This document shows, piece after piece, positions 1 through 64,000 of a DNA stretch of 64,000 nucleotides. The DNA comes from an uncultured Candidatus Saccharibacteria bacterium (GTDB lineage Bacteria > Patescibacteriota > Minisyncoccia > Phycocordibacterales > DATDWN01). The translations under genes and the position numbers were made by a program. Below the pieces are notes generated by a model, which ran no database searches, had not been told where the DNA came from, and worked only from the letters and a program-made list of their open reading frames with translations. How positions within the stretch are numbered: position 1 is the first letter of the stretch; each line of letters starts with the position of its first letter. The DNA lies in contig CAZKCA010000005.1 of assembly GCA_964551495.1 (NCBI GenBank), positions 5,705 to 69,704 of the forward strand, given 5' to 3'.

Positions 1-80
1 TCCCTGAAAAATGGTTAGAAAGAAAAAATCATGTAACCCTGAGCGTATTATAACAAAAAAAATCAAAAGTTAAAACTAAC

Positions 81-686
81 TTACTCCAATATACCGTCCA
101 AATTTACATCATACAAAATTTGCTCTGAAACTAGTCTATAATCAACCAGTTCACTGACAGAAAACCAATGTTTTATTTCATCTTCTGCTTCTTTAGGAGA
201 ACCTGAAGCATGTATTACATTTCTAACCGCTCTTCCATCTGTATCTGCCATAAGATAAGAATCTAGAACATAATCTCCCCTTATGGTACCGACATCAGAA
301 GATCTTGGTTCTGTTCCTCCTGTTATTTTTCTTACAAGCTCAACAGCATGAGCTCCTTGCCAGACCATAGCAACAACAGGACCGGATGTCATATATTTTT
401 TAAGATTCTCTAATACAATTTTAGTTATCTCAAGAGGATCGTTGGTCCACAAATCTTCTCCTTTTTCCTTAGCTGCTTTTATTCTCTTTTCACCAGTTAT
501 TATTCTCCACTGTGGATCTAAAGTATAATGTTTTTCTATATGATCTTCTGTTGGTACCATCATTTTTAGACCACAGAGTTTTAGGCCAACCTTTTCATAT
601 CTCTTTATAACTTCACCTATTAAACTTCTCTGTACCCCATCTGGTTTTATAACAACCAAAGTTCTTTCTTTTTTTGGATGATTCAT
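81..686 (-). CDS. ndk: Nucleoside diphosphate kinase with C-terminal extension
   Basis: Translation starts MNHPKKERTLVVIKPDGVQRSLIGEVIKRYEKVGLKL, a typical NDK N-terminus. The ORF-track start at 728 is probably over-extended; the internal Met is preferred. Confidence 0.75.
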   Translation of the reverse strand: MNHPKKERTLVVIKPDGVQRSLIGEVIKRYEKVGLKLCGLKMMVPTEDHIEKHYTLDPQWRIITGEKRIKAAKEKGEDLWTNDPLEITKIVLENLKKYMTSGPVVAMVWQGAHAVELVRKITGGTEPRSSDVGTIRGDYVLDSYLMADTDGRAVRNVIHASGSPKEAEDEIKHWFSVSELVDYRLVSEQILYDVNLDGILE

Positions 687-764
687 ATGAGAACATATTA
701 ACACAAAATAAAGCTCCGAATAAGCCAAATCTTAATAAAACCTAAGAACAAGACTTAAAATTGG

Positions 765-1532
765 CTACTTAGTCAGTATTATTGGATCACCTTCTGTAAT
801 AGCAATAGTGTGCTCAAAATGAGCAGCCTTTGAACCATCTCTGGTTTTATAAGTATAGCCATCTTTTGCCAAAGCAATCTTTGAAGAACCTCTAGTTATC
901 ATTGGTTCTATGGCAATAACCATTCCTGGCTTTAAAAGCTCTCCTGAACCCCTTTTCCCCTCATTTGGTACAAATGGATCCTCGTGCACAGAATACCCTA
1001 CACCATGACCGGCTAAACCCTCAGAAAGACCATAGCCTAATGGTTTTACAAAACTTTCTATAGCATATCCTATATCCCCTACACGATTGCCTCCTTTAGC
1101 AGCTTTTATACCCAAATAAAGAGCTTCTTTACAGTGCTCTATTAATTTACTGTCTTCAGGAGAAACCTCTCCGACCGGAACAGTGATTGCTGAATCTGTA
1201 ATTAAACCTTTGTGAGTTAATCCTAAATCTATAGAAACAACATCACCTTCTTTTAGTATTTTTTCTGGTTCGTTTGGAATACCATGAACAATCTCTTCAT
1301 TTACTGAAATACACAAGGCAGCAGGAAAAGGTCTTTTAGCTCCTCTTGGGGTATAGTTTAAAAAAGAAGCCTTATCTCCTTCCTCGAATATAAGTTCTCT
1401 TGCGTAATCTTCTAAAAACTTAGTAGAAACGCCTGATCCTACTTTTTTAGCAACCAAAGACAAAATAAGAGCGTGACGCTTCCCACCCTCTCTCATTATT
1501 TGTATTTCTTCTTTGGTTTTTATATTAATCAT
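765..1532 (-). CDS. map: Methionine aminopeptidase type I
   Basis: 255 aa with MAP-like pita-bread fold motifs. Sits after adk and secY as in canonical spc operon ends. Confidence 0.85.
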   Translation of the reverse strand: MINIKTKEEIQIMREGGKRHALILSLVAKKVGSGVSTKFLEDYARELIFEEGDKASFLNYTPRGAKRPFPAALCISVNEEIVHGIPNEPEKILKEGDVVSIDLGLTHKGLITDSAITVPVGEVSPEDSKLIEHCKEALYLGIKAAKGGNRVGDIGYAIESFVKPLGYGLSEGLAGHGVGYSVHEDPFVPNEGKRGSGELLKPGMVIAIEPMITRGSSKIALAKDGYTYKTRDGSKAAHFEHTIAITEGDPIILTK

Positions 1533-1538
1533 AAAAAT

Positions 1539-2129
1539 CTACCACTCTAGTTTATCAAGTATATCTTGATGTACTTTCTCTATTGGCTGTTCGCCGTTTA
1601 TATCTAAAAAATTATAAAGTTTATTTGATTTAAAATATTCAACAGCTGGCAAAGTATCTCTTTCAAACCAATCAAGTCTATTTTTTATTTGCTCTGGCTG
1701 AATATCATCTGATCTTCCTCTTAAAATAAGCCTTTCTTCGGACCATTCCCTGGAAACATTAAGATATACAATATAAGGTTTCCTGTTGTAAAACTCCATG
1801 GCTGTACTAAATGTCATAGCCTCAGGTAAAGATCTAGTTATACCATCAAATAATATATGGTTATTTTCTTTTATCGAATCAAGTAATATATTGGCCCACA
1901 TCCATATAGCCAAAAAATCTGGCTGTCGCTCTCCTGTTTCATATACTCCTAAGGACAACTTGTTAGAATAGCCGTCCTGTCTAAGAAAATCTCTAAACCT
2001 AGCACCTGTTTCTAGATACAAAATTTCATTCTCTGAGTCTTTTTCTTTTATCTTTTTCTGCAACAAATCAGCCTGAGTTCCTTTACCACACCCAGAACGA
2101 CCTATGAAAACAAAAGTAAGAGGTTGCAT
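1539..2129 (-). CDS. adk: Adenylate kinase-like nucleoside monophosphate kinase
   Basis: P-loop GRSGCGKGTQ, FDG...R and GRSDD motifs. Lies between secY and map. Confidence 0.65.
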   Translation of the reverse strand: MQPLTFVFIGRSGCGKGTQADLLQKKIKEKDSENEILYLETGARFRDFLRQDGYSNKLSLGVYETGERQPDFLAIWMWANILLDSIKENNHILFDGITRSLPEAMTFSTAMEFYNRKPYIVYLNVSREWSEERLILRGRSDDIQPEQIKNRLDWFERDTLPAVEYFKSNKLYNFLDINGEQPIEKVHQDILDKLEW

Positions 2130-2186
2130 AATTTATTAAATATTAAAATAATTAATACTTAATATTATACCAGAAATTAGTTAGAA

Positions 2187-3458
2187 TTAATACTCTCTTA
2201 TAGAAGCCTGTGAGTCTATTTTCTTGATCAATTCAATAACAACAGATACAACAATCAAAAGTCCTGTTCCTCCTACTGATATAGCAGTAATTCCTGTCAT
2301 ATACTGAACTATAAGAGGCAAAACAGCTACAAAACCAAGAAACAATGCTCCCACTAAAGTTAACCTGGTTAAGATTCTTGATATATGGTCAGAAGTAGAT
2401 TTGCCTGGTCTAACACCTGGAATAAACGCACCATTTTTTTGTAGATTGTTTGATATTTGATCTGGATCAAATGTAACTGCGGTGTAAAAATACGTAAATA
2501 TAAATACTAGTAAGAAATATGTTATCCCGTAGAACCATTGATTAGCTAAAACATTAAGCACTGTTGTTGCTAATGATTGTATTGTTGTGTTTCCAATATT
2601 TTGCAAAAACTGAACAAGCATTTGAGGAAACAATAATATAGACAATGCAAAAATTATTGGTATAACACCAGCCTGATTAACCCTAAGAGGAAGATAAGTA
2701 GATGTTCCACCGTATACCCTATTACCTCTAACTTGTTTTGCATAAGTAACTGGAATTGGTCTTTCTGCCTCGGTTATAACAACGACCCCAGCAATAACCA
2801 AAAGAGAAATTATTGCGAATATAATATATAGAGGTATTTGTGAAGGATCAAAAGTAAAGACAAACTGACTTATTTGTGTTGGTAGAACAGCCACTATACC
2901 AGCGAAAATAAGAATTGATATACCATTACCGATACCGTATTCAGATATAAGCTCTCCAATCCACATCAAAAGCATTGAACCTGCTGTTATTAAAATAAGG
3001 TTTGTTACAAGAGTTAATCCAGCCATTTGGTCTATAATAGCCTGAGATTCAAGTATTTTTATAAAACTAAATCCTTGTATCAAAGCCAAAGGAACAGTTA
3101 GAAGTCTACTGTATTGTGAAAATTTTCTTCTTCCAACTTCACCTTCTTCTTGATACATCTCTTTCAATCTAGGGACCATTATTGTAAGAAGTTGCATTAT
3201 GATGGATGCTGTAATATAAGGTCCCACTCCTAGCATAACGATAGAGAGCTGAGATAATCCTCCACCAGAAAAAATATTTAACAAGCCAAAAAATTGATTA
3301 CTTGAAAAAAATTGAGCTATTCTAGAAGTATCTACTCCTGAAATGGGTATTATGGCCAGTATCCTAAATATAACTAAAGCGCCAAGAGTAAAAAATATCT
3401 TACCTCTTAGAGAATCATCTTTTAATACAATATTTAATTTATTTAGAATTCCTTTCAT
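2187..3458 (-). CDS. secY: Preprotein translocase SecY
   Basis: 423 aa multi-TM protein directly downstream of rplO. Confidence 0.9.
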   Translation of the reverse strand: MKGILNKLNIVLKDDSLRGKIFFTLGALVIFRILAIIPISGVDTSRIAQFFSSNQFFGLLNIFSGGGLSQLSIVMLGVGPYITASIIMQLLTIMVPRLKEMYQEEGEVGRRKFSQYSRLLTVPLALIQGFSFIKILESQAIIDQMAGLTLVTNLILITAGSMLLMWIGELISEYGIGNGISILIFAGIVAVLPTQISQFVFTFDPSQIPLYIIFAIISLLVIAGVVVITEAERPIPVTYAKQVRGNRVYGGTSTYLPLRVNQAGVIPIIFALSILLFPQMLVQFLQNIGNTTIQSLATTVLNVLANQWFYGITYFLLVFIFTYFYTAVTFDPDQISNNLQKNGAFIPGVRPGKSTSDHISRILTRLTLVGALFLGFVAVLPLIVQYMTGITAISVGGTGLLIVVSVVIELIKKIDSQASIREY

Positions 3459-3462
3459 AGGA

Positions 3463-3906
3463 CTACTTTAACACAGTACCACCAGCTTTTTCTACTTGAC
3501 TCTTAGCGGAATCTGATATTTCACAGTCTTTTATTGTAACCTTTTTAGTTAAGTTTCCCGTTGCTAAAATTTTTACCCCAACTTTTTTGCCTTTGTGTGT
3601 AGAAATAAGACCTTTACTTAGAAGAGTAGAAGGGCTAACTATTTCTCCATTAGAAAAATTAGATTCTATTATTTTCAGACTTACAGGGAAAAGAGGTGTT
3701 TTTATGCTTGTATTTATATTCTTACCTCTACCTCTCATTTTAGGTAGTCTTTTTATAAAATCTCTAATTTCTGGTCTCTTTTTATGGCCCGCTCTAGCAT
3801 TTTGACCCTTGGTTCCTTTTCCAGATGTTTTTCCACGAGTTCCACCTCTCCCCACCTGACGAGATTTCTTATTTTTATTTTGTCTTTTTAAATTGTGTAT
3901 CTGCAT
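3463..3906 (-). CDS. rplO: 50S ribosomal protein L15
   Basis: Gly/Arg/Lys-rich N-terminus and operon position. Confidence 0.85.
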   Translation of the reverse strand: MQIHNLKRQNKNKKSRQVGRGGTRGKTSGKGTKGQNARAGHKKRPEIRDFIKRLPKMRGRGKNINTSIKTPLFPVSLKIIESNFSNGEIVSPSTLLSKGLISTHKGKKVGVKILATGNLTKKVTIKDCEISDSAKSQVEKAGGTVLK

Positions 3907-3907
3907 A

Positions 3908-4480
3908 TTATTTTCTAGGTAACTTTGACAAAGCCTTTATAGCCGCCTTAGCGTTGTTAACTTTATTTTTTGACCTTGAAAAGATCTTGGAACTAACTTC
4001 TTTAACTCCGGCAAACTCAAGAACTGTTCTAACAGAAGAACCAGCCAAAATTCCTTTTCCTGGAGCATTCATTATCATAACCCTAGATGAAGAATACTTT
4101 GCTTCCACATCATGAGCGATAGTTCCATTTTTAAGAGGTACTGTAATCATGTTCTTTCTTGCATCTCTCACAGCTTTATCTATAGCCAGAGGAGTATCTG
4201 TTGCTTTACCTTGTCCTACACCAACCTTACCTTTTTTATCACCAACAACAACTCCAACTGAAAAACTAAATCTCCTTCCTCCTGTAACAACCCTAGTAAC
4301 TCTTCTGATACTTATGATCTTCTGATCAAATTCTGATTTTGGTCTAGCTTCTCTTCTAGCAGGAGCTTTTCTAGGATTTTTTCTTTGTCCAGTTTTTTGA
4401 TTACCTAAATTCTTAGAATCAGAAACTTCGGCTGTTTCTGTTTCTACTATATCAACTTTTTTTACTTCTTCTTTATCCAT
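3908..4480 (-). CDS. rpsE: 30S ribosomal protein S5 with N-terminal basic extension
   Basis: Core RVTRVVTGGRRFSF...GKGIL; no L30 gene follows. Confidence 0.85.
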   Translation of the reverse strand: MDKEEVKKVDIVETETAEVSDSKNLGNQKTGQRKNPRKAPARREARPKSEFDQKIISIRRVTRVVTGGRRFSFSVGVVVGDKKGKVGVGQGKATDTPLAIDKAVRDARKNMITVPLKNGTIAHDVEAKYSSSRVMIMNAPGKGILAGSSVRTVLEFAGVKEVSSKIFSRSKNKVNNAKAAIKALSKLPRK

Positions 4481-4488
4481 AAAATTTA

Positions 4489-4839
4489 TTAAAATATTAG
4501 ACCTCCTTCTCTAGCTCCTTCTGCCAAAGCTGAAACACACCCTGTATACATAAAACCTCCTCTATCAAATACTATTTGATTAATATTTTTTGCTTTGGCT
4601 TTTTCTGCAATAGACTTGCCAACTAGTTTTGATTTTTCTAAAAGAGTTTTGCCTTTAACTTCTCTCGAAAAAGCTGAGACTATTGTTTGACCTAGTTCAT
4701 CATTAATAATCTGAGCTGAGATATGTTTATTTGACTTAAATACAGACAACCTAGGTCTTTCTGCAGTACCAAAAATCTTAGCACGAATCCTCTTGTGTCT
4801 TCTGTCTCTCTGTATTATTTTTTGTTCTGTCTTTTTCAT
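4489..4839 (-). CDS. rplR: 50S ribosomal protein L18
   Basis: Operon position and basic N-terminus. Confidence 0.85.
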
Positions 4840-4850
4840 ATTAATTAAAA

Positions 4851-5384
4851 CTAAGCACTCTTCTTACCTTGTTTTCTCTTAATAACCTCATTTTCATATC
4901 TTATACCTTTACCCTTATAAGGTTCTGGTTTTTTCCAATCTCTTATATCTGCAGCAAATTGTCCTACTTTTTCTTTGTCTATACCTGAAATGGTTATTAT
5001 ATTTTTTTCTGATGTAACAGTAAGCCCTTCTGGAATTTTTATATTTACAGAATGAGAAAAACCTAGAGACATTACCAAATCTTTTCCTTTAATTTCTGCT
5101 TTATAACCTATACCTTCTACAATTAACTTTTTAGTGAAAAGTTTATTAACACCATCTATCATATTACCTATATGAGAAGCGTATGTCCCCCACAAAGCAT
5201 TACTCTCTATAGACTTAGATTTTGGAACCAAATTAATTTCATTACCAGATATGTTTATATCAATAGTAGATTTAAATTTTCTATCTATTTGACCAAGAGG
5301 ACCTTTGACGGTTAAAACTCCTGAATTTATAGATACTTCAGTTTTTGGTGGTATTGATATTGTTTTTTTACCTATTCTTGACAT
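4851..5384 (-). CDS. rplF: 50S ribosomal protein L6
   Basis: MSRIGKK start; the ORF-track start at 5399 overlaps rpsH. Confidence 0.85.
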
Positions 5385-5392
5385 AAATTTTA

Positions 5393-5785
5393 TTACCAAA
5401 TTTTAAACAATACTTCTCCTCCTAAATGTTCAGCTCGTGCTGTCTTATCTGACATAACACCTTTTGGTGTTGATATAACAGCTATACCGTAACCATTTTT
5501 TATAGGTTTTAAATCTTTTGATTTTTGATAAATCCTTTTAGAAGTTTTTGATATTCTTTTTACTCCAGAAATTTTTGGTCTTCCATCTTCATCATAAATC
5601 AAAACAACTTCTATGTATTTAATAACCTTTTTACCTTTCTTGGCAAAAGATTTTACAAAACCTTCCTTAAGTAAAACATCTAAAATGGCTAGTTTTAACT
5701 TAGAATAAGTGAAAACAACAGATTCTTTTTTAGAAACTGAAGCGTTCAATATTCTTGTTATCATGTCTGCGATTGAATCTTTCAT
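5393..5785 (-). CDS. rpsH: 30S ribosomal protein S8
   Basis: Operon position and S8-like sequence. Confidence 0.85.
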   Translation of the reverse strand: MKDSIADMITRILNASVSKKESVVFTYSKLKLAILDVLLKEGFVKSFAKKGKKVIKYIEVVLIYDEDGRPKISGVKRISKTSKRIYQKSKDLKPIKNGYGIAVISTPKGVMSDKTARAEHLGGEVLFKIW

Positions 5786-5815
5786 ATTTTTTCTTCGGCA
5801 GTATCTAATTTAGAC

Positions 5816-6001
5816 TTACCAAGATGATTTTTTAACACCCGGGATTTTACCCTCATTAGCAAGCTCTCTAAAACATATCCTGCATAGACCAAAATCTCTC
5901 ATATAGCCGTGCTTTCTACCACACTTGAAGCATCTGTTAACAGACCTAACTTCAAATTTAGGTTTCTTATTTGCTCTAGCTATAACTGATCTTTTTGCCA
6001 T
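5816..6001 (-). CDS. rpsZ: 30S ribosomal protein S14 type Z (zinc-binding)
   Basis: 61 aa with CxxC...CxxC. Confidence 0.85.
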
Positions 6002-6082
6002 ACTAAAATATAAATAAAAAAGCTTTTAAAAGCCTCGGCTCCAATACTATCAAGAAGAGCCTTGGCTGTCAATTAATAAATT

Positions 6083-6619
6083 TTATACCTTCTTAAAAGG
6101 AAACCCTAGATAAGAAAGAAATTCAAAAGTCTCTTTCTTATCCTTTACGTTTGTCACCACTGTGATAGCAAGACCAAAAACATCTTTAAGTTCCTCGTCT
6201 GCAGATTCTGGGAAAATAGTATTTTCTCTTATACCCAAAGTATAATTTCCCATTTCATCTATGGCATTAGGAGATATTCCTCTGAAGTCCTTTGTTCTCG
6301 GCAATGCAATATTTATTAATTTATCAAGAAAATCATACATTCTTTTGCCTCTCAATGTAACAGATACCCCAACAGGATCACCTTCTCTAACTTTGAAAGC
6401 AGCTACAGATTGTTTTGCTCCCTTTCTTACCGGTTTTTGACCTGTTATTCTAGTTATTCTGTCTACAACTAAATCTATTTTCTTTTTATCCTTAAATGAA
6501 CCCACCCCAGCAGAAACAACAACCTTTTGTATTTTAGGAGATTGATTTATGTTTTTATATCCAAATTTACCCTTAAGAAATTCGTATGATTTGGCTACTT
6601 TGTTTTTTACTGTTTCCAT
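6083..6619 (-). CDS. rplE: 50S ribosomal protein L5
   Basis: Operon position, 178 aa. Confidence 0.85.
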   Translation of the reverse strand: METVKNKVAKSYEFLKGKFGYKNINQSPKIQKVVVSAGVGSFKDKKKIDLVVDRITRITGQKPVRKGAKQSVAAFKVREGDPVGVSVTLRGKRMYDFLDKLINIALPRTKDFRGISPNAIDEMGNYTLGIRENTIFPESADEELKDVFGLAITVVTNVKDKKETFEFLSYLGFPFKKV

Positions 6620-6628
6620 AAATTTTTA

Positions 6629-6934
6629 TTAAATGATCGTTCCACTTTTTTTAGCTACTCTAACTTTTTTATCTTTTTCTATTTTAAAAGATACTCTTGT
6701 TGGTTTGTTCTTTTTTGGATCTATCAAAGAAACATTGGATACATGGATAGGCATTGGTTTTTCTATGACTTGTCCTTTTTCACCACTCTTTCTTGGTCTT
6801 CTGTGAACTTTTGTCATGTTTAATCCCCCAACAATAACTTTGTTTTCTTTCGGCATAGACTTAACAACAGAACCTGTTTTTCCTTTGTCTTTACCTGCAA
6901 GTATTATTACTTTGTCGTCTTTTTTAATATGCAT
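6629..6934 (-). CDS. rplX: 50S ribosomal protein L24
   Basis: KOW-like MHIKKDDKVIILAGKDKGKTG. Confidence 0.85.
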   Translation of the reverse strand: MHIKKDDKVIILAGKDKGKTGSVVKSMPKENKVIVGGLNMTKVHRRPRKSGEKGQVIEKPMPIHVSNVSLIDPKKNKPTRVSFKIEKDKKVRVAKKSGTII

Positions 6935-6943
6935 AAGTTTTAT

Positions 6944-7315
6944 TTATACAACCTCTGGTGCCAGAGATATTATACTTTGATACCCTGCCTCTGAAAGCTC
7001 TCTAGGTATAGGACCAAAAACGCGAGTTCCAATTGGTTCTTTTTTCTCTTTAGAAACAATCACAACTGCATTTTCATCAAATCTAACATATGAACCATCT
7101 TTTCTTCTAAAAGGAGCTTTTTGTCTTACTACTACAGCATAATAAACATCCTTCTTTTTAACTGATTTTCTAGGTTGAGCTTTTTGGATAGATAAAACGA
7201 TTAGCTCTCCTAATCTAGCATATCTTTTCTTTGAGCTACCTAAAACCTTGAAAACTCTTCCGATTGTTCCTCCGGAGTTATCAGCTATTTTTACTAATGT
7301 CTGTGGCTGTATCAT
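6944..7315 (-). CDS. rplN: 50S ribosomal protein L14
   Basis: MIQPQTLVKIADNSG. Confidence 0.9.
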   Translation of the reverse strand: MIQPQTLVKIADNSGGTIGRVFKVLGSSKKRYARLGELIVLSIQKAQPRKSVKKKDVYYAVVVRQKAPFRRKDGSYVRFDENAVVIVSKEKKEPIGTRVFGPIPRELSEAGYQSIISLAPEVV

Positions 7316-7320
7316 GTTTT

Positions 7321-7581
7321 TTAAATAATCTTAAATGACTTGTGTTTTGATATTGGAGCACATTCAACAATAGTTACTTTGTCTCCAACTTTAGCAGTAT
7401 TGCCAGGATTATGAACTTTGTATTTCTTATTCCTGTTAATATACTTATCATACTTTGGGTGCTTTACAAAACGATTAACCAAAATAGTAACTGTATCTTT
7501 CATTTTGTCCGAAACAACAACACCCATTAGTTTTTTAGGTTTTCCTGCTATTTTATTATTTTGTGTATCTTTTGTAGTCAT
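7321..7581 (-). CDS. rpsQ: 30S ribosomal protein S17
   Basis: 86 aa, operon position. Confidence 0.85.
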   Translation of the reverse strand: MTTKDTQNNKIAGKPKKLMGVVVSDKMKDTVTILVNRFVKHPKYDKYINRNKKYKVHNPGNTAKVGDKVTIVECAPISKHKSFKII

Positions 7582-7582
7582 A

Positions 7583-7771
7583 TTATTTCTCTACAGTTTT
7601 AAGAAGAGTGTTTATTCTAGCAATGTCTTTTCTTAATTCTCTACCCTCTTTAACATTTCTAACATTACTTCCAGCAATACCAAACCTGAAAACCTTAAGT
7701 GATTCTCTTTTTTCTGAAAGTAGATTTTCTAGATCTTTTCTATTCTTTTTTGATAAATCTTTCATTTTCAT
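7583..7771 (-). CDS. rpmC: 50S ribosomal protein L29
   Basis: 62 aa helical protein between L16 and S17. Confidence 0.8.
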   Translation of the reverse strand: MKMKDLSKKNRKDLENLLSEKRESLKVFRFGIAGSNVRNVKEGRELRKDIARINTLLKTVEK

Positions 7772-7776
7772 AAATT

Positions 7777-8193
7777 TTATCTAGCAACAATCTTAGTTTT
7801 AACAGGAAGTTTTGTGCCGGCCTTTCTCAGAGCCTCTCTAGCTACAGCCTCTGCAACACCATCTACCTCAAACAAAACTCTTCCAGGTTTTACAGGGGCA
7901 ACATATCCAGCCAAATCTCCTTTTCCTTTACCCAACTTAACCTCTGCTGGCTTCTGAGTATAAGGCATATCTGGGAAAATTCTTATCCAAACTTTACCAG
8001 TTTTACCTACTGTTCTAGATATAACTTTTCTAGCAGCTTCGATTTGGTTTGATTTGATTCTTGCCCCTTCTGTAGCTTTGATACCAAAAGAACCGAAAGC
8101 AACTGTTGCGCCACGACTAGCCACACCAACCTTTGCTGGGTTTTTTCTCATTGTGTGCCACTTTCTGTATTTTACTTTCTTTGGTATTAACAT
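7777..8193 (-). CDS. rplP: 50S ribosomal protein L16
   Basis: MLIPKKVKYRK start. Confidence 0.9.
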   Translation of the reverse strand: MLIPKKVKYRKWHTMRKNPAKVGVASRGATVAFGSFGIKATEGARIKSNQIEAARKVISRTVGKTGKVWIRIFPDMPYTQKPAEVKLGKGKGDLAGYVAPVKPGRVLFEVDGVAEAVAREALRKAGTKLPVKTKIVAR

Positions 8194-8199
8194 AAGCCT

Positions 8200-8856
8200 T
8201 TATTTATTAAATATATCTCCTCTGTATATCCAAACTTTTATACCAATTCCTCCATAAGGAAGTCTGGCTTCATATTTTGTAAAATCTACATCAGCTCTAA
8301 AAGTTTGAAGAGGTATTCTTCCTTTTTTCATTTTTTCTTTTCTAGCCATTGTTGCACCTCCCAATCTTCCAGACAATTCTATCTTTACTCCGGAAACATC
8401 TCTGTTAGCCATTACCTTTTCAACCATTTGTTTCAAGACTCTTCTAAAAGGGAGTCTTTTTTCTAGACCTTCTGCGATCATTTGAGCCACAATAGCAGAG
8501 TTTGATTCAGGAGACTTAACTTCTTTTATATCAAGTTTTATTTCTCCTTCAGCTGACAATTTATTTTTTCTTATAAAAGAAATTATGTCATTTCTAAGTT
8601 TGGTAGCACCATCTCCACTTCTTCCTATTATCATTCCAGGACGAGAAGTTTCTATTATGATTCTGAGTTCTTTTTCTCCTCTCTCCATTTCTACATTGGC
8701 AACAAAATTTCCTCTCAATCTTTTTTCAAGATATCCTCTAAGTAAAACATCGCTCTTTAGAAAATCCTTGTATTTACTTTTAACGCCAAACCAGCGAGAT
8801 TTCCAATCTCTTATTATTCCTAGCCTATGTGAATATGGGTGGACTGTGTGAGTCAT
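8200..8856 (-). CDS. rpsC: 30S ribosomal protein S3
   Basis: KH-domain protein, 218 aa, operon position. Confidence 0.9.
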   Translation of the reverse strand: MTHTVHPYSHRLGIIRDWKSRWFGVKSKYKDFLKSDVLLRGYLEKRLRGNFVANVEMERGEKELRIIIETSRPGMIIGRSGDGATKLRNDIISFIRKNKLSAEGEIKLDIKEVKSPESNSAIVAQMIAEGLEKRLPFRRVLKQMVEKVMANRDVSGVKIELSGRLGGATMARKEKMKKGRIPLQTFRADVDFTKYEARLPYGGIGIKVWIYRGDIFNK

Positions 8857-8864
8857 AATAATTA

Positions 8865-9302
8865 TTATTTTTTCTTATTTACTTTTTTTGTTTTTGATTC
8901 TTTTTTATCATCTGAAACAACCTGATCCTCAGTTTTTTCCTTGGAAACTTTGGTTGATTTTAATTTCTGAATTTTTTCATCTAGTTCTAGATAAACAATA
9001 CTTGTTCTCTTTCTTATAGGATGAGCACTACCTCTTGAAGCAGGACGTCTTCTGTATAAAATCTTTCCACCATCTACTTTGATAGTTTTAACTACCAAAT
9101 TTTCTGTCGGTATTTCTTGAGCCTTTGCATTGGCCAAGGCAGATGCTACTAAATTTTTTATTGGATTACCTGCTCTTTTAGCCACAAAATCCAAATGAAC
9201 CAAAGCATCAGAAACTTTCTTCCCTTTTATAAGATTAGCAACCAATCGCATTTTGCGAGGTGATTGTCTAAAATTTGAAAGTGTAGCTGTTACTTTTGTC
9301 AT
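8865..9302 (-). CDS. rplV: 50S ribosomal protein L22 with C-terminal K/E-rich tail
   Basis: Operon position. Confidence 0.85.
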   Translation of the reverse strand: MTKVTATLSNFRQSPRKMRLVANLIKGKKVSDALVHLDFVAKRAGNPIKNLVASALANAKAQEIPTENLVVKTIKVDGGKILYRRRPASRGSAHPIRKRTSIVYLELDEKIQKLKSTKVSKEKTEDQVVSDDKKESKTKKVNKKK

Positions 9303-9307
9303 GTTAT

Positions 9308-9646
9308 TTATTTTTTAGCAGTATCAGATTTTGCTGATTTAGCAGCTGCTATTTCAGCTTCTTTTTTCTTTTGTTCTAGCTCTTTCTGCATTTTACCTCC
9401 GTGTCTTAGGAATTTCTTTGTAGGAGAGAACTCACCTAGTCTGTGACCAATCATATCTTCATTTACCAAAACCTCAACGTGAGTTTTACCATTGTGAACA
9501 CCAAACTTGAAACCAACCATCTCTGGAGATATAACACAAGCTCTAGACCAAGTCTTAATAACCCCAGTTTCTTCTGGTTTTTTACCTACAATTTTCTTTA
9601 TTACTCTTTCGTCCACGTATGGACCTTTTTTTGATGATCTTGTCAT
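9308..9646 (-). CDS. rpsS: 30S ribosomal protein S19 with C-terminal extension
   Basis: [15 protein letters not shown]. Confidence 0.9.
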
Positions 9647-9915
9647 TTTAATTTTTCAAAACAAAAACCACGTTGCTTGTGGTATGAAATACCCCAGACA
9701 AAAAATGTATAAGAGACAAAAACTCTTATGTGAGCCTTATACTACACAAAAGGCCAAAGGATGTCAAACGATTTTTATATATAATTTATATAGAAAAAAA
9801 GGCCCCTTCGCGTTGGTTACGCTAGGGTGCCTTATGAATCGAAGCCTTTCATATTTTAGGCTGATTAGCCTTCTCCTTTCTCTCTTGGTGCCTGTGGTGG
9901 CCGGGCGGCGGCGAG

Positions 9916-10011
9916 CTACCGCTCGCGACAGGACTCCTTGAACTCCTGCATCTCCTCAAGGGTGTTAAACTCGTACACTACACCCCTGAAAATGACCTTG
10001 TACTTCTTCAT
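9916..10011 (-). CDS. 31-aa GC-rich mini-ORF (MKKYKVIFRGVVYEFNTLEEMQEFKESCRER) inside the rplB-rpsS insertion
   Basis: ATG with an upstream purine-rich stretch; codon usage is GC-rich and unlike the host. A T-run hairpin follows ~90 nt downstream. May be a fragment. Confidence 0.15.
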   Translation of the reverse strand: MKKYKVIFRGVVYEFNTLEEMQEFKESCRER

Positions 10012-10152
10012 TTTCTCTGTTCCTTTCTGAAGATCCCCTTGTTCCTTTCCTTAGGAGATCATTCTACATATATCTTATCATATTATAACAATTTTGTCAA
10101 GCATTTTCACCTATTTTTAACAAAATATAGCTCTATTTAGCCATATTATAAT

Positions 10153-10187
10153 AAAAAACACCCTTTATAGGGTGGTTTCTTTTTTAT
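10153..10187 (-). terminator. Terminator hairpin closing the deaminase-like gene
   Basis: caccct-ttat-agggtg flanked by A-run and T-run (bidirectional). Confidence 0.55.
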
Positions 10188-10647
10188 CATTAAGTGATAT
10201 TGCCTCTTGTATAAGCTTATCGAAGAACTTTTGGCCTGTAGTTTTATCTATTTGGTCTACCCTGCTAATTCCAGATGAATCAACATAAAAAATCGCTCCG
10301 CGCATGTCTGGATTACTTGGATTCCCTCCACACCTTATACACATAGGTATAAAGACTGTCTTAACAGTACTACCTTGAATAATTAACTCTGCAGCTTTAA
10401 TCTATGTCGAGGGTATACACCTGGGCCCAAAACCCAAAATGAAAACTTTGGAATTCTCTTCTGAAGCCCTCTCTATAAGCCAAGCAACACTCTCATAATA
10501 TTTAGCCTCTGTCCCTTTGTATTCTTTTGATCCATAACCAATATTTGGCATAGCTACAGTACGAAAAATTTCTCCATATTCTTCGTATATACTAGCCATC
10601 ATCTCATGTAGAGCCGTAACTGTAATACGCCCTTTTCTTTTTGACAT
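10168..10647 (-). pseudogene. Cytidine/dCMP deaminase-like (ComEB-like) gene in two frames, frameshifted near the expected PCxxC zinc motif
   Basis: Strong SD (GGGAGGTGGAGG) precedes the ATG of MSKRKGRITVTALHEMMAS... Frame 1 stops at 10402 after ...ILGFGPRCIPST. The +1 frame continues IKAAELIIQGSTVKTVFIPMCIRCGG... to 10168, followed by a terminator hairpin. ALHEMMA and ELIIQGSTVKTVF resemble the HAE and PCxxC...IIQxGIkkVvy motifs of dCMP deaminases. Confidence 0.4.
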
Positions 10648-10700
10648 GTTTTCCTCCACCTCCCAAACTACCACCCTGCCCCAAAAAGTCAACATAAACA

Positions 10701-10733
10701 ACAAAACCCCTTGCGGGGTTTTTGTTTTATTTT
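10701..10733. terminator. Hairpin immediately at the rplB stop
   Basis: aaaacccc-ttgc-ggggtttt with T-rich flanks. Would separate rplB from the inserted module and rpsS. Confidence 0.45.
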
Positions 10734-11569
10734 CTCTTACCGACTTTTCTTCTAGAAACGATAAGTCTGTTTGAGTATTTTTTAGGAGTTCTTGTTTTCT
10801 GCCCTTTTCCTGTAGGTCTTCCCCATTTAGAAACAGCTCTTCTTCTTCCTCTTCCTTGTCTACCCTCTCCTCCTCCGTGTGGGTGGTCTACTGGGTTTTG
10901 AGCAGTACCTCTAACTGTAGGTCTGATGCCTAACCATCTTGATCTTCCAGCTTTTCCAAGATTTACAAGTCTGTTTTCATCATTTGAAACTTCACCAATA
11001 GAAGCCCACGCAGTATCTTTTACTTTTCTAACTTCTGAAGAAGGCATCTTTAGATCAACAAAACCAGCATCCTTTGCAACAACTTCTATAAAGTTTCCGG
11101 CAGATCTTGCAAGTTTTGCTCCACCAAGAGGTTTTACTTCTACGTTGTATACAAAAGTACCTACTGTTATGTTTTTAAGAGGAAGTCTGTTACCAGTTTT
11201 TATTTCAGCATTCTCTGATGTAACAAATTGATCCCCTACTTTTATACCTTTAGGTATAAGAACATATCTTTTTTCACCATCTCTATACTGAGCAAGTCCA
11301 ATAAAACCTGATCTATTTGGATCATATTCTACAGATTTGATTGTGTAAGGAATATTTATTTTGTCATATTTAAAATCTACCTCTCTAAATAGTTTCTTGT
11401 GTCCTCCACCCTTATGTCTCATTGTTATCTTGCCAGAATTGTTTCTTCCTACAGATCTTTTGTATCCCTTAACAAGAGATTTTTCCGGTTTTGTTTTAGT
11501 CAAAAGAGATCCATAATTTATGGTTGTCATTCCTCTTCTCGATGGACTTGTTGGTTTATATCTTTTCAT
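10727..11569 (-). CDS. rplB: 50S ribosomal protein L2
   Basis: 280 aa with a Gly/Arg-rich C-terminus. Confidence 0.9.
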   Translation of the reverse strand: MKRYKPTSPSRRGMTTINYGSLLTKTKPEKSLVKGYKRSVGRNNSGKITMRHKGGGHKKLFREVDFKYDKINIPYTIKSVEYDPNRSGFIGLAQYRDGEKRYVLIPKGIKVGDQFVTSENAEIKTGNRLPLKNITVGTFVYNVEVKPLGGAKLARSAGNFIEVVAKDAGFVDLKMPSSEVRKVKDTAWASIGEVSNDENRLVNLGKAGRSRWLGIRPTVRGTAQNPVDHPHGGGEGRQGRGRRRAVSKWGRPTGKGQKTRTPKKYSNRLIVSRRKVGKRK

Positions 11570-11570
11570 A

Positions 11571-11855
11571 CTATTTCATTATTTCTACTTTCTCACCTTT
11601 TTTTACATAAACATAAGCCTTCTTGTATCCAGATTGAACTCCTCTTTTTCCTCTAACTATAACTTTTTTTGGTGGAATAGTTACGGTTCTAACTTTAACA
11701 GGAGTAACTTTGTAATTTGTTATAAAAGCTTTTTCTACAGCTTGTTTTGAAGCTTTTGGATCTATTTTGAAAACATAAACAGAATTTTCAGAAGAAACTG
11801 TAGCTTTTTCTGTAATATGAGGTTTTATTAAAACTTTTGTTAAATCTTTAGTCAT
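11571..11855 (-). CDS. rplW: 50S ribosomal protein L23
   Basis: Operon position. Confidence 0.85.
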   Translation of the reverse strand: MTKDLTKVLIKPHITEKATVSSENSVYVFKIDPKASKQAVEKAFITNYKVTPVKVRTVTIPPKKVIVRGKRGVQSGYKKAYVYVKKGEKVEIMK

Positions 11856-11860
11856 AATAT

Positions 11861-12583
11861 TTATTTAGATAATTTACCAGAAATTGTAGCTAGTCCCTTT
11901 TCAGGGTTTTCTATAACAAGATATTTAAAATTTACCAAATCAACTGGATTTATATTTCTTATTTCATCAACTTCAAGATTACCGAAATTATTAAAACTTT
12001 TTTCTGTATTTTTATCTTTTGAAGACAAAGCTATATAAGCAGCATTTCTTTTCTTTGATAAAAGATCTGTAAAGCCTTTAACAGAAGAAAGAGAGGAGAG
12101 AGTTTTAAGCGCTTCTTTTGTTTTCGGTTCTGAAAAATTAATGTTGTCAACAAAAAGAATTTGTCCTTTTTTAAACTTAGCTGAAAGTATTGTATACAAG
12201 GCTTTAGCTCTCATTTTCTTATTAATCTTTCTTGAGTAGTCTTTTTCATTTCTAGGGCCATGTGTCACACCTCCACCAACCCATATAGGTGATCGTGTTG
12301 AGCCATGACGAGCTCTACCAGTCCCTTTTTGTCTCCAAGGTTTTTTACCCCCACCAGAAACCTCTCCTCTACCTTTTGTATGAGCAATAGAATTTCTAGC
12401 AGAAGAAAGCATAGAAGTAACAACTTGGTGAACCAAGTCACTATTCCAAGATATACCAAAAATGTCCTCTGGTAGATTTATTTTCTTAATTTCTTTTCCA
12501 GACTGATCATACAAAGAAGCCTCCAAAACATTTTTTGTTTCTTTTGTGGTTGCTTTTGAATTTTTAGCAGTGACTTTTTCCAT
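11861..12583 (-). CDS. rplD: 50S ribosomal protein L4
   Basis: Operon position, 240 aa. Confidence 0.85.
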   Translation of the reverse strand: MEKVTAKNSKATTKETKNVLEASLYDQSGKEIKKINLPEDIFGISWNSDLVHQVVTSMLSSARNSIAHTKGRGEVSGGGKKPWRQKGTGRARHGSTRSPIWVGGGVTHGPRNEKDYSRKINKKMRAKALYTILSAKFKKGQILFVDNINFSEPKTKEALKTLSSLSSVKGFTDLLSKKRNAAYIALSSKDKNTEKSFNNFGNLEVDEIRNINPVDLVNFKYLVIENPEKGLATISGKLSK

Positions 12584-12587
12584 ATTT

Positions 12588-13202
12588 TTATCCTTGTTTT
12601 ATTTCAACCAAAGTTCCTTTTCTCCCAGCAATAGCACCTCTGACAAAAACCTCTTTTGTTTCAGGGTTTACAGAAACAACAGTTAAACCTTTTGTAGTAA
12701 TTCTATCTCCACCTGTTCTACCAGCCATTCTTTTACCTTTTGTCACACGACCTCCATCACGACCAGCTCCTCCAATAGATCCTGGTTCTCTCTCTGAGTG
12801 TTTCTGTCCATGAGAACGAGGTCCTCCTTTAAAACCATGTCTCTTTACTACACCTTGAAATCCTTTTCCTTTAGAAATAGATGAAACTGTAACCAAATCA
12901 CCTACTTTTAAAGAAGAAGTATCTACAATGTCACCAACATTATATGTAACTCCTTCCTCAACAGGAATTTCCATAAGAGTCATATATGAACCACCTTTCA
13001 TCTGGCCTTTTACAGCTTTATTTATATTTTTAGGATTCCTCTCACCAAAGCCAACTTGGATAGCAGAATAGCCATCTTTCTCGACTGTTTTAACTTGAGT
13101 AACAACCATATCCCCAATCTTTACTATTGTGGCTGGGTGAACAACTCCAGATTCATCAAAAATCTGAGTCATATTCTGTTTTATTCCTAAAATCAATTTC
13201 AT
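12588..13202 (-). CDS. rplC: 50S ribosomal protein L3
   Basis: 204 aa, operon position. Confidence 0.9.
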   Translation of the reverse strand: MKLILGIKQNMTQIFDESGVVHPATIVKIGDMVVTQVKTVEKDGYSAIQVGFGERNPKNINKAVKGQMKGGSYMTLMEIPVEEGVTYNVGDIVDTSSLKVGDLVTVSSISKGKGFQGVVKRHGFKGGPRSHGQKHSEREPGSIGGAGRDGGRVTKGKRMAGRTGGDRITTKGLTVVSVNPETKEVFVRGAIAGRKGTLVEIKQG

Positions 13203-13543
13203 AAAAATCTGAGTGACAATTTGCGGACAGTAATGAGAAAGATATCCTCAACATTGCCCTTCGCCAGTCACTCTAAAATTCGTTTTGACGATTTGGCTAT
13301 ACTATCAGATATCGTTTTTTAAATCAAGTCCTTGTTAAAAATAAAAAACAACTTCCCTGGGAAGTTGTTTAGCGTGTGCCAGATGCAAGCATCTGGCGAA
13401 AGAAAGAACAATTGTAGAAATGTGTCGCTGTGAGATTTGTAGAGAAGTGACCAAGGTCAACTTCTCAAATTCTCACTACTTTCCATTACTACAATTACAG
13501 TATATTCCTTATAAATTATATTGTCAAACTTTTTTAAATAACA

Positions 13544-13570
13544 AAAAACCACCCGAAGGTGGTTTTTTGT
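13544..13570. terminator. Bidirectional terminator-like hairpin between rpsJ and rplC
   Basis: aaaaaaccacc-cgaa-ggtggtttttt. Confidence 0.5.
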
Positions 13571-13584
13571 ATTTGTAAGGATTT

Positions 13585-13690
13585 TTGTTTGAGTTCAAGG
13601 CGCGAAGTTTTATTTTTGACCAAGGTGTATAAAAATACTCCGCGGGAGAAAACAAAACAAACAACGCAGAAATCGAACAAAAAGACTACA
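13585..13690 (+). repeat. Intergenic repeat family R, copy 1
   Basis: tttgagttcaaggcgcga...gaccaaggtgtataaaaatactccgcg...gaaatcgaacaaaaa aligns at roughly 75% with 22585..22695. Confidence 0.6.
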
Positions 13691-13696
13691 AATAAA

Positions 13697-14080
13697 CTAC
13701 ATTATTTTTACGTCGATATTAACTCCAGATGGCAAACTCAAATTTGTCAGAGATTCCATAATCTTTGGAGTAGGATTTAGGATATCTATAACTCTCTTAT
13801 GAGTTCTCATCTCAAACTGCTCTCTAGCATTTTTGAAGACAAAAGATGATCTGTTTACTGTGTATTTCTTTATTTCAGTAGGCATAGGTATTGGACCCAA
13901 AACTTTAGCGTCATACCTCAAAGCCGTATCTATTATTTGCTTAACAGAAAGATCTAAGATTTTGTATTCATAGGCTCTAACTCTTATACGTAGCTTAGAA
14001 ATAGCATCTGTTTTTGTAGCAGATTTAGCTGTTTTCTTTACTGATTCTTTTTTAGTTGTTTCTTTTTTTGCTGTTACCAT
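13697..14080 (-). CDS. rpsJ: 30S ribosomal protein S10 with N-terminal extension
   Basis: Core LRIRVRAYEYKILD. A ~490-bp structured spacer separates it from rplC. Confidence 0.85.
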   Translation of the reverse strand: MVTAKKETTKKESVKKTAKSATKTDAISKLRIRVRAYEYKILDLSVKQIIDTALRYDAKVLGPIPMPTEIKKYTVNRSSFVFKNAREQFEMRTHKRVIDILNPTPKIMESLTNLSLPSGVNIDVKIM

Positions 14081-14213
14081 TTTGGTATTTTATTCTAAAT
14101 TTCACAATTTGGATGAAATCCGACGTGAGAGTTTTAAAATCCGAGAAGCTTTACAAGTAGTAAAGTGACGAGGATTTAAAAACTGGGAACTAGGAGTTCG
14201 CCAAATTTGAAAT

Positions 14214-15410
14214 TTAGGCTATGATTTTTGTTACAACTCCCGCACCTACTGTCTTACCCCCCTCTCTAATAGCAAATCTTGTGTTTTCTTCCAATGCAAC
14301 TGGGGCAACCAACTTAACGTTGAATGTAACAGTATCTCCTGGCATAACCATTTCAACACCTGGGTTTAGAGTCACATCTCCTGTAACGTCTGTTGTTCTG
14401 ATGTAGAATTGTGGTTTATAACCAGAGAAGAATGGTGTATGTCTTCCTCCTTCTTCTTTCTTTAGAATATAAACTTCAGCTGTAAATTCTGTATGAGGAG
14501 TCACTGTTTTTGGTTTAGCCAAAACTTGTCCTCTATGAATATCTTCTTTCTTCGCACCTCTCAATAGAATTCCTGCGTTATCCCCTGCTATACCTTCTTG
14601 AAGAGATTTATTGAACATTTCAATACCTGTAACTGTGTATTTTACAGTGTCTTTCAAACCAATACACTCTATTTCTTCACCAACTTTTACTGTTCCTCTT
14701 TCAATTCTTCCTGTAACCACTGTTCCTCTACCTTCAATTGAGAAGATGTCTTCAACTGGCATAAGGAATGGTTTATCAGTATCTCTTTCTGGAAGTGGGA
14801 AATAAGTATCTAGTGCATTTGCAAGTTCCAATACTTTAGCTGCCCAAGGATCATCATTATTTGCTGATTCCAAGGCTTTTAGACCAGAACCTCTTATAAC
14901 AGGAGCTCCTTTTCCATCAAAACCTTGTGCTGTAAGAAGGTCTCTAACTTCTTCTTCAACTAAGTCAATAAGATCATTATCATCAACCATGTCGCACTTG
15001 TTTAGGAAAACGATTATCTTTGGCACACCAACTTGTTTTGCCAAAAGAACGTGCTCTCGAGTTTGAGGCATCACACCGTCTGTAGCTGCCACCACAAGTA
15101 CAGCACCGTCCATTTGAGCGGCACCAGTAATCATGTTTTTGATATAGTCAGCGTGTCCAGGAGCATCTACGTGAGCATAGTGTCTTGTTGGAGTCTCATA
15201 CTCATTGTGAGAAAGAGCAATAGTAATACCTCTTGCTTTTTCTTCTGGAGCAGAGTCAATAGCATCAACTCCTTTTATTTTAGCTGAATAACCACTTCCA
15301 GCTCTACCCAAAACATTTAGGATAGCAGCTGTAAGTGTTGTTTTACCGTGGTCTACGTGACCAATTGTTCCCACGTTTACGTGTGGTTTTGAACGATCAA
15401 AATCTGCCAT
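14214..15410 (-). CDS. tuf: Elongation factor Tu
   Basis: [18 protein letters not shown] and NKCD motifs. Confidence 0.95.
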
Positions 15411-15576
15411 AAATTTATATTTATAATATTAAATTAATAATTCTAATTGTCAGAGTATAGTTCTCGAGAACAATTAAATATACTCTACCAACTAGCGCCA
15501 AAAAGGCATGCTAATAAACTTAGCGTTACAAAAACGCGATAATCACAATATTAGACAAAAAACAAATAATAGTCAA

Positions 15577-15642
15577 CCCTGTAGTAAAGCTTTTCGGTAT
15601 TATTATATAAATTCAATACAGTAATAAAAGCTTACTACAAGG
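15577..15642 (-). terminator. GTAGTA-family long hairpin downstream of the 96-aa ORF
   Basis: ccctgtagtaaagctttt ... aaaagcttactacaagg with a T-rich flank on the minus strand. Confidence 0.45.
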
Positions 15643-15671
15643 CAAGCTCTCATTATATTAAGATAGATATA

Positions 15672-15962
15672 CTATAACAACAGGACCTGTCTAACTTTTT
15701 CTTTTTCTTCTTTGATAAGCAATTCAAAGGTCGGTATTTTGCTCTTTAAAAAGGATAGGACGTCTTGAGGAGTTGTTTCGTTTTGATCCAATAGAGAATC
15801 AAAATCTTCTTGTTCTTTTTCTGAAAGAATGTCTAAAGATCTAACCAAAATGGCTTGATACAATATAAGTCCAATACGATCAGCCAACTCAGTCTGTTTT
15901 TCAGGACTAAGATTTGTTAGTTTCCATTCTTCTATTAAATCTTTTGATAAATTGTTAATCAT
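15672..15962 (-). CDS. Hypothetical 96-aa acidic protein
   Basis: ORF immediately downstream of the giant gene; no recognisable motifs. Confidence 0.4.
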   Translation of the reverse strand: MINNLSKDLIEEWKLTNLSPEKQTELADRIGLILYQAILVRSLDILSEKEQEDFDSLLDQNETTPQDVLSFLKSKIPTFELLIKEEKEKVRQVLLL

Positions 15963-15971
15963 AAAATATCA

Positions 15972-18900
15972 TTATTTTTGAGCTAAAAGTGTCTTTATGG
16001 TATCAAAGACCTTATTTTCATTTGCAGATTTGATTGCTCTTTCGTAAACAGTATCGGCGCTAAACCAACCTCCTTTTAGTTCCTTATTTAATAAAACTTC
16101 TATTTTGTCTTGATTTATAATTCCTTTAGCTATCTCTTTACCATTTAAAGCAACCCTAACAGAACCATTATTATCTAAATCAGGCAAGACATGCAAAACT
16201 CCACCCTCAAACGGAAATCTTGCCAAGAAATTTCTATAACCCTTTGTCATTTCCTCTTGAGCAGCAACATAAGCCTCTCTTATTTCTCTATAACCGCTTC
16301 CTTCTTGAAGTTTTTCAGCTAAAACCATAGGATAAAAACTCTGATCTGGATTTGAAACAGACTCTGCAACAGCTTGACCATCAAACACTAAAACCTTTCT
16401 ACCTTCCATATCACCTATTGATAGTTTATGTCCTTTATATTCAAAATTTTCAGGAAAAGCAAATGGTTTACCTTTTATTTCAAAAAGATTGTTTGAGTTA
16501 GGTTTAGAAACATTTTCTGGCTCTGCCACACTAGCGCCAGTATTTTTGTTTGAGATATCAGATTCAAAAGGAGCTGTTTTACCTACATATTCTTTAGGAA
16601 CAACTTCTCCTTCAGAATTAATAAGTTTTCCATCAAATTCATAAGCTTCCCCTCTTTTGGCATCAAAAAGTATGTCTTCCCTGCCATCCAAATGCTCGTA
16701 TTTTAGATTTCCTTTATCATCCAAAGAAAGACTTTCTCCTTTGAGTCCTGATCCACTTAAGTTGTGCTCAGGATCATACATACCAAATTCTTTTGCCAAA
16801 TCCATGGAAGAAGTTTGTGTAAAATGTTTCAAGTTATCTGGAACTTTATCTACACTTCCATATTTTTCCAAAAGTTTGGTTTTCATGTCATCAAAAGTTT
16901 TTATAAAACCTTTAGAAGAAAGTCCAACTTCTATATTTTCTACCTTTGGAACATCTGGGGTAGTTGGTTTTGGAATATTTTCTGCTACAACTCCTGGTTT
17001 TGATGAAGGTATATTTTCAGAAACAGACCCTCCATTTCCTAAGCCGATACTATCTATTGAACTCAAAATCCCAGCTCCACCAGCAACTCCTGCCATAGCT
17101 ACAGCTTTACCAAGCATTTGTCTATTTTTTCTTTCTTTTTCTGACTCAAAAAATTCTCTAGCTTTTTTTGTTTTTTCTGAGAAATTTTCTTCTGTTATGT
17201 TTTCCCCATATTCTTCTAGAAAATTCTCTTTCCTTTCTTTATTACTTTTATCAAATCTCCCCTGAATACCTTTTCCAACAAGTTGTCCTGCTCCCACAGA
17301 AGCACCTGCTCGTGTAGCTCTCATGCCAGCATAACCAAGAGCAGCCGCTGCAGTGGCCCCAGAAGCCAAAACAACTCCTGTCATAAAAGCAGTAGAAAGA
17401 GCTATCCTGGTAGGCAAACTTAATTTCTGCCATTTTTCCAAACTTTTACCTAAAATACCTTTTTCTAGTCGAGGCAAAGATTCTTGAATTTGACGATTAA
17501 ACCTCTCATACTCCTCTTCCATTGCTTTTACAAGCCCCTCATTTGCCCAAACCTCTTCTACTTTAGCTGTTATTGTGTTGAGTCCAACAACTTTTTCTTT
17601 TTTTACGGATTCTTTAAAAAGGTATCTGGATTTTTCTTTCTGTGCTTCTATGTATGCTCTTTCAAGTTCTTTCAATTCTTCAGGTCTTTGATCAGAATTT
17701 GGCATTTGTTTATCCATGCCCAAATCGGCCATCACTTTTGCAAATTTATTTTTCTTGGATCTGTGTTCATTTTTGAAATTTATATAAGCAGAAGCGTATT
17801 CCTCTCTAGCCTTTTCTAGGTTTTTATCAATCTCTTCTGCTTTAGCAAATAACTCTTCAAAATTATCAACTTCTATACCTTTTGCATTTTCTGGAGCTGG
17901 TGGAGGAGGTAGGGGTTTTTCATTTTCCACTTTTTGTTTAAAATCATAATATTTATCATATAGTCGATTAAATTTTTGTATTTCTTGCCAGGACATTGTT
18001 AGAAGACCGCCAGACTTAGTTCCTCTTTTTATATACGCAATTTCTTCATCATTTAGACCGGCTTCTCTTGCAATATCATTATCTACAAAATCGTTAAATT
18101 CATTAGCATCTATATTATTTTTATTTGCTAAAATTTGTTCTTTTATAAAGTCTTTAGCTGTAACCTTTTTCCTCATCAACTGACCAGATTCATGTTCTTT
18201 TATTAAGTAAACTTTTCCTTCTCTTATATCGGCTATATTCCACCCTGAATCCATTTGACCACTTGTTCTTATAACAGATACCTCATCACCTACTTTATAT
18301 GGTGCCCTATTTATACCGGGAACAAAAATTTCAAGATTATAATCAGATCTTGGTTCTTCATTTATTTTTCTCTCACCAGAAACAGAGTCTCTTAGATTAT
18401 TTAATGAAATTTGGTTAGATGTTTTTTCTTCTTCTTCAGCTTTATTTTTTGCCCTCTCATACATCTGTTCAAAAGTTTCTTCTTCTACAAAAGAATTGTC
18501 TTTAGGACCCTCGCTTATATCTTTTTGTGTAGGTATTTCAAATTGTTGCAATTTATCTCCATCAAATTGATTCTCGGCGTCTTTTTCTTCCTCTTCCAAT
18601 TTTACAGCAGGATATTCAATCCTATGACTCATTGGATCAAACTCCCTTTTACCTTCCACTATATCTTGGTCTTCAAAAGGTCTTCTTGATTCTAGTGTTT
18701 CATCTTTATCAAAACCCCTTACAGATTCTTTAGTATCTTCTTCTGATAAAACAGGTATTTTAAATTGAGATAATTTATTAAATTGTTCATTTTCTGTCAG
18801 CCCAGCCAAATGATAGAGGAGGTCTTTTTGTTCTGGATTAATAACACCATATTTCAATGCACTATCTATTTCTCTTTTTATTTCTGCAATTGATTCTGCC

Positions 18901-19874
18901 CACTCTATTCCATTATGAAAAGCTTTATTAAATCCTTCTCTTGAGACATTGGAATCTAAATAATCTAAAATATTATTCCTTACATCCTTTAAACTTTTAC
19001 CTTCTCTTTCTTTTATTTCTGGAACCATATACTCCCCTGCATGTTTCCATGGATCAAATTCTCTTTTTGATTCCTTAGTTTCTTCATCAGGATTAGGTAT
19101 TTCAAATTGTTGCAATTTATCTCCATCAAATTGATTCTCGGCGTCTTTTTCTTCCTCTTCCAATTTTACAGCAGGATACTGACCAGCATCTGTATTTATA
19201 TTAAATTCCCTTTTATCTTCAGGAACTTTATGGATAGCCTTAATACTTAAAGGCACTTTCATTTCTTCTACTAAAACAAAAATATCATTATCTGTTCTTT
19301 GTAAATTTTTAACAGTATAAACATTGCTTCCACCAAAAAATGTTACTTTATCTCCTGGTTTCAGATCTGATCCTGTTTCTTTATTATTTATATATTCTTG
19401 TCCTATAATTTTGTATATTTCTTTTTTCTCTTCATCGGAAATAATATTATTTTCAGATGCACTATCAATTTTTTCTTTCAGCTCTTCATAAGAAGAAACC
19501 ATGGAAACATCAAAAAGAAAAAGTCTTGTTTCATCTCTCCTATTTAAACCTTCTATATAATGAAGTAGATTACTAACAACTTTTTTGTCAAATTGATTTT
19601 CATTTGGTATTTCAATCTGTTGAACTTTATCAGGATTAAATGGTTTTAAATCTTTTTCTTCTTCTGGTTCTGGAGAAAGTTCAGAAGGATTTTTAAACCT
19701 CACACTTCCTAAAAAAGTTTCTTCTGGTTGTAGCTGATCACCAGAATTATTTTCTAAATTTTCGGGCAAAGTAGAACTATCGATAGGATTAAATCCTTCT
19801 TTTTTTACCTGGTCCATACCGTTATAGAATCTTCCCATACTTAATATAATATCTGCTTTAATAAACTTAAGCAA
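15972..19874 (-). CDS. Giant (1300 aa) repeat-containing acidic protein with central Gly/Ala-rich transmembrane segments
   Basis: Long uninterrupted ORF with internal protein repeats (YPAVKLEEEEKDAENQFDGDKLQQFEIP twice; QFD..QQIEIP variants). TM-like segments LSTAFMTGVVLASGATAAAALGYAG and AVAMAGVAGGAGILS. Lies between fusA and tuf. Confidence 0.7.
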   Translation of the reverse strand: MLKFIKADIILSMGRFYNGMDQVKKEGFNPIDSSTLPENLENNSGDQLQPEETFLGSVRFKNPSELSPEPEEEKDLKPFNPDKVQQIEIPNENQFDKKVVSNLLHYIEGLNRRDETRLFLFDVSMVSSYEELKEKIDSASENNIISDEEKKEIYKIIGQEYINNKETGSDLKPGDKVTFFGGSNVYTVKNLQRTDNDIFVLVEEMKVPLSIKAIHKVPEDKREFNINTDAGQYPAVKLEEEEKDAENQFDGDKLQQFEIPNPDEETKESKREFDPWKHAGEYMVPEIKEREGKSLKDVRNNILDYLDSNVSREGFNKAFHNGIEWAESIAEIKREIDSALKYGVINPEQKDLLYHLAGLTENEQFNKLSQFKIPVLSEEDTKESVRGFDKDETLESRRPFEDQDIVEGKREFDPMSHRIEYPAVKLEEEEKDAENQFDGDKLQQFEIPTQKDISEGPKDNSFVEEETFEQMYERAKNKAEEEEKTSNQISLNNLRDSVSGERKINEEPRSDYNLEIFVPGINRAPYKVGDEVSVIRTSGQMDSGWNIADIREGKVYLIKEHESGQLMRKKVTAKDFIKEQILANKNNIDANEFNDFVDNDIAREAGLNDEEIAYIKRGTKSGGLLTMSWQEIQKFNRLYDKYYDFKQKVENEKPLPPPPAPENAKGIEVDNFEELFAKAEEIDKNLEKAREEYASAYINFKNEHRSKKNKFAKVMADLGMDKQMPNSDQRPEELKELERAYIEAQKEKSRYLFKESVKKEKVVGLNTITAKVEEVWANEGLVKAMEEEYERFNRQIQESLPRLEKGILGKSLEKWQKLSLPTRIALSTAFMTGVVLASGATAAAALGYAGMRATRAGASVGAGQLVGKGIQGRFDKSNKERKENFLEEYGENITEENFSEKTKKAREFFESEKERKNRQMLGKAVAMAGVAGGAGILSSIDSIGLGNGGSVSENIPSSKPGVVAENIPKPTTPDVPKVENIEVGLSSKGFIKTFDDMKTKLLEKYGSVDKVPDNLKHFTQTSSMDLAKEFGMYDPEHNLSGSGLKGESLSLDDKGNLKYEHLDGREDILFDAKRGEAYEFDGKLINSEGEVVPKEYVGKTAPFESDISNKNTGASVAEPENVSKPNSNNLFEIKGKPFAFPENFEYKGHKLSIGDMEGRKVLVFDGQAVAESVSNPDQSFYPMVLAEKLQEGSGYREIREAYVAAQEEMTKGYRNFLARFPFEGGVLHVLPDLDNNGSVRVALNGKEIAKGIINQDKIEVLLNKELKGGWFSADTVYERAIKSANENKVFDTIKTLLAQK

Positions 19875-19928
19875 TAAAAATCTCCACTTTTTGTGGAGAT
19901 TTTTTATTTTGTTAGTTATAAAATATTT

Positions 19929-22070
19929 TTATTTCCTAGATTCTATAATTTGCTTTTCAATATTTGGTGGAACCACTTCGTAATGATCAAACTCCATCAT
20001 CGCAGATCCTCTACCTTGTGTCATAGAACGAATGTCTGTTGTATAACCAAACATTTCTGAAAGAGGAACTTTTGCATGGACAACTCTTAGTATTCCCCTC
20101 TCTTCCATACCTTCTATTTGACCTCTTTTACCCGAAAGCGAACCTGTAACATCTCCCATGAATTGCTCTGGGACAGTAGCCTCCACTTTCATAATAGGTT
20201 CAAGTATAACCGGTCTTGCTCTTTTGGCTGCATCTTGAAAAGCTTGAGAAGCGGCAATCTTGTAAGCGATTTCAGATGAGTCAACGTCGTGATAAGATCC
20301 AAAAGTAAGTTCGCAAGAAACATTTACCATTTTATACCCAGCCACAATTCCTCTCTCCATGGCTTCTTTTACACCCTTTTCTACTGCCGGGATAAATTCT
20401 TGTGGAATAACTCCTCCTTTAATAGAATCAATGAATTCAAAATCATCATATCTTTTAACATTTTTAGGAACCTTATCACCTTCAACCAAAGGTTCCATAG
20501 GTTTTAGTGTAATTTTTACGTGACCATACTGACCTTTACCTCCAGTTTGTTTGATGTATTTGTTTTCTGCTTCAGCTGTGCCTAATATTGTTTCTCTATA
20601 AGCCACCTGAGGTTTACCGACATTTGCTTCAACAGAAAATTCTCTTTTCATTCTATCTATCATGATTTCCAAATGAAGCTCTCCCATACCAGAAATAATA
20701 GTCTCTCCTGTTTCAGTATCAGAAAAGATTTTAAAGGTTGGATCTTCATCAGATAATTTTTTCAAAGCCATGCCCATTTTTTCCTGATCTGCTTTTGTTT
20801 TTGGTTCAATTCTAAGAGAAACCACTGGCTCGACGAATTTAATTGGGTCTAGAATAATAGGATTGTTTTCGTCACAAAGTGTGTGAGATGTTTTTGCTGA
20901 CTTAAGTCCAACAGCAGCCGCAATTTCTCCAGCAAAAACTTTTTTTACTTCTTCTCTTTTATCAGCTTGGAGTCTTACAATACGTCCAAGTCTTTCTTTT
21001 TCACCTGTAGTTGAGTTGTAAACATAAGTACCCGCCTCTATTGTTCCAGAATAAACTCTGAAGAATGTCAGTTGACCCACAAAAGGATCGTTTTGAAGTT
21101 TGAAAGCCAAAGCTGAAAAAGGCTCATTATCTCCCGCTTTCCTATTTGTTTCTTCTCCTGTCTTAGGATCAATACCATGAACTGGTGGAATATCTAACGG
21201 AGACGGAAGATAATCGACAACAGCATCCAAAACAAGCTGAACTCCTTTATTTTTTAGAGCTGATCCTGTCAAAACAGGTACTAGTTTTACAGCTAAAGTA
21301 GCTTTTCTTAGTGTTGCTTTTAGAGTTTCAAGATCAGGTTCTTTACCATCTAAATAGTCAGTCATAAGAGCATCATCTTGTTCTACAATTTTTTCAATAA
21401 GCTCTGCTCTGTATTTATTTGCTTCATCCAAATATTCTGCAGGAATTTCTTTTTCAACAATGTTCATTCCCATATTCCCTTCAAAATAGAAGGCTTTCAT
21501 TCTCATAAGGTCTATAACTCCCTCAAATTTATCTTCCAAACCAATAGGAATTTGGATTCTAACTGCATTTTTATTCAAACGGTCTAAAATAGATTGGTAT
21601 GATCTTTCAAAAGATGCGCCTGTTCTATCTAGCTTGTTTATGAAACAGATTCTTGGCACGTTTCCGTCATCAGCATATCTCCAGTTTGTTTCTGATTGTG
21701 GTTCTACTCCTGCCACACCATCAAAAACCACAACAGCACCGTCTAATACCCTTAGAGATCTTTTCACTTCAGCTGTAAAGTCAATGTGTCCTGGAGTATC
21801 AATAACATTGAATCTGTATTCTGGCTTGGCACCTTTTTCTTTGTATGTAGGGTTCCAAAAACAAGTAATGGCAGCGGCTGTAATAGTGATACCTCTTTCT
21901 CTTTCCTGTTCCATCCAGTCTGTTACAGTCTCACCTTCGTGAACTTCACCTATCTTATGAGTCATTCCTGTATAGAAAAGAACTCTTTCTGATGTAGTTG
22001 TTTTACCGGCATCAATATGAGCAATGATACCGAAGTTGCGCACCTTATCTAATGAATAATCTCTGTTCAT
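19929..22070 (-). CDS. fusA: Elongation factor G
   Basis: [17 protein letters not shown] and NKLD motifs. Confidence 0.95.
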
Positions 22071-22232
22071 AAAATTAAGCAAACAAAAATAAATTGAATA
22101 AAAATTCAGTTCAAAAAGATTTGTTCCGAATACCCCACACTATATACCAAAAAGTCTTTTGTAGCAATAATCTTTCTACGACACAGTTGACTACAAGTCA
22201 AATATAAGTAACCTTAAATCTGGAGGCAGATA

Positions 22233-22538
22233 ATGACAGACAAAGAAAAAGCTTTGGGAGAGTATGGCCATTTAGTACTTCCCGATTTTTTTACATTAGA
22301 AAGAATACTTTCAGAAACCGGCAATAAAAATGTAGCCGGGAGAATGAGAGCAGTAGTTTCTCCAAAAAATGGAAATATTAGACCATTTTCTCTTTGCAGT
22401 CAGTGCAGAGGAATTGTCACAGTAGAAGATCTTATAAAATTTTTGGAGAACGGAGAAAAACTCCACAAACTTCCTGGTATCGGGAAGAAAACAGCAAATG
22501 TTTTTATTAGAATCTTAGACAATAACTCTCTTTTGTAA
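22233..22538 (+). CDS. Small helix-hairpin-helix DNA-binding protein (ComEA-like?)
   Basis: LHKLPGIGKKTANVFIRIL HhH motif. Lies on the opposite strand between rpsG and fusA. Confidence 0.45.
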   Translation: MTDKEKALGEYGHLVLPDFFTLERILSETGNKNVAGRMRAVVSPKNGNIRPFSLCSQCRGIVTVEDLIKFLENGEKLHKLPGIGKKTANVFIRILDNNSLL

Positions 22539-22584
22539 CAAAAAGGACTGGTCACCCAGTCCTTTTTCTATTTTAATTTCGTTT

Positions 22585-22695
22585 GTTTTTATTTGAGTTC
22601 AAAGCGCGAGCGCGCGTTGCGACCAAGCTGTATGAAAAATACTGCGCATGGAGCAAGCGCAAGCGAGCAACAAAGAAATCAATCAAAAATAGGCT
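22585..22695 (+). repeat. Intergenic repeat family R, copy 2
   Basis: See copy 1. Weaker partial relatives at 24381..24490, 33541..33640, 40900..41000 and 14100..14213 (shared gacgagg...tgtataaaaatac..g.g and agttcgccaaatttgaa pieces). Confidence 0.55.
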
Positions 22696-22699
22696 AAAT

Positions 22700-23170
22700 T
22701 TACCAAGCTAAGTGAGCAAAGGCCTTATTAGCTTCCGCCATCTTGTGAGTATTTTCTCTCTTCTTTACAGCTTCACCTTCATTTTTTGAAGCTAAAATTA
22801 TTTCTTCAGCTAGTTTTTCTGCCATTTCTACACCTTTTCTTGCTCTAGCAGCATCTACTATCCATTTCATAGAAAGATAGTTTCTTCTTTCTGGTCTTAC
22901 TTCCCTGGGGATCTGGTAGTTTGCACCTCCTACTCTTCTAGATCTAACTTCCATAACAGGACCTGTATTTTTAAGTGCTGTATCAAAAACTTCCATAGCA
23001 TCTTCTACTTTTGCTTTTTCTTTTACTTTATCAAAAGCTTTGTAAACTATTCCTCTAGCAGTCTCCTTTTGTCCTCTTAACATTACATAGTTAATAAACT
23101 TAGAAACTTTTTCTGAGTTATATTTAAAATCTGGCTTTACTATATTTCTATTTGTAACTTTTCTTCTCAT
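22700..23170 (-). CDS. rpsG: 30S ribosomal protein S7
   Basis: 156 aa, str-operon position. Confidence 0.9.
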
Positions 23171-23177
23171 ATATCAA

Positions 23178-23597
23178 TTATTTACCACCTTCTTTAGGTT
23201 TCTTTGTACCATACTGACTTCTTCCTTTTCTTCTCTTGTCTACTCCAGTTGCATCGAGTACTCCTCTTACCACAGAGTATCTTAGACCAACATCTCTTAC
23301 CTTTCCTCCTCTAAGCATAACCACTGAGTGCTCTTGCAAAGCGTGTCCCATACCTGGAATATAAGCAGTTACTTCGTAACCATTGTTTAGTCTTACTCTG
23401 GCAATCTTTCTAATAGCTGAGTTAGGTTTCTTTGGAGTTTTTGTTGTAACTTTTGTACAAACACCTCTTTTAAAAGGAGAAGGATAATAAACCGGCCTGT
23501 TTTTTATACTATTGAAACCACGAGTCAAAGCCACAGAGCGAGGCTTTGCTTTTGTTTTACTTCTCTTTCTTTTTATTAACTGATTGATTGTTGACAT
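23178..23597 (-). CDS. rpsL: 30S ribosomal protein S12
   Basis: 139 aa with PNSA-like motifs. Confidence 0.9.
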
Positions 23598-23636
23598 GTG
23601 CGTAATACTCTAATACGTTTCCAAAAAAAATGCAAC

Positions 23637-23700
23637 CCCGTAGTAGATTTGTGAAGCAAATTCACTACTGGGTGCAACCCCGTAGTGAATTTACCCTTAT
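23637..23700 (-). terminator. GTAGTA-family terminator hairpin(s) downstream of the M50 gene
   Basis: ccccgtagtagattt-gtgaagc-aaattcactactggg, then a second partial copy, then T8 on the minus strand. Confidence 0.55.
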
Positions 23701-23741
23701 TAAAACAAATGAAAATAGTTAAATATTCAAAAAAACCTTAT

Positions 23742-24356
23742 TTATAGGCCTATTCCAGTTATTAAAGAAAAGAAAAAATATACTACTGGAACCATAAACC
23801 TCCACAAAAAGAAAACAAAGAATAGCAAGACAAAAATACCGTTATTTTCCAAGAAATTCCTTATTCCTACCAGGCTATAAGGTAAAAAAGAGAATAAAAT
23901 CTTTGATCCGTCCAAAGGAGGGATGGGTAGTGAGTTAAATATAGCCAATATTAAGTTTATAAATACAATAATAGTCCCTATAAAAACAAACCCGCTTCCC
24001 AAAGAAGCCAAAACCCCAAAACGCAAGAGTAGTCCAAAAAATAAAGCTAGAGTTATATTTGAAAGAGGTCCAGCAGCGGCCACAATAGCCTCTCCCCACC
24101 TTTGGTTTCTTAAATTATAAGGGTTAAACGGCACAGGTTTTGCCCAACCTATAATAAAACCACCAAAAATATAAGAAATAGCAGGAAGGATAATTGAACC
24201 AAAAAGGTCTAGGTGAACTAAAGGATTTAAAGAAAGTCGACCTTGAAACTTGGCTGTATTATCCCCTTGTAGATATGCAGCATAGCCATGAGCTACTTCA
24301 TGGATTATGACAGAAAATATAAGTATTGCTATTTGAAATATAAATTCTATGTTCAT
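23742..24356 (-). CDS. Peptidase M50 (site-2 protease family) membrane metalloprotease
   Basis: HEVAH zinc motif inside a TM helix and NSLPIPPLDG motif. Confidence 0.7.
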   Translation of the reverse strand: MNIEFIFQIAILIFSVIIHEVAHGYAAYLQGDNTAKFQGRLSLNPLVHLDLFGSIILPAISYIFGGFIIGWAKPVPFNPYNLRNQRWGEAIVAAAGPLSNITLALFFGLLLRFGVLASLGSGFVFIGTIIVFINLILAIFNSLPIPPLDGSKILFSFLPYSLVGIRNFLENNGIFVLLFFVFFLWRFMVPVVYFFFSLITGIGL

Positions 24357-24542
24357 TTGTTTAGGATAAAAAGTTTGTTGAGGCACTGTGTTTTTGGAGA
24401 CTTCGCAAGCGCGACGGCGCGAGACCGAGCAAAATTTCAGCAGAAATTTATGCGTGCTCCAAAAATACAGTACCGAGAAAAAACTTTTTATTTTCTCTTT
24501 TTATTTGCTTTTTCTAAGACTTATGTTAACATACTTAACACT

Positions 24543-24785
24543 ATGGCAAAAACATGTCCAGTAACAAATAAAGGTTCAAAAGTAGGAGGTGGCTATTCAA
24601 ACAGAACTCGTGCCACTCAATTTAACCCTACAGGAATGAAGAGAAAATACGCAAATCTTCAGAAGAAGAAAGTTTTTATTCCTGAACTAAATAAATCTAT
24701 CTCACTTGAACTTTCCACAAAAGCAATAAAGACGATTCAAAAAAACGGAGCTTACAACACACTAAAGAAAGCTGGAATAATCTAA
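24543..24785 (+). CDS. rpmB: 50S ribosomal protein L28
   Basis: MAKTCPVTNKGSKVGGGYSNRTRATQFNPTG matches the L28 pattern; starts at an internal ATG of ORF-track 24288..24785. Confidence 0.75.
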   Translation: MAKTCPVTNKGSKVGGGYSNRTRATQFNPTGMKRKYANLQKKKVFIPELNKSISLELSTKAIKTIQKNGAYNTLKKAGII

Positions 24786-24865
24786 CCCCGTAGTAGATTT
24801 TGTCATTGCTCCTTCGGAGCGTTAAAACCTATGCCAAAATTCACTACAGGGTTATTTTTTCCAAA
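24786..24865 (+). terminator. GTAGTA-family long hairpin terminator after rpmB
   Basis: ccccgtagtagatttt ... aaaattcactacaggg followed by ttatttttt. Confidence 0.55.
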
Positions 24866-25724
24866 CAAAGTTTTCTCCATCTGATATAAAAGTAATAGTG
24901 CCAAGATCATAAGTTCCCAAGACTTGTGATTTTTCTTTTTCTAAAACATCCAAAACTTCCTGGTGGGGATGTCCATAACGACTGTCTTTTTCGGCGGAAA
25001 TAATAGTGTAATCAGGAGAAACAACAGAAACAAAATCTTCTCCAGAACTTGTTTTGGATCCATGATGTCCCGCTTTCAAAATATCACTGTCCAACCTTTC
25101 TCCATAAACAGAGACAAGATAACTTTCTATACTTTTAGGTGAATCCCCAGTTAGCATTACAGAAGTTTCTCCATAAACAAGTTTTGCTACTATAGAAGCA
25201 TCGTTTATACCAAGTCCAGAAACATCTCTATCTGGGAAAAGTATTTCTATATATGCTCCCCCGCCTATATCTATTATTTGTCCTCTTCTAGCTACAACAA
25301 TTGGAATGTTTTTCTGTAAAACTTTTTCTTTTAAAAAATTATAATTTTGATTGTCTGCTGTAACACCAGACTCTATAAAAACTTTTGTTTTATACTTTCC
25401 TAAAAGTGAAATAAAACCTTCAAAATGATCCTTGTCCGGATGAGTAACAATAACCGCATCCAACGTTCTATCATACCAAGGCATTACTTTTGAAATTTCT
25501 CTTGCAACAAATCTATTTGGACCGGCGTCAATTAAAAGCTGTATCCCTGTTGGAGATTCCATGAAAATAGCATCCCCTTGTTCTACATTTAAAAAAACGA
25601 CTGTTAAAAGCCGTTGTTTATTTTGACCTAAAACCGCAAGCCAAAGTAGAATACTTAAAAACACCAAAAAAGCTAGAAAATACCATTTCAAATTAGTTTT
25701 TAGCCGAGATAGAAACTGACTCAT
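24852..25724 (-). CDS. comEC: ComEC/Rec2-related metallo-beta-lactamase domain protein (C-terminal part of a split comEC)
   Basis: N-terminal TM segment then THPDKDH...GHHGS MBL motifs; lies downstream of the competence-domain ORF 26798..28264. Confidence 0.65.
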   Translation of the reverse strand: MSQFLSRLKTNLKWYFLAFLVFLSILLWLAVLGQNKQRLLTVVFLNVEQGDAIFMESPTGIQLLIDAGPNRFVAREISKVMPWYDRTLDAVIVTHPDKDHFEGFISLLGKYKTKVFIESGVTADNQNYNFLKEKVLQKNIPIVVARRGQIIDIGGGAYIEILFPDRDVSGLGINDASIVAKLVYGETSVMLTGDSPKSIESYLVSVYGERLDSDILKAGHHGSKTSSGEDFVSVVSPDYTIISAEKDSRYGHPHQEVLDVLEKEKSQVLGTYDLGTITFISDGENFVWKK

Positions 25725-25788
25725 ATGTTATAGTATATAAACAATTTTATATTTAAAACAGAAAGATTATTATTTAATTTTAAAAGAT

Positions 25789-26379
25789 ATGCAAAAATTT
25801 GAAGAAAAAAAGTTTGATATAGGAGAATTGAAAGGATTTTCTCAAAAATCCATTGAAGAACATTTAAAACTTTATGCTGGATATGTAAAACATTCAAATC
25901 TAATATTGGAAAAAATAGAAGAATTAAAACAAGACTCGGAAAAAAACGCTTATGCCTTAGCTGAAGTCCAAAGAAGATTTGGTTTTGAATACAACGGAAT
26001 GAGAAACCATGAAGTTTATTTTGATTCCCTATCTGGTGGAGCGTCAAATATTTCGGAGGGTGAATTGAAAAAACAAATAGAAAAAGATTTTGGTTCATTT
26101 GATGGATGGCTCGGATCTTTCAAAGCAATCGCAGGAACTCGCGGTGTGGGCTGGGCAATGCTTTACTGGGACAGGAAAGATAAAAGACTTCTAAATGCTT
26201 GGGTAGATGAGCAACACTTGGGGCAACTCCAAGACTGCGCTCTTATACTCGGACTTGATATGTGGGAACATTCTTTTGTTTATGACTATCAGCCAAGTGG
26301 AAAGAAACAATATATTGAAGACTTTTTTGTGAACCTAAATTGGGAAAAAATAGAAGAAAACTTCAAGAATGCGCAGTAA
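25789..26379 (+). CDS. sodA: Fe/Mn superoxide dismutase
   Basis: GVGWAMLYWD and DMWEHSFVYDY match the GWAWL / D.WEHAYY SOD motifs. Confidence 0.8.
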   Translation: MQKFEEKKFDIGELKGFSQKSIEEHLKLYAGYVKHSNLILEKIEELKQDSEKNAYALAEVQRRFGFEYNGMRNHEVYFDSLSGGASNISEGELKKQIEKDFGSFDGWLGSFKAIAGTRGVGWAMLYWDRKDKRLLNAWVDEQHLGQLQDCALILGLDMWEHSFVYDYQPSGKKQYIEDFFVNLNWEKIEENFKNAQ

Positions 26380-26472
26380 TTTTTACTACAATATATTGTA
26401 GTAAAAATTACAGAAGTTAAAGTTTGTTGATTAGATAAACTTCACTACGATATATCGTAGTGAAGTTTTATT
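26380..26472 (+). terminator. Two tandem palindromic hairpins after sodA
   Basis: tttttactacaatatattgtagtaaaaa, then aaacttcactacgatatatcgtagtgaagtttta + tttg. Confidence 0.6.
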
Positions 26473-26521
26473 TGACTTTGTTAGAAAATAAAGTACATTT
26501 ATCTTTAGAAAGGATGTTCTC

Positions 26522-26737
26522 ATGCCTGTGATTGAAAAAAATATTGTCCACCTATCGTTCTCTCACTTATTAAGGGAAAACGAGACGGGTCAATTAGTTA
26601 ATCCTCCGGCAATAACATCAGCAATCATTGAACTACAAACCTTGATTGCGAACCTGGAGCAACTACAACAAAAAGGTTACGCACTAAAAAACGATCCTTT
26701 TGATGGAAAAGATATTGTGTATAAATTTGAGAAATAG
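26522..26737 (+). CDS. Hypothetical 71-aa protein in its own cassette
   Basis: RBS AGAAAGGA precedes the ATG. Bracketed by terminator hairpins on both sides; codon usage slightly atypical. Confidence 0.3.
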   Translation: MPVIEKNIVHLSFSHLLRENETGQLVNPPAITSAIIELQTLIANLEQLQQKGYALKNDPFDGKDIVYKFEK

Positions 26738-26753
26738 GAGTAAAACAAACAAA

Positions 26754-26800
26754 CCCGCCGCAGCCTGAACGAAACAGGCTGCGGCTTTTATTTTCTTTTA
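26754..26800 (+). terminator. Rho-independent terminator after the 71-aa ORF
   Basis: cccgccgcagcctg-aacgaaa-caggctgcgg followed by cttttattttctttt. Confidence 0.7.
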
Positions 26801-28264
26801 TGTTTTACTTAACCTATAAATCCACCAGAAGATTATTCCATACATTATAAAAACTAGGATTGGAGAAAATGCTGGAATAGTAATTGAACCAAAAGGAATT
26901 TTGTCAGACAGGTTAACTATGAAAAGTTGGTATTTCAAAAGTAAGAAAGTGAAGACTCCTGGAACAAAGGCAATGTAAGTAGAAACAAATCCTAAAATAC
27001 CAGTAATAAAACCTAAAAACATAGTCAGAGGAATAAAAGCCAAAATCAAAAGGTTTGCTGGAAGAGAAACAAAAGAAAGTGTTCCTATGGAATAAAGAAT
27101 GTAAGGTAGAACAAAAACCTGAGCAGAGATGGTAGAGGAAACAATTTCTCTTAATCCCCATTTTTCTGTTATAAAAGAAAATTTCTGAGACAAAATCGGC
27201 GAGAGAAAAATAAGTCCAGCAGTTGCCAAGACAGAGAGTTTGAAACCTGGATCAAAAGCTAAAAGCAAAGGGTTTACCAAAACCATAGCAAAAACTGTAA
27301 GTAACAGCACCTTGAAAGCCTGGTGTTCTCTATTGAACTTGTCCAGCAGCAAGACGAGTACAATCATTGTTCCTGCTCTGACAGCAGAAGTACTGGCTCC
27401 AGATAAAATAACAAATAAAATTATTCCAAAAACTCCAGAAAAAAAAGAAATATTTTTTGGTAAAAAATGAAGTGAAGAAATAATACTTTTTCCAACCACA
27501 GCTATGTTGTAGCCAGAAAGAACAACGATATGGGAAACTCCTACTCTATTAAATTTATCCAGTAAGTCTTGTCCTAAAGATCTTTTTGTTCCTAAAAGTA
27601 TTCCAGAGAGAAGTGAGCTCTCTGGCTCAGGAATAACTTTCTCCAAAGAAAAAGTGAAAGAATTTTTCAAATCAAAAAGTTTTCTTTTTACAAAATTACC
27701 GTTACCAGACGAAACAAGTTCTACTTGTGAGAATGGAGCCGTGTAAAAAATTCCTTTACTTCGCAAATATCCAACATAATTAAAAATTCTTCCTTCGTTT
27801 CCTTCAAAATCTTCTGCCTCTTTAAGTTTTATATTTAAAGATAATTCGTCGCCATATTTATATTCTGGATAAACAGAAACTATTGCAATTATTTTTTCAG
27901 AAACAGTTGTAGTAGAAACACCATCAAAAATAGTTTTAAGTTTTACGGTTAGTCTTGTGCTATTTTCACGAACATCTGGCTCATCTACCACTACCCCCTC
28001 TGCTCGCACTTCTACTTCTTCAAATTGAGCAAGTTGTGAGTCTTTATAAATTTCAGAAAAATAAACTCTCAAAGTTCCAAGACAAAAAAATACTAAAAAC
28101 AAAATTGAGTATAAAATTATCCTCTTTTGATCTGCTTCGGTTTTAAAATAAAAAAACAGAAGCAAAAAAATAAAAACAAAAAGAGCAAGTATGAAACTTG
28201 CTCCTAAATAAATATATGAACCAAACCAGACCCCGACTATAAAACTTGTTATAAAAGTAATCAT
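26798..28264 (-). CDS. comEC: ComEC/Rec2 N-terminal competence membrane channel (DUF4131 + competence domain)
   Basis: 488 aa polytopic membrane protein with a soluble OB-like insert; paired with the MBL part downstream. Confidence 0.6.
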   Translation of the reverse strand: MITFITSFIVGVWFGSYIYLGASFILALFVFIFLLLFFYFKTEADQKRIILYSILFLVFFCLGTLRVYFSEIYKDSQLAQFEEVEVRAEGVVVDEPDVRENSTRLTVKLKTIFDGVSTTTVSEKIIAIVSVYPEYKYGDELSLNIKLKEAEDFEGNEGRIFNYVGYLRSKGIFYTAPFSQVELVSSGNGNFVKRKLFDLKNSFTFSLEKVIPEPESSLLSGILLGTKRSLGQDLLDKFNRVGVSHIVVLSGYNIAVVGKSIISSLHFLPKNISFFSGVFGIILFVILSGASTSAVRAGTMIVLVLLLDKFNREHQAFKVLLLTVFAMVLVNPLLLAFDPGFKLSVLATAGLIFLSPILSQKFSFITEKWGLREIVSSTISAQVFVLPYILYSIGTLSFVSLPANLLILAFIPLTMFLGFITGILGFVSTYIAFVPGVFTFLLLKYQLFIVNLSDKIPFGSITIPAFSPILVFIMYGIIFWWIYRLSKT

Positions 28265-28956
28265 TAGAGATTATGAAATTCTTTTATTATTTCTTCCTCT
28301 TCACTTGCTGTCATTGCTTTTTTAAATCGTGCATTCTTTACCCCAGAAACTCTCCTTTTACATTCTTCCCATGTTTTATGAACTAAAACATTTCCATTTA
28401 TCATACTTACATATGAATATGCTTTATTTTTATTTTTTGGTTTTTCTTTTTCTTTTGGTATTCCCACCTCAAGATCAATTTTATAGTTTTCTTTTTTACC
28501 ATAATACAAATCGACCGGTTTATTGTCTGCAAAAGAAGTTGCTATAACATCACACCTTTCGTTACCCACTATACCAGAATGCCCTGGCAGTAAATTCCAT
28601 TTTATATTTTTCTTTTCCAAAAATGGCAAAAGTTTTTCCCAAAGATCCTGATTTAAAACTGGCTCCTTGCTAGAGGTCTTCCAACCATTTTTCTTCCACC
28701 CATAAACCCAACGAGTACTTCCAGAAAGAACATAAGCGGAATCAGTGTTTACTTCCAAATTTTTGTCTCTTGGTAATGCTTCGAGTGCAGTTATAACAGC
28801 CAAAAGTTCCATTCTATTGTTTGTTGTTTTTTCTTCTCTACCGCCAATCTCTTGAACATAATCATCTCCAGAAATTATAGCCCCAAAACCTCCTGGACCA
28901 GGATTGCCTCTAGACGATCCGTCTGTAAATATAACTACTTTGCTTGTCTTTTCCAT
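28264..28956 (-). CDS. rnhA: Ribonuclease HI with ~80-aa C-terminal extension
   Basis: VVIFTDGSSRGNPGPGGFGAII...TNNRMELLAV...DSAYV motifs. Confidence 0.85.
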   Translation of the reverse strand: MEKTSKVVIFTDGSSRGNPGPGGFGAIISGDDYVQEIGGREEKTTNNRMELLAVITALEALPRDKNLEVNTDSAYVLSGSTRWVYGWKKNGWKTSSKEPVLNQDLWEKLLPFLEKKNIKWNLLPGHSGIVGNERCDVIATSFADNKPVDLYYGKKENYKIDLEVGIPKEKEKPKNKNKAYSYVSMINGNVLVHKTWEECKRRVSGVKNARFKKAMTASEEEEIIKEFHNL

Positions 28957-28977
28957 AAAATAAGTATACCAAAATGT

Positions 28978-30693
28978 TTAATTAAAAATATCTACTATTC
29001 TAAGACGGAGCTCTGGGTAACTCTTAAAGACTGATTTTTCCATAGTAACCACAATATTTACACTAACACCTTTTTCTAGTTTTATTGCAAACTTTTCTGG
29101 AACATAAAAAAACATTATTGATGAAACTTTTTGACCTTTGCTGTTTTGAAAAATTAATTCTAAATGGTTTTTTTCTTTACCGAAAATTTTGACTTCTTTA
29201 ACCTCTACACCTTCTATTAAAAACTGTGGCTTTGGATTTTCAAAACCAAACGGAGAAAATTTTTCTATATGTTTATATGTTTCCCAATTTACATCGTCGA
29301 TTGAAATTTTTTTATCAATTAAAATTTTTTCTGAAACAATTTCATTTTGTAATTTTAAAAATGCATTATTTAATTTTTCTTCTAGATGATGAATGTTATC
29401 TACAGAAACAGAGAAACCACCCGCTCCACTATGACCACCATACTCCAAAAAAATATCTTTAGTTTTTTCCATAAGAGATACTATGTTTAAGTTTCCATTA
29501 GAACGACAAGATCCTTTTATGACAGAATCTCCGTTTACGCCTTCTCTTCCCCAAAGAAAAACTGGCCTTCCGTGTTCATCTGAGAAACTGTTTGCAACAA
29601 GTCCCAAAAGAGATGGTTTCCATTCTGGATTTCCTAAAACTAAAACTTGTTTCATCTCATAATCTCTTTTTTCAATTTTCTTTTTTATCTCTTTTATCAT
29701 ACTAGCAACCAGACCTTTCCTTTCATTATTTTTTCCATCTAAATGTTTCGCAAAAAAATCTGCTTCTACTTCATCATCAGTTGATAAAAGCTTAAAAGCA
29801 TCCATTGGTACACCCATCCTTGATGCGGCATTTATTCTTGGAGTAACCATGAAAGCAATATCATCTTCTGTTAGATTATTTTGATTAACTTTTATCAGAG
29901 ATAAAAGTTTTCTTAATCCAGGGCGCGGGGATTTTTGAAAAACTTTTAAACCATAGTGTGCCAATACCCTGTTCTCGCCCAAAAGTGGCACCATATCAGA
30001 AAGTGTAGCCAAACCAACCATATCCAGCATCCATTTTTCATGACCATCCTTCCAGTTTATTTTTGGATGTTTCACTAAAGCTTGAACTAGTTTGAAAACA
30101 ACACCTGAACCGCAAAGCATCTTTTCTGGATACTCGCAATCTTCTCTTTTTGGGTTTATAACAGCAAAAGCCTCTGGCAACTTATCTTTTGGAAGATGAT
30201 GATCAGTGATTATTACATCTAACCCACCTTTTGATGCATGTGAAACCTCATCTAAATCAGAAACTCCACAATCAATAGTTATTAATAGTTTTGCTCCTTG
30301 CGAGATTATATTATCAATAGCATCATGATTTAAACCAAAACCTTCTTCGTTTCTAAGTGGTATGTATGTGATTACATTTTTGTAATTTATTTTTTTAAAA
30401 AAATCATTTAAGACAACCGCTCCTGGAATACCATCCGCATCATAGTCACTATAGATAGCAATCAATTCTTCTTTTAGAATTGCTGAAACAATTCTTTCTA
30501 CCGCTTTATCCATATCTTTCAAAATGTATGGATCATGTATATGAGTTTCATAATTAGGATTTAAAAATCGTTCCGCCTCATCTACATTTTCAATTCCTCT
30601 GAAATATAAAAGTTCTTGAACTAATGGATTATATGCCTTTAATTCTTTTCTGATTTTTTCTGGTATTTGATCACGAAGCACATAATTTTTCAT
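28978..30693 (-). CDS. recJ: Single-stranded-DNA-specific exonuclease RecJ
   Basis: DHH motifs (DYDADG, ITIDCG, ITDHH) plus a C-terminal OB region. Confidence 0.85.
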   Translation of the reverse strand: MKNYVLRDQIPEKIRKELKAYNPLVQELLYFRGIENVDEAERFLNPNYETHIHDPYILKDMDKAVERIVSAILKEELIAIYSDYDADGIPGAVVLNDFFKKINYKNVITYIPLRNEEGFGLNHDAIDNIISQGAKLLITIDCGVSDLDEVSHASKGGLDVIITDHHLPKDKLPEAFAVINPKREDCEYPEKMLCGSGVVFKLVQALVKHPKINWKDGHEKWMLDMVGLATLSDMVPLLGENRVLAHYGLKVFQKSPRPGLRKLLSLIKVNQNNLTEDDIAFMVTPRINAASRMGVPMDAFKLLSTDDEVEADFFAKHLDGKNNERKGLVASMIKEIKKKIEKRDYEMKQVLVLGNPEWKPSLLGLVANSFSDEHGRPVFLWGREGVNGDSVIKGSCRSNGNLNIVSLMEKTKDIFLEYGGHSGAGGFSVSVDNIHHLEEKLNNAFLKLQNEIVSEKILIDKKISIDDVNWETYKHIEKFSPFGFENPKPQFLIEGVEVKEVKIFGKEKNHLELIFQNSKGQKVSSIMFFYVPEKFAIKLEKGVSVNIVVTMEKSVFKSYPELRLRIVDIFN

Positions 30694-30735
30694 AGAGTAT
30701 AGTTTATCACAAACAGAAGTGCTAAAATACTTAAT

Positions 30736-31095
30736 ATGAAAGATTGCATATTTTGTAAAATAGTAGCAGGTGAAATCCCTTCTTATAAAGTTTACGAGGA
30801 TGAAAATTTTTTAGCTTTTTTAGATATTCATCCGCAGTCCCCTGGACATATCCAAGTAATACCAAAGAAACACTATAGATGGGTTTGGGATGTAGAAAAT
30901 GTTGGAGAGTATTTTGAGGTTGCAAGAAAAATAGCTAAGGCTCAAATGAAAGCTTTCGATACAGATTGGATACTTTCAAAAATTGTTGGGGATGAAGTAG
31001 AGCATGCTCACATCTGGGTATTCCCTAACTCAAAAGTTTCTGGTGACAAAATGGATTTTGAAAATAATAAAAATAAAATTATTGAAAATTTTTAA
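30736..31095 (+). CDS. HIT family hydrolase
   Basis: CIFCKI N-terminus and HAHIWVF histidine triad. Confidence 0.8.
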   Translation: MKDCIFCKIVAGEIPSYKVYEDENFLAFLDIHPQSPGHIQVIPKKHYRWVWDVENVGEYFEVARKIAKAQMKAFDTDWILSKIVGDEVEHAHIWVFPNSKVSGDKMDFENNKNKIIENF

Positions 31096-31105
31096 ACAAA
31101 ATTTA

Positions 31106-31233
31106 GTTTTGAATCATTCGCAGATTTTTAGCTAAAACAAAAGCGAGGAGCGCCAGCCGGAGACACTGTTTGAGCGTAGCGAGTTTGGCAAGAGGCCAGT
31201 GACGAGCGCTTTGTTTTATAAAAATCGAGGACG
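31106..31233 (-). repeat. GC-rich intergenic repeat family A, copy 1 (inverted relative to copy 2)
   Basis: RC aligns at roughly 90% with 43858..43982 over the core agcgc(c/t)agccggagacactgt.tgagcg.agcgagtttggc.agaggccag; ends ...ctgcgaatg.tt..aaa. Confidence 0.7.
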
Positions 31234-31259
31234 ATGAAAAAACTAAATTTTGTTGTAAT

Positions 31260-32384
31260 CTATCTCTCCAAAGCCTCTATGCCTGGTAAAGTTTCGTTAA
31301 CCAAAAAGTCCAGCATTGCCCCACCACCAGTTGAAACAAAAGTAAATTTATCAGAAAGTCCTAATTTATTTATTGAAGCTATAGTATCTCCCCCACCAAC
31401 AATAGTATCAGCAGAAATTTGTGACATAACCTCTGCTAGTTGTTCTGTCTTGTCACCAAAACCAATTTCATAATTTCCTAATGGTCCATTCCAAACCACC
31501 GTTTGTGCATCTTTTAAAATTTCTTTCAATTGTTTTATTGTTTCTGGTCCAGCGTCTACAATCACCTCATCTTTTTCTACTTCTTCTGGTTTTTTGAAAG
31601 ACACATCTCCATTCATTTTTACAGATGTTACATCTACCGGTAAAACAAGTTTTGGATTTTGTAATTTTTCTTTAATTTTAAAGTCTCCTTCTGACACTAA
31701 TGATTTACCAACTTCAAAGCCTTTTTCTTTGTAAACATTGTGTGCCAAAGCTCCACAAACAAAAACTGTATCTGCCCTATCTAAATATTTTTCTATTAAA
31801 GGAAGTTTTGTATCAAACTTTGCTCCGCCCAAAATAAAAACAAAAGGTTTTTTGGGACTGAAAGCTTTTGAAATATTTTCTATCTCCGCTCTCAAAAGAG
31901 GTCCGCCAAAATGAGGAAGAAATTCTGGAACTGAAACAATTGAAGCATGTTTCCTGTGACTCACAGCAAAAGCGTCGTTTACATAAATATCTGCCATTTG
32001 AGAAAGTTTTTTAGCAAACTCAATATCATTACCTTTCTCACCTTCGTTTATCCTTAAGTTTTCAAAAAGCAAAACAGAACCATTTTCCATTTTTGTAATT
32101 TTAGTAATAGATTCTGTTGTAAAAAAAGTCGGAGAAAAATCTAGCGGGAAAAAACCATTTAGATATTGCCACATGGGCACCAAAGTTTTTGAATCCTCTC
32201 CTTCACAATGAGAAATTATGATGGTTTTAGCTTTTTTCTCTCTTAGAAAATCTACAGTATCTATAACTTTATCTAGTCTATAAGTATCTGTGACCTCTCC
32301 GTTTATTACAGGAACATTTAAATCGAGTCTTAATAAAACTATTTTTCCATCCAAATCTTTTTCCTCATCTATATATTTGATCAT
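31260..32384 (-). CDS. pgk: Phosphoglycerate kinase
   Basis: 374 aa with PGK-like N-terminus (RLDLNVP) and GGGA/GGGD motifs. Confidence 0.9.
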   Translation of the reverse strand: MIKYIDEEKDLDGKIVLLRLDLNVPVINGEVTDTYRLDKVIDTVDFLREKKAKTIIISHCEGEDSKTLVPMWQYLNGFFPLDFSPTFFTTESITKITKMENGSVLLFENLRINEGEKGNDIEFAKKLSQMADIYVNDAFAVSHRKHASIVSVPEFLPHFGGPLLRAEIENISKAFSPKKPFVFILGGAKFDTKLPLIEKYLDRADTVFVCGALAHNVYKEKGFEVGKSLVSEGDFKIKEKLQNPKLVLPVDVTSVKMNGDVSFKKPEEVEKDEVIVDAGPETIKQLKEILKDAQTVVWNGPLGNYEIGFGDKTEQLAEVMSQISADTIVGGGDTIASINKLGLSDKFTFVSTGGGAMLDFLVNETLPGIEALER

Positions 32385-32386
32385 AT

Positions 32387-33148
32387 TTATATTTTATCTA
32401 TATCTTTAATCAGTTCTACGAAATTTTTAGCATTTAAACTTTCTCTACCTATCAAAAGTCCATGAACAAAACCATCTACCATAATTGATTTTGCATTTTC
32501 TAAGAAAACAGAACCTCCATATAAAATCTTTATATCGTCCCCTAGTATGCCATATATTTCCCTTAATATTTTTCTCACAAAAATAGACATTTCATGAATT
32601 TCGGAAGTATTCATTGGTTCTTTGACTCCAATAGCCCATATAGGTTCATAAGCAATAACTATATTTTCTATGTCTTTCTTTGAAACATCTTTTAGCGCCA
32701 AAAGAATTTGTTTTTTTATAAAAGAAAGATACTCACCAGAATGATCTCTTTTTTCCTCACCAATACAAATAATAACTTTTAGACCGGAATTTAAAGCATT
32801 TATAACTTTTTTGTTTACTATTTCATCTGTATCCCCTAGTTTTCTTTTCTCTGAGTGTCCAACAATAGAATAAACAACACCAAATTGTTTAGCTTGATTT
32901 GGAGAAATTTGGCCGGTAAATGATCCTGAGTTTTCCTGGAAAATGTCTTGTGTACCTAAACTAGTTTTTTTACCAGAGAAACTTTTCAGAGAATCTAAAT
33001 ATACAAAAGGAGGACAAATAACAACTTCTGTCTTCTTAATATTTAATAAACCTCTTTTTATAGCACCAGCTGTCTTTTTTGCCTCAGAAACTGCTTCTGG
33101 GTTCATTTTCCAGTTACCAACTATCAAATTTTTAGTTTTTTTCTTCAT
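32387..33148 (-). CDS. tpiA: Triosephosphate isomerase
   Basis: GNWKMN...VGHSE...YEPIWAIG motifs. Confidence 0.9.
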   Translation of the reverse strand: MKKKTKNLIVGNWKMNPEAVSEAKKTAGAIKRGLLNIKKTEVVICPPFVYLDSLKSFSGKKTSLGTQDIFQENSGSFTGQISPNQAKQFGVVYSIVGHSEKRKLGDTDEIVNKKVINALNSGLKVIICIGEEKRDHSGEYLSFIKKQILLALKDVSKKDIENIVIAYEPIWAIGVKEPMNTSEIHEMSIFVRKILREIYGILGDDIKILYGGSVFLENAKSIMVDGFVHGLLIGRESLNAKNFVELIKDIDKI

Positions 33149-33189
33149 ACCCGTCAATTATACCAAAGTATAAAAGAAAAAGCAGAGCC

Positions 33190-33528
33190 TCAGCTCTGCT
33201 TTGCAATATGTATTATTAAACTCATCAAACCGTAACCAAGCGCAATACAAGAACAATACATTATCAGTTTAAATCCTCTTATAATATGCTCAATGCTTTC
33301 ATCTGAAAAAAACAATATGGCCTGCATCTGTGCAATAAAACAAAGGCTCATTATTATAGGATACAACATAGAGGCTACCCATTCGGATAAAAACATCTTT
33401 GCACCAGCAACAAATCCAAAAGACACCAAAAACACTAAAATGATTAGTGTCCGCATAAAAGATCCTCCTACAAACAGGATAGTTAAAATCCCAAGTATGT
33501 CAATCCAAATGAAAACAAAAACCTTCAA
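33190..33528 (-). CDS. Hypothetical small membrane protein (3-4 TM)
   Basis: Hydrophobic 112-aa ORF upstream of tpiA. Confidence 0.4.
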   Translation of the reverse strand: MKVFVFIWIDILGILTILFVGGSFMRTLIILVFLVSFGFVAGAKMFLSEWVASMLYPIIMSLCFIAQMQAILFFSDESIEHIIRGFKLIMYCSCIALGYGLMSLIIHIAKQS

Positions 33529-33642
33529 ATTTAGATGAAATTCGCGAAGGACGAGGAAAATAATTTGAGCTGTATAAAAATACTGTGAAAATTATTTTCT
33601 GAAGTCCGACAAAGAAGTTCGCCAAATTTGAAGGTTTTTCTA

Positions 33643-35103
33643 CTAGCGGACTTCTTCCCAGGAAAGTATCTCATACTGATCCGAAGTCAAAGGAAAACTT
33701 GGAGGTGGACCATACAAAAGATTTGCATCATATATAATCTCTCTTACGTCATAACCTGTTCCATCTGTATAAGCAAAACCATACCTTTCGTTACTTGCGA
33801 TCATACCAAAAAGAGTTAGGTTATCTCTAACATAACCTGTTCCGCAAGCAGAACCATAATAATGACGCCCTACTCTACCATTTTGAGAAACAAGGGCAGC
33901 ATCAATTCTTAAATCATTCTCACTTCTAAGACCGACATTTACATTTCCTTGAGCTATTAAAGACAAAACATCTCTACCATCATAATAAGTATAAAGCAAA
34001 TCATTGTTAACAATAATGGCTGGTCTATTATTTACACTATCAGGAAATCTTCCTGCGGCTATTGTTAACCTAGCAGTTTGTATTTGACCATCCACCCAAA
34101 CATCATCTTCAACAAAAATTATTCCGTTTGTCGGAAAAGCATAATTAGCAATAAAAGTCTGGCCATTACTTCTTATACTCCAAACTCCCCAATCATCCTG
34201 AGAACTAGTACAAGATCCTGATACATTTTCCAGTCTGGTTACTCTATATAAATCAAAAGTATCATTGGTTTTCAACACAATTCTATAACCCAAAGAACCA
34301 GAACTGGAAATATACCTACCGTTTGATTGAGCGCTACTTTTCATCTGAGATAAATCTGTAGTTAACCCAACAAAATCTACAGCTGGAACTGGAAATACTC
34401 TTCCCGCAACAAATACATCCGGTCTGTTTGGAACAGAATTAGGAGGTGCTTCGGCAGATCTAAAGTTATTATTAACACCACTACCTGGAGGAGGATTGAC
34501 GTGAGTATGAACAGCAAATTCTACTCCACCAGTATGATCAGGGTCATCCGCTGTTTCCCTACTACTTGTAACTAAATTATAAGCAATGCCGTCAAAACGA
34601 ATACCTCCATTGGAATGAATTTGCCCATAAACTTCTGTTCCTTCTCCAAATCTCATATAATCATTCGCAACCACAGCGTATTTAGCAAGTGAAGGGATGG
34701 CCATTTCAACCTCTATAGATCTATAGATGGTTGGGTCTAAATCCAATCTTCCTGTAGATTTTATAACAACATTTGTAAAACCTTCTGCTGGTGGAGTAAT
34801 TTCTAACTCGTATTGACCTATCTTTAAACCATTTTTATCAAAAAAATCATGTATATAAGGCCCAGGTAATCCAGTACCGTCTGTATAATCACTTGGAGCG
34901 TGAGCCAAATGCCACCTATAATAATCAATACCTGCTTCTGCAATCTGCAGAGCCTGTTCTCTTTGAGAGGCAAGCCTAGATGCTTTTATACTAACAGATG
35001 CCCAACTAATAAGAGCACCTATCATGATTATTGAAATTGTGCCAAATATAAAAGCTTGAATTAAAAAACTACCTTTATTTTTTAGTTTATAATTTTTTAT
35101 CAT
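33643..35103 (-). CDS. PilX-like minor pilin / pilus tip-associated protein
   Basis: N-terminus KGSFLIQAFIFGTISIIMIGAL resembles PilX_N; large Gly/Asn-rich body. Confidence 0.5.
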   Translation of the reverse strand: MIKNYKLKNKGSFLIQAFIFGTISIIMIGALISWASVSIKASRLASQREQALQIAEAGIDYYRWHLAHAPSDYTDGTGLPGPYIHDFFDKNGLKIGQYELEITPPAEGFTNVVIKSTGRLDLDPTIYRSIEVEMAIPSLAKYAVVANDYMRFGEGTEVYGQIHSNGGIRFDGIAYNLVTSSRETADDPDHTGGVEFAVHTHVNPPPGSGVNNNFRSAEAPPNSVPNRPDVFVAGRVFPVPAVDFVGLTTDLSQMKSSAQSNGRYISSSGSLGYRIVLKTNDTFDLYRVTRLENVSGSCTSSQDDWGVWSIRSNGQTFIANYAFPTNGIIFVEDDVWVDGQIQTARLTIAAGRFPDSVNNRPAIIVNNDLLYTYYDGRDVLSLIAQGNVNVGLRSENDLRIDAALVSQNGRVGRHYYGSACGTGYVRDNLTLFGMIASNERYGFAYTDGTGYDVREIIYDANLLYGPPPSFPLTSDQYEILSWEEVR

Positions 35104-35720
35104 TACAAATTATCTTTTAAATTTCTTAAATTAACCTGAGAAGTACCGATTATTTCTGCTGGGGGTAAATTAGGGTCTCTATCTATTATAACAGTAATCT
35201 TTACAAGTCTTATATCAGGAATATTGACAGGAAAATTTAAAGGGGGTGAATTTCCTATATAATTTTCATTAAAATATTGAAATATTGGTTGAGTAGAACT
35301 AGCCTTAACATCCGAAATCAAAGTTGTAATAACCTCTCCCCCCAAATTATATACCAAAGGATTACCGCTTGGAGAAACTACTCCTTTTTTTAATTTTGTA
35401 TTATCTAAAAAATACCTCACTCTTTCTTTTAAACCGTCATTAGTAATATCACTAAAAAAAACTATCTCTGAAGTAGATGCCACAGATATAGGATAACCTC
35501 CAACACTAGAGACACTTGATTTTCTAAGTTCAGAAACCATAACCTTAGTGATTCTTCTAACCTCTAACTGAGCTGCCAAGTTATTATCTGTAGTTCTGTT
35601 TAAAATAAAAATATCTCTCTGAAAAGAAGTGACCGTAATAGTTAAAATACTTAGTATAAAAATACTTATAAGTAATTCTCCCAATGTAAATCCTTTTTGT
35701 TTTTTTATTTTGCTTTCCAT
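35103..35720 (-). CDS. Type IV pilin-like protein (prepilin N-terminal methylation motif)
   Basis: KGFTLGELLISIFIL prepilin signature. Confidence 0.7.
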   Translation of the reverse strand: MESKIKKQKGFTLGELLISIFILSILTITVTSFQRDIFILNRTTDNNLAAQLEVRRITKVMVSELRKSSVSSVGGYPISVASTSEIVFFSDITNDGLKERVRYFLDNTKLKKGVVSPSGNPLVYNLGGEVITTLISDVKASSTQPIFQYFNENYIGNSPPLNFPVNIPDIRLVKITVIIDRDPNLPPAEIIGTSQVNLRNLKDNL

Positions 35721-35721
35721 C

Positions 35722-37524
35722 TTAATTAGGTATTAAAGTAACAGTATAACTTTGCCATTCATCATTTAAATTCAAATTTATATCTTGAGTAACATAACCA
35801 GGTTTAGAAACAGACATAGTATAAGAACCAGAAGCCAACCCAGAAAAACTCACTTGACCAGGAGGTGTACAAGAAGAGGTAAAAGTAAAAGATAAGTCGG
35901 AAATATTTGGACTAGTTGTTGTAGAAGAGCTATAAAGTAATACTTTATATCTTAAGTATCTATTACCAGAATGAGATGTGTGCAGATTTTTATTAGTTGC
36001 ATCGTAATAAGTTGCCGAGGTTCCATCTGGTCCTATAAAATCCCATGTACCACCGTCATTATTTGTTGCAATTTGAACTCTAACAGGTTCTGGATCAGAT
36101 GGATTGTTTATAGGTTGACCTGTTGGATTCCAATACAAATCACCAAAATTACCTGCTCCACCTACATCAAAAGATGATGATGTTAATTGACCAGAAGTTA
36201 TATACTCACCAAAAATCTGTTTTAGTTTCAAATCTCCTGACGGGTTACTTACTTCAATATTTCCATCAGAAACCAAATATCGACTTAAGTCAGTAGAAGT
36301 AGCTTGACCAGAACCTCCAGACCAATCTGTTTGATTTAAAAAACCTTGACCTGTTATTTTTGTTTGATCAAATACGCCGTTGGTTATATTAACTGAAGTT
36401 TCAGAAAGAGGAAGTCCTGTAACACCATCTTTAACAATAACCAGAAGGGTGTTTGGATTTTTTGGTGCCAATATCATCCTTAGGTCAAATAAAGAATTTG
36501 GTTCTATTAAAACAGAAGAGATGGGGTTATAACCAACCAAATCATAGTTCGTATCTATATTTTCTATAGAATATGTATCCCACTCCAAATTATTAAAAGA
36601 TGATAAGCCAGATCCATTTGTTATAGCTGTTCCATTAAATTTTAAAATGTCTGGAGAAGTTCCAACCAACTTTGAACCTTTTACACTAAAATCAACAGAG
36701 GATATAGGACTGCAGGTATCTGTTGTTGAATAAATATTTAAAGTACTTAGTCTGTCTATGATAAAACTTATCTGAGTTACCTGACCGACGACCACAGTTG
36801 CATGTGGCTTAGTTGGATTTGGATTGGAAACATCTGATGAATAAGTTCTGTCTTCTGAATAACCAGATTTAGTTACTATTATTTCATAAGCATTTACTCC
36901 AGGAGGAACATCTACAAGCTGTAACATACCTTGATTATTAGTAACATCAGTTATAGATATTGGTGGCACTAATGAATTATTTTCAACCACCACTTCAGCT
37001 CCAGAAACAGGGTTGCCATAGGCATCAAAAACTCTTATAAACAAAGCTCCATTATTAGAAGATGTCTCTAGATTTTTTGGAGCAACTCGTCCTGTAACAA
37101 TTACTGGTTTAAAATTTTTACATAAGGCACAATTTATTTCTATCTCTACAAGCTTGTAGTCTGCTGGAGACAAATCATTTGGACTTCCTCCTAAAACCCC
37201 ATCAAAAGGATCATCAATATTTCTAACAGTAGTAAGAACAGAAAACTGATACCCGTCTCGTACTAGGGTCTGATTTTGTGTCAAAACTCCAGACGGGATA
37301 CTTCCTGAAATACCAACATCCGAATAAGGAAGATTCCTTATTATTTCAAATTGTTCATTGACCAAGTCCGTGCCTATTATTTTTGTTTTACTTGTTTCAA
37401 CTACTTCCATTATAGAAATGTAACTATTGTAGACAGAAACAATGATCAACAAAAAAACCGCTATACCAACAATTAGTTCTACCAGAGTAAACCCTTTTTG
37501 TTTTTTTATTTTGTTTTTCATCAA
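35722..37524 (-). CDS. Large (600 aa) type IV pilin-like protein
   Basis: KGFTLVELIVGIAVFLLI prepilin signature followed by a long Ser/Thr/Asn-rich beta-rich body. Confidence 0.65.
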   Translation of the reverse strand: MMKNKIKKQKGFTLVELIVGIAVFLLIIVSVYNSYISIMEVVETSKTKIIGTDLVNEQFEIIRNLPYSDVGISGSIPSGVLTQNQTLVRDGYQFSVLTTVRNIDDPFDGVLGGSPNDLSPADYKLVEIEINCALCKNFKPVIVTGRVAPKNLETSSNNGALFIRVFDAYGNPVSGAEVVVENNSLVPPISITDVTNNQGMLQLVDVPPGVNAYEIIVTKSGYSEDRTYSSDVSNPNPTKPHATVVVGQVTQISFIIDRLSTLNIYSTTDTCSPISSVDFSVKGSKLVGTSPDILKFNGTAITNGSGLSSFNNLEWDTYSIENIDTNYDLVGYNPISSVLIEPNSLFDLRMILAPKNPNTLLVIVKDGVTGLPLSETSVNITNGVFDQTKITGQGFLNQTDWSGGSGQATSTDLSRYLVSDGNIEVSNPSGDLKLKQIFGEYITSGQLTSSSFDVGGAGNFGDLYWNPTGQPINNPSDPEPVRVQIATNNDGGTWDFIGPDGTSATYYDATNKNLHTSHSGNRYLRYKVLLYSSSTTTSPNISDLSFTFTSSCTPPGQVSFSGLASGSYTMSVSKPGYVTQDINLNLNDEWQSYTVTLIPN

Positions 37525-37538
37525 TTAAACAAAATTAA

Positions 37539-38753
37539 TTACAAAGCATCTGCCAAAGAATATGTAGGTGCCAACATAGAAATAGCAAAAACGCCCACAG
37601 CTGCACCTATAACTATCATAAGTAATGGTTCTATAATAGAAGAAAGATCTTTTGTTTTTTGATCAACTTCTTCTTCATAAAACTCTGCTACACCTAAAAG
37701 CATGTCCCCTATTTTTCCTGTTTCTTCTCCTACAGAAACCATTTCTCCCACAAAAAGAGGATAAAGATTATCGTGAGCTAAAAATATTTCTGAAATCTGT
37801 TCCCCTTTTTGAATTGCCTTCTCTATTTCATCTAAAATTTCTTTATAGAAAGAATTTTGTATAACTTCTTTGGTTACCCCTATGGCAATAACAATATCGA
37901 CACCAGAAGAAAGAAGAGACGAGAGGGTTCTTGCTGTTCTTGCAGCATTTATTTGCTTTACCATTTCTCCTATTACTGGAAATTTGATTGATATTGTATC
38001 CAAAACCCTCTTACCACTCATGGTTCTAAACCACAAAACAAGACTTACAATTAGCGCAACTGTTCCAAAAATAACAAACAAGAAGTAGCCCTTCAAAAAA
38101 TTACTAATCATTATGATAATCCTAGTAGATAATGGCAAATCTATTCCTAATCCAGTAAATGTTTCCGTAAGAGTTGGAACCATATAAACCATCATCAAAA
38201 CCCCGATAACAGCCATGAGAGAAAATATAACCGCTGGATACATCATGGCTCCCCTTATCTTCTTTGTTAGAAGATAAGATTTTTCCATTTGGTTACTTAT
38301 ATTTTTTAAAGCCAAAGAAATATTTCCAGACTCTTCCCCGGCTTTTATCATTGAAACAAACAAACTAGAAAAAACTTTTGGATGCTCTGCCATAGAATCA
38401 CTAAGAGTGTTTCCTTTGCTTAATGAATCTTGTAAAGCAGTTAAAGTCTTTTTTAGTACTCCCTTTTTTGCCTGTCTTTCCATTATCGAAAGACCTCTTG
38501 TAATGGGAAGTCCAGCATCAACCATTTGTCCAAGATTTCTAGCAAAAATTATCTTGTCGTGTGTCTTAACAGCTGAAAGAAAAGGTATATCCATTGAAAA
38601 AGAAATTTTCTTTTTTGTTTCTTCTTTTACAGAAACAACTTTCCATCCTTTATCTTTTATCAAATTAAAAACCTCAAACTTATCTTTAAATTCCCCTGAC
38701 TCTTCTATAGTTTTACCTTCTGCATCTATAACTTTATAGTGAAATAATGACAT
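37539..38753 (-). CDS. pilC: Type IV pilus assembly platform protein PilC / GspF family
   Basis: 404 aa with a duplicated T2SSF-like architecture and 3 TM segments. Confidence 0.8.
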   Translation of the reverse strand: MSLFHYKVIDAEGKTIEESGEFKDKFEVFNLIKDKGWKVVSVKEETKKKISFSMDIPFLSAVKTHDKIIFARNLGQMVDAGLPITRGLSIMERQAKKGVLKKTLTALQDSLSKGNTLSDSMAEHPKVFSSLFVSMIKAGEESGNISLALKNISNQMEKSYLLTKKIRGAMMYPAVIFSLMAVIGVLMMVYMVPTLTETFTGLGIDLPLSTRIIIMISNFLKGYFLFVIFGTVALIVSLVLWFRTMSGKRVLDTISIKFPVIGEMVKQINAARTARTLSSLLSSGVDIVIAIGVTKEVIQNSFYKEILDEIEKAIQKGEQISEIFLAHDNLYPLFVGEMVSVGEETGKIGDMLLGVAEFYEEEVDQKTKDLSSIIEPLLMIVIGAAVGVFAISMLAPTYSLADAL

Positions 38754-38756
38754 AAA

Positions 38757-40529
38757 TTATTCTGAGATAACTCTTAATACTTCTTCTATTGTTGTAACTC
38801 CTTGTACAGCCTTAAATATTCCATCTTCTATCATAGTAAGCATTCCCTCCTCTTCTGCCTGTTTTTGAATTTCATCAGAAGTTCCATTCCTGATAATTAT
38901 TTCTTTAATTGCAGGAGAAACTTTTAAAACTTCGTGTATACCGATCCTACTTTGATACCATTCTTCAGCAGGAACACTTTTCTTTGGCCTCCAAAAATTA
39001 ACATCTGTCCATTTGTCTGATTTCCCAATAATTTTCTCTTCTTTCAAAACATTTAAAACTTTATCCAGGTTTATAGATTTACCTAGAGTTTTTATTTCTG
39101 CCTCATTTAATTGATATTTTTCTTTCTGGTCAGAAAGTTTTCTTATAAGTCTTTGAGCTATTATTATATTTATTGTGGAAACAAGTAGAAATGGTTCTAC
39201 TTTCATATCAACAAATCTGGGTATGGCTCCTGCTGCTGAATTGGTGTGAAGAGTAGAAAGTACAACGTGACCGGTAAGAGCAGCGTTAACAGCCAAAGAG
39301 GCTGTTTCATTATCTCTAATCTCACCCACCATTATCACATCTGGGTCTTGCCTAACCAAAGTTCTAAGTCCAGAAGCGAAAGTAAAATTAATCTCTGGTT
39401 TGACTTGAGTTTGATTAATTCTTTTCATTTGGTATTCAATAGGATCTTCAATGGTTGAAATATTTACATCTGGAGTATTCAAAATATCCATTATCGTATA
39501 CAAAGTTGTTGTTTTACCAGATCCTGTTGGTCCAGTAGTTAAAATCATTCCTACTGTAGATTTTATTGCTTTATGTATTTTATCTAAACCTTCACCATGA
39601 AAACCAAGTCCTTCTAAGGTAAAGCCGGAAACTGTTTCTCTGAGTAACCTCATCACAGTCTTTTCTCCATAATATGTAGGCAAAGTAGAAACACGGAAAG
39701 AAACTTTCTCTCCATTCATATCTATCTTGAAACGACCATCCTGAGGAAGTCTTTTTTCGTCCAACTTTAGAGAAGAAAGGACTTTTATTCTAGCAGTTAT
39801 AGAGGAAGAAACATTTTTTGGTAAAACCATGGCATCATGCAATAGCCCATCTATTCTATACCTTACTAAAAGCTCATTTTCTTGAGGTTCTATGTGAATA
39901 TCTGAAGCATCTTGCAAAATGGCGTGTTTGAGCAAAGTATCAACAATCCTAACAACAGGAACATCATCTGCTCTTTTTTTTAAATCTTCTTCCGAAACCT
40001 CTTCTTCGTTGTTTTCATCAGGAATACTTTTCAAAGAAACAGCATCTTTTTGAATCAAATCACCAAATTCTGCTTTCAAAGATTTTTGGTATTGAAGCAG
40101 TACATTTTTCATTGACTCACTATCTGTAAGTCTTGGTAAAATTTTTAACCCAACTTTTTTCTTTACAAAATCAATAGCAGTCAGATCTTCTGTATCAAGC
40201 ATGGCCACCTCTAATGTAGAATCTGATTTTTTAAAAGCAACAATGTTGTGGTTTCTAGCAATCGGTTCTGGAATAAGAGACAAAACTTCAAAAGGGATTT
40301 TTTCTACTTTAAGGTCAACGAAAGGAATGCCAAGTATGTAGGCCTGCATTTTCCTTAGATCATTTTCAGTTAACTTCCCTTGATCAACTAGAATTTTCCC
40401 CAGACTTTCTCCTGTTTCTTTGTGTTCTTTCTCAGCCGAAACAACATCAGCCCTTGAAACTAGACCAGAGTCTAAAATGAAATCTTTAAGTTGTGATTCT
40501 TCGATGTGCATAGGTTCCAAAAATTTCAC
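38757..40529 (-). CDS. pilB: Type IV pilus assembly ATPase PilB / GspE family
   Basis: Walker A GPTGSGKTTTLY plus Asp box and His box regions. Confidence 0.85.
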   Translation of the reverse strand: MKFLEPMHIEESQLKDFILDSGLVSRADVVSAEKEHKETGESLGKILVDQGKLTENDLRKMQAYILGIPFVDLKVEKIPFEVLSLIPEPIARNHNIVAFKKSDSTLEVAMLDTEDLTAIDFVKKKVGLKILPRLTDSESMKNVLLQYQKSLKAEFGDLIQKDAVSLKSIPDENNEEEVSEEDLKKRADDVPVVRIVDTLLKHAILQDASDIHIEPQENELLVRYRIDGLLHDAMVLPKNVSSSITARIKVLSSLKLDEKRLPQDGRFKIDMNGEKVSFRVSTLPTYYGEKTVMRLLRETVSGFTLEGLGFHGEGLDKIHKAIKSTVGMILTTGPTGSGKTTTLYTIMDILNTPDVNISTIEDPIEYQMKRINQTQVKPEINFTFASGLRTLVRQDPDVIMVGEIRDNETASLAVNAALTGHVVLSTLHTNSAAGAIPRFVDMKVEPFLLVSTINIIIAQRLIRKLSDQKEKYQLNEAEIKTLGKSINLDKVLNVLKEEKIIGKSDKWTDVNFWRPKKSVPAEEWYQSRIGIHEVLKVSPAIKEIIIRNGTSDEIQKQAEEEGMLTMIEDGIFKAVQGVTTIEEVLRVISE

Positions 40530-40548
40530 CTGACAAAACCGTCCTCGC

Positions 40549-40687
40549 CTTTTGTAAGATAAATCACAATTTTTTCTGCCTTACCGCAAACTCCCTTCGG
40601 TCGCCCCTCCCTGTTTACAGGGAGGGGTTGAGTGCTCACGGCTAGAAAAAATTGTTGTTATCTTAGACAAAAGTCTGCGAATGGTTT
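40549..40687 (+). repeat. Repeat family A-related copy 3 (shared ends, different core with ccctccctg/cagggaggg hairpin)
   Basis: Shares the 5' end ccgtcctcgccttttgtaagataaat and the 3' end ttatcttagacaaaagtctgcgaatggttttg with copy 2. Confidence 0.5.
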
Positions 40688-41046
40688 TGTCATCTAAAAT
40701 TTTATAAAAAATTTACTTCCTAATTATACCAAAAAAATTTAAATTAAATCTAAAAAATGTGCATAAATCAAAGGAAAAACATCTATTTGACAAAATAGAC
40801 ATAATTTGATAAGATTAATGAGTGATTAATTAAGAAGTTCGCCTAACGGCGGGCTAATTTTTTACCAAAAAATAAGGATTTAAATAAAAATTAAAAGCAA
40901 TTTTGAAAAATAGAAACCTCAAATTTAGCCGAGGTCAAGGCAAAATTTGAAGCACAAGACGAGGTGTATTATAAATACAGTGAGGATTGTGCGAAAATTT
41001 TAACACAGAGATTGGTTAAATTTGAGATTTCGTAACAATTAAATAT

Positions 41047-42219
41047 ATGTTTGACTTAAAAGTGATAAATAGTGTTCTAGCTCAGCTAGAAGAAGAAAGA
41101 GGAATACCTCAAGAAAAAATAATAGAAGCTATAGAAATGGCTTTAGCTACTGCCTACAAGAAAGAATATGGCAAAAAAGGCCAGATTGTTAGGGCTAAAT
41201 TTGATTTAAATACAGGAAAAACTGAAATGTTTCAGGTTAAAATTGTGGTTGACGAATCTACAGTTGTTATTGATCCAGAAGATGATGTAGAGATTCCAGA
41301 AGGAAAAACTGTTTTTAACCCAGAACATCACATAATGATAAATGATGCTAGAAGGATTAAAAAAGATGTTGAGCTAGGTGAAGAGATGGTATTCCCTCTT
41401 GAGCCATACGATGACTACGGAAGAATTGCTGCTCAAACAGCAAAACAAGTAATAATGCAGAAAATAAGAGAGGCAGAAAAAGTATCTGTATTGGGTGAAT
41501 ATGGAAAAAGAGAAGGTGAAATAGTTTCTGGAACAGTTCAGAGAATAGAAAGAGGAAACATTTTTGTTGATATGGGTAGAGCAACAGGATTACTTCCTTA
41601 TGAAGAACAAATACCAGGAGAAAGATTTGGCCAAGGAGAAAGAATAAGAGCTTATCTTTACAAAGTAGAAGAAAATGTAAAAGGAATTTTCCTTAGACTG
41701 TCTAGATCTCATCCTAAATTTTTGGAAAAACTATTTGAAACAGAATCTCCTGAAATAGCTAATGGAACAGTTGTTATAAAATCTATTGCAAGAGAAGCAG
41801 GTAGTAGAACAAAAATAGCCGTCTATTCTGAAGATTCTCATATTGATCCAGTAGGATCTATGGTTGGACAAAGAGGAGTAAGAGTAGCCACTGTTATGAG
41901 TGAAATAGGTGGAGAAAAAATAGATATCATAGAATGGTCAGCAGATCCAAAGAAATTTATTGAAGATGCTCTTTCACCAGCTAAAATACTATCTGTAGAC
42001 CTAAATATGGAAGAAAAACAAGCAAACATTGAAGTTTCTGAGGATCAACAATCTCTTGCTATTGGAAAAGGTGGTCAAAATGTAAGACTAGCAGCTAAAC
42101 TAACTGGATGGAAGATAGATATAAAATCTATCAAAACAAGTGACGGTTCTACCGAATCAGATGAGAATACAGAAATGTACAAAAAACTTGAAGAAGTTAA
42201 AGATGGTGAAGATGAGTAA
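41047..42219 (+). CDS. nusA: Transcription termination/antitermination factor NusA
   Basis: N-terminal domain, S1 and two KH regions (GQRGVRV..., AIGKGGQNVRLA). Confidence 0.85.
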   Translation: MFDLKVINSVLAQLEEERGIPQEKIIEAIEMALATAYKKEYGKKGQIVRAKFDLNTGKTEMFQVKIVVDESTVVIDPEDDVEIPEGKTVFNPEHHIMINDARRIKKDVELGEEMVFPLEPYDDYGRIAAQTAKQVIMQKIREAEKVSVLGEYGKREGEIVSGTVQRIERGNIFVDMGRATGLLPYEEQIPGERFGQGERIRAYLYKVEENVKGIFLRLSRSHPKFLEKLFETESPEIANGTVVIKSIAREAGSRTKIAVYSEDSHIDPVGSMVGQRGVRVATVMSEIGGEKIDIIEWSADPKKFIEDALSPAKILSVDLNMEEKQANIEVSEDQQSLAIGKGGQNVRLAAKLTGWKIDIKSIKTSDGSTESDENTEMYKKLEEVKDGEDE

Positions 42220-42284
42220 TATACTTATACTAAAATAATCTGTATACTATCTATTATCTTAGAATTAAATAGAAACTAAATAAT

Positions 42285-42800
42285 ATGAATCTAATAAAAG
42301 AAATTCCTGCTGGAACAAAAGAAGAAATAAACGTAATCATTGAAATACCTAAAGGTTGTAAAAATAAATATGAAATAGACAAAGAAACTGGGCTTATCGC
42401 TCTAGATAGAGTCACTCACACAACCCAAGACATGCCTTTTGATTATGGCTTTGTTCCTCAAACACTATGGGAAGATGGAGACCCTCTGGATGTAATTGTT
42501 CTTACCACATACCCCCTAGATAGTGGAATCTTGGCTAGAGTAAGGCCTGTTGGAATGATGGATATGGTTGATTCTGGTGAAGGAGATGTCAAAATCATAG
42601 CGGTGCCAATTTCAGACCCTAGATGGAAAGAGGTTTTGGACCTAAAAGATGTAAACAAACATACACTGAAAGAAATGGAGCACTATTTTACTACCTATAA
42701 AAAACTTCAAAATAAAGAGGTTATCATAAGAGGTTTTGGTGACAAATCTGAAGCCGAAAAAGCCTTTGAAAAAGCAGTTGAGATGTATAAAAATAACTAA
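42285..42800 (+). CDS. ppa: Inorganic pyrophosphatase
   Basis: EIPKG.KNKYE, DGDPLDV and DxGExDxK motifs. Confidence 0.9.
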   Translation: MNLIKEIPAGTKEEINVIIEIPKGCKNKYEIDKETGLIALDRVTHTTQDMPFDYGFVPQTLWEDGDPLDVIVLTTYPLDSGILARVRPVGMMDMVDSGEGDVKIIAVPISDPRWKEVLDLKDVNKHTLKEMEHYFTTYKKLQNKEVIIRGFGDKSEAEKAFEKAVEMYKNN

Positions 42801-42813
42801 AATAAAAACACAA

Positions 42814-42850
42814 AAAACCAAGGAAAATAGTTTCCTTGGTTTTTTGTTTA
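42814..42850 (+). terminator. Terminator after ppa
   Basis: aaccaaggaaa-atag-tttccttggtt + tttttgttt. Confidence 0.7.
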
Positions 42851-42888
42851 GGTGTATAATACGGGTATTACTAGATTAAACAAGAAAA

Positions 42889-43536
42889 ATGATGAAAAAA
42901 TATATATTTCCAATAATCATTGCTTTTTTCATGTTTTTGGCTTTCTCTGATACGACAGATGCTCTAAACGTCCGAACTGAAGCACAAATCAGAGTACAAG
43001 AAGAAGCAAGACTTAGAGACAGATCTGGAACATCGACAAATGGAACAACAACAGGAGCAGAAGTTAGACAAAGGACAGAAGCTCAGGTTCAAACAAGACA
43101 AGAAAATCGCCAAGAGGCAGTGGAACAAAACCAGGAAAGAAGACAGGCAATGATACAAGTTAGAATGGAGAATAGACTAAGACTTGTGATAGCAAGGTTT
43201 GAAGCTACAATAGATAGACTTGAAAATATAATAGCCCGAGTTGAAACAAGAATATCTAAAATAAAATCTGCTGGTGGTAACACAGTGGAAGCCGAAGCAA
43301 AAATCACTGAAGCAAAAAACCACTTAGTAAATGCTGAAAATGCTATAATAGCATTTAGAAATCAAGTTAATACTTCTATTCAAAATCAAACAGAGACCAA
43401 TCTTGGAACAGAAATAACAAAAATGCTAGAACTTTCTGCAGAAGTCAAAATGCACCTAAGAGAAAGTCATGGATCTATAGTGGATGCAGTTGTTTCACTA
43501 AAAGGTACTAGTACGACAACACAAAATACTAATTAA
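42889..43536 (+). CDS. Secreted coiled-coil protein, hypothetical
   Basis: Signal-peptide-like N-terminus then Q/E/R-rich heptad-like sequence. Confidence 0.45.
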   Translation: MMKKYIFPIIIAFFMFLAFSDTTDALNVRTEAQIRVQEEARLRDRSGTSTNGTTTGAEVRQRTEAQVQTRQENRQEAVEQNQERRQAMIQVRMENRLRLVIARFEATIDRLENIIARVETRISKIKSAGGNTVEAEAKITEAKNHLVNAENAIIAFRNQVNTSIQNQTETNLGTEITKMLELSAEVKMHLRESHGSIVDAVVSLKGTSTTTQNTN

Positions 43537-43555
43537 AATAATTAATTAAAAAATT

Positions 43556-43834
43556 ATGGAAGAAAATAAATCATCTATAGGATCTATAATAGGAACCATA
43601 ATCATTATAGCCTTGATTATTTTGGGAGGTTTGTATTTTTGGGGCAAAAGAATAGAAGAGTCTAAAAATATCCAAAGCCTAACAGAGGAACCTGTTACAG
43701 AAGAAGAGATTCAAGCAGAAAGAAATGCAATTTCTGAAACAAGTAGTTCTGATGAACTAAACTCAATAGAAACTGATCTAAATGCTACAGAGATAAATAA
43801 TTTGGATTCTGAGTTGAATATAGAGTTGGAATAA
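43556..43834 (+). CDS. Small single-TM protein, hypothetical
   Basis: IGTIIIIALIILGGLYFW TM helix and acidic tail. Confidence 0.4.
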   Translation: MEENKSSIGSIIGTIIIIALIILGGLYFWGKRIEESKNIQSLTEEPVTEEEIQAERNAISETSSSDELNSIETDLNATEINNLDSELNIELE

Positions 43835-43857
43835 TTAACTATCATATTTTTTCAAAA

Positions 43858-43982
43858 CGTCCTCGGTTTTTGTGAAATAAAGCGCTCGAAGCTGGCCTCT
43901 CGCCAAACTCGCTTCGCTCAGACAGTGTCTCCGGCTAGCGCTTCTCACTGTTATTTCAGTCAAAAACCTGCGAATGTTTTGA
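43858..43982 (+). repeat. GC-rich intergenic repeat family A, copy 2
   Basis: See copy 1. Internal palindrome agcgctcgaagc...gcttcgctc. Confidence 0.7.
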
Positions 43983-44070
43983 AAAATAGATAATTAAAAT
44001 GATTAGCAAAAACTTTCTTCGGAAAGTTTTTTGTTTGCAAAGGTTTTACCTTTATTGTAAAGTAGCAGTT

Positions 44071-45132
44071 ATGTCAAAACACTATAAAGATATAAAAATT
44101 ACAAATCTTCCAGATAGAGAAATAGAAATAATCGGTGCCATCACTGTAGAAAAAATGACTTCTGCTAGAGATGAAGCTTTGAAAAAAATAACCGAAAATA
44201 TAGAGTTAGACGGCTTTAGAAAAGGCAATGCTCCTGTTTCTTTGGTTGCCCAAAAAGTAGGTGAAATGAAAATAATGGAAGAAGCAGCAGAGATTGCTTT
44301 AAATGACGTATACCCTTCTATTCTAGAGGACCACAAGGTAGATGCCATAGGTAGACCAGAAATACATATAACTAAAATTGCCCCTGAAAATCCTCTAGAA
44401 TTTAAAATAAAAACAGCCCTAATGCCAGAAGTTAAACTTGGTAACTATAAAAAAATCGCAAAAGAGGTTAAAAAAGAAGATAAATTTGAAGTGGAAGAAA
44501 AAGAAGTGGATGAAGCTATACTAAATATTAGAAAAAATGTTGCTCATCAAATGATGCATGAAAAAGAAGGTCTGCACGAACATGATCATAGTCACGGAGA
44601 AATAAAAGATGAAGACCTTCCAGAAGTAGATGAAAATTTCCTAAAAATGATTGGCGATTTTAAAGATGTAGAAGATTTGAAAACAAAAATCAAAGAAGGG
44701 ATACTGAAAGAGAAAGAAATGAGAGCCAAGGATAAAAATAGGATAGATGTTTTGGAAAAAATAATGGAAGAGTCTACCATAGAAATACCTAAGGTAATAA
44801 TAGATGGAGAATTGGACAAAATGATGGCTCAGTTTACAGACGAAATAGAAAGAGTTGGTATAAAAATAGAAGACTATTTAAAACAAATAAATAAAACCGA
44901 AGAAAACCTAAGAGACGAATGGAAAGAGACAGCTACAAAGAGAGCAAAATCTCAAATAATCCTAAATACAATCGCTAGAGAAGAAAAAATTTCTCCAGAC
45001 GAAGAAGAAGTTAAAAAAGAAATGGAACACATCCTCTCTCATCACAAAGATGCAGACAGATTTCGTGTAAGAATGTATGTAGAAACATTTCTAACAAACG
45101 AGTTGGTATTTAAATTCTTGGAAGATAAATAA
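44071..45132 (+). CDS. tig: Trigger factor (short form)
   Basis: DGFRKGNAPVSLV ribosome-binding motif region; upstream of clpP. Confidence 0.7.
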   Translation: MSKHYKDIKITNLPDREIEIIGAITVEKMTSARDEALKKITENIELDGFRKGNAPVSLVAQKVGEMKIMEEAAEIALNDVYPSILEDHKVDAIGRPEIHITKIAPENPLEFKIKTALMPEVKLGNYKKIAKEVKKEDKFEVEEKEVDEAILNIRKNVAHQMMHEKEGLHEHDHSHGEIKDEDLPEVDENFLKMIGDFKDVEDLKTKIKEGILKEKEMRAKDKNRIDVLEKIMEESTIEIPKVIIDGELDKMMAQFTDEIERVGIKIEDYLKQINKTEENLRDEWKETATKRAKSQIILNTIAREEKISPDEEEVKKEMEHILSHHKDADRFRVRMYVETFLTNELVFKFLEDK

Positions 45133-46102
45133 TTCCCCTCTCCAATTTGTAACTATTACCATGCCTCAAAAGTCCCAAATAAGATTGGGTGGTGGAATCT
45201 TTTCTGTTATTTAACAACAGATTTCTAAACATTTTCTTCTTCGTAGCTGTCCTCAAAACCCTATGCTTAGGAAAATGAACCCAACCAAGAAAATCTACTC
45301 CAGAATAAAATGTTTTTATAAACACCTTATTTGGATGTAAAGAGAGTTTTAATTCTTCTTCCAAAAAATTTTGTATTTTTGGAATAAGTTCCAAAAGATA
45401 ATTTTTACTTTGACTCAAGACAACAAAATCATCTGCATATCTTACATAATATTTTACTTTCATTTTGTGTTTTATCCACTGATCAAACTTATTCATATAA
45501 ATATTTACTAAAAGTTGACTAGTTAGATTACCTAAAGGCAAGCCTTTGCCTTCCTCTGTAGAATAGAAACTTTTTATAACTTTCTCCAAAAGCCAACTTA
45601 TATCTTTATCTTCCATACTTTCATTTAAAATTTTTAAAAGAATTTCTTGGTCAATAGAAGCAAAAAACTTTCTAATATCACATTTCAAAATCCAACAAGT
45701 TTTAGTATTGTTTTTAGAAACTTTATTTGCAAAACTTTTAAACCTTTTTATAGCTCTATGAGTACCTTTTCCCAAACGGCAGGAATATGAATCGTAAATG
45801 AAAATTTTATCAAAATGCGGGTACAAAATTCTATAAATTGAATGGTGTAAAAGTCTGTCCCTAACTAAAGCCTTGTGGATATTTCTAGGCTTAGGATCAG
45901 AAATATTAAAAGCTTTATAGTATCCATGAGTATATTTTTTATCTTTTAAATCATTGTGTAATTCAAAGATATTATCCATTAAATTAAGTTGGAATTCTTG
46001 AACATCTTTCTTTCTACTTTTACCCCTCAAAAATTCTTTCCAAGCCAGAAGCAAGTTTTCTAAAGAAATGATATCGTTATATGTAGCATAAATTTTTTTC
46101 AT
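45110..46102 (-). CDS. Diversity-generating retroelement reverse transcriptase
   Basis: RT motifs include VRYADDFVV and LPLGNLTSQLLVNIY (SQ-type motif 4 typical of DGR RTs). ~330 aa with no maturase or endonuclease domains. AT-rich like the host. Confidence 0.85.
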   Translation of the reverse strand: MKKIYATYNDIISLENLLLAWKEFLRGKSRKKDVQEFQLNLMDNIFELHNDLKDKKYTHGYYKAFNISDPKPRNIHKALVRDRLLHHSIYRILYPHFDKIFIYDSYSCRLGKGTHRAIKRFKSFANKVSKNNTKTCWILKCDIRKFFASIDQEILLKILNESMEDKDISWLLEKVIKSFYSTEEGKGLPLGNLTSQLLVNIYMNKFDQWIKHKMKVKYYVRYADDFVVLSQSKNYLLELIPKIQNFLEEELKLSLHPNKVFIKTFYSGVDFLGWVHFPKHRVLRTATKKKMFRNLLLNNRKDSTTQSYLGLLRHGNSYKLERGIIYLPRI

Positions 46103-46135
46103 TTTTATAATTACAACATATATAATTAAACTATA

Positions 46136-46518
46136 ATGACCCCCCCCCCGAAGCAAGACAGCTAAAGTTACTACCTATTATTAATAACGCTCTAGCTATA
46201 TATAAATTATGGCACACCTATTCAAATGATTTGCCCAAAAATTTACGTTATACATTGGGAGGAAAAATAGAAAATACTTTTATCTCAATACTGGAAAGCC
46301 TTTTTATTGCAACATATCAAAAGAAAGAAGAAAAATTGCCAACTATAGTTTATACTATGAAAAAAACAGATCTTCTTAAATTTTTCTTGAGAATTACATG
46401 GGAGCTACATGGGATAGATAATAAAAAGTATCTAGTTATTTCAGAAAAAGTTAATGAACTTGGGAGAATGATTGGAGGTTGGAAAAAAGGATTAGAAACA
46501 AAAACTCCCCGACCTTAA
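46136..46518 (+). pseudogene. avd: DGR accessory variability determinant (Avd-like four-helix-bundle protein); its ATG is out of frame with the body across a C9 tract
   Basis: Body frame reads ...LKLLPIINNALAIYKLWHTYSNDLPKNLRYTLGGKIEN...LGRMIGGWKKGL, an Avd / 23S-rRNA-intervening-sequence-protein-like pattern. The only plausible ATG (46136) is +1 relative to this frame, separated by cccccccccc at 46141-46149. The in-frame stretch begins 46126. Confidence 0.7.
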
Positions 46519-46541
46519 GCCGAGGAGAAAACCAACAGTTT

Positions 46542-46648
46542 CGAGAGAACACATGGTTGCCATCGTTCCACCTGTTCGGGTCCTCGACGGAGTTCGCATT
46601 GACATTCCAGCCGTCGTCGTTCCAGTTCACGTTGACCGCGCGAAGCAC
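46542..46648 (-). repeat. DGR template repeat (TR)
   Basis: 107 bp matching 47021..47127 except at 16 positions, all A in the minus-strand sense of this copy. Not inside a real gene: ORF-track 46451..46648 is just its AAC-rich translation. Confidence 0.85.
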
Positions 46649-47010
46649 TACCCTGCGTTATCGTATACAAGATCATCTATATCACCGCCAGCCAAACCAT
46701 GACCAGCTGAATTTTATCCGGGACATCAAAGTCCGCTAATCTCATATACCAATTCTTGTTATTTTTTTGAAGAGACTTTCCTCACTCTCACACAAGGTAT
46801 ACCCAATGTGACTCTCGAGAAAAATATCCTAAGACCATGACGTGAAAGCCGTAGCCGTCACGTAACACATGATTTCGGAAATAAGTATAGCAAGAGAAAT
46901 TTAAATATAAAAAATTGACCCCCAATCCGCCGAAGCAGACTGAGGGTCAAAGGGCCCAAGAGGCAAAGGATCAGGCTTGCGCCGTAGCCGAAGGTTCCGA
47001 GGGCACGATT

Positions 47011-47682
47011 TCAAGAATTGCGAGAGAACACAAGGTAGCCACCGCTCCACCTGACCGGGTCCACGACGGAGTCCGCATAGACAAACCAGCCGTCGTCGAG
47101 CCAGCGCACGATGACCGCGCGAAGCACACCAGCACTGTCCTTGATGTAGAAAACATTGGCGTAGCCGTTGTTCAAGAGAACACCTTCTTCACCATTCTTC
47201 TGCTTCTCCATAAGGGAGAGCACCTCCGACAGGGTGGTTTCAGCTTTCGCTTCGCCACCGAGTTCAGTGATGATCGGACCGTCCACCGATGCCTTGCGCA
47301 GTTTTGCATAGCGCAGGGTCTGTTCGCTGATCAGGTCTTCGGTTTTGCCGTCGCCGTTCAGGAACCATGAGGTGAAGTTGTCGCCAAGGTAGCTGATCTT
47401 CACCGGAGCGTTACGCTTGGTGTTGACCACAAACTTCTCTTTGGCGACGAGCTTGCTGGTGGTCGCATTGACCACGATCGTCGAGACGAGCTCGAGAATC
47501 GAGGGTGTGGGTTTCGGTTCGGCCACCTGCGTGACTTGGCTACTCCAACAGGGTTCCTTGCGGAGAAACCTCTTCAGTTCCTCTTCCCATTGGTCGCCTT
47601 CCTGGCCACCAAGGTTCACAATGAGCTGATTGAGCGGTCCGGTTGTGAATTCGCGGAGCGCCTTGCTGAGCATGGTATCCAT
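47011..47682 (-). CDS. DGR target protein with C-terminal variable C-type-lectin-like region
   Basis: 223 aa ending ...LRAVIVRWLDDGWFVYADSVVDPVRWSGGYLVFSRNS. GC-rich codon usage unlike neighbouring genes; followed by a hairpin and T-run. Confidence 0.75.
   Translation of the reverse strand: MDTMLSKALREFTTGPLNQLIVNLGGQEGDQWEEELKRFLRKEPCWSSQVTQVAEPKPTPSILELVSTIVVNATTSKLVAKEKFVVNTKRNAPVKISYLGDNFTSWFLNGDGKTEDLISEQTLRYAKLRKASVDGPIITELGGEAKAETTLSEVLSLMEKQKNGEEGVLLNNGYANVFYIKDSAGVLRAVIVRWLDDGWFVYADSVVDPVRWSGGYLVFSRNS
47021..47127 (-). repeat. DGR variable repeat (VR) at the 3' end of the target gene
   Basis: Counterpart of the TR with T/G/C at the 16 TR adenine positions. Encodes the C-terminal ~36 aa of ORF 47011..47682. 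Confidence 0.85.
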
Positions 47683-47826
47683 GGTCAGTTTTCCTTTCTA
47701 AAAAAAGCAGGTTTGTATTAGGCCAAATGTTGAAAAAGGCCTTCCTGCACCTTCTCTATATATTATATCAAATCTTAGTGTTTTTGTCAAATATAATTTT
47801 GCTACAATATAATAATTGTATTAAAA

Positions 47827-48534
47827 TTACTTACCTAATAGAAAAAGAGTAGAAACTGCCATACTTGCTGTTTCGCCCCTTAGAACAAGAGGTCCTAGAG
47901 AATATATTTCTATATTTTTTGATTTAAAAAACCCAATTTCTTCTTCTGAGAATCCCCCTTCTGGACCCAGGAAAACTAATGTTGAACCCTCTCGATCTAA
48001 AACTTCTCTGTCTAATAAAAGTCCTTCTGGATGGAGAGCTAAAACATTTTGAAAATCTTTTGGTATAGGACCTTCCAAAAACTCTGTTAATTTTACAGGT
48101 TCGTTTATTACCACCAAATCTCCCCTGCCAGATTGTTCAGCGGATTCAATGATAATTTTTTTAGCTCTTTCTATATTTAAATTTTTCTTTTCGCTTCTTT
48201 CAGAAATAATTGGTTGAATAAAAGAAACTCCAAGTTCTGTAGCTTTTTGTATCACAAGTTCTGTGTTTTCTTTTTTTAGGAGTGAAACTGCTAAACCTAG
48301 AAACCTTGCTGGTTTTGGTTTTTTCTTTTTGGAAACAATTTCTAATGTTGCACCTAAGTTTCTAAGACTTGATATATATGCAAGGTATTCAAATCCTGAT
48401 CCATCAAAAAGAATAACTTCACTTCCTACATTGTAGCGAAAAACATTCTTCCATTGGTGAACCAAATCTTTGTCTGAGATGTTTATGTTATCTCCATCTA
48501 TTTGTTTTTCTATATAAAATCTATGCAACCTCAT
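47827..48534 (-). CDS. rsmE: 16S rRNA (uracil1498-N3)-methyltransferase RsmE
   Basis: MRLHRFYI start and C-terminal RsmE-like SPOUT region. Confidence 0.7.
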   Translation of the reverse strand: MRLHRFYIEKQIDGDNINISDKDLVHQWKNVFRYNVGSEVILFDGSGFEYLAYISSLRNLGATLEIVSKKKKPKPARFLGLAVSLLKKENTELVIQKATELGVSFIQPIISERSEKKNLNIERAKKIIIESAEQSGRGDLVVINEPVKLTEFLEGPIPKDFQNVLALHPEGLLLDREVLDREGSTLVFLGPEGGFSEEEIGFFKSKNIEIYSLGPLVLRGETASMAVSTLFLLGK

Positions 48535-48571
48535 CTTATGGAATAGCATACGTCAAGTCCCCTAAAAAGAA

Positions 48572-48597
48572 AAGCCCGAGCACAGTGGCTCGGGCTA
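48572..48597 (-). terminator. Rho-independent terminator
   Basis: gcccgagccactgtgctcgggc hairpin followed by TTTTCTTTTT on the minus strand. Confidence 0.6.
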
Positions 48598-48599
48598 GG

Positions 48600-48725
48600 C
48601 AAACTAGAGGTGAGCTGGTCTGGCCTGGACCTGAGAAGATCCACATCTCACCGCCTGGTCAAAACTGGGAAACCCAGCTATAGGTGAGTGGCAAAAGCAC
48701 TCACCTGTTTGATTGTATTGGGAAA
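48600..48725 (-). ncRNA. Candidate structured small RNA (possibly SRP RNA / 4.5S-like)
   Basis: On the minus strand: nested helices ggtgagtg/cactcacc, ctggg/cccag and ggtgag...ctcacc enclosing CUCAGGUCCAGGCCAGACCAGC, which resembles the conserved SRP domain IV GUCAGGUCC...AGCAGC. Followed by terminator 48572..48597. Confidence 0.3.
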
Positions 48726-48798
48726 GTTTTTTCCCACACCTCTTACAATGAGTCCTCCTTTCACTGGACTCATCTTCAGATTTCTTCTTTTTGGCCAT
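48604..48798 (-). CDS. Doubtful 64-aa Cys-containing ORF (MAKKKKSEDESSERRTHCKRCGKK...)
   Basis: ORF exists, but its 3' two-thirds is GC-rich, highly self-complementary sequence; may be the translation of a structured RNA. Confidence 0.2.
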   Translation of the reverse strand: MAKKKKSEDESSERRTHCKRCGKKLSQYNQTGECFCHSPIAGFPSFDQAVRCGSSQVQARPAHL

Positions 48799-48973
48799 GT
48801 AAAACACCTTTCTCATATTATTATACACCATTTATATAATTTTTGTCAACAAAATTGCCTAAAAGATATTTTCTGTTATACTCATAACAGTTAACAAGTA
48901 AACAATCACCCTAAAGTAAAGCGTAGTTTACTATGGGGTAAAATACATTTAATAAATTATTAATAGAATAATA

Positions 48974-49104
48974 AATAATATATGTTGATACCTACAGTTA
49001 CCCCAGTAGTAGAGCACAGCTCACTACGGGGCGAGAAGTGGTAATATTAACTTAGTGACCTTAACAATCCAAATAATTAAATAATATATGTTGATACCTA
49101 CAGT
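48974..49104 (+). repeat. Duplication of ~30 bp spanning the clpP start codon flanking an 81-bp hairpin-containing insert
   Basis: aataatatatgttgatacctacagt occurs at 48974..48998 and 49080..49104. The insert 48999..49079 carries hairpin ccccagtagtagagcacagctcactacgggg. Confidence 0.7.
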
Positions 49105-49660
49105 AATAGAAAAATCACAGTTTGGAGAGAGAGCGTACGATATATTCTCTCGCCTACTTAGAGAAAACATAATTTTCCTAGACGGACCAATAGATGACCA
49201 TACGGCAAACCTAATTATTGCCCAGATGTTATTTTTGCAATCAGAAGATCCTAAAAAAGATATTTCTTTTTATGTTAATTCTCCAGGAGGATCTGTCTCT
49301 GCTGGACTAGCTATAGTAGATACAATGAATCATATAAAAAATGATGTTTCTACAGTCTGTGTTGGAATAGCTGCTTCTATGGGAGCTGTTATACTTTCTG
49401 CCGGAACAAAAGGAAAAAGATTTGCTCTACCAAATGCAGAAGTTATGATACACCAGCCACTTTTAAGAGGACTTGAAGGTCAGGCTTCTGATATAGAAAT
49501 TTCGGCTAAAAATATAGTAAGAACAAGAGAAAACTTATACAAAATACTTTCAAAAAATACAGGTCAAACTGTTTCTAAAATAGAAAAAGATGCGGATAGA
49601 GACTTCTTTATGTCAGCAGAAGAAGCTAAAAAATACGGAATTATAGACAAAGTACTTTAG
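49088..49660 (+). CDS. clpP: ATP-dependent Clp protease proteolytic subunit
   Basis: 190 aa with conserved Ser/His/Asp regions (GAASMGA, MIHQP). Confidence 0.9.
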
Positions 49661-49828
49661 TTGTTATATAGTGTAGCTATTATTGATTTTAATTTTATAA
49701 CTGAAAGTTTTATTACCTGTTATTACCAAACTCTAAAATTCCGATAAACTGTAAATCTTTACCATTCAATTTTGAGAAAAACCATAAAAATTTAGAGAAA
49801 ATCTGAAACGAGCAGTTATTCGAACAAC

Positions 49829-51358
49829 ATGTCATTAAATATAGTAATGCTCTTTGTGGGCATTGCGATAACAGCTGGTATTATACTGGGTTACTACCTA
49901 CGTATTTTGATATCTCTGTCTCGCAAAGGCTCAATGGAGCTTAGGATAAAACAGATGGAGCTCCTTGCTAAAGACAAGGAACAGGCCATCATAGATGAAG
50001 CAGAAAAAAAAGCTGAGGAAATACTGAAAGAAGCCAGAGGAGAGATAAAAGAAAAGGAAGAAAAAAATAAGAAAACAGAAGAAAGGCTCATAAAAAAAGA
50101 AGAGCTTTTGGATAAAAGACAAACAGATATAGACAAAGAAGTTGAGGAAATAAAGAAAAGAATAGAAGAAATAAAAACAATAAGAGAACACACAGAAAGG
50201 CTGGAGAAACAAAAACAAGAAGAATTATACAAAATAAGTAGACTAACTGAAGAAGAGGCTAAATCTGAAATATTTTCTATTATAGAAAAAGAAAATGAAG
50301 AAAATATTTTGGCTAGAATGAAAAAACTAGAACTTCTAGGAGAAGAGACCTTGGAACAAAAAGCTAAGTCCATTTTAGCAACTTCTATACAAAGACTGGC
50401 TAGCTCTGTTTCTTCAGATATGATGACTTCTCATGTCACAATTCCAAATGACGAAATAAAAGGTAAAGTTATTGGAAAAGAAGGTAGAAACATAAAAACC
50501 TTTGAAAGAGCTACTGGAGTAGAAGTTATTGTAGATGATACGCCTGGATCTATCACCATTTCTTCTTTTGATCCAATACGAAGACAGATTGCCAAAGTGG
50601 CCCTAGAAAGACTAATAGCTGATGGTAGAATTCAGCCGGCTAAAATAGAGGAATTTGTCCAAAAAGCCGAAGAAGACACAAATAAAATAATAAAAGAAAA
50701 AGGAGAACAAGCAGTATATGAAACCGGCGTCTTGGGTCTTGATCCTAAAATAATATCTATACTCGGCAGATTACACTTTAGAACTAGTTATGGACAGAAC
50801 GTATTGCAACATTCTATAGAAATGACTCATATTGCAGGGATGATAGCAGAAGAAATCGGAGCAAATGTTATGATTGCTAAGGCTGGAGCCCTAGTACATG
50901 ACATAGGAAAAGCTCTAGATCATGAAGTAGCAGGAACACATGTTGAAATAGGTAGGAGAATATTGCAAAAATTTGGAGCAGATGAAGCTATTGTCAAAGC
51001 GATGCAGTCACACCATGATGAATATCCATATGAAACAATAGAATCTATTATAGTTCAAACTGCTGATGCTATATCAGGTGGTCGCCCGGGTGCAAGAAGA
51101 GATAGCATTGAAAATTATTTGAAGAGACTGTCCGACCTAGAAGCAGTAGCAAACTCATTCCCTGGTGTAGAAAAATCTTATGCACTTCAAGCTGGTAGAG
51201 AAATAAGAATTTTTGTAAACCCTGGAGAAGTTTCTGACCTTGAAGCCAAAAAAATTGCTAGAGATATTGCTATAAGAATAGAAAAAGAACTAAAATATCC
51301 AGGTGAAATAAAAGTTACCCTAATAAGAGAATCTAGAATCATAGAATTTGCACGATAA
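49829..51358 (+). CDS. rny: Ribonuclease Y
   Basis: N-terminal TM helix, coiled coil, KH domain (GKEGRNIKTFE) and HD domain (HDIGK...HH). Confidence 0.85.
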   Translation: MSLNIVMLFVGIAITAGIILGYYLRILISLSRKGSMELRIKQMELLAKDKEQAIIDEAEKKAEEILKEARGEIKEKEEKNKKTEERLIKKEELLDKRQTDIDKEVEEIKKRIEEIKTIREHTERLEKQKQEELYKISRLTEEEAKSEIFSIIEKENEENILARMKKLELLGEETLEQKAKSILATSIQRLASSVSSDMMTSHVTIPNDEIKGKVIGKEGRNIKTFERATGVEVIVDDTPGSITISSFDPIRRQIAKVALERLIADGRIQPAKIEEFVQKAEEDTNKIIKEKGEQAVYETGVLGLDPKIISILGRLHFRTSYGQNVLQHSIEMTHIAGMIAEEIGANVMIAKAGALVHDIGKALDHEVAGTHVEIGRRILQKFGADEAIVKAMQSHHDEYPYETIESIIVQTADAISGGRPGARRDSIENYLKRLSDLEAVANSFPGVEKSYALQAGREIRIFVNPGEVSDLEAKKIARDIAIRIEKELKYPGEIKVTLIRESRIIEFAR

Positions 51359-51468
51359 AAAATTAAGTTAGTCAATATTTTGTTTTAAAAAAGCCTTGTT
51401 ATATAATACTTTCATAGAAGTGAGTGATAGTCGAGAGATTATTAGAAAGTTTTAAAACAATTTTTACT

Positions 51469-51741
51469 ATGAATAAAGCATCAATCGTAGAAGCAATTCA
51501 CGCAAAACTAGGTGGAACAAAAGTTCAAGCCGAAGAAGTTGTGGACATAATGATAGATTCTATTGTTTCTACACTTAAAAAAGGAGGTGAAGTTTCAATC
51601 GCAGGACTTGGTATTTTCTCAACAAAAACAAGAGCTGCAAGACAAGCTAGAAACCCAAGAACAGGTGAAACTATTTCAGTTCCATCTATGAAGGTTCCAA
51701 AATTTAGAGCAGCAAAAGCTTTGAAGGACGCTGTAAAATAA
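51469..51741 (+). CDS. hup: DNA-binding protein HU
   Basis: MNKASIVEAI...GLGIFSTKTRAARQARNPRTGE; terminator hairpin at 51764..51792. Confidence 0.85.
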   Translation: MNKASIVEAIHAKLGGTKVQAEEVVDIMIDSIVSTLKKGGEVSIAGLGIFSTKTRAARQARNPRTGETISVPSMKVPKFRAAKALKDAVK

Positions 51742-51798
51742 GATTTTGTTTTAGACGGTTTACTAAAAACTCCCTTTCGGGAGTTTTTAGTTTGATGT

Positions 51799-51915
51799 GG
51801 TTAGGGAGAATCGGTCAGGAATAATTTTGATTCCGTCGAATCAAAATTTTCCCTACCCGGACTCACGACCCATCGTGCTCGATGGGTGCCCGTTCCGTCT
51901 TTCGATTCTCCACGC
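51799..51915. repeat. tRNA-Gly 3'-end-derived inverted-repeat mini-element
   Basis: Left arm tagggagaatcgg is a direct copy of the tRNA T-arm/acceptor 3' strand. Right arm ttcgattctcca is its inverted copy. Lies 66 bp from tRNA-Gly(UCC). Confidence 0.5.
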
Positions 51916-51980
51916 AAAGCCATAATATGGCTTTGCTCTACCTGCACAAGCAAAAAGAGCCTTATGGCTCTTTTTGTCTG

Positions 51981-52051
51981 TGCGGGTAGGGAGAATCGAA
52001 CTCCCGTATACTGCTTGGAAGGCAGTCATTCTACCACTAAACTATACCCGC
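51981..52051 (-). tRNA. tRNA-Gly (anticodon UCC)
   Basis: Manually folded: GCGGGTA acceptor, anticodon arm ACTGC-CTTCCAA-GCAGT, T-arm GGGAG-TTCGATT-CTCCC. CCA not encoded. Confidence 0.8.
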
Positions 52052-52116
52052 ATTTAACACTAGCTAATATATCAAAAAAAACTTTCTATCGCAATGAAAA
52101 TTGGTATAATACCAAA

Positions 52117-53253
52117 ATGTCAGGAAGTCTATTAAAAATATTTCTAATTCCCCTATTTATTACATTTATTTACTTCTCTTACAAAAGCGAAGTAAAATCC
52201 CCTGTCTTAGAAATAGAAGAAGAAACAAGAGAAGAAACCACCATAGAACAAATAGAAATGACTATCGAAACAGAAGATAGTCAGGTTGAACAAAAACCTG
52301 AAGAATCTATTCAAAAACAAGAAACCCAAAAAGATTTAGTCCAAACAAATCAAACAGAAACTACCCCTCAAACACAAGTTGTTATTCAAAATACGCCAAA
52401 TACACAAGGTGGTAAAGATTTTGTCATACTAAATGAAGAATCTAGAAAATCTATTGTAAATATTTTATGTCAAATAAATGGAGATAATCTTTCAACTATT
52501 ACTGGTTCTGGAGTTATTATTGATCCTAGAGGGATAATACTTACAAATGCTCATATAGCTCAATATATGCTTTTACAAAATTACAAATTTAAAAATTTTG
52601 TAGATTGTACAATAAGAACTGGTGAGCCTGCCTACCCTAGATACAAAGCCGAACTTATTTATATTTCTCCAGATTGGGTTAAAGAAAACAAATCAATACT
52701 TACAGAAGAAAATCCTAAAGGTACTGGAGAAAATGACTTTGCTTTTCTTAGAATAACAGAATCAATTGATAAAACTCCCCTACCAGCCTTTAATTTCATA
52801 CGACCAGACGTCAGAGAAGAGATAGAGATCGGAGAGCCTGTTTTATTAGCGTCTTACCCTGCAGGATTTTTAGGAAGTATCTCTGTCTTACAAGGTCTAT
52901 ACATAAACAGTGCTATCACAACAGTACAGAAAGTTTTTACATTTACAGATACAACTTTGGATCTAATTTCCGTTGGAGGAACAGTATTGTCACAAAAAGG
53001 GTCTTCAGGTGGAGCTGTAGTAGACAGATACGGAAGAATTATTGGGCTTATATCAACAAGCTCTGAAGCGGACACAACTAGCGAAAGAGATTTGCGAGCC
53101 ATAACAATGGCTCATATAAACAGAAGAATGATAGATCCTTTTGGAGGGTTAAACTCTTTTCTAAGTTTAAATATGGAAAATACAGCAGACATATTCCAAA
53201 GTACACTTCTACCTTCCCTGTCTGAGCTAATAATAACTGAGTTAGAAAAATAG
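52117..53253 (+). CDS. Membrane-anchored trypsin-like serine protease
   Basis: N-terminal TM helix; GIILTNAHIA (His), DFAFLRI (Asp) and KGSSGGAVV (Ser) triad-like motifs. The ORF-track start at 51886 would overlap the tRNA. Confidence 0.6.
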   Translation: MSGSLLKIFLIPLFITFIYFSYKSEVKSPVLEIEEETREETTIEQIEMTIETEDSQVEQKPEESIQKQETQKDLVQTNQTETTPQTQVVIQNTPNTQGGKDFVILNEESRKSIVNILCQINGDNLSTITGSGVIIDPRGIILTNAHIAQYMLLQNYKFKNFVDCTIRTGEPAYPRYKAELIYISPDWVKENKSILTEENPKGTGENDFAFLRITESIDKTPLPAFNFIRPDVREEIEIGEPVLLASYPAGFLGSISVLQGLYINSAITTVQKVFTFTDTTLDLISVGGTVLSQKGSSGGAVVDRYGRIIGLISTSSEADTTSERDLRAITMAHINRRMIDPFGGLNSFLSLNMENTADIFQSTLLPSLSELIITELEK

Positions 53254-53490
53254 TTTAATATGATTTAAAAACAAAACCCTTGTCTCGGTATATGTTTTCT
53301 GAAAACGGATAAATTTTTGCTAAAACTCTCCTTACAGGAGCAGTACACTCTTCGCATTGGATTACCAACGCTCAGAGTCTTGCGAAGCAATAACATTACT
53401 TCTCACCTCGTGTTCGCGCCGTCGCGCTCGCAATGTTTCAGAAAACATACACCCTCGACATGATTTTGTTTAAAATTTTTGAAAATCTGA

Positions 53491-53802
53491 TTAAACAGAA
53501 AAATTTTTACCATTCTCAGAACTGATTTGCAGAAGCATATCAAAATTATCTTCTTTGACAGCTTTATTTGGCTTCTCTAGTCCACAAACAGTACATTTAT
53601 GGATTATTGTGTACTCCTTACCTTTCTTCTCAACCCTTATGGGCTCCATCATTCCAAAACAAACAGACTGTCTATCCCCTGGATCAATATCAACATGTTT
53701 GGACCAAAGACAATTTGGACAATGGTTGGTATAACCAGACCCCAAAACTTCAGTGCCACATTTCTGACAAACAAAATCTTCTTTTGTGCGAGTAAATGTC
53801 AT
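53491..53802 (-). CDS. RNHCP-domain zinc-ribbon protein
   Basis: Contains YTNHCPNCLW and a second CxxC pair. Confidence 0.55.
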   Translation of the reverse strand: MTFTRTKEDFVCQKCGTEVLGSGYTNHCPNCLWSKHVDIDPGDRQSVCFGMMEPIRVEKKGKEYTIIHKCTVCGLEKPNKAVKEDNFDMLLQISSENGKNFSV

Positions 53803-53804
53803 AT

Positions 53805-54446
53805 TTAAAATATTTTTTCTTCACCTGCCTTTATTGAAATAAACTCAATGCCATTTTCAGATAAAACTTTCTCTGGTATTTTATGTGAACCACCAATTCT
53901 ATCCTCTAATAATTGACCATCATGAACAGGAAATACTTTCTTTGGTTTTAAAGATAGCGCATATCTTATGGAATCAGATATTTTGCACCAAGGGCCAGCA
54001 ACAGGTAATGCTAAGACATCAACTTCTTTTCCTGGATTAGAATAAGAATCCCCGGGATAAAAAAGTTTTTTATCTATAAAATATCCTGTATTTTGAACCT
54101 GCCCAATTTCTTCAAAAATTTCTTCATGTTTTGAATCAAAAGCCTCTAGTAAAACATTTTTTATCTCAATAATATTTCTTCCTTCTAAAATCTGAAAACC
54201 TATCCCCTCTTCTTCTAGAATTTTGCCCACACCTGAGTTTGTTAAAACTAAAACATTTGGGTTATTTTCTAAAACCTTCTTAAGAGACTCTACATGTAGA
54301 TGATCTGCGTGTTCATGAGTAATCAAAACTACGTCAATTTTTTTTATGTCATTTTGACCCTCAGAAAAACTGCCTGGATCAGTCAATATATTTATATTTT
54401 CTGTTTGTATAAAAAGACAACAATGACCTATTTTTTTAATTTTCAT
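53805..54446 (-). CDS. MBL-fold metallo-hydrolase
   Basis: VLITHEHADH motif; starts at an internal Met (MKIKKIG). Confidence 0.7.
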   Translation of the reverse strand: MKIKKIGHCCLFIQTENINILTDPGSFSEGQNDIKKIDVVLITHEHADHLHVESLKKVLENNPNVLVLTNSGVGKILEEEGIGFQILEGRNIIEIKNVLLEAFDSKHEEIFEEIGQVQNTGYFIDKKLFYPGDSYSNPGKEVDVLALPVAGPWCKISDSIRYALSLKPKKVFPVHDGQLLEDRIGGSHKIPEKVLSENGIEFISIKAGEEKIF

Positions 54447-54532
54447 TTGTTGGGGTGCCGAGAATCGAACTCGGACCTCATCCATTAGGGTCACAGAAAC
54501 ATAATATGTTTCTGGAATTATTTGAAACTAGG

Positions 54533-54603
54533 TCGGGGTGCCGAGAATCGAACTCGGGCCGCATGTTCCCAAAACATGAATACTACCTCTATACTACACC
54601 CCG
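54533..54603 (-). tRNA. tRNA-Pro (anticodon UGG)
   Basis: Acceptor CGGGGTG/CACCCCG, anticodon arm CATGT-TTTGGGA-ACATG, T-arm CCGAG-TTCGATT-CTCGG. Confidence 0.75.
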
Positions 54604-54701
54604 ACGCAATTTCAAATAATTCCCCAAAAATGCATACTACCTCTATACTACACCCCGAAATATAACATTTAGAAGTTTACCACAAATAATATAAATAACA
54701 A

Positions 54702-55106
54702 TTACAACACAATATCCTCAAGGAAATCTGTTTTTAGCAATTCTCTATTTTTGTCTAAATAAACAGTAATAACATCAAATTGCCAATCATTTTCTATATC
54801 TTTTTCCAATAAATAAGTTTCTATTATCCTGCCTAGTCTTTTTAGCTTCCAAGGATGCATATTGTCTTCTGGTCTATATTTATCAATCTTATCTAAAATA
54901 TCTTTTTCTGTAGAAACAGTTTTTACTTCTACAAAATGAATTTGATCTTTTTTCTTGACAACAATATCTATCTCTCCCCATTTTCTAAAATAGTTTCTTT
55001 CTACAACCTTAAAACCCATGTCCTTTAGAAAATTACAAGCAAAATCTTCCCCTATCTCACCTAAAATCTGTCTTTCAGTTGGATTTTTTATATTTTTGTT
55101 ATACAT
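54702..55106 (-). CDS. yraN: YraN/UPF0102 family endonuclease
   Basis: GEIGEDFACNFL...RNYF..GEIDIV...FVEVK motifs. Confidence 0.7.
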   Translation of the reverse strand: MYNKNIKNPTERQILGEIGEDFACNFLKDMGFKVVERNYFRKWGEIDIVVKKKDQIHFVEVKTVSTEKDILDKIDKYRPEDNMHPWKLKRLGRIIETYLLEKDIENDWQFDVITVYLDKNRELLKTDFLEDIVL

Positions 55107-55498
55107 GTAACAACCTAATTATATCAAAATATAGCCTAAAATAGCCAAAACTCGTTTCAGGTGTAACAAATTTTGTTTTCACGTGAAACATATACAAAAA
55201 GACCTTAAAACAGACAATAAAAAGACTGTCTGTTTTTAATAAAACCTTATTTTAAGCCATATAATCTATATTTGACATTATAAATTACTAATTTTTATAA
55301 GACTTTATTCAGTGTCTTTTATACACATCTCCACAGACTTATCCACAGTTTTGAACATTTTGTCCTATAAGTTACATGTGTAACAACCCCCTCGAAGAAA
55401 CGAGATTTGGCTAAAAATAAAGGGTTTATTGAAAAATACTAGTATTTATTAGAAAAAGACACTTATTTGATACATTCTTTGTATTTATTGCTAAAGTT

Positions 55499-55634
55499 GC
55501 GGGTAGGGAGATCGGTCACAACTCTTCTGCTTCGCTAAAGCTACGCAACTAAGGTTGCGACCCCGCCTCGGCGACAAGCACAAGCAAAGCTTGTCTTGTA
55601 TACCGCCTCCGGCTTTCGATTCTCCCTACCTCGT
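55499..55634. repeat. tRNA-Gly 3'-end-derived inverted-repeat mini-element
   Basis: gcgggtagggagatcggtcac ... ggctttcgattctccctacctcg: terminal inverted repeats mimicking the tRNA-Gly 3' end. Lies 48 bp from tRNA-Gly(GCC). Confidence 0.5.
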
Positions 55635-55681
55635 CACAAAAGTATAGTCTTAAAACGCTTCGCATTTTAATCCTTATTTTG

Positions 55682-55752
55682 TGCGGGTAGGGAGAATCGA
55701 ACTCCCGTCTCATCCTTGGCAAGGATGTGTTCTACCACTAAACCATACCCGC
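55682..55752 (-). tRNA. tRNA-Gly (anticodon GCC)
   Basis: Same acceptor and T-arm as the UCC isoacceptor; anticodon arm CATCC-TTGCCAA-GGATG. Confidence 0.8.
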
Positions 55753-55922
55753 GAACTTGATTATTATACACAACGATAAAATAAACTCAAAATCCTGTTA
55801 TATGTGGAATATTTTGGTGCCCCCGCCAGGAAAGTCGACCCTTACAGGGTCAGTACCCCAATTGGATATTTTTGTTCGTAAACTCCTAAAATATCACAAT
55901 CGGGCTTCGACTCCTGGACCTA

Positions 55923-55955
55923 AAACAGACTAAATCCAAGATTTAGTCTGTTTTT
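55923..55955. terminator. Bidirectional terminator hairpin between tRNA-Arg and the partial tRNA-Arg 3' copy
   Basis: aaaacagactaaatc-caag-atttagtctgttttt. Confidence 0.55.
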
Positions 55956-56029
55956 GGTGCCCCCGCCAGGAATCGAACCTAGATCAACGATTCCGAAGAT
56001 CGCTACTTTATCCATTAAGCTACGGAGGC
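55955..56029 (-). tRNA. tRNA-Arg (anticodon UCG), CCA encoded
   Basis: GCCTCCG acceptor, anticodon arm GCGAT-CTTCGGA-ATCGT, T-arm CCTGG... then CACCA. Confidence 0.75.
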
Positions 56030-56093
56030 AATAAACCAATTCTATATTTTTTTACTATTTTTTACTAGTAAAGCTTTATAAAAAAGGGTTTAA

Positions 56094-57584
56094 ATGGTAA
56101 GATTTTATCATATGACTAAAGATTTCCTTATACCAAAAGAGGTTTCATATGTAACAGAAGGGCTAGAAAAGGCTGGTTTTGAGGCTTTTTTGGTAGGTGG
56201 ATGTGTCAGAAACCTTATTTTAGGGGAAAAACCAAAAGATTGGGATGTAACAACAAATGCTAACCCTGAAGAAATACAGTCTTTGTTTACAGACACTTTT
56301 TATGAAAACAAATTTGGCACAGTCGGAGTTGTAAATGAAGAAACAGAAGATAACACCTTAAAGGTGATAGAAGTTACTCCTTACAGAATAGAAACAGGGT
56401 ACTCAGATAAAAGACACCCAGACAGTGTTACTTTTAGCCAAAATATAGAAGAAGATCTTAAAAGAAGAGACTTTACTATAAATGCAATGGCTTATTCTGT
56501 CTCAAATGGAACAGTCATTGACCTTTATAAAGGACAAGAGGATATAAAAGACAAAATAATAAGAACAGTAGGTAATCCAGACGAAAGGTTTAGTGAAGAT
56601 GGTTTAAGAATACTAAGAGCTATCAGATTTATGGCTCAACTTGGTTTTGAAATAGAAAAAGAAACTGAAAAATCTATAGAAAAAAACTCAAATCTTCTAA
56701 AAGACATATCAAAAGAGAGAATAGGAGAAGAGTTTACTAAAATTATAATGTCTGCCAACCCAATGATAGCATTGCTTAAAATAAAGGATTTGGGACTACT
56801 GCCTTACATAATACCAGAATTAGAAGAAACTATTGGTGTAGAGCAAAATAAAGCCCATTCATACGATGTTTGGGAGCACCTACTTAGATCTGTTCAACAC
56901 TCTGCTGATAAAAATTATTCTTTAGAAATAAGATTAGCGGCTTTGTTGCATGATATATCTAAACCACAAAGCAGAAGATGGGGGAGCGAACAAAACCAGT
57001 GGACTTTCTATGGACACGAGGTTGTTGGTTCACGTGTAACAAAAAAAATACTCGAAAGACTAAAATATCCTTCAAAAACAATTGAAAAGGTAGTTAAGTT
57101 AGTTAGATGGCATATGTTTTTCTCTGATACAGAGCAAATAACACTGTCTGCTGTTAGAAGAATGATAAATAATGTTGGTAGAGATAATATATGGGATCTG
57201 ATGGATGTGAGAATTTGTGACAGAATTGGAACAGGAAGACCCAAAGAAGATCCTTATAGACTAAGAAAATACCACTCTATGATAGAAGAGGCCCTGAGAG
57301 ACCCTTTGTCTGTGAGTATGCTTAAAATAGACGGAAATAAGATAATGGAAGTTACACATGTAACACCTGGGCCTAAAATAGGCTACACACTTCATGCTTT
57401 ATTAGAAGAAGTATTAGATGACCCCTCAAAAAATACCGAGGAATACTTAGAAAACAGAGCAAAAGAGCTAATTGTACTAGATGAAATGGAGCTAAAAAAA
57501 CTAGGGGAAGAAGGGAAACAAACAAAAGAAGAGTTGGAAGAGGAAAAAATCAAAGAAATAAGGAAGAAACATTGGGTTAAATAA
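56094..57584 (+). CDS. cca: CCA-adding tRNA nucleotidyltransferase with HD domain
   Basis: GGCVRNLILG nucleotidyltransferase motif, RRDFTINA, and a C-terminal HD region. Confidence 0.8.
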   Translation: MVRFYHMTKDFLIPKEVSYVTEGLEKAGFEAFLVGGCVRNLILGEKPKDWDVTTNANPEEIQSLFTDTFYENKFGTVGVVNEETEDNTLKVIEVTPYRIETGYSDKRHPDSVTFSQNIEEDLKRRDFTINAMAYSVSNGTVIDLYKGQEDIKDKIIRTVGNPDERFSEDGLRILRAIRFMAQLGFEIEKETEKSIEKNSNLLKDISKERIGEEFTKIIMSANPMIALLKIKDLGLLPYIIPELEETIGVEQNKAHSYDVWEHLLRSVQHSADKNYSLEIRLAALLHDISKPQSRRWGSEQNQWTFYGHEVVGSRVTKKILERLKYPSKTIEKVVKLVRWHMFFSDTEQITLSAVRRMINNVGRDNIWDLMDVRICDRIGTGRPKEDPYRLRKYHSMIEEALRDPLSVSMLKIDGNKIMEVTHVTPGPKIGYTLHALLEEVLDDPSKNTEEYLENRAKELIVLDEMELKKLGEEGKQTKEELEEEKIKEIRKKHWVK

Positions 57585-57929
57585 AAAAACCGCTCAACAC
57601 GAGCGAATCTTTTGAAAAATTGCTATGTAGAGACGGTTTGGGGAAAACTTAAAGTATTACCCAGAAAAGGAATTTAGTAACGATACAATATCACTAAATT
57701 TAAAAATATTATTATGATTGGAGATATTTTGATCTTCTTTACAAAATTTCCCCAGGTAACCTTTATAAAACAAGGCTGGCCAAGCCTATAAAAGTGAGTA
57801 GTACACTATGTTTAAAGAACAAATATCATTATGGTCCGGTATTTATCGGACACACTATGACGGGTCTGAAATCATTATAGCAACCATAAAAGTCATGTAA
57901 AGGACAATGTTGTGGATAAGTGTCTTTTT

Positions 57930-57966
57930 AATATAAACTCAAGGACATAATGTCCTTGAGTTTATA
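57930..57966. terminator. Bidirectional terminator after xth / cca region
   Basis: aaactcaaggaca-taa-tgtccttgagttt. Confidence 0.6.
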
Positions 57967-58759
57967 TTTCTATATTTAATTCAATGGGACAATGATCTGA
58001 ACCTAAAAAATTTGAAAGTATTTTTGATTCTTTTAATTTTGATTTTAATTTTTTACTAACAAAAAAATAGTCTATTCTCCAACCAACATTTCTTTCTCTT
58101 GCTTTAGCCCAATGTGTCCACCAAGTATAGTGACCTTTCCCTTGTGTAAAAATTCTAAAAGTATCTACAAAACCAGCATCTATTATTTTTTGGATACCTT
58201 CTCTTTCTTCTTTTGTAAAACCATGTTCTCCTTCATTTTGTTTTGGGTTGGCTAAATCATCCTCTGTATGAGCAACATTTAAATCTCCACAAAAAATTAC
58301 AGGCTTTATCTCTTCTAATCTTTTTATGTATTCCAAAAAAGCAGGATCCCAAGATTTATATCTCAAGTCTAACCTACTTAATTCTCTTTTTGAATTTGGA
58401 GTATAAACATTTACTAAGTAAAACTTTTTATACTCAGCAACCAAAACTCTGCCTTCTGTGTTTGGATTACCAAAACCATCATCTTTTATTTTGTATTTTT
58501 TAACTAAATCATCTGGAAAATTATTTGTAACTGAAATAGGTTTTTCTTTTGTAAAAATAGCTGTACCACTGTAACCAGCTTTTTCGGCTGAATTCCAGTA
58601 TTCTTCATATCCACTTAGATCAACTTCATTTTGATCTTTTTGTGCTTTAGTTTCTTGCAAACAAATTATATCTGGTTTTATTTCATCCAATAGGGGAGTA
58701 AACAATCCTTTATTGTGAACAGCCCGTATTCCATTAACATTCCAGCTTATTATTTTCAT
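57962..58759 (-). CDS. xth: Exodeoxyribonuclease III
   Basis: MKIISWNVNGIRA...LQETK...GDLNVAH...SDHCPI motifs. Confidence 0.85.
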   Translation of the reverse strand: MKIISWNVNGIRAVHNKGLFTPLLDEIKPDIICLQETKAQKDQNEVDLSGYEEYWNSAEKAGYSGTAIFTKEKPISVTNNFPDDLVKKYKIKDDGFGNPNTEGRVLVAEYKKFYLVNVYTPNSKRELSRLDLRYKSWDPAFLEYIKRLEEIKPVIFCGDLNVAHTEDDLANPKQNEGEHGFTKEEREGIQKIIDAGFVDTFRIFTQGKGHYTWWTHWAKARERNVGWRIDYFFVSKKLKSKLKESKILSNFLGSDHCPIELNIEI

Positions 58760-58834
58760 ATGAAACATAATACCAATAATTTGAGCTGTTGACTATACTA
58801 ATTAAAAATGCTTTTATTCTAACGGAGGTCACAG

Positions 58835-59236
58835 ATGAACAACAGATCTATTACGTCCCAAATAGTGGGGGACTCAGAAGAATCTCTTCATAATAGAGCT
58901 GAGATAATGGAAGTTTTTAAATTTTCACCAATTATCGCTCTAGAATTGTCTAGAATTTTGGAAGGAATAAAACATGCCTTAAAAACAATCAATCAAGAGC
59001 GTCTCATTTGTCCATTGATACATGGAGACAAAGTCACTATTGATAACATAGAGAGTGTGGTGATGAAATTCTTGCCAGAATATACAATGCAAATCACCAA
59101 GAAACTAGGAGTGGATGCAAAATATAGAAATTGGCCTACTGCTGTAGTATGTGCAGCCGGCTCAGAAGAGGAGCTTTCTCAGCTTGGAGAGGTTACAACA
59201 ACACATTTGATCCTTGAGAAAAACAGAGTTCATTAG
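58835..59236 (+). CDS. Hypothetical 133-aa protein
   Basis: ORF with host-like composition; no recognisable motif. Confidence 0.35.
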   Translation: MNNRSITSQIVGDSEESLHNRAEIMEVFKFSPIIALELSRILEGIKHALKTINQERLICPLIHGDKVTIDNIESVVMKFLPEYTMQITKKLGVDAKYRNWPTAVVCAAGSEEELSQLGEVTTTHLILEKNRVH

Positions 59237-59271
59237 TTAAATTTTGATACAGGCACCCGATAAGGGTGCCT

Positions 59272-60213
59272 TTACTCTTTTCTTTTATGGAACTTCTTGT
59301 GAACCTCTCTTAAATGTTTGTCAGTAACATGGGTATAAATCTGTGTTGTTCCTATATTAGCATGCCCCAACAAAGCTTGAACGCTACGCAGATCAGCTCC
59401 ATTTGAAAGGAGATCGGTGGCAAACATGTGTCGCATTGTGTGAGGTGTAACTCTTTTTGATATTCCGGCTTCTATAGCCCTTTGTTTTATTATTCTTTCT
59501 ATTGAGCGTTTGGTAAGACCCAAACTTTTACCTGTTTTCTCTCTGCTTTTTCCGTTTTTTGACAACTGAACAAATAATGAATCATCTAAATCTTTTCTTT
59601 TAGCTAAATAGTCTTTAACAACTTTTTTTGCATAATCAGACAAAAAGACAACTCGTACTTTTTTTCCTTTTCCCATTATAGAAAGTTCATCAGAAGATAA
59701 GTTTATGTCTCTAGTTAAAGAACAAAGTTCAGACACACGGAGACCGGTTGAAAAAAGTAACTCTAAAATTGCTCTGTCTCTTAAATCACTTATATTGTTT
59801 CCCTTTGGAGCATCTAGAAGCCTTTTAAGTTCTTCTTCTGTTATTAGGTCAAGCATTCTTTCTGGAACTTTAGCTAGTTCTATTCTTTCAGATGGTAAAG
59901 TTTTGACCTCTTGTCTAGCTAAATACTTTAGAAAAGCTCTGATAGCTATAAGATAATAATTTTGGGTTTTGCGACTCAAAGTTTCTCTCATTTTATCAGG
60001 TCTTTTTGCTGCAGGATGAGCTGGTTGTCTATTGAGCCACAAACGAAACTCTCTAACAACAGAGTCTGTTATTTGAGAAGGGGAGTCAACTTTGGTTTGC
60101 TCTAGAAAAACAGTTAGATAATGATCATAATTTTCAACGGTTTTTATAGACCTTCCTTTTTCTATCTCAACATATTCTAGAAACTGTTGTTTTAGTTGTT
60201 TTAGAGAAGACAT
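59272..60213 (-). CDS. xerD: Tyrosine site-specific recombinase XerC/XerD family
   Basis: C-terminal R..HxxR..Y region (TPHTMRHMFATDLL...LGHANIGTTQIYTHV). Confidence 0.8.
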   Translation of the reverse strand: MSSLKQLKQQFLEYVEIEKGRSIKTVENYDHYLTVFLEQTKVDSPSQITDSVVREFRLWLNRQPAHPAAKRPDKMRETLSRKTQNYYLIAIRAFLKYLARQEVKTLPSERIELAKVPERMLDLITEEELKRLLDAPKGNNISDLRDRAILELLFSTGLRVSELCSLTRDINLSSDELSIMGKGKKVRVVFLSDYAKKVVKDYLAKRKDLDDSLFVQLSKNGKSREKTGKSLGLTKRSIERIIKQRAIEAGISKRVTPHTMRHMFATDLLSNGADLRSVQALLGHANIGTTQIYTHVTDKHLREVHKKFHKRKE

Positions 60214-60323
60214 TTTGTAACAAAATTATATCACAAAAATATTTTGCGACACTATTTTAAGCTATAAACTTTGAATAAAAGCCCACTTGCAAAAAATAGG
60301 GTTTTATGCTATTCTCTAGTGAC

Positions 60324-60590
60324 ATGCTTACAAAAACAAAGAAAACAAAGATAATTAAGGATGTTCAGACACACGGAGAAGATACTGGATCTCCTGAGGT
60401 TCAAATAGCAATCTTGTCTAAAAGAATAGATGAGCTAGCTAGTCATTTAAAAAAGAACCCAAAAGACAATCACTCAAGAAGAGGATTGCTTCAAATGGTT
60501 GCTGACAGAAAAGCACAAATGAAGTATCTGGAAAAGAAAAATCCAAAAAGATACAGTGCTTTAGTGAAGAAACTTGGTTTGAAAAAATAA
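60324..60590 (+). CDS. rpsO: 30S ribosomal protein S15
   Basis: TGSPEVQIAILSKRIDELASHLKKNPKDNHSRRGLL pattern. Confidence 0.85.
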   Translation: MLTKTKKTKIIKDVQTHGEDTGSPEVQIAILSKRIDELASHLKKNPKDNHSRRGLLQMVADRKAQMKYLEKKNPKRYSALVKKLGLKK

Positions 60591-60683
60591 TCTCCTAAAA
60601 CAGACCGAAAGGTTTGTTTTGTTTTTATACAATAACTTTGAAATTTGTGAGCATGTTTTACAAATTTTTAATAATTTTAATTT

Positions 60684-61235
60684 ATGTCGATTATAAAACA
60701 TAAAAACCAACGAGTTGGTATTTTTATAGATACACAAAATCTTTACCACACAGCCAGAAACCTGTATGGTGCTAGAGTAAACTTTGATCAAGTGGTTAAA
60801 GACAGCTTAGCTGGAAGAAATCTAATACGAGCAATAGCATATGTTATTACTACAGAATCAGGAGATGAAAAAAACTTTTTTGAAGCCCTAGGTAAGGCTG
60901 GTATAGAAACTAAAACAAAAAACTTACAAATATTTTCTGGTGGTGCTAAAAAGGCGGATTGGGATGTTGGTTTGGCAATAGACGCTATAAAACAGGCCCC
61001 TAAGCTAGATACTATCATTTTAGTAACAGGGGACGGTGACTTTGTTCCTCTTATTGAATATCTAAAAATGAATCAAGGTTGTCAGGTAGAGGTGGTTTCT
61101 TTTGGTAGATCTTCGTCTGCCAAACTAAAAGAAATATGTGATGATTTTATGGATCTAGACGAAAATCATAAAAAATACCTTCTTGGTCAAGTTAGAAAAA
61201 ATATTCGTTCGAAAAAAGATTTGGGTCAAAAATAA
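60684..61235 (+). CDS. NYN-domain (LabA-like, PIN-fold) protein
   Basis: VGIFIDTQNLY...ILVTGDGDFVPL pattern; terminator 61238..61270. Confidence 0.7.
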   Translation: MSIIKHKNQRVGIFIDTQNLYHTARNLYGARVNFDQVVKDSLAGRNLIRAIAYVITTESGDEKNFFEALGKAGIETKTKNLQIFSGGAKKADWDVGLAIDAIKQAPKLDTIILVTGDGDFVPLIEYLKMNQGCQVEVVSFGRSSSAKLKEICDDFMDLDENHKKYLLGQVRKNIRSKKDLGQK

Positions 61236-61304
61236 ACAAAGCCGGTCAAAAGACCGGTTTTTGTTTATTTAATAAAAATAATTTGTTAAACTTTAATTTA
61301 GTTC

Positions 61305-62210
61305 TTGATTATGGAAAATGAACAAATTAAAAAAACAGATCCTGTAATTCCGCAAGAAAAAACTCCTACGCGAAATGAAAAACAACAAAGACTAAAAACC
61401 CTTAGGACATACCAAGGGGATATGCAGGAGTACATATCAAAAAATAATGCCTCTATAGCAACAATAGCAGTCGCTGAACAAAAAAAGAAAGAGAAAGAAG
61501 ATTACAAAGAAGATTTTCAAAAATATGAGGTAAAAAATAAGTTATTGGTCACATTAAGTATTTCATTTCTTGTTATAGGCTTAGTTGCTATTTTAGCAGT
61601 ATACCTCACTCAAACAATGGGAAATGAGACTCCTACACCAATGGAAAGCTCAATTATCACATTCTCAGAAAAAGAAGTGGTTGTTCCACAAAATAAACAA
61701 TTTATTGTTTCTGAATTTTCTCGTTTAGTAGAAAACTGGAACAGTCCAGCTAATTCAGTGCTTGAGATCCAATTTTTAGATGAAACTCAAAGTAACATAA
61801 AATCAAATATTGAAAAAATCGTCTCATTTATAGGACCAAATATGCCTCAAACCATGATCCGCTCATTAACAGAAGACTATATGTTTGGTATATATTCTTT
61901 TGGACAAAATGCTCCATTTATAATACTTAAAACAAAAGACTACGGAGTAAGTTATTCTGGGATGCTTAAATGGGAAGAAAATATATTAAATGATCTTGGT
62001 TTCATATTTAAAATACCAGGAGAAACATCTTCATACGTCTTTGAAGATGAATTCTTTAAAAATAAAGATCTGAGAGTTGTTAGATCAAGTGACAGAAAAA
62101 CCATATTTCTTTATACATTTTTAGATAGAGAAACCATACTAATAACTTCAACCGAGGAGGTTTTTAGTGCTCTTTTGGATAAATACATAAATAGTCAAAT
62201 AACTAGATAG
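61305..62210 (+). CDS. Hypothetical single-TM membrane protein
   Basis: 301 aa with one TM helix (LLVTLSISFLVIGLVAILAVYL). Confidence 0.4.
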   Translation: MIMENEQIKKTDPVIPQEKTPTRNEKQQRLKTLRTYQGDMQEYISKNNASIATIAVAEQKKKEKEDYKEDFQKYEVKNKLLVTLSISFLVIGLVAILAVYLTQTMGNETPTPMESSIITFSEKEVVVPQNKQFIVSEFSRLVENWNSPANSVLEIQFLDETQSNIKSNIEKIVSFIGPNMPQTMIRSLTEDYMFGIYSFGQNAPFIILKTKDYGVSYSGMLKWEENILNDLGFIFKIPGETSSYVFEDEFFKNKDLRVVRSSDRKTIFLYTFLDRETILITSTEEVFSALLDKYINSQITR

Positions 62211-62246
62211 ATTGATTTTGTGTCTATTTTAGGATAATATGTATCT

Positions 62247-62609
62247 ATGGAATTAGATACAAAACATTTCAAAGATCTATTAGAAAAAGAAAAGGAAACT
62301 CTTTTAAGTGAGCTTTCTACTGTTGGAAGAAAAAACCCTGAAAATCCAAAAGATTGGGAGGCAACCGAGCCTGATATGGGTAACACAGGTGCAGATGAAA
62401 ACGAAGTTGCTGATTCTATGGAGGAGTTTGGAACAAATAAAGCAATCCTAGATCAACTAGAAACTAGATTGTGGGAGGTGAACAGCGCCCTTAAAAAAAT
62501 TGAAGATGGGACATATGGAATATGTGAGGTTTCCGGAGAACCTATCGAATTAGACAGACTAGAAGCAAACCCAGCGGCACGAACAAACAAAGCTCACATG
62601 AACGATTAA
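62247..62609 (+). CDS. DksA/TraR-family protein lacking the full C4 zinc finger
   Basis: Coiled-coil N-terminus and DGTYGICEVSGEPIELDRLEANPAARTN C-terminus, with a single Cys. Confidence 0.5.
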   Translation: MELDTKHFKDLLEKEKETLLSELSTVGRKNPENPKDWEATEPDMGNTGADENEVADSMEEFGTNKAILDQLETRLWEVNSALKKIEDGTYGICEVSGEPIELDRLEANPAARTNKAHMND

Positions 62610-62613
62610 AAAT

Positions 62614-64000
62614 ATGAGCGTCGCAAAAGTTAAAAGTTGTCAGACTAACTTATTGGACGCTCAGATAATAGATGTTGAAGTAGACTTGTCCAAAGGTCTG
62701 CATTCTTTTTCTATAGTCGGACTAGCAAATAAATCTGTTGAGGAATCAAAAGATAGAGTATCAGCTTCAATAAAAAACTCAGGATTTAAATCTCCTAAAA
62801 ACAAGAACCAAAAAGTGGTCGTTTCTTTGGCACCAGCTGATGTTAAAAAAGAAGGGCCACTCTTTGATTTGCCAATAGCTGTTGGTTATTTAATTGCTTC
62901 TGGGGAAATAAAAGCTGATACAAACCAGAGTCTTTTTGTAGGAGAACTTTCTTTAGACGGTAAACTTCGTCCCATAAAAGGAGCTCTGCCAATAACCAGA
63001 AAAGCTAAAAAAGAGGGTTTTAAGGAAATTTTTTTACCAAAAGAAAACGCCGATGAAGCTTCAACAATAGAAGGTATAGATATTTTGGGTGCCGAAACTC
63101 TTCTAGAAATTTTGGGCCACATAAACACAAAAGAACAAAATAATACTGAAAACAACATACCTAAAGTAAAAATAAAACCACATAAAAACAAAAAAATAGT
63201 AGAGAATGAATTAGAAATAGAGATAGACTTCTCTGATATAAAAGGTCAAGAATCTGCAAAAAGAGGACTGGAGATTGCTGCTGCAGGAGGTCACAACATA
63301 ATTATGTTTGGTCCTCCAGGAACAGGAAAAACCATGCTAGCTAGGGCATTTACTCATATTATTCCACCGCTTTCTTTTGATGATATGTTAGAAGTTACAT
63401 CTATATACTCAATAGGAGGAGAATTAAAAAATAATTTGATAAAACATCCACCTTTTAGATCACCTCACCATACAGCCTCTTACGTTTCTCTTGTTGGAGG
63501 AGGAGGTAATTTAAAACCAGGAGAAGTGACTTTGGCTCATAAAGGAATATTGTTTCTTGATGAACTACCAGAATTTGATACCAAAGTTTTGGAAACACTT
63601 AGACAGCCTCTGGAAGATAGGGTAGTAACAATTTCAAGAGCAAAAGGTTCTGTAAAATATCCAGCTGACTTTATTTTGATAGCAACAATGAATCCTTGTC
63701 CCTGTGGAAATTATGGAATAAAAGATAAAGAATGTGTATGTTCTGCTTTACAAATAGAAAGATATAAAAGAAAACTTTCAGGACCAATAGTGGATAGAAT
63801 AGATATGTGGGTAGAGGTATCTTTGGTTGAACATGAAAAACTTACAGATAAAAGAGAGAAGGAAACTCAAAGTAAATTAGTAAAAGAAAGAGTTTTGAGA
63901 GCAAGACAAGTACAAGAAGAAAGACACAAAAAGTTTGGAATAAAAAGCAAAACAAACGCCGAGCTTTCATCAAAAGATTTAATAGAATACTTGGACCTAT
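62614..64000 (+). CDS. comM: Mg-chelatase-like ATPase ComM/YifB (partial, continues beyond window)
   Basis: Lon-SSD-like N-terminus; Walker A GPPGTGKTM; the ORF is open to the window end. Confidence 0.75.
   Translation, partial: MSVAKVKSCQTNLLDAQIIDVEVDLSKGLHSFSIVGLANKSVEESKDRVSASIKNSGFKSPKNKNQKVVVSLAPADVKKEGPLFDLPIAVGYLIASGEIKADTNQSLFVGELSLDGKLRPIKGALPITRKAKKEGFKEIFLPKENADEASTIEGIDILGAETLLEILGHINTKEQNNTENNIPKVKIKPHKNKKIVENELEIEIDFSDIKGQESAKRGLEIAAAGGHNIIMFGPPGTGKTMLARAFTHIIPPLSFDDMLEVTSIYSIGGELKNNLIKHPPFRSPHHTASYVSLVGGGGNLKPGEVTLAHKGILFLDELPEFDTKVLETLRQPLEDRVVTISRAKGSVKYPADFILIATMNPCPCGNYGIKDKECVCSALQIERYKRKLSGPIVDRIDMWVEVSLVEHEKLTDKREKETQSKLVKERVLRARQVQEERHKKFGIKSKTNAELSSKDLIEYLDL

What the first reader, a model, noticed from the sequence alone, without database searches (positions are those of the whole stretch)
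45110..47682. Complete diversity-generating retroelement: RT, Avd, TR and VR with 16/16 adenine-specific differences
Seen directly:
- ORF 45110..46102(-) carries reverse-transcriptase motifs (VRYADDFVV, LPLGNLTSQLLVNIY).
- Two 107-bp repeats, 46542..46648 and 47021..47127, are identical except at 16 positions.
- At every one of these the 46542 copy has A (minus-strand sense) and the 47021 copy has T, G or C.
- The 47021 copy encodes the last ~36 residues of ORF 47011..47682(-).
- The TR translation is AAC/Asn-rich (LRAVNVNWNDDGWNVNANSVEDPNRWNDGNHVFSRN); the VR reads LRAVIVRWLDDGWFVYADSVVDPVRWSGGYLVFSRNS.

From established knowledge:
- Adenine-specific TR-to-VR mutagenesis is the defining DGR signature.
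- A VR at the C-terminus of a W/G-rich region is typical of C-type-lectin-fold DGR targets.
- An SQ-containing RT motif 4 is a DGR-RT hallmark.
- An Avd-like four-helix-bundle ORF (…LGRMIGGWKKGL) lies between the RT and the TR.

DGRs are known to be common in CPR genomes, so the class is not new. This particular element and its target are worth characterising.
Basis: partly seen in the sequence, partly recalled or inferred. Interest (0 to 1): 0.9.

Follow-up and report, generated by a model that had tools for sequence, protein, structure and literature searches.

The report
DGR with a slippery-repeat switch in avd
This is a real diversity-generating retroelement in a Patescibacteria (CPR) chromosome, and its essential helper gene avd is interrupted by a slippage-prone run of ten C's that recurs across the whole lineage and probably switches the targeted-mutation machine on and off.

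Summary

- **avd orientation and frame.** avd lies on the opposite strand. Its only usable ATG (46136) is out of frame because of a C10 tract (46140..46149).
- **The repeat is lineage-wide.** All 86 related cassettes have the inverted avd. 83 carry a simple repeat at this exact spot: poly-C of 6-15 nt, or CT/CA/AG/GCCA repeats. 22 are in frame, 57 are out of frame and 4 are ambiguous.
- **Population evidence.** In 20 assemblies of one sibling strain, the recurrent cassette differences are four VR sites (all TR adenines) and the tract length (8 or 9).
- **Structured leader.** A covarying RNA leader precedes the TR.
- **Composition.** The target has GC3 0.72, against about 0.22 for host genes.

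Best reading: a known CPR-type DGR whose activity is gated by repeat slippage in avd. I found no published description of this gate.

The parts
47762..47790 (-). Promoter-like site for the target gene (TTGACA-17-TATAAT with TG)
   Evidence: 12/12 consensus match. It lies in AT-rich host-like DNA just upstream of the GC-rich target ORF.
47011..47682 (-). DGR target (variable protein) gene, 223 aa. It has an N-terminal helical module with FLRKEPCW, a Pro-rich linker, and a ~160-aa domain with weak C-type-lectin-like fold that ends in the VR.
47021..47127 (-). Variable repeat (VR)
   Evidence: 16/16 differences from the TR lie at TR adenines, at codon positions 1 or 2.
47015..47031 (-). IMH-like 3' boundary of the VR: invariant GTGTTCTCTCG followed by the VR-specific CAATTC
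   Evidence: The differences from the TR (CGCAATTC against CGAAACTG) are fixed in all nine related cassettes. Function is inferred by analogy with the Bordetella IMH/IMH* (PMC5758913).
46915..46950 (-). GC-rich inverted repeat plus T-run, 60-95 nt after the VR. It is the terminator of the target mRNA and possibly the counterpart of the post-IMH inverted repeat.
   Evidence: 16-pair stem followed by TTTTTT. Conserved in the alignment of nine cassettes.
46884..46911 (-). Promoter-like site for the TR-containing RNA (TTTATA-16-TATACT with TG)
   Evidence: The TGcTATACT element is conserved in related cassettes. The transcription start is inferred.
46656..46865 (-). Structured RNA leader directly 5' of the TR: P1 hairpin (RT-9-like, within Rfam match 46754..46865), P2 hairpin, and P3 domain (46656..46756)
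   Evidence: Rfam RT-9 RF03080 scores 32.4 bits, below the gathering score of 46.1, E 0.0014. RNAalifold finds 27 pairs with compensatory changes among 9 sequences. A covariance model of P3 finds it in 72 of 86 cassettes, always just 5' of the TR. 95.2% of cells are paired, 20 of 22 pairs covary, and the covariation score is 0.807 against 0.11-0.18 for slid controls.
46542..46648 (-). Template repeat (TR), with 9 AAY codons and 25 adenines
46536..46541 (-). IMH*-like TR-specific hexamer AAACTG
   Evidence: Fixed in all nine cassettes.
46495..46527 (-). Hairpin plus U-run immediately 3' of the TR. It is an intrinsic-terminator-like 3' end of the TR RNA, and the avd stop codon (46516..46518, + strand) sits in its loop.
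   Evidence: 10-pair stem followed by TTTTTGTTT. The stem sequence differs between cassettes but pairing is kept.
46136..46518 (+). avd (accessory variability determinant), inverted relative to RT, TR and target. It reads ATG 46136, C10 tract, then the Avd frame 46150..46518. As assembled, the ATG is out of frame; one more or two fewer C's (C11 or C8) would restore the frame.
   Evidence: Pfam bAvd 7e-12. NCBIfam DivGenRetAVD 1e-17 covers profile positions 1-104, equal to residues 8-113 of the translation from 46150. PHROG Avd 9e-18. Frame analysis.
46140..46149 (+). C10 homopolymer (G10 on the RT strand) in the first codons of avd: a candidate slipped-strand switch
   Evidence: It is the only homopolymer of 7 or more and the only simple repeat in the 64 kb; 0.003 runs of 10 or more are expected. 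A repeat sits at the same position in 83 of 86 related cassettes. 72 of 73 G/C runs of 8 or more in 536 kb of related loci lie here. The tract is polymorphic (G8 or G9) among 20 assemblies of one sibling strain.
45110..46102 (-). DGR reverse transcriptase, 330 aa
   Evidence: Pfam RVT_1 7.7e-27. Best PDB hit 8ub7_A at 1.2e-39, against 6e-19 for group II or retron-type RTs. PHROG 1423 at 2.5e-106. LGNLTSQ and YADD are invariant in the lineage.

Best explanation
The region 45110..47790 is a chromosomal DGR of the Patescibacteria-specific lineage. Its gene order is target/VR, structured RNA leader, TR, inverted avd, RT.

Shown:
- The TR and VR differ only at TR adenines.
- The RT is of the DGR type.
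- Avd is present.
- The TR lies in a conserved RNA with a covarying 5' leader of about 210 nt and a 3' hairpin plus U-run.
- avd starts at an ATG that is separated from the Avd frame by a hypermutable repeat.

Inferred mechanism:
1. A transcript of about 375 nt (leader, TR, hairpin) is made from its own promoter.
2. RT together with Avd copies the TR into cDNA, misincorporating opposite adenines.
3. The cDNA replaces the VR up to the IMH-like boundary. This rewrites 16 codons (about 5e14 proteins) on the ligand-binding face of a small lectin-like protein that has no signal peptide.
4. Avd is required for retrohoming in the Bordetella system. Gain or loss of a repeat unit in the C tract by slipped-strand mispairing would therefore switch Avd synthesis, and with it diversification, on or off. 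The switch would be heritable, reversible and stochastic.
5. In this assembly (C10) the switch is OFF, so the present VR allele is locked in.
For: DGR identity:
- 16/16 adenine-specific differences, p 4.7e-13.
- RT closest to 8ub7_A, which I recognise as bRT.
- Avd family hits.
- Fixed IMH/IMH*-like differences.
- Activity of the lineage in nature: the ten members of the P0085 cluster differ only at VR variable positions apart from one N-terminal S-to-L substitution. The four polymorphic VR nucleotides among 20 assemblies are all TR adenines.

Switch:
- All 86 related cassettes with enough upstream DNA have avd inverted next to RT.
- 77 have poly-C of 6-15 nt (mode 10) in the first codons of avd. 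Six others have (AG)12, (CA)8, (CA)12, (CT)12, (CT)17 or (GCCA)9 at the same place. Only 3 have no repeat.
- Frame state against the upstream ATG: 22 in frame, 57 out of frame and 4 ambiguous, which is close to random thirds. All 3 repeat-less genes are in frame.
- No in-frame canonical start lies between the tract and the conserved Avd N-terminus. The Avd profile begins 8 codons after the tract.
- 72 of 73 G/C runs of 8 or more in 536 kb lie at this site. C10 is the only repeat in the 64-kb window.
- L002 and L007 have 99% identical flanks but C8 and C11.
- In one strain, 16 assemblies have G8 (OFF) and 4 have G9. G9 restores the frame in 3 of them; L132 also carries a 1-nt deletion in avd. 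The gene caller then yields a 130-aa Avd in L134. Over 2540 nt the only other differences are the four VR sites and two singleton deletions.
- That Avd is essential for retrohoming is stated in PMC10053308 and is established knowledge for Bordetella phage BPP-1.

RNA.
Against: - No reads are available for this window, so tract heterogeneity in this organism itself is not shown. A consensus G/C homopolymer length can be wrong by one.
- The 8-versus-9 difference between assemblies could in part be assembler choice. Two singleton deletions in JGI assemblies show that some indel noise exists.
- RNA polymerase slippage or ribosomal slippage on CCC codons could supply some Avd whatever the DNA frame. 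The DNA state would then tune expression rather than switch it.
- Whether Avd is required by this RT is untested. Some DGRs lack avd (PMC5758913).
- The target's biological role is unknown.
- The window's target has lost the family's 14-residue C-terminal tail through an indel just after the VR. This could affect target recognition.
- I could not read Paul et al. 2017, the main CPR DGR paper. The claim that the repeat is undescribed rests on searches of the held library only.
Confidence: 0.67

Rival explanations
1. This is an ordinary, constitutively competent DGR. The out-of-frame avd is rescued at the RNA or protein level, by RNA polymerase slippage on the 10-nt homopolymer or by ribosomal frameshifting on CCC proline codons. 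On this reading the tract is a recoding or attenuation device that keeps Avd scarce, and it is not a heritable DNA switch.
For: Long homopolymers are known slippage sites for polymerases. CCC-C is a known +1 frameshift-prone site, and runs of proline stall ribosomes (established knowledge). Most sampled cassettes are out of frame, yet the lineage is clearly active in nature. In poly-C cassettes the tract always encodes Pro-Pro-Pro in the Avd frame.
Against: Six cassettes carry di- or tetranucleotide repeats at the same site. These do not encode polyproline and are classic substrates of DNA slippage, not ribosomal slippage. The required shift is +1 nt in 30 poly-C cassettes and -1 nt in 24, so no single programmed shift fits. 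Tract length does differ at the DNA level between near-identical sequences.
Confidence: 0.17
2. The repeat acts on the other strand. As G(n) it lies in the promoter spacer or 5' UTR of the RT gene, and length changes tune RT transcription, as with promoter-located repeats in Neisseria, Haemophilus or Bordetella fim.
For: avd and RT are divergent with almost no intergenic DNA: 33 nt in the window, and overlapping ATGs in relatives. -10-like hexamers (TAATAT, TAGAAT, TATAGT) often abut the G tract on the RT strand. A promoter-like site for RT lies inside avd.
Against: Repeats of 24-36 nt, such as (CT)17 and (GCCA)9, and C15 are too long for a -35/-10 spacer. No convincing -35 lies at a fixed distance. 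The repeat always falls inside the avd reading frame, a few codons before the conserved Avd N-terminus. The repeat-less genes read through in frame. Both effects could coexist.
Confidence: 0.06
3. The element in this window is a decaying or dead DGR. avd is a frameshifted pseudogene, the target is truncated, and the adenine pattern is a fossil of past activity.
For: avd is out of frame. The target has lost its 14-aa tail through an indel next to the IMH-like region. Remnants do exist in relatives: L005 has a deleted RT, and P0035 is a target fused to a TR-like end.
Against: The RT ORF, the Avd frame downstream of the tract, the TR, the RNA leader and both hairpins are all intact and match the lineage consensus. 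There is no non-adenine TR/VR difference in 107 nt. The only lesion in avd lies exactly in the conserved repeat, as in two thirds of relatives. Other family members also end right after SRNS.
Confidence: 0.06
4. The tract-length states are sequencing or assembly artefacts of G/C homopolymers, and the true state is always in frame.
For: Homopolymers are error-prone. Two unrelated singleton 1-nt deletions occur among 20 assemblies.
Against: Artefacts cannot create a conserved repeat at one site in 83 independent assemblies, nor the di- and tetranucleotide versions. If the truth were always in frame, most consensus sequences should be in frame, but only 22 of 79 are. Tract differences occur in 4 of 20 assemblies, against about 4e-5 per nt elsewhere in the cassette.
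Confidence: 0.04

Closest known systems
Bordetella phage BPP-1 DGR (mtd-avd-TR-brt)
   Same: Adenine-specific TR-to-VR information flow. VR at the C-terminus of the target. AAY-rich TR. IMH/IMH*-like fixed differences at the 3' boundary. A GC-rich inverted repeat downstream of the VR. An RT of the same family (8ub7_A, 1.2e-39) with an SQ motif. An Avd partner.
   Different: avd lies between TR and RT on the opposite strand, not upstream on the same strand. The conserved structured RNA lies mainly 5' of the TR, with only about 45 nt (a hairpin plus U-run) 3' of it, whereas the Bordetella spacer RNA is 3' of the TR. The element is chromosomal and not phage-borne. The target is a small protein without a signal peptide, not a tail-fibre tip. 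avd carries a hypermutable repeat.
CPR/Patescibacteria DGRs (architecture B3 of Wu et al. 2018, PMC5758913; DGR clade 2 of Roux et al. 2021, PMC8144416)
   Same: Host group. Small targets without recognisable domains or transmembrane segments. The order and orientation of avd and TR differ from the prototype. Chromosomal location. The element appears to be a member of this group.
   Different: Nothing defining differs. What is added here is not mentioned in either paper: the repeat in avd, the covarying leader RNA, the GC3-rich target/TR module, and a confident model placing this target family near the C-type-lectin fold.
Simple-sequence contingency loci (poly-G/C tracts of Campylobacter, Neisseria and Bordetella; tetranucleotide repeats of Haemophilus)
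   Same: A repeat in the 5' coding region. Both ON and OFF frames are seen. Length is polymorphic between near-identical genomes. Different repeat units occur at the same position in different lineages.
   Different: Known contingency genes mostly encode surface structures, restriction-modification enzymes or their regulators. Here the switched gene is the cofactor of a targeted-mutagenesis machine, so one hypermutable site controls another. Switching rates have not been measured.
Rfam RT-9 RNA (RF03080)
   Same: The P1 hairpin with loop GGYUACGGCU followed by CAUG aligns to the RT-9 consensus over the full model, and it lies near an RT gene.
   Different: The score is below the gathering threshold (32.4 against 46.1 bits). 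RT-9 covers only the first part of the leader. The strongly covarying P3 domain next to the TR has no Rfam match.
DGR variable proteins with C-type-lectin fold (Mtd, TvpA 2Y3C, archaeal AvpA)

Membership tests
Diversity-generating retroelement | TR/VR repeat pair whose differences are confined to TR adenines | tested here: met
   16/16 differences, p 4.7e-13. The same holds in nine related cassettes, with 14-24 adenine differences and 0-2 others.
Diversity-generating retroelement | Reverse transcriptase of the DGR clade, with the [LIV]GxxxSQ motif | tested here: met
   Best solved relative is 8ub7_A at 1.2e-39, against 6e-19 for group II RTs. LGNLTSQ and YADD are invariant. No formal phylogeny was built.
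Diversity-generating retroelement | VR lies inside a protein-coding target, with adenines at codon positions 1 and 2 and no stop codons reachable | tested here: met
Diversity-generating retroelement | Accessory protein Avd | tested here: met
   bAvd, DivGenRetAVD (64 bits, below the curated cut-off of 80) and the PHROG Avd family. As assembled, the gene lacks an in-frame start.
Diversity-generating retroelement | IMH/IMH* asymmetry at the 3' end of the repeats | tested here: inconclusive
   Fixed VR/TR differences (CGCAATTC against CGAAACTG) occur in all nine cassettes. Their function is not testable here.
Diversity-generating retroelement | Ongoing diversification, meaning population variation restricted to the VR | not testable with these tools
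   No reads or second assembly exist for this window. The feature is met for a sibling strain whose target is 76% identical.
CPR-type DGR (architecture B3 / clade 2) | Patescibacteria host, with avd and TR order and orientation differing from the prototype | tested here: met
   All 86 related cassettes have the order target, TR, inverted avd, RT. The related genomes are Patescibacteria MAGs. The exact drawing of B3 could not be seen, because only the text of PMC5758913 is held.
C-type-lectin-fold variable protein | CLec/FGE-like fold carrying the VR | tested here: inconclusive
C-type-lectin-fold variable protein | Sequence match to FGE-sulfatase or DUF1566-type domains | tested here: not met
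   No Pfam, NCBIfam or PHROG hit, and no PDB sequence hit.
Simple-sequence contingency locus | Repeat inside the 5' coding region, so that unit gain or loss changes the reading frame | tested here: met
   C10 lies between ATG 46136 and the Avd frame. 83 of 86 relatives have a repeat at this site.
Simple-sequence contingency locus | Length polymorphism among closely related genomes, with both ON and OFF alleles | tested here: met
   22 in frame and 57 out of frame. C8 against C11 with 99% identical flanks. G8 in 16 and G9 in 4 assemblies of one strain. Not shown for the window's own population.
Simple-sequence contingency locus | High-frequency reversible switching with a phenotypic consequence | not testable with these tools
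   This needs reads, cultures or reconstitution.
Group II intron or retron RT | Score above the family cut-off, with a maturase domain or msr/msd RNA | tested here: not met
   TIGR04416 scores 151 bits against a cut-off of 300, and the retron St85 model 66 against 235. Rfam finds no intron or retron RNA.
Rfam RT-9 RNA | Score at or above the gathering threshold | tested here: not met
   32.4 bits against 46.1, although the full model is matched and the P1 hairpin aligns well.

The most novel reading that the evidence does not exclude
Across a whole Patescibacteria DGR lineage, targeted hypermutation is controlled by a second hypermutable site. A simple repeat in the first codons of avd flips Avd synthesis on and off, so a population always holds a minority of diversifying cells and a majority with a locked-in variable protein. 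This would be the first genetic regulator described for DGR activity. The same lineage uses a DGR RNA whose protein-binding scaffold lies 5' of the TR. It also carries its target plus TR as a compositionally foreign, exchangeable GC-rich module.
Probability: 0.55. Interest if true: 0.78.

Novelty: new variant of a known kind. Interest (0 to 1): 0.62.

Why it matters
How DGR mutagenesis is restrained is an open question. Unrestrained rewriting destroys a useful variable protein as easily as it creates one. Metagenomic time series have suggested alternating phases of diversification and selection (PMC8144416).

A slippage-prone repeat in the essential cofactor gene gives a concrete and directly testable mechanism for such phases. 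The test is simple: count tract lengths in reads and relate the in-frame fraction to VR turnover.

The result also matters for annotation. Gene callers truncate or miss avd in two thirds of these cassettes, so surveys may under-report Avd in CPR DGRs.

The covarying leader RNA offers a second natural design of DGR template RNA to compare with the Bordetella structure. The compact cassette, with a 223-aa soluble target of about 5e14 variants, may be a candidate for engineered continuous-evolution systems.

Tried and rejected
- **No record of the window's own proteins.** Exact-sequence look-ups of the RT and target found nothing, and the cluster of P0001 has one unnamed member. The source organism could not be named and no second assembly of this strain was found.
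- **Target annotation failed.** Pfam, NCBIfam, PHROGs, a PDB sequence profile, Foldseek against PDB and Foldseek against viral structures gave nothing significant.
- **First structure model unusable.** It was built from 35 close homologs and reached pLDDT 59.6. A second model from 79 diverse sequences reached 93.8.
- **afdb50 unavailable**.
- **Avd has no PDB sequence hit**.
- **Paul et al. 2017 is not held**.
- **Adenine avoidance rejected as the cause of the GC-rich target.** The sense strand has more A than T.
- **Amino-acid composition rejected as the cause.** GC3 is 0.72, against 0.19-0.24 in the neighbours.
- **A sequence-specific role for poly-G rejected**, whether G-quadruplex or RNA element. 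CT, CA, AG and GCCA repeats replace it in six cassettes.
- **A start codon downstream of the tract rejected.** The first in-frame ATG, GTG or TTG is TTG 46231, which would cut off the first ~20 profile-matched residues.
- **No second VR in the window**.

Full report
**1. The observation**

On the minus strand, 46542..46648 and 47021..47127 align without gaps over 107 nt and differ at 16 positions. At each one the 46542 copy has A and the 47021 copy has T, G or C. The 46542 copy has 25 A's, so the chance that 16 random differences all hit adenines is 4.7e-13.

All 16 differences fall at codon position 1 or 2 of ORF 47011..47682(-). No third copy exists in the window. The TR has 9 AAY codons and 16 codons that can vary. 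None can become a stop codon, and about 5e14 proteins are reachable.

Similarity continues for nine more bases. There is a 17th A-to-C difference and then two non-adenine differences. These three differences, VR CGCAATTC against TR CGAAACTG, are the same in nine related cassettes. They therefore look like the fixed IMH/IMH* asymmetry that marks the 3' limit of homing in known DGRs (PMC5758913).

**2. The proteins**

*RT.* The RT (45110..46102, minus strand) hits Pfam RVT_1. Its best solved relative is the 328-residue chain 8ub7_A at E 1.2e-39; group II and retron-type RTs follow at 6e-19 or worse. The aligned sequence of that chain (IPIGSLTSQLFANVYG, YMDDIVV) is one I recognise from memory as the Bordetella phage bRT. 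The window's RT scores below the cut-offs of the group II intron, retron and defence RT models. It has the LGNLTSQ and YADD motifs, which are invariant in 15 lineage members.

*Avd.* The Avd-like frame matches Pfam bAvd (7e-12), NCBIfam DivGenRetAVD (1e-17, full profile, below the curated cut-off) and the PHROG 'Avd protein of DGR'.

*Target.* The 223-aa target has no hit in any family library and no signal peptide or hydrophobic segment.
- It has more than 753 homologs at 65-84% identity and 3407 clusters at the 50% level, all from Patescibacteria-type assemblies where a source is named.
- In an alignment of 35 homologs the protein is conserved everywhere except at the positions templated by TR adenines.
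- A model from 79 diverse sequences is confident, with pLDDT 93.8.
- I read this as a divergent lectin-like scaffold, not a proven one.

**3. avd is inverted and out of frame**

avd is on the + strand, opposite to RT, TR and target. The Avd profile starts at about 46171. The first in-frame ATG, GTG or TTG is TTG 46231, which would delete the first ~20 residues matched by the Avd profile. The ATG at 46136 is followed by A, ten C's (46140..46149), then the Avd frame. It is out of frame by one base; C11 or C8 would restore the frame.

This C10 is the only homopolymer of seven or more, and the only simple repeat of any kind, in the 64-kb window. 0.003 runs of ten or more are expected.

**4. The repeat is a lineage-wide feature**

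I collected 48 loci through the target and 80 through the RT. All 86 cassettes with enough upstream DNA have avd inverted directly upstream of RT.

| Feature at the avd 5' end | Cassettes |
|---|---|
| Poly-C tract of 6-15 nt (mode 10) | 77 |
| Other repeat: (AG)12, (CA)8, (CA)12, (CT)12, (CT)17, (GCCA)9 | 6 |
| No repeat | 3 |

| Frame relative to the upstream ATG (83 cassettes with a repeat) | Cassettes |
|---|---|
| In frame | 22 |
| Out of frame | 57 |
| Ambiguous | 4 |

Among the 77 poly-C cassettes, 30 need one more base and 24 need one fewer. All three repeat-less genes read through in frame. Of 73 G/C runs of eight or more in 536 kb of these loci, 72 are at this site.

Different repeat units at one position, with frames spread close to random thirds, are the signature of a contingency locus. 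That pattern argues against a peptide motif, a poly-G RNA element or a promoter spacer. Repeats of 24-36 nt cannot be promoter spacers.

**5. Population evidence from a sibling strain**

The exact target proteins P0085 and P0271 occur on many contigs from one groundwater series. In 20 independent assemblies (L129-L148) I compared 2540 nt spanning target, TR, avd and RT. The only differences are:
- four VR positions, all opposite TR adenines;
- the tract length, G8 in 16 assemblies and G9 in 4;
- two singleton 1-nt deletions.

G9 puts avd in frame, and the gene caller then reports a 130-aa Avd in L134. G8 does not. One G9 assembly (L132) carries one of the singleton deletions inside avd, so avd is in frame in 3 of the 4.

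The ten members of that protein cluster share the first 185 residues, apart from one S-to-L substitution in P0277. They carry at least five VR alleles that differ only at the variable positions. So this lineage diversifies in nature, and the avd tract is the only other recurrently polymorphic site in the cassette. This was not shown for the window's own organism, for which no other assembly or reads were found.

**6. The template RNA**

The 360 nt between VR and TR are conserved in length and sequence across cassettes. They contain, in order on the minus strand:
- a GC-rich hairpin with a T-run after the target (46950..46915);
- a promoter-like TGnTATACT (46911..46884);
- three structured elements.

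P1 aligns to Rfam RT-9 over the whole model but below threshold. RNAalifold finds 27 pairs with compensatory changes among nine sequences. A covariance model of the P3 domain (46656..46756) finds it in 72 cassettes, always just 5' of the TR and whatever the target family. In those matches 95.2% of cells are paired and 20 of 22 pairs covary. The covariation score is 0.807, against 0.11-0.18 when partners are slid.

Directly 3' of the TR is a hairpin with a U-run (46527..46495). Its stem changes between cassettes but stays paired, and the avd stop codon sits in its loop.

I infer a self-contained RNA of about 375 nt whose scaffold is 5' of the TR. In the Bordetella element the functional spacer is 3' of the TR. 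The transcript ends and the priming site are not shown.

**7. Composition**

The target and TR form the only large GC island in the window: 55% against a 34% mean. Target GC3 is 0.72, against 0.19-0.24 for tig, rsmE, clpP, rny, avd and RT.

In 17 cassettes the target stays at 0.51-0.60 GC in all but one (L027, 0.41), while host flanks range from 0.29 to 0.57 and avd and RT follow the host. Third-position identity between targets is 0.44-0.77, against 0.30-0.47 for most RT pairs from the same cassettes. One pair shows the opposite pattern: 97% RT identity but only 81% target identity.

Target/TR modules and RT/avd therefore have different histories. Module exchange or biased gene conversion among paralogs are possible causes, and neither was tested.

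**8. Comparison with what is known, and verdict**

The element is a member of the CPR-type DGRs. Wu et al. report that an architecture differing in avd and TR order and orientation (B3) makes up 90% of CPR DGRs, and that their targets fall in VR classes of unknown fold (PMC5758913). Roux et al. define a Patescibacteria-restricted clade 2 whose targets lack recognisable domains (PMC8144416).

Neither paper mentions a repeat or frameshift in avd. Full-text searches combining DGR or Avd with homopolymer, phase variation or slipped-strand found nothing relevant. Paul et al. 2017 could not be read.

The DGR itself is a new member of a known kind. The repeat-gated avd, the 5' leader RNA and the GC-rich module make the lineage a new variant that is worth experimental follow-up.

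Noticed in passing
window 46500..47700: The target plus TR form a sharp compositional island: GC 0.55 and GC3 0.72, against 0.34 and ~0.22 for the host genes, including the cassette's own avd and RT. The same holds in related cassettes whatever the host GC. Targets are more alike at synonymous sites than the RTs of the same cassettes, and one pair shows the reverse. The cause is unexplained; module exchange or biased gene conversion are candidates.
   Followed up: partly
window 46965..47020: The window's target stops right after ...FSRNS. Most homologs continue with VLESSEPSAPAQA. That tail is still readable here in another frame (LEIVPSEPSATAQA*), so a small indel just 3' of the IMH-like boundary truncated the protein.
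   Followed up: partly
P0035 (293 aa; NCBI/Logan, longest contig 579860 bp): This target homolog has Asn at nearly every variable position of its C-terminus (NVNWNDDGWNVNANS...) and continues like the sequence downstream of a TR. It looks like a VR-TR recombination that fused the target to the template.
   Followed up: no
L001, L004, L008, L009, L012, L013, L016-L019, L021, L023, L028, L029: Full-length target homologs occur with no RT or avd within 6 kb. L016 and L027 carry two target copies. These may be remote or orphan targets, or paralogs that could serve as recombination partners.
   Followed up: no
P0121 (926 aa): One representative contains five tandem matches to the ~170-aa target domain. 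It is either a multi-domain relative or a mis-assembly.
   Followed up: no
L030, L035, L036, L039, L043, L044 and window 47545..47682: The N-terminal helical module with the invariant FLRKEPCW motif is shared by DGR targets that have quite different C-terminal VR classes (such as ...RFLAVRKK and ...VVPQL). It appears to be a portable N-terminal module of unknown role. Most targets of the lineage are 200-240 aa.
   Followed up: partly
L129-L148 gene calls; window 46231..46518: Automatic gene callers truncate avd to 58 aa or omit it when the tract is out of frame. Surveys may therefore under-count Avd in CPR DGRs.
   Followed up: partly
L132 (avd) and L134 (RT): Two singleton 1-nt deletions outside the repeat occur among 20 assemblies of one strain. 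One is in avd, in an assembly that also has the in-frame G9 tract. They may be assembly noise or real second-site inactivation.
   Followed up: no
L002, L007, L014 and others; window 46102..46136: The avd and RT start codons are back to back or overlapping on opposite strands (for example TCATGA). Each gene's promoter must therefore lie inside the other gene. In the window only 33 nt separate the two ATGs.
   Followed up: no
window 48550..48831: A second small GC-richer patch (about 0.47) lies between rsmE and clpP. It holds a 75-aa Cys-rich ORF (CKRCGKK...CFCH), and no Rfam family reaches threshold there.
   Followed up: partly
window 43999..49660: The DGR, together with rsmE, sits between trigger factor and clpP, genes that are often adjacent in bacteria. 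The RT's 3' end overlaps the tig 3' end by 23 nt (45110..45132). There are no phage genes nearby, which is consistent with a chromosomal, non-viral element.
   Followed up: no

Follow-up and report, generated by a model that had tools for sequence, protein, structure and literature searches.

Organisation of the DGR locus

The window, meaning the whole 64-kb stretch of DNA that was analysed, harbours a complete DGR cassette, with a trigger factor gene and rsmE as neighbours according to ORF and Pfam analysis. The cassette is organised in the order target gene with variable repeat (VR), template repeat (TR), inverted avd and reverse transcriptase (RT). Mapping of ORFs, repeats and profiles agrees with the initial annotation, which had placed avd on the plus strand and RT, TR and target on the minus strand. 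The locus is identified as a DGR by an RVT_1 type RT with the motif LGNLTSQ, mismatches between TR and VR at adenines, the 3′ position of the VR in the target gene, and a match to the Avd profile.

The RT gene (45110..46102, minus strand) encodes 330 aa from the ATG at 46102 and matches Pfam RVT_1 with 8.5e-27. Its motif, at residue 190, is of the DGR type (I/L/V)GxxxSQ, and amino acid identity to about 100 related RTs is 59-76%. The body of avd (46150..46518, plus strand), inverted relative to RT, TR and target, encodes the Avd four-helix accessory protein. It scores 44.8 bits against Pfam bAvd (cutoff 40, 1.9e-11), and 64.2 bits against NCBIfam NF033474 (DivGenRetAVD; 1.1e-17), which is below the equivalog cutoff of 80. 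Coverage of NF033474 is full, with profile positions 1-104 of 104 aligned to residues 12-117 of the avd read-through translation.

The TR (46533..46648, minus strand) and the VR (47012..47127, minus strand) were located by repeat search and alignment. The TR contains 29 adenines and is 97% identical to the TRs of four related loci (L001, L009, L022, and L024). The VR encodes the C-terminus of the target protein and reaches to the stop codon of the target gene. Together, TR and VR form a repeat of 116 nt with 84% identity, and each of the 17 core mismatches coincides with an adenine of the TR, in the first or second codon position. The two copies part ways after GTGTTCTCTCG, a putative IMH-like boundary. 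The four relatives named above have identical TRs, and their VRs differ among themselves at TR-adenine positions.

The target gene (47011..47682, minus strand) encodes a protein of 223 aa. Most relatives are 14 aa longer, owing to an indel immediately past the VR. A search for the target in other genomes, as proposed in the initial annotation, revealed 753 homologs with 65-84% identity; all that have a source name come from Patescibacteria assemblies. No family was detected for the target in Pfam or NCBIfam, and the profile search of solved structures returned noise only (best E 0.049). The AlphaFold model, obtained with an alignment of 30 sequences, was unusable (mean pLDDT 47).

By its window coordinates the cassette corresponds to the published definition of architecture B3, TR-(avd)-RT with avd reversed. 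According to the available part of Wu et al. 2018 (NAR 46:11; PMC5758913), this architecture represents 90% of candidate-phyla DGRs, and Roux et al. 2021 described DGR clade 2 as restricted to Patescibacteria. The order with inverted avd between TR and RT was present in 93 out of the 93 related loci having an avd match. As far as the available description of B3 candidate-phyla DGRs extends, these share with the window the TR-(avd)-RT core, the opposite-strand avd, a single upstream target with a 3′ VR, a cellular, non-viral context, and Patescibacteria hosts, without differences in layout. The layout is already known and is ordinary for Patescibacteria DGRs; its earlier description as non-canonical applies in comparison with BPP-1 only. 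BPP-1 (mtd-avd-TR-brt) has in common with the window the adenine-specific differences between TR and VR, Avd, an RT with (I/L/V)GxxxSQ, and a VR located 3′ in the target and followed by a GC-rich hairpin. However, avd of the window is inverted between TR and RT, and the TR appears to be a unit of its own ended by a hairpin and U-run, whereas BPP-1 produces an avd-TR-brt transcript. No similarity was detectable between the window target and Mtd of BPP-1.

No mobility genes (integrase, transposase) and no phage or plasmid context were found in the 64-kb window, and no mobility function was identified for the module described below. The search of viral contigs yielded no relatives of the target and only one related RT.

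Several elements predicted to delimit transcripts were found on the minus strand. A terminator scan detected a GC-rich hairpin, CUCCUCGGCUUAAGGUCGGGGAG, followed by a U-run (46495..46527), directly after the TR and overlapping the last 24 nt or so of avd, which is the probable 3′ end of the TR RNA. An equivalent hairpin with T-run was present in 82 out of 84 related loci, compared with 9 out of 102 control regions, and in the relatives the inner stem sequences differ yet stay complementary. With this element terminating the TR strand at the avd stop in 82 of the 84 loci, antisense overlap with avd should be minimal, probably no more than about 25 nt for the TR transcript of the window. The TR transcript had previously been predicted to be antisense to avd; the opposite strands were correctly recognised, but the overlap is probably confined to this short end.

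Upstream of the TR, a hairpin-containing leader (46754..46865) resembles the Rfam RT-9 RNA (RF03080) over the full model length, at 32.4 bits (E 0.0027), a score below the gathering score of 46.1 and thus below RT-9 membership. Both have a hairpin followed by a conserved single-stranded stretch beside an RT gene. In 11 related loci RF03080 gave no match at the gathering score, and the Rfam scan of the entire window detected four tRNAs only. The promoter-like sequence TTTATA-16-TATACT (46884..46911), with 9 out of 12 matches and TG before the second hexamer, is a candidate promoter of the TR RNA, of a type whose regional matches are not enriched over shuffles.

The target gene is preceded by a perfect sigma-70 consensus, TTGACA-17-TATAAT with TG (47762..47790, 12 out of 12 matches), which sits beyond the conserved block, where the DNA is AT-rich and host-like. 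A 16-bp hairpin with TTCG loop and T-run (46905..46950, hairpin 46950-46915), some 60 nt downstream of the VR, is the predicted terminator of the target gene. Other DGRs possess an inverted repeat downstream of the IMH, of which this hairpin is the counterpart. In loci possessing the target alone, homology stops just past the TTCG-loop terminator.

Judged from these predicted elements, the locus appears to be transcribed in separate units. The target would be transcribed from a consensus promoter of its own up to the hairpin terminator that follows the VR, and the TR would be a small RNA gene of its own, with a structured leader and then the conserved hairpin and U-run abutting the avd stop. 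Genes avd and RT would diverge out of a region of 33 nt, measured from the RT ATG at 46102 to the nearest avd-strand ATG at 46136, close to the 34 bp estimated previously.

Base composition and probable exchange of the target-TR module

The GC content of the window is 34.0%. The RT gene (28.3%, GC3 0.24) and avd (29.5%) are AT-rich, as the initial annotation had noted by eye for these genes and their flanks, whereas the TR (56.0%), the VR (62.1%), and the target gene (55.8%) are GC-rich. The target exceeds the mean GC content of all 672-bp windows by about 6 SD and forms the sole such peak in the 64 kb, and its GC3 is 0.71 compared with 0.16-0.27 in RT, avd, and host genes. The windowed GC and codon usage profile recommended earlier is thus clearly non-uniform. 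Values in the mid-50s had been proposed for TR, spacer and target alike; they fit TR and target, but the spacer between VR and TR reaches only 44%, with a core of 34-42%.

Similar steps are present in the related loci. The mean profile of 93 loci shows flanks of 41-42% GC, RT of 36%, avd of 39%, a TR zone of about 50%, and VR/target of 53-60%. Across the 93 loci, GC content of the RT follows that of the flanks with a slope of 0.88 (r 0.84), compared with a slope of 0.45 for the module. The target family of the window has 56.2 +/- 1.5% GC across hosts of 32-54% GC (slope 0.08). The GC mosaic is clade-wide and is no mark of one event: RT and avd track the host, and target, spacer and TR stay at about 50-60% regardless. 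All members of the target family keep a GC3 of 0.67-0.80 although dS reaches about 1.5; recent transfer alone would hardly account for this, which suggests that a further force maintains GC. Passage through a GC-richer gene pool with incomplete amelioration is one possible cause of the high GC content of the module; another is that selection favouring GC, or biased gene conversion, acts on a segment that recombines often. Adenine avoidance was rejected as the source of the high GC content of the target body, because third positions are as poor in T (0.15) as in A (0.14).

The GC-rich conserved module (46446..47699, minus strand) extends from the ribosome-binding region and the target with its VR, through the terminator, spacer, and TR, to the terminal hairpin and the last 70 nt or so of avd. 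The module shows 83-88% DNA identity with other Patescibacteria genomes, reaching 96-97% in spacer and TR, and also occurs in loci that have unrelated avd and RT genes or lack them. In the comparison with L001, identity is 97% at the target 5′ end, 74-89% in the target body, and 94-98% in spacer and TR, and it drops abruptly to about 50% within the avd 3′ end. The module edges coincide in comparisons with L001, L002, and L016. No homologs of positions 47700-47830 were found in the related loci. Part of the very high similarity in spacer and TR may stem from constraint on TR RNA function and not from recent common descent; yet the spacers of L016 and L001 are only 55-66% identical.

Similarity of the neighbouring genes is discordant with that of the module. 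Loci harbouring the window's target family have avd and RT proteins with only 38-42% and 61-63% amino acid identity to those of the window, and the window RT is closest (68-76%) to RTs of loci with unrelated targets. Target dS is 0.42-0.6, compared with saturated synonymous sites in the RT; the codon alignment with L008, which an indel had disrupted, was excluded. The backbone genes also differ from each other, as L024 and L001 share 86% identity in avd and 61% in RT. Relatedness of the compared hosts was judged by lack of synteny, GC content, and record titles only.

Atypical composition together with discordant similarity supports an exchange in which the target-TR block moved independently of RT and avd, as read from sequence comparison. 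Horizontal acquisition of the target/TR module by a resident RT/avd had been proposed initially; the exchange part is supported by up to 88% identity in the module compared with about 39% in avd and 61% in RT, and we infer the direction, with the module imported and RT/avd resident. We consider it probable that the locus is an active-looking B3 DGR in which block 46446-47699 has a history different from the adjoining RT and avd, and was joined to this diverged backbone from an exchanged pool. The 1.25-kb block would belong to a pool of modules recombining among Paceibacteria-type DGR cassettes, and would have been joined onto a diverged, host-like avd/RT backbone.

Without recent transfer, the block could have been co-inherited and held GC-rich and slowly evolving by nucleotide selection (on the TR RNA, cDNA-target pairing or codons) or by GC-biased gene conversion. 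The clade-wide, almost host-independent GC enrichment is in agreement with this, and the TR must confine its adenines to variable sites. In addition, third-position changes on terminal branches from GC to AT well exceed those from AT to GC (15 versus 3 in the window), in AT-rich and GC-rich hosts alike, a pattern expected with a force opposing AT-biased mutation. Nonetheless, co-inheritance does not account for the grouping of the window RT and avd with lineages bearing unrelated targets, nor for identity that falls sharply at recurring positions and not gradually. The spacer is not universally conserved, as the L016-L001 comparison indicates, and for the target body adenine avoidance fails given the third-position frequencies of A and T. 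Co-inheritance alone is, in our view, rather improbable. Far less probable still is an assembly chimera, raised as an option by the initial annotation, in which an AT-rich contig incorporated reads of a GC-richer organism. The composition steps at 46450-46550 and 47700 are indeed abrupt, the block is very similar to sequences of other genomes, and exactly this target protein occurs on no independent recorded contig. However, the same GC profile is found again in independent related loci, obtained in many studies and with different assemblers, which makes misassembly very unlikely. Furthermore, the avd ORF and the full Avd profile are intact across the junction, the TR has the correct position with respect to avd and terminator, an arrangement seen in 82 of 84 loci, and two crossovers would be needed, of which the one at 47699 has no sequence in common with any other locus that could mislead an assembler.

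DGR components have been described as a largely co-evolving cassette. If target and TR circulate separately with a composition of their own, in hosts of 32-54% GC, this changes how DGR phylogenies and host assignments are read. The GC step in these loci is biological, and trimming it as contamination should be avoided.

The repeat tract at the start of avd

An ATG at 46136..46138 (plus strand) is the likely start codon of avd; in the assembled sequence its frame is shifted by one base against that of the avd body. Between this ATG and the body lies a C10/G10 homopolymer (46140..46149), 1 nt past the ATG, ahead of the Avd domain, and about 38 nt upstream of the RT ATG. A tract of C11 or C8 would bring the ATG into the avd frame. 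No canonical in-frame start was found in the assembled sequence before TTG 46231, and initiation there would cost about 20 residues of the Avd profile. The C10 tract is the sole G/C run of at least 7 in the 64-kb window.

The tract is a recurrent feature of the clade. A G/C run of 7-12 was present at the homologous avd-start position in 88 out of 103 loci, and 85 G/C runs were counted at the avd-start junction compared with 4 elsewhere in 1.2 Mb. Four loci from three lineages possess dinucleotide repeats at the same position, namely (CT)12, (GT)12, and (GA)9-10. Tract length differs in 11 out of 19 locus pairs with at least 97% identical 200-nt flanks. In one cluster (L079, L081, L084, L085, and L087), in which 200 out of 200 flanking bases are identical, tract lengths are 8, 11, 10, 10, and 10, respectively, with 10 in frame.

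The tract at the start of avd may switch the DGR on and off, and is a candidate for phase variation. Slippage of the repeat would stochastically toggle Avd, and mutagenic retrohoming is proposed to be switched with it. For the clade as a whole, the proposal that targeted hypermutation is gated by the avd-start repeat (C7-C12, (CT)n, (GT)n, (GA)n), and that target-TR, avd and RT reassort at recurrent junctions including this repeat, seems to us evenly poised between acceptance and rejection. Contingency loci of Neisseria, Haemophilus, Campylobacter, and Mycoplasma likewise harbour a mono- or dinucleotide repeat just past the start codon, with unrelated repeat types at one position and frame-shifting length variation between otherwise identical sequences. 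In agreement with what defines such loci, the C10 tract lies in the presumed 5′ coding region of avd, and the length of the homologous tracts is polymorphic across near-identical loci, with in-frame and out-of-frame alleles. In contrast to those loci, the gene putatively controlled here is an accessory factor of targeted hypermutation, in uncultured Patescibacteria.

The tract might instead be no switch, but be kept for a Pro-Pro-Pro in Avd or for an RNA or DNA element of the RT leader, its length differences being homopolymer sequencing errors. It does read PPP in the conserved avd frame, it falls inside the probable RT 5′ leader, homopolymers are prone to sequencing error, and the nearest upstream ATG is in frame in only 15 out of 79 loci. 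However, the dinucleotide repeats at the same position encode different peptides and cannot arise as homopolymer errors, and an exclusive use of CCC codons is unexpected under protein-only selection in genomes of 30-40% GC. The length differences within the cluster with entirely identical flanks, and the concentration of runs at this junction, also disagree with such a role. Taken together, we regard this alternative as unlikely, though less so than co-inheritance of the module, and the tract as a candidate switch.

The repeat tract at the start of avd is a previously unreported feature. It was not found in the literature on DGRs with homopolymers, phase variation or repeats, and the available part of Wu et al. 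2018 (PMC5758913) contains no mention of it. Within the accessible portions of the literature searched, the GC mosaic within the cassette, independent target-TR exchange, and the avd-start repeat were all undescribed.

Retrohoming is costly if uncontrolled, and natural DGRs are mostly quiet. If true, a repeat switch in avd would be a simple and testable regulatory principle for DGR restraint. Slipped-strand phase variation would in that case be stacked upon adenine mutagenesis, combining two diversity generators. As a further possibility, one programmed ribosomal frameshift at the C-run is unlikely, because all three frame states of the nearest upstream ATG relative to avd are well represented among the 79 loci (15, 26, and 38, with the 15 in frame).

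Components and layout of the retroelement

The region is a complete diversity-generating retroelement (DGR). On the minus strand it harbours a reverse transcriptase (RT) gene (45110-46102; Pfam RVT_1, 8.5e-27) with the DGR-type motif LGNLTSQ, and on the plus strand the accessory gene avd, with an open frame from 46138 and its end at 46518. The avd product matched Pfam bAvd (44.8 bits, cutoff 40) and NCBIfam DivGenRetAVD (1.1e-17), covering all 104 positions of the latter profile with residues 12-117 of the read-through translation. The template repeat (TR, 46533-46648) and variable repeat (VR, 47012-47127) are copies of a 116-nt direct repeat on the minus strand, and the VR forms the C-terminus of the target, a 223-aa minus-strand ORF (47682-47011) for which Pfam and NCBIfam gave no family match. 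The TR/VR core has 17 mismatches, each at a TR adenine and, in the minus-strand reading, at codon position 1 or 2.

These coordinates agree with the order target/VR, TR, inverted avd, RT described in the initial annotation, where it was called non-canonical. The same order, with avd inverted, defines the published architecture B3, TR-(avd)-RT, to which Wu et al. 2018 (PMC5758913) assign 90% of their candidate-phyla set and which they find almost nowhere else. Related loci were gathered via the target protein (52) and via the RT (80), and in all 93 with an avd match, avd is inverted between TR and RT. Their hosts are Patescibacteria MAGs labelled Paceibacteria, Taylorbacteria, Sungbacteria, Vogelbacteria, Kaiserbacteria and 'Saccharibacteria'. 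The layout is therefore ordinary for Patescibacteria.

The DGR is tightly packed between the housekeeping genes tig and rsmE, and no mobility gene was found in this interval. At its 3' end the RT gene shares 23 nt (45110-45132) with the 3' end of the convergent trigger factor gene (43999-45132). The target is 14 codons shorter than in most family members (223 vs 237 aa; 47011-47030 vs 10669-10714 in L001, a related locus from a Paceibacteria MAG), due to an early TGA stop caused by a small indel directly past the VR; the tail absent here is VLESSEPSAPAQA in relatives. Target residues 1-46 (47545-47682), MDTMLSKALREFTTGPLNQLIVNLGG...EPCW, are predicted to be helical and share 97-98% DNA identity with L001. 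This N-terminus of ~46 residues also begins otherwise unrelated proteins adjoining related DGRs (L041-L055), and may serve as a common adaptor or as a localisation domain, and possibly also as a recombination arm.

Composition and probable exchange of the target-TR module

The GC content of the window is 34.0%. The RT (28.3%) and avd (29.5%) are AT-rich and the target (55.8%) and TR (56.0%) GC-rich, as initially annotated, and the VR reaches 62.1%. The VR-TR spacer, previously placed in the mid-50s, has 44% GC (core 34-42%). The profile is not uniform: the target lies ~6 SD over the mean of 672-bp windows, as the sole such peak, and its GC3 is 0.71 vs 0.16-0.27 for RT, avd, nusA, tig, rsmE, clpP and rny. 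The difference sits at synonymous sites. Adenine avoidance was rejected as its cause, since third-position T (0.15) is as depleted as A (0.14), which indicates general GC enrichment. A milder second GC bump (43-44%) was found at 48400-48850, where no Rfam family reached threshold; beneath it lies a 75-aa Cys/His-rich ORF (48604-48831, minus strand) with weak Zn-ribbon matches only.

The GC mosaic is clade-wide. In the mean profile of 93 loci aligned at the RT start, GC is 41-42% in the flanks, 36% in the RT, 39% in avd, about 50% in the TR zone, about 39% in the spacer dip and 53-60% in VR/target, past which it falls back to about 40%. The slope against flank GC is 0.88 for the RT (r = 0.84) and 0.45 for the module. 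In 25 members of the window's target family, target GC is 56.2 +/- 1.5% in hosts of 32-54% GC (slope 0.08, p = 0.12). The initial annotation considered a chimeric or misassembled locus; the clade-wide mosaic makes this very unlikely. A chimera would also need two crossovers, avd is intact over the junction at one module edge, and at the other (47699) the sequence is not common to any other locus.

The search in other genomes recovered the module. Window 47699-46446 is 88% identical over 1258 nt to L001 (flanks 34% GC) and 83% to L002, a locus with flanks of 49% GC and no RT nearby; for the RTs the alignment gives only 67%. Along L001, identity is 97-98% at the target 5' end, 74-89% in the target body and 94-98% across VR end, spacer and TR, and drops sharply to about 50% within the avd 3' end. 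Target dS is 0.42-0.6 (dN/dS 0.16-0.27), and synonymous sites of the RT are saturated. Amino acid identity to loci of the same target family is 38-42% for avd and 61-63% for the RT, whereas the RT is 68-76% identical to those of loci with unrelated targets. The block has identical edges against L001, L002 and L016, and an extra breakpoint near target codon 72 is common to L021, L022, L024 and L033. L024 and L001 share 86% identity in avd but 61% in the RT, which indicates a further junction near the avd/RT boundary. The spacers of L016 and L001 are only 55-66% identical, so spacer constraint is not universal. From the discordant identities, recurring block edges and breakpoints we conclude that target-TR, avd and RT reassort; in the window, the GC-rich module is seated on a diverged, host-like avd/RT backbone. 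Lateral acquisition onto a resident RT/avd had been proposed: exchange is supported, as a recurrent process in the clade and not as a single event.

Polarised third-position changes on terminal branches, with parsimony bias as a caveat, are mostly GC-to-AT (15 vs 3 in the window), in AT-rich and GC-rich hosts alike. For the high GC of the module this fits two explanations: either it came from a GC-richer pool and is still decaying, or AT-biased mutation is constantly opposed by selection or by biased gene conversion. No phage vehicle for the module was found.

The same GC-rich target occurs without nearby RT or avd in many genomes (L002, L004, L007, L010, L011, L014, L017 and others). Some copies (L002) retain the TR and the last ~70 nt of avd, and others stop directly past the VR hairpin terminator. 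Solitary targets may be served in trans or be leftovers of decayed cassettes.

Predicted transcription units

Upstream of the target lies a sigma-70 promoter of perfect consensus, TTGACA-17-TATAAT with TG (47790-47762, minus strand, as are the following elements). A 16-bp hairpin with T-run (46950-46915) is located downstream of the VR, followed by a promoter-like site (46911-46884), and another hairpin with T-run (46527-46505) directly downstream of the TR. A GC-rich hairpin and T-run directly past the TR was present in 82 of 84 related loci vs 9 of 102 control segments; it is mostly CUCC...GGAG, and its inner stems vary by locus yet remain complementary. Given this conservation, the 3' end of the TR RNA most likely lies no more than about 25 nt from the avd stop codon, and the long antisense overlap with avd suggested by the initial annotation is not borne out. 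The TR leader scored 32.4 bits against Rfam RT-9, under the threshold of 46.1, a match that did not recur in relatives. The predicted 391-nt TR RNA is modestly stabler than shuffles (z = -2.2).

Repeat tract at the start of avd

The most interesting result of the analysis is the repeat tract with which avd begins. The 33-nt interval separating the RT from avd holds an ATG (46136), one A and then C10 (46140-46149), the only G/C run of at least 7 in the 64-kb window. This ATG is off by one base from the avd body; C11 or C8 would mend the frame. The next canonical in-frame start, TTG 46231, costs about 20 Avd-domain residues. A G7-G12 run (RT strand) occupies the homologous position in 88 of 103 loci, and runs of at least 8 occur 85 times at the RT/avd junction vs 4 elsewhere in 1.2 Mb. 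Loci without a G-run carry (CT)12 (L039), (GT)12 (L104/L105), (GA)9-10 (L107) or degenerate C-runs; the repeat is absent only in L037 and L101, both with ordinary in-frame ATGs. Of 19 locus pairs whose 200-nt flanks are at least 97% identical, 11 are unequal in tract length. One cluster, identical at 200/200 flanking bases, shows n = 8, 11, 10, 10 and 10, and here n = 10 is the in-frame length. Read from the ATG nearest upstream, the frame is correct in 15 of 79 loci, and the tract is one C too short in 26 and one C too long in 38.

Contingency loci are recognised by hypervariable length and by different, unrelated repeat types occupying one position, which makes the tract a candidate for such a locus. 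Judged from sequence, it would most likely switch avd on and off stochastically, and mutagenic retrohoming with it. Because the tract probably also lies within the leader or promoter of the RT, it may act on transcription as well, and part of the homopolymer length differences could stem from sequencing error. No description of such a tract was found in the literature searched, including the available text of Wu et al. 2018.

Two contigs of one MAG (L034 and L035, MFD01112.bin.1.8) have matching target, avd and tract regions, with identical 200-nt tract flanks and G11 in both, which points to duplication of the cassette or to a split assembly. In L001, L008, L009, L013, L015, L021, L022, L033, L052, L086, L096, L131 and L132, the tract is adjoined on its avd side by a perfect 9-bp hairpin, e.g. 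GAGAATTAC-CACAG-GTAATTCTC. By eye this hairpin has no clear counterpart in the window; compensatory variants are present at other loci (GAGAAGCAC...GTGCTTCTC; GAGGATTAC...GTAATCCTC).

Follow-up and report, generated by a model that had tools for sequence, protein, structure and literature searches.

A length-variable C-tract at the avd/RT junction as a candidate phase-variation switch of a CPR DGR

At the 5' end of the avd gene of a CPR DGR we found an uninterrupted tract of ten C's (C10), which leaves the only plausible avd start codon and the body of the gene in different reading frames. Repeats at the same position in related loci were variable in both length and frame state, even between loci with identical flanking sequences. 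Based on these data we favor, as the probable though by no means secure reading, that the C10 tract is a slipped-strand phase-variation switch of Avd translation and hence of DGR activity. A more tentative extension, which we find plausible but stop short of calling probable, is that a conserved repeat at the avd/RT junction is a stochastic master switch of hypermutation across this CPR DGR family, with one clade toggling RT and Avd together.

Organization of the DGR and its Avd protein

The features of the element are listed in Table 1, where positions are those of the window, i.e., the whole 64-kb stretch of DNA analyzed (34% GC). On the minus strand the order is target gene with its VR, TR, avd (antisense), the tract and the RT gene. 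The RT thus lies beside a 116-nt TR/VR pair in which 17 of the 19 mismatches fall at TR adenines, as read on the minus strand. It is the position of these adenines that identifies one copy as TR and the other as VR and, based on the same mismatches, the DGR appears to be active. This arrangement was shared by 72 of the 74 relatives with a detectable TR/VR pair, all 72 having the TR 17–64 nt past the avd 3' end on the opposite strand and adenine-biased mismatches on the TR strand, so the window can be considered a typical member of the family. Elsewhere in the element there was one sub-threshold match to Rfam RT-9, which was not reproduced at the gathering score in 20 relatives.

Table 1. Features of the DGR and of the avd/RT junction in the window.
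Feature	Position	Strand	Evidence or remark
DGR reverse transcriptase, 330 aa, ATG 46102, MKKIYATYNDIIS...	45110..46102	-	Pfam RVT_1, E 7.7e-27
Open-frame extension upstream of RT start, TTG 46156, MLRGGGHYSLIIYVVIIK, holds G10	46103..46156	-	
Probable avd start codon	46136..46138	+	Only ATG/GTG/TTG reading into the tract
Short OFF-state ORF MTPPPKQDS-stop, as assembled with C10	46136..46165	+	
C10 homopolymer, proposed hypermutable switch	46140..46149	+ (G10 on RT strand)	Only G/C run of >=7 in the window
Avd body frame, including stop TAA 46516-46518	46150..46518	+	Pfam bAvd PF22296, E 7.8e-12
Helix alpha-1 of the Avd four-helix bundle (model residues 16-33)	46171..46224	+	AF2 model
95-aa ORF from TTG, the source annotation's Avd-like protein (P0001)	46231..46518	+	Helix 1 missing
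GC-rich hairpin then T-run directly after TR (minus strand)	46505..46527	-	Overlaps avd 3' end
Template repeat (TR)	46533..46648	-	84% identical to VR
Variable repeat (VR), 3' end of target gene	47012..47127	-	Repeat comparison with TR
DGR target gene, 223 aa	47011..47682	-	ORF; no Pfam match

The product of the body frame belongs to the bAvd family and is predicted to form the four-helix bundle of an Avd accessory protein. An AF2 model (mean pLDDT 90) has four long helices at residues 16–33, 44–62, 67–93 and 99–126, and a short helical turn at residues 38–41. Using Foldseek the model was matched to 4DWL and to the Avd chains of the 8UB7 DGR RNP (TM 0.75/0.87); the likeness was found by fold comparison, as a PDB sequence search with the Avd profile gave no match. 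The Avd body has no other defect in the window. The residues that precede helix 1, among them the Pro-Pro-Pro specified by the tract, were modeled with low confidence, and one proline more or fewer should be tolerated there.

The 95-aa protein of the source annotation begins at the first canonical start codon in the body frame, which lies 3' of helix 1. The annotated product is an incomplete Avd since helix 1 is encoded upstream of that TTG and, judging by the reading frames, the call is a truncation due to the frameshift. Between the tract and helix 1 there is no ATG, GTG or TTG in the window.

The C-tract and its frame arithmetic

Positions 46136–46152 read ATG A CCCCCCCCCC GAA, such that a single nucleotide separates the start codon from the tract. 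The first-pass annotation had recognized this ATG as the sole plausible avd start, with an ORF that stops after MTPPPKQDS and a body frame at -1 relative to it. Each of these observations was borne out by the sequence: the stop is a TAA at 46163–46165, and the body frame (EARQLKLLPIINNALAIYKLWHTYSNDLPKNLRY... from 46150, and further on ...EARQLKLLPIINNALAIYKLW...) is open to its own TAA. The same annotation had counted the tract as C9 at 46141–46149, which must be corrected to C10 because MTPPPK itself requires ten C's.

The correction alters which lengths would restore the gene. When the avd 5' region was rebuilt in silico with 7–12 C's, C11 joined the ATG to the Avd body to give 127 aa (MTPPPEARQLKLLP...) and C8 gave 126 aa. 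With C7, C9, C10 or C12 the frames remained unfused, and the ATG frame stopped within 15 codons. Removal of one C, which had been suggested as the change that fuses the frames, gives C9, and C9 reads MTPPRSKTAKVTTYY followed by two stops. Fusion requires either one added C or the loss of two, and the in-frame state nearest to the assembled C10 is C11. Thus this is a G/C repeat of more than 8 nt near the 5' end of a coding region, in which changes of one or a few units toggle the product between full-length and prematurely stopped forms.

The tract is exceptional in its surroundings. The next longest C/G runs in the window are two C6 runs, and base composition alone would lead one to expect about 0.003 runs of at least 10. 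In the long ORFs of the window CCC is the rarest Pro codon, representing 5% of Pro codons, so a need for Pro-Pro-Pro does not explain three consecutive CCC codons, and codon usage argues that the homopolymer is selected at the nucleotide level. Rfam gave no match at the tract.

Two features near the start codon were given little weight. There is no SD motif before the ATG, and this is uninformative since an SD precedes just 4 of the 35 long ORFs in the window. A -10-like hexamer, TATAAT, lies at 46132–46137 on the plus strand and overlaps the ATG, which would be absent from the mRNA if that promoter were used. We place little emphasis on the overlap because promoter-like matches were no more common here than in shuffled sequence.

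The repeat in related loci

With the in-frame Avd as query, 173 relatives were found, of which 47 proteins were retrieved. Many of the 47 begin M..PP(P)..LP[VI]I, and 16 are fragments of 81–95 aa that resemble the Avd call in the window. DNA was obtained for 160 loci, half of them from GTDB species representatives and half from metagenomes (80 each). Going by their titles, most are from Patescibacteria/CPR MAGs, and some TPA records are labeled Saccharibacteria, Gammaproteobacteria or Bdellovibrionales.

In 147 of the 160 loci, a poly-C or (AC)n repeat lay 10–26 nt 5' of the LP[VI]I codons, with which helix 1 begins. The comparison with homologous DGRs proposed in the first-pass annotation, in which relatives lacking the tract would have spoken against a switch, thus came out in favor of one. 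The tally of lengths was based on 136 unique tract-bearing sequences (135 relatives plus the window). Poly-C lengths were mostly 9–11, the numbers of unique loci being 5 with C6, 5 with C7, 9 with C8, 50 with C9, 39 with C10, 16 with C11, 2 with C12 and 2 with C13. In a subclade of 10 loci (8 unique) the same site is occupied by (AC)n of 19–36 nt. Because poly-C lengths vary and (AC)n can take the place of poly-C, it is the slippery repeat and not the peptide that is conserved. The substitution by (AC)n is also our strongest argument that DNA slippage would be the selected property, as opposed to a peptide, an RNA motif or ribosomal slippage.

The association of the repeat with avd is close. 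Across 628 kb of loci, C/G runs of at least 8 occurred 117 times at the avd site versus three times elsewhere, and of the latter one, in L043, coincides with the 5' end of avd in another DGR. Lengths and frame states vary from locus to locus, yet a pure repeat persists at this site in Avds as little as about 41% identical. For the majority of relatives, the tract lies inside the avd ORF, 20–45 nt downstream of its ATG; in the closest relatives of the window (L081, L082 and L161) an ATGATG abuts it.

Thirteen family members do not have the repeat. Among those identified directly, L017 (with its duplicates L113 and L115), L027 and L109 have an in-frame ATG 11–25 codons before the helix-1 YKxW motif, and L105 has just a GTG, 14 codons before the motif. 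A degenerate CACACA remnant is retained in L027. The repeat was found in none of ten distant phage-borne Avds (26–37% identity), all of which start at ATG; nine have an SD of the AGGAG or GGAG type before it, and the ATG of the tenth (L170) has no obvious SD.

Length polymorphism and frame states

Length differences were found between otherwise identical sequences. Six of 21 locus pairs with 100% identical 400-nt flanks differed by one C, with several of the same-length pairs among the 21 being a single contig taken from two collections. Five samples contained the closest relative of the window, with tracts of C8, C10, C10, C10 and C11 and 0–1 mismatch in 800 nt of flank; C8 and C11 are in frame and C10 is out of frame, the same arithmetic as in the window. 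In-frame and out-of-frame alleles were both found in four of the six polymorphic elements. Some of the length differences between assemblies could be homopolymer consensus errors, and at least one contig (L103) is at 2x coverage. One candidate ON/OFF pair, P0042 and P0047, was discarded as both proteins derive from a single C11 allele with different start calls.

This polymorphism was observed in relatives, and the strain of the window is represented by one contig. The window's RT, Avd fragment and target protein are each on one contig in the collections, in which no second copy of any was found, and in-frame C11 and C8 versions of its Avd were absent from a collection of 15 billion proteins.

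As assembled, about 60–65% of the 135 relatives, roughly two thirds, have avd out of frame. The frame state was unambiguous for 112 unique loci: avd is in frame in 37 of them, and restoring the frame would take +1 nt in 26 and -1 nt in 49. At most loci, an ATG upstream of the repeat is open into it in a single frame, and in 82 of the 135 relatives the Avd frame has no ATG, GTG or TTG between the preceding stop and the repeat. Neither the direction of the shift nor the frame relation at the site is conserved among homologues, and identical elements differ. A fixed programmed frameshift is disfavored by these data, since in-frame, +1 and -1 states are spread in the manner that a drifting, reversible repeat would give.

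A possible second route to Avd was noted in many relatives. The Leu that immediately precedes helix 1 is encoded by TTG in 62% of loci versus 17% of Leu codons elsewhere in avd (p about 4e-24, phylogeny ignored), and is still encoded by TTG in 48% of loci in the clade without an overlapping RT ORF. This excess may reflect a weak, tract-independent start in many relatives. If that start is used, the tract in TTG-bearing relatives may exert high/low control rather than strict on/off control. The window has CTA at this position.

The RT side of the tract

On the minus strand the open frame from TTG 46156 reads MLRGGGHYSL... into the RT, and the first-pass annotation had described the tract as encoding GGG in an N-terminal extension of that protein. 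The GGG is indeed present in the ORF, but is probably untranslated in the window. Based on the source annotation, whose 330-aa product from ATG 46102 is exactly that given in Table 1, and on homologues with their own start, the RT of the window most likely starts at ATG 46102. Homologues with their own RT ATG start 6–8 residues before a Y/F-x-D/E-I-I-S motif. The region 46103–46156 is probably a 5' UTR or promoter rather than coding sequence, and the tract, 37 nt upstream of the RT ATG, is not in the probable RT coding sequence. An effect of tract length on the RT leader is possible in the window.

The situation appears to be different in a sister clade. An RT ATG between the tract and the Y/F-x-D/E-I-I-S motif was present in 75 relatives and absent from 54. 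A CAT (His) codon in the avd frame, 22–28 nt past the tract (33 nt in L016) and corresponding to the H of LPVIEH, was present in 36 of the 54 loci without their own RT ATG versus 5 of the 75 with one (Fisher 2e-13, phylogeny ignored). Read on the RT strand, this CAT gives an ATG (MLNNRQ...). For the 28 of these loci whose avd state is unambiguous, the CAT-derived ATG is in the RT frame exactly when avd is in frame; in this clade a His codon of the RT in turn lies opposite the start ATG of avd, as its reverse complement. Judging by this ORF geometry, the RT ORF of the sister clade probably crosses the tract, such that the two ORFs would overlap head-to-head and be toggled together. A two-sided effect of the tract, as the first-pass annotation had proposed for the RT leader, thus finds some support in the sister clade.

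Proposed mechanism and alternative explanations

We propose that slipped-strand mispairing during replication adds C's to the tract or removes them. With C8 or C11 a full-length Avd of 126–127 aa would be made, with a short, disordered tail of Pro-Pro(-Pro) encoded by the tract. At C9, C10 or C12, ribosomes that start at the ATG would meet a stop after 9–15 codons, and no complete Avd would be expected in the OFF state of the window because no ATG, GTG or TTG lies between the tract and helix 1. The assembled C10 would represent the OFF state, one insertion from ON. Bordetella-type DGR RTs require Avd for cDNA synthesis (PMC6182149), so that a switch of Avd would gate mutagenic retrohoming, and diversification of the target gene at its VR would be switched on and off in a subpopulation of cells, in a heritable and reversible manner. 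We infer that length changes would be frequent in the window's strain, that OFF alleles would yield no functional Avd and that DGR activity would follow the Avd state.

Of the two options raised in the first-pass annotation, slipped-strand phase variation of Avd is the one that the tract in relatives, its length variation and the mixture of frame states support. The other was a sequencing or assembly error. If confined to the contig of the window, such an error would mean that the true genome has C11 or C8 and that avd is an ordinary intact gene. Homopolymers of 10 nt are error-prone, the window is a single MAG contig, and one added C restores the frame. Set against this, the out-of-frame majority was drawn from 135 independent relatives and many projects, and C8, C10 and C11 alleles, up to 3 nt apart, occur with identical flanks. 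Judging by these comparisons, a one-off error is an insufficient explanation, and we regard it as quite unlikely that avd is an intact gene misassembled in the window alone. Even if the consensus is off by one, the tract would stay a conserved, length-variable repeat and the biological conclusion would be unchanged. Decay of avd as a pseudogene in a dying DGR would account for a gene that is frameshifted as assembled, and we consider it highly implausible. This is because the RT is intact, TR and VR differ almost solely at TR adenines, the confidently modeled Avd body (pLDDT 90) has no other defect, and the purity of the repeat and its conservation among distant Avds are the opposite of decay.

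Two further explanations assign the tract a function. Homopolymers promote slippage and polyproline stalls ribosomes, and a C9–C11 run that encodes PPP is both slippery and stall-prone. The gene could be fixed out of frame and yield a constant fraction of Avd through slippage of RNA polymerase or of tRNA-Pro, for example by +1/-1 slippage of tRNA-Pro on CCC-CCC-CCC during a Pro-Pro-Pro stall, which would keep Avd and the DGR low. The C10 run is a slippery sequence in this sense, and an out-of-frame gene in two thirds of the relatives would be tolerable if any length gave some product. We nevertheless think it unlikely that such recoding is the explanation, since the frame relation is unfixed across homologues (37/26/49), unlike in known programmed frameshifts, and length alleles were observed directly in DNA. 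In addition, the (AC)n relatives have no homopolymer, and (AC)n of 19–36 nt is a classical substrate of DNA slippage but a poor one for ribosomal or transcriptional slippage. Recoding and DNA switching are compatible with one another, and OFF alleles may be leaky as C10/PPP is a good site for RNA-polymerase slippage or tRNA-Pro frameshifting. The tract might instead mainly tune transcription or the RT leader between the divergent genes, its effect on the avd frame being secondary. It is 37 nt from the RT start, the start codons of avd and RT are 33 nt apart, a TTGCTT-15 nt-TATAGT arrangement extends across it on the minus strand, the -10-like TATAAT abuts it on the plus strand, and SSRs in divergent promoters are known (H. 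influenzae hifA/hifB). The number of promoter-like sites (9) was similar to that in shuffles (6.7 +/- 2.5), a count that is consensus-based and for CPR, whose promoters are uncharacterized, and the minus-strand candidate matches the -35 at 3/6 with a 15-nt spacer. Furthermore, the tract is inside the avd ORF in most relatives, and where the RT has its own ATG this lies 4–38 nt (mostly 10–24) from the tract, which leaves no room for a promoter between them. We therefore hold a primarily regulatory role to be very unlikely.

Comparison with known systems

Intragenic poly-G/C contingency loci are known from Campylobacter jejuni, Neisseria, Haemophilus and Helicobacter (PMC6321876, PMC5084427). 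The avd repeat resembles them in being a G/C homopolymer of 8–13 near the 5' end of an ORF, in that one-unit indels move the gene between full-length and truncated products, in having alleles of different length in otherwise identical sequence, and in an ON/OFF mixture with near one third in frame. It differs from them in that avd encodes a part of a targeted hypermutation machine, rather than a surface structure or restriction-modification enzyme, and that its hosts are uncultured groundwater CPR/Patescibacteria and not host-adapted pathogens. It also differs in lying at the head-to-head junction of two divergent genes, and in that switching is proposed from sequence.

The repeats of H. influenzae hifA/hifB, (TA)n, and of Bordetella pertussis fim, poly-C, act on promoter spacing (PMC1891110). 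As in hifA/hifB, one repeat between divergently transcribed genes could affect both. Unlike in hifA/hifB and fim, the avd repeat is inside an ORF in most relatives, and apparently inside both ORFs in one clade, which suggests that it acts on the reading frame.

The DGR itself is like that of Bordetella phage BPP-1 (avd-TR-brt; 4DWL, 8UB7; PMC6182149) in its RT and Avd four-helix bundle, its TR/VR pair with adenine-specific differences, and the position of the VR at the 3' end of the target gene. By contrast, avd is here on the opposite strand, between TR and RT, and carries the repeat. The BPP-1-like and other phage Avds examined have an ATG start, mostly with a canonical SD, and are without the repeat.

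An out-of-frame gene with a long homopolymer could yield some product, and in this respect avd resembles genes rescued by transcriptional slippage. The known cases of such rescue (endosymbiont poly(A) tracts, and recoding of the IS-element and dnaX type) involve A/T runs and a fixed frame relation. The avd run differs in being C/G, which some relatives replace by (AC)n, and in having no fixed frame relation.

SSR phase variation and DGRs are each well known, and we regard as new a contingency repeat that would control targeted hypermutation in a large CPR family. No such switch was found in the literature on DGRs or Avd in combination with homopolymers, SSRs, phase variation or slippage, a search that did not cover the 2017 survey of CPR DGRs. 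Unrestrained adenine mutagenesis would keep destroying variants of the target protein that already work. If our proposal is correct, an Avd switch would allow most cells of a lineage to hold on to a useful variant while a minority went on exploring, and the tract would represent a contingency locus that controls a mutator. There is also a consequence for annotation: in many CPR DGRs avd is cut short or given the wrong start by gene callers, as RT probably is in one clade. Based on the proportion of fragments among the family proteins (16/47), DGR surveys may under-call Avd in CPR lineages.

Possible Overlap at the avd/RT Junction

One clade of related DGR loci is recognizable by an Avd with the residues LPVIEH and an RT with RRIQFTHxYEDIIS, and it comprises L003, L010, L011, L086, L087, L089, L094, L101 and approximately 28 more loci. 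Judged from their sequences, the avd and RT ORFs of this clade appear to overlap in a head-to-head orientation, with the repeat inside the shared stretch. Inspection of the tract region on both strands identified no ATG, GTG or TTG for the RT from the tract to the conserved RT N-terminus. Approximately 26 nt past the tract, the reverse complement of the avd His codon is an ATG, and this ATG matched the RT frame exactly when avd was in frame.

The repeat is not poly-C throughout the related loci. In one subclade (L021, L028, L034, L054, L075, L107, L117, L153, L157 and L159), it is replaced just upstream of the LPII codons by an (AC)n repeat of 19–36 nt, which is read as THTHTH. The repeat of a further locus, L027, is reduced to a CACACA remnant and its avd is in frame.

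Start Codons and Annotation of Avd

The Leu residue of the LP[VI]I motif directly precedes Avd helix 1. TTG serves as its codon in 62% of the relatives, as opposed to 17% for the other avd Leu codons, and the TTG share at this position was still 48% in relatives without an overlapping RT ORF. Based on this codon usage, the TTG in the relatives may be a weak start that is independent of the tract. The corresponding codon in the window is CTA.

Many of the Avd database entries in the family are either fragments of 81–95 residues or start at the LPVI Leu (P0001, P0053, P0056, P0058, P0064, P0068, P0072, P0075, P0077, P0081–P0083, P0090, P0100 and P0106). P0053 and P0005 represent one gene, of which P0053 is a truncated call. 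These fragmentary and late-starting entries look like a systematic annotation artefact due to the repeat.

Among the 35 window ORFs of 200 residues or more, Shine-Dalgarno-like motifs were scarce (4 of 35 starts), and the sequence upstream of the start codons was simply AT-rich.

DGR Layout and Associated Features

The family has an unusual layout, found in the window (46505–46648, minus strand) and in 72 of 74 related loci, in which the target gene, TR and RT share one strand and avd lies on the opposite one. In the same loci, TR starts 17–64 nt past the 3' end of avd. As a consequence of this arrangement, any transcript reading through from TR to RT would include the G-tract and be complementary to the avd message over its full length.

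The match to the Rfam RT-9 RNA (RF03080) in the window scored 32.4 bits (E 0.011), below the gathering score of 46.1, and no RT-9 match at the gathering score was identified in the 20 related loci searched.

Positions of features in the window and in two related loci
Locus	Feature	Position	Strand	Remark
Window	Leu codon of LP[VI]I	46171–46173		
Window	GC-rich hairpin then T-run	46505–46527	-	directly after TR; overlaps avd stop codon region
Window	RT-9 match	46754–46865	-	between target gene and TR
Window	GC-rich hairpin then T-run	46915–46950	-	after target gene/VR
L043, second DGR	RT	382–1419	-	
L043, second DGR	C11 tract	1367–1377		avd/RT junction
L043, second DGR	avd	1389–1736	+	
L062	C10 run	4931–4940		intergenic, outside DGR

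An inverted repeat (CCCTCCCCCCCCCC TCATGA GGGAG...) includes the C10 run of L062, which appears to be unconnected with avd. L043 contains a second DGR cassette with a C tract of its own.
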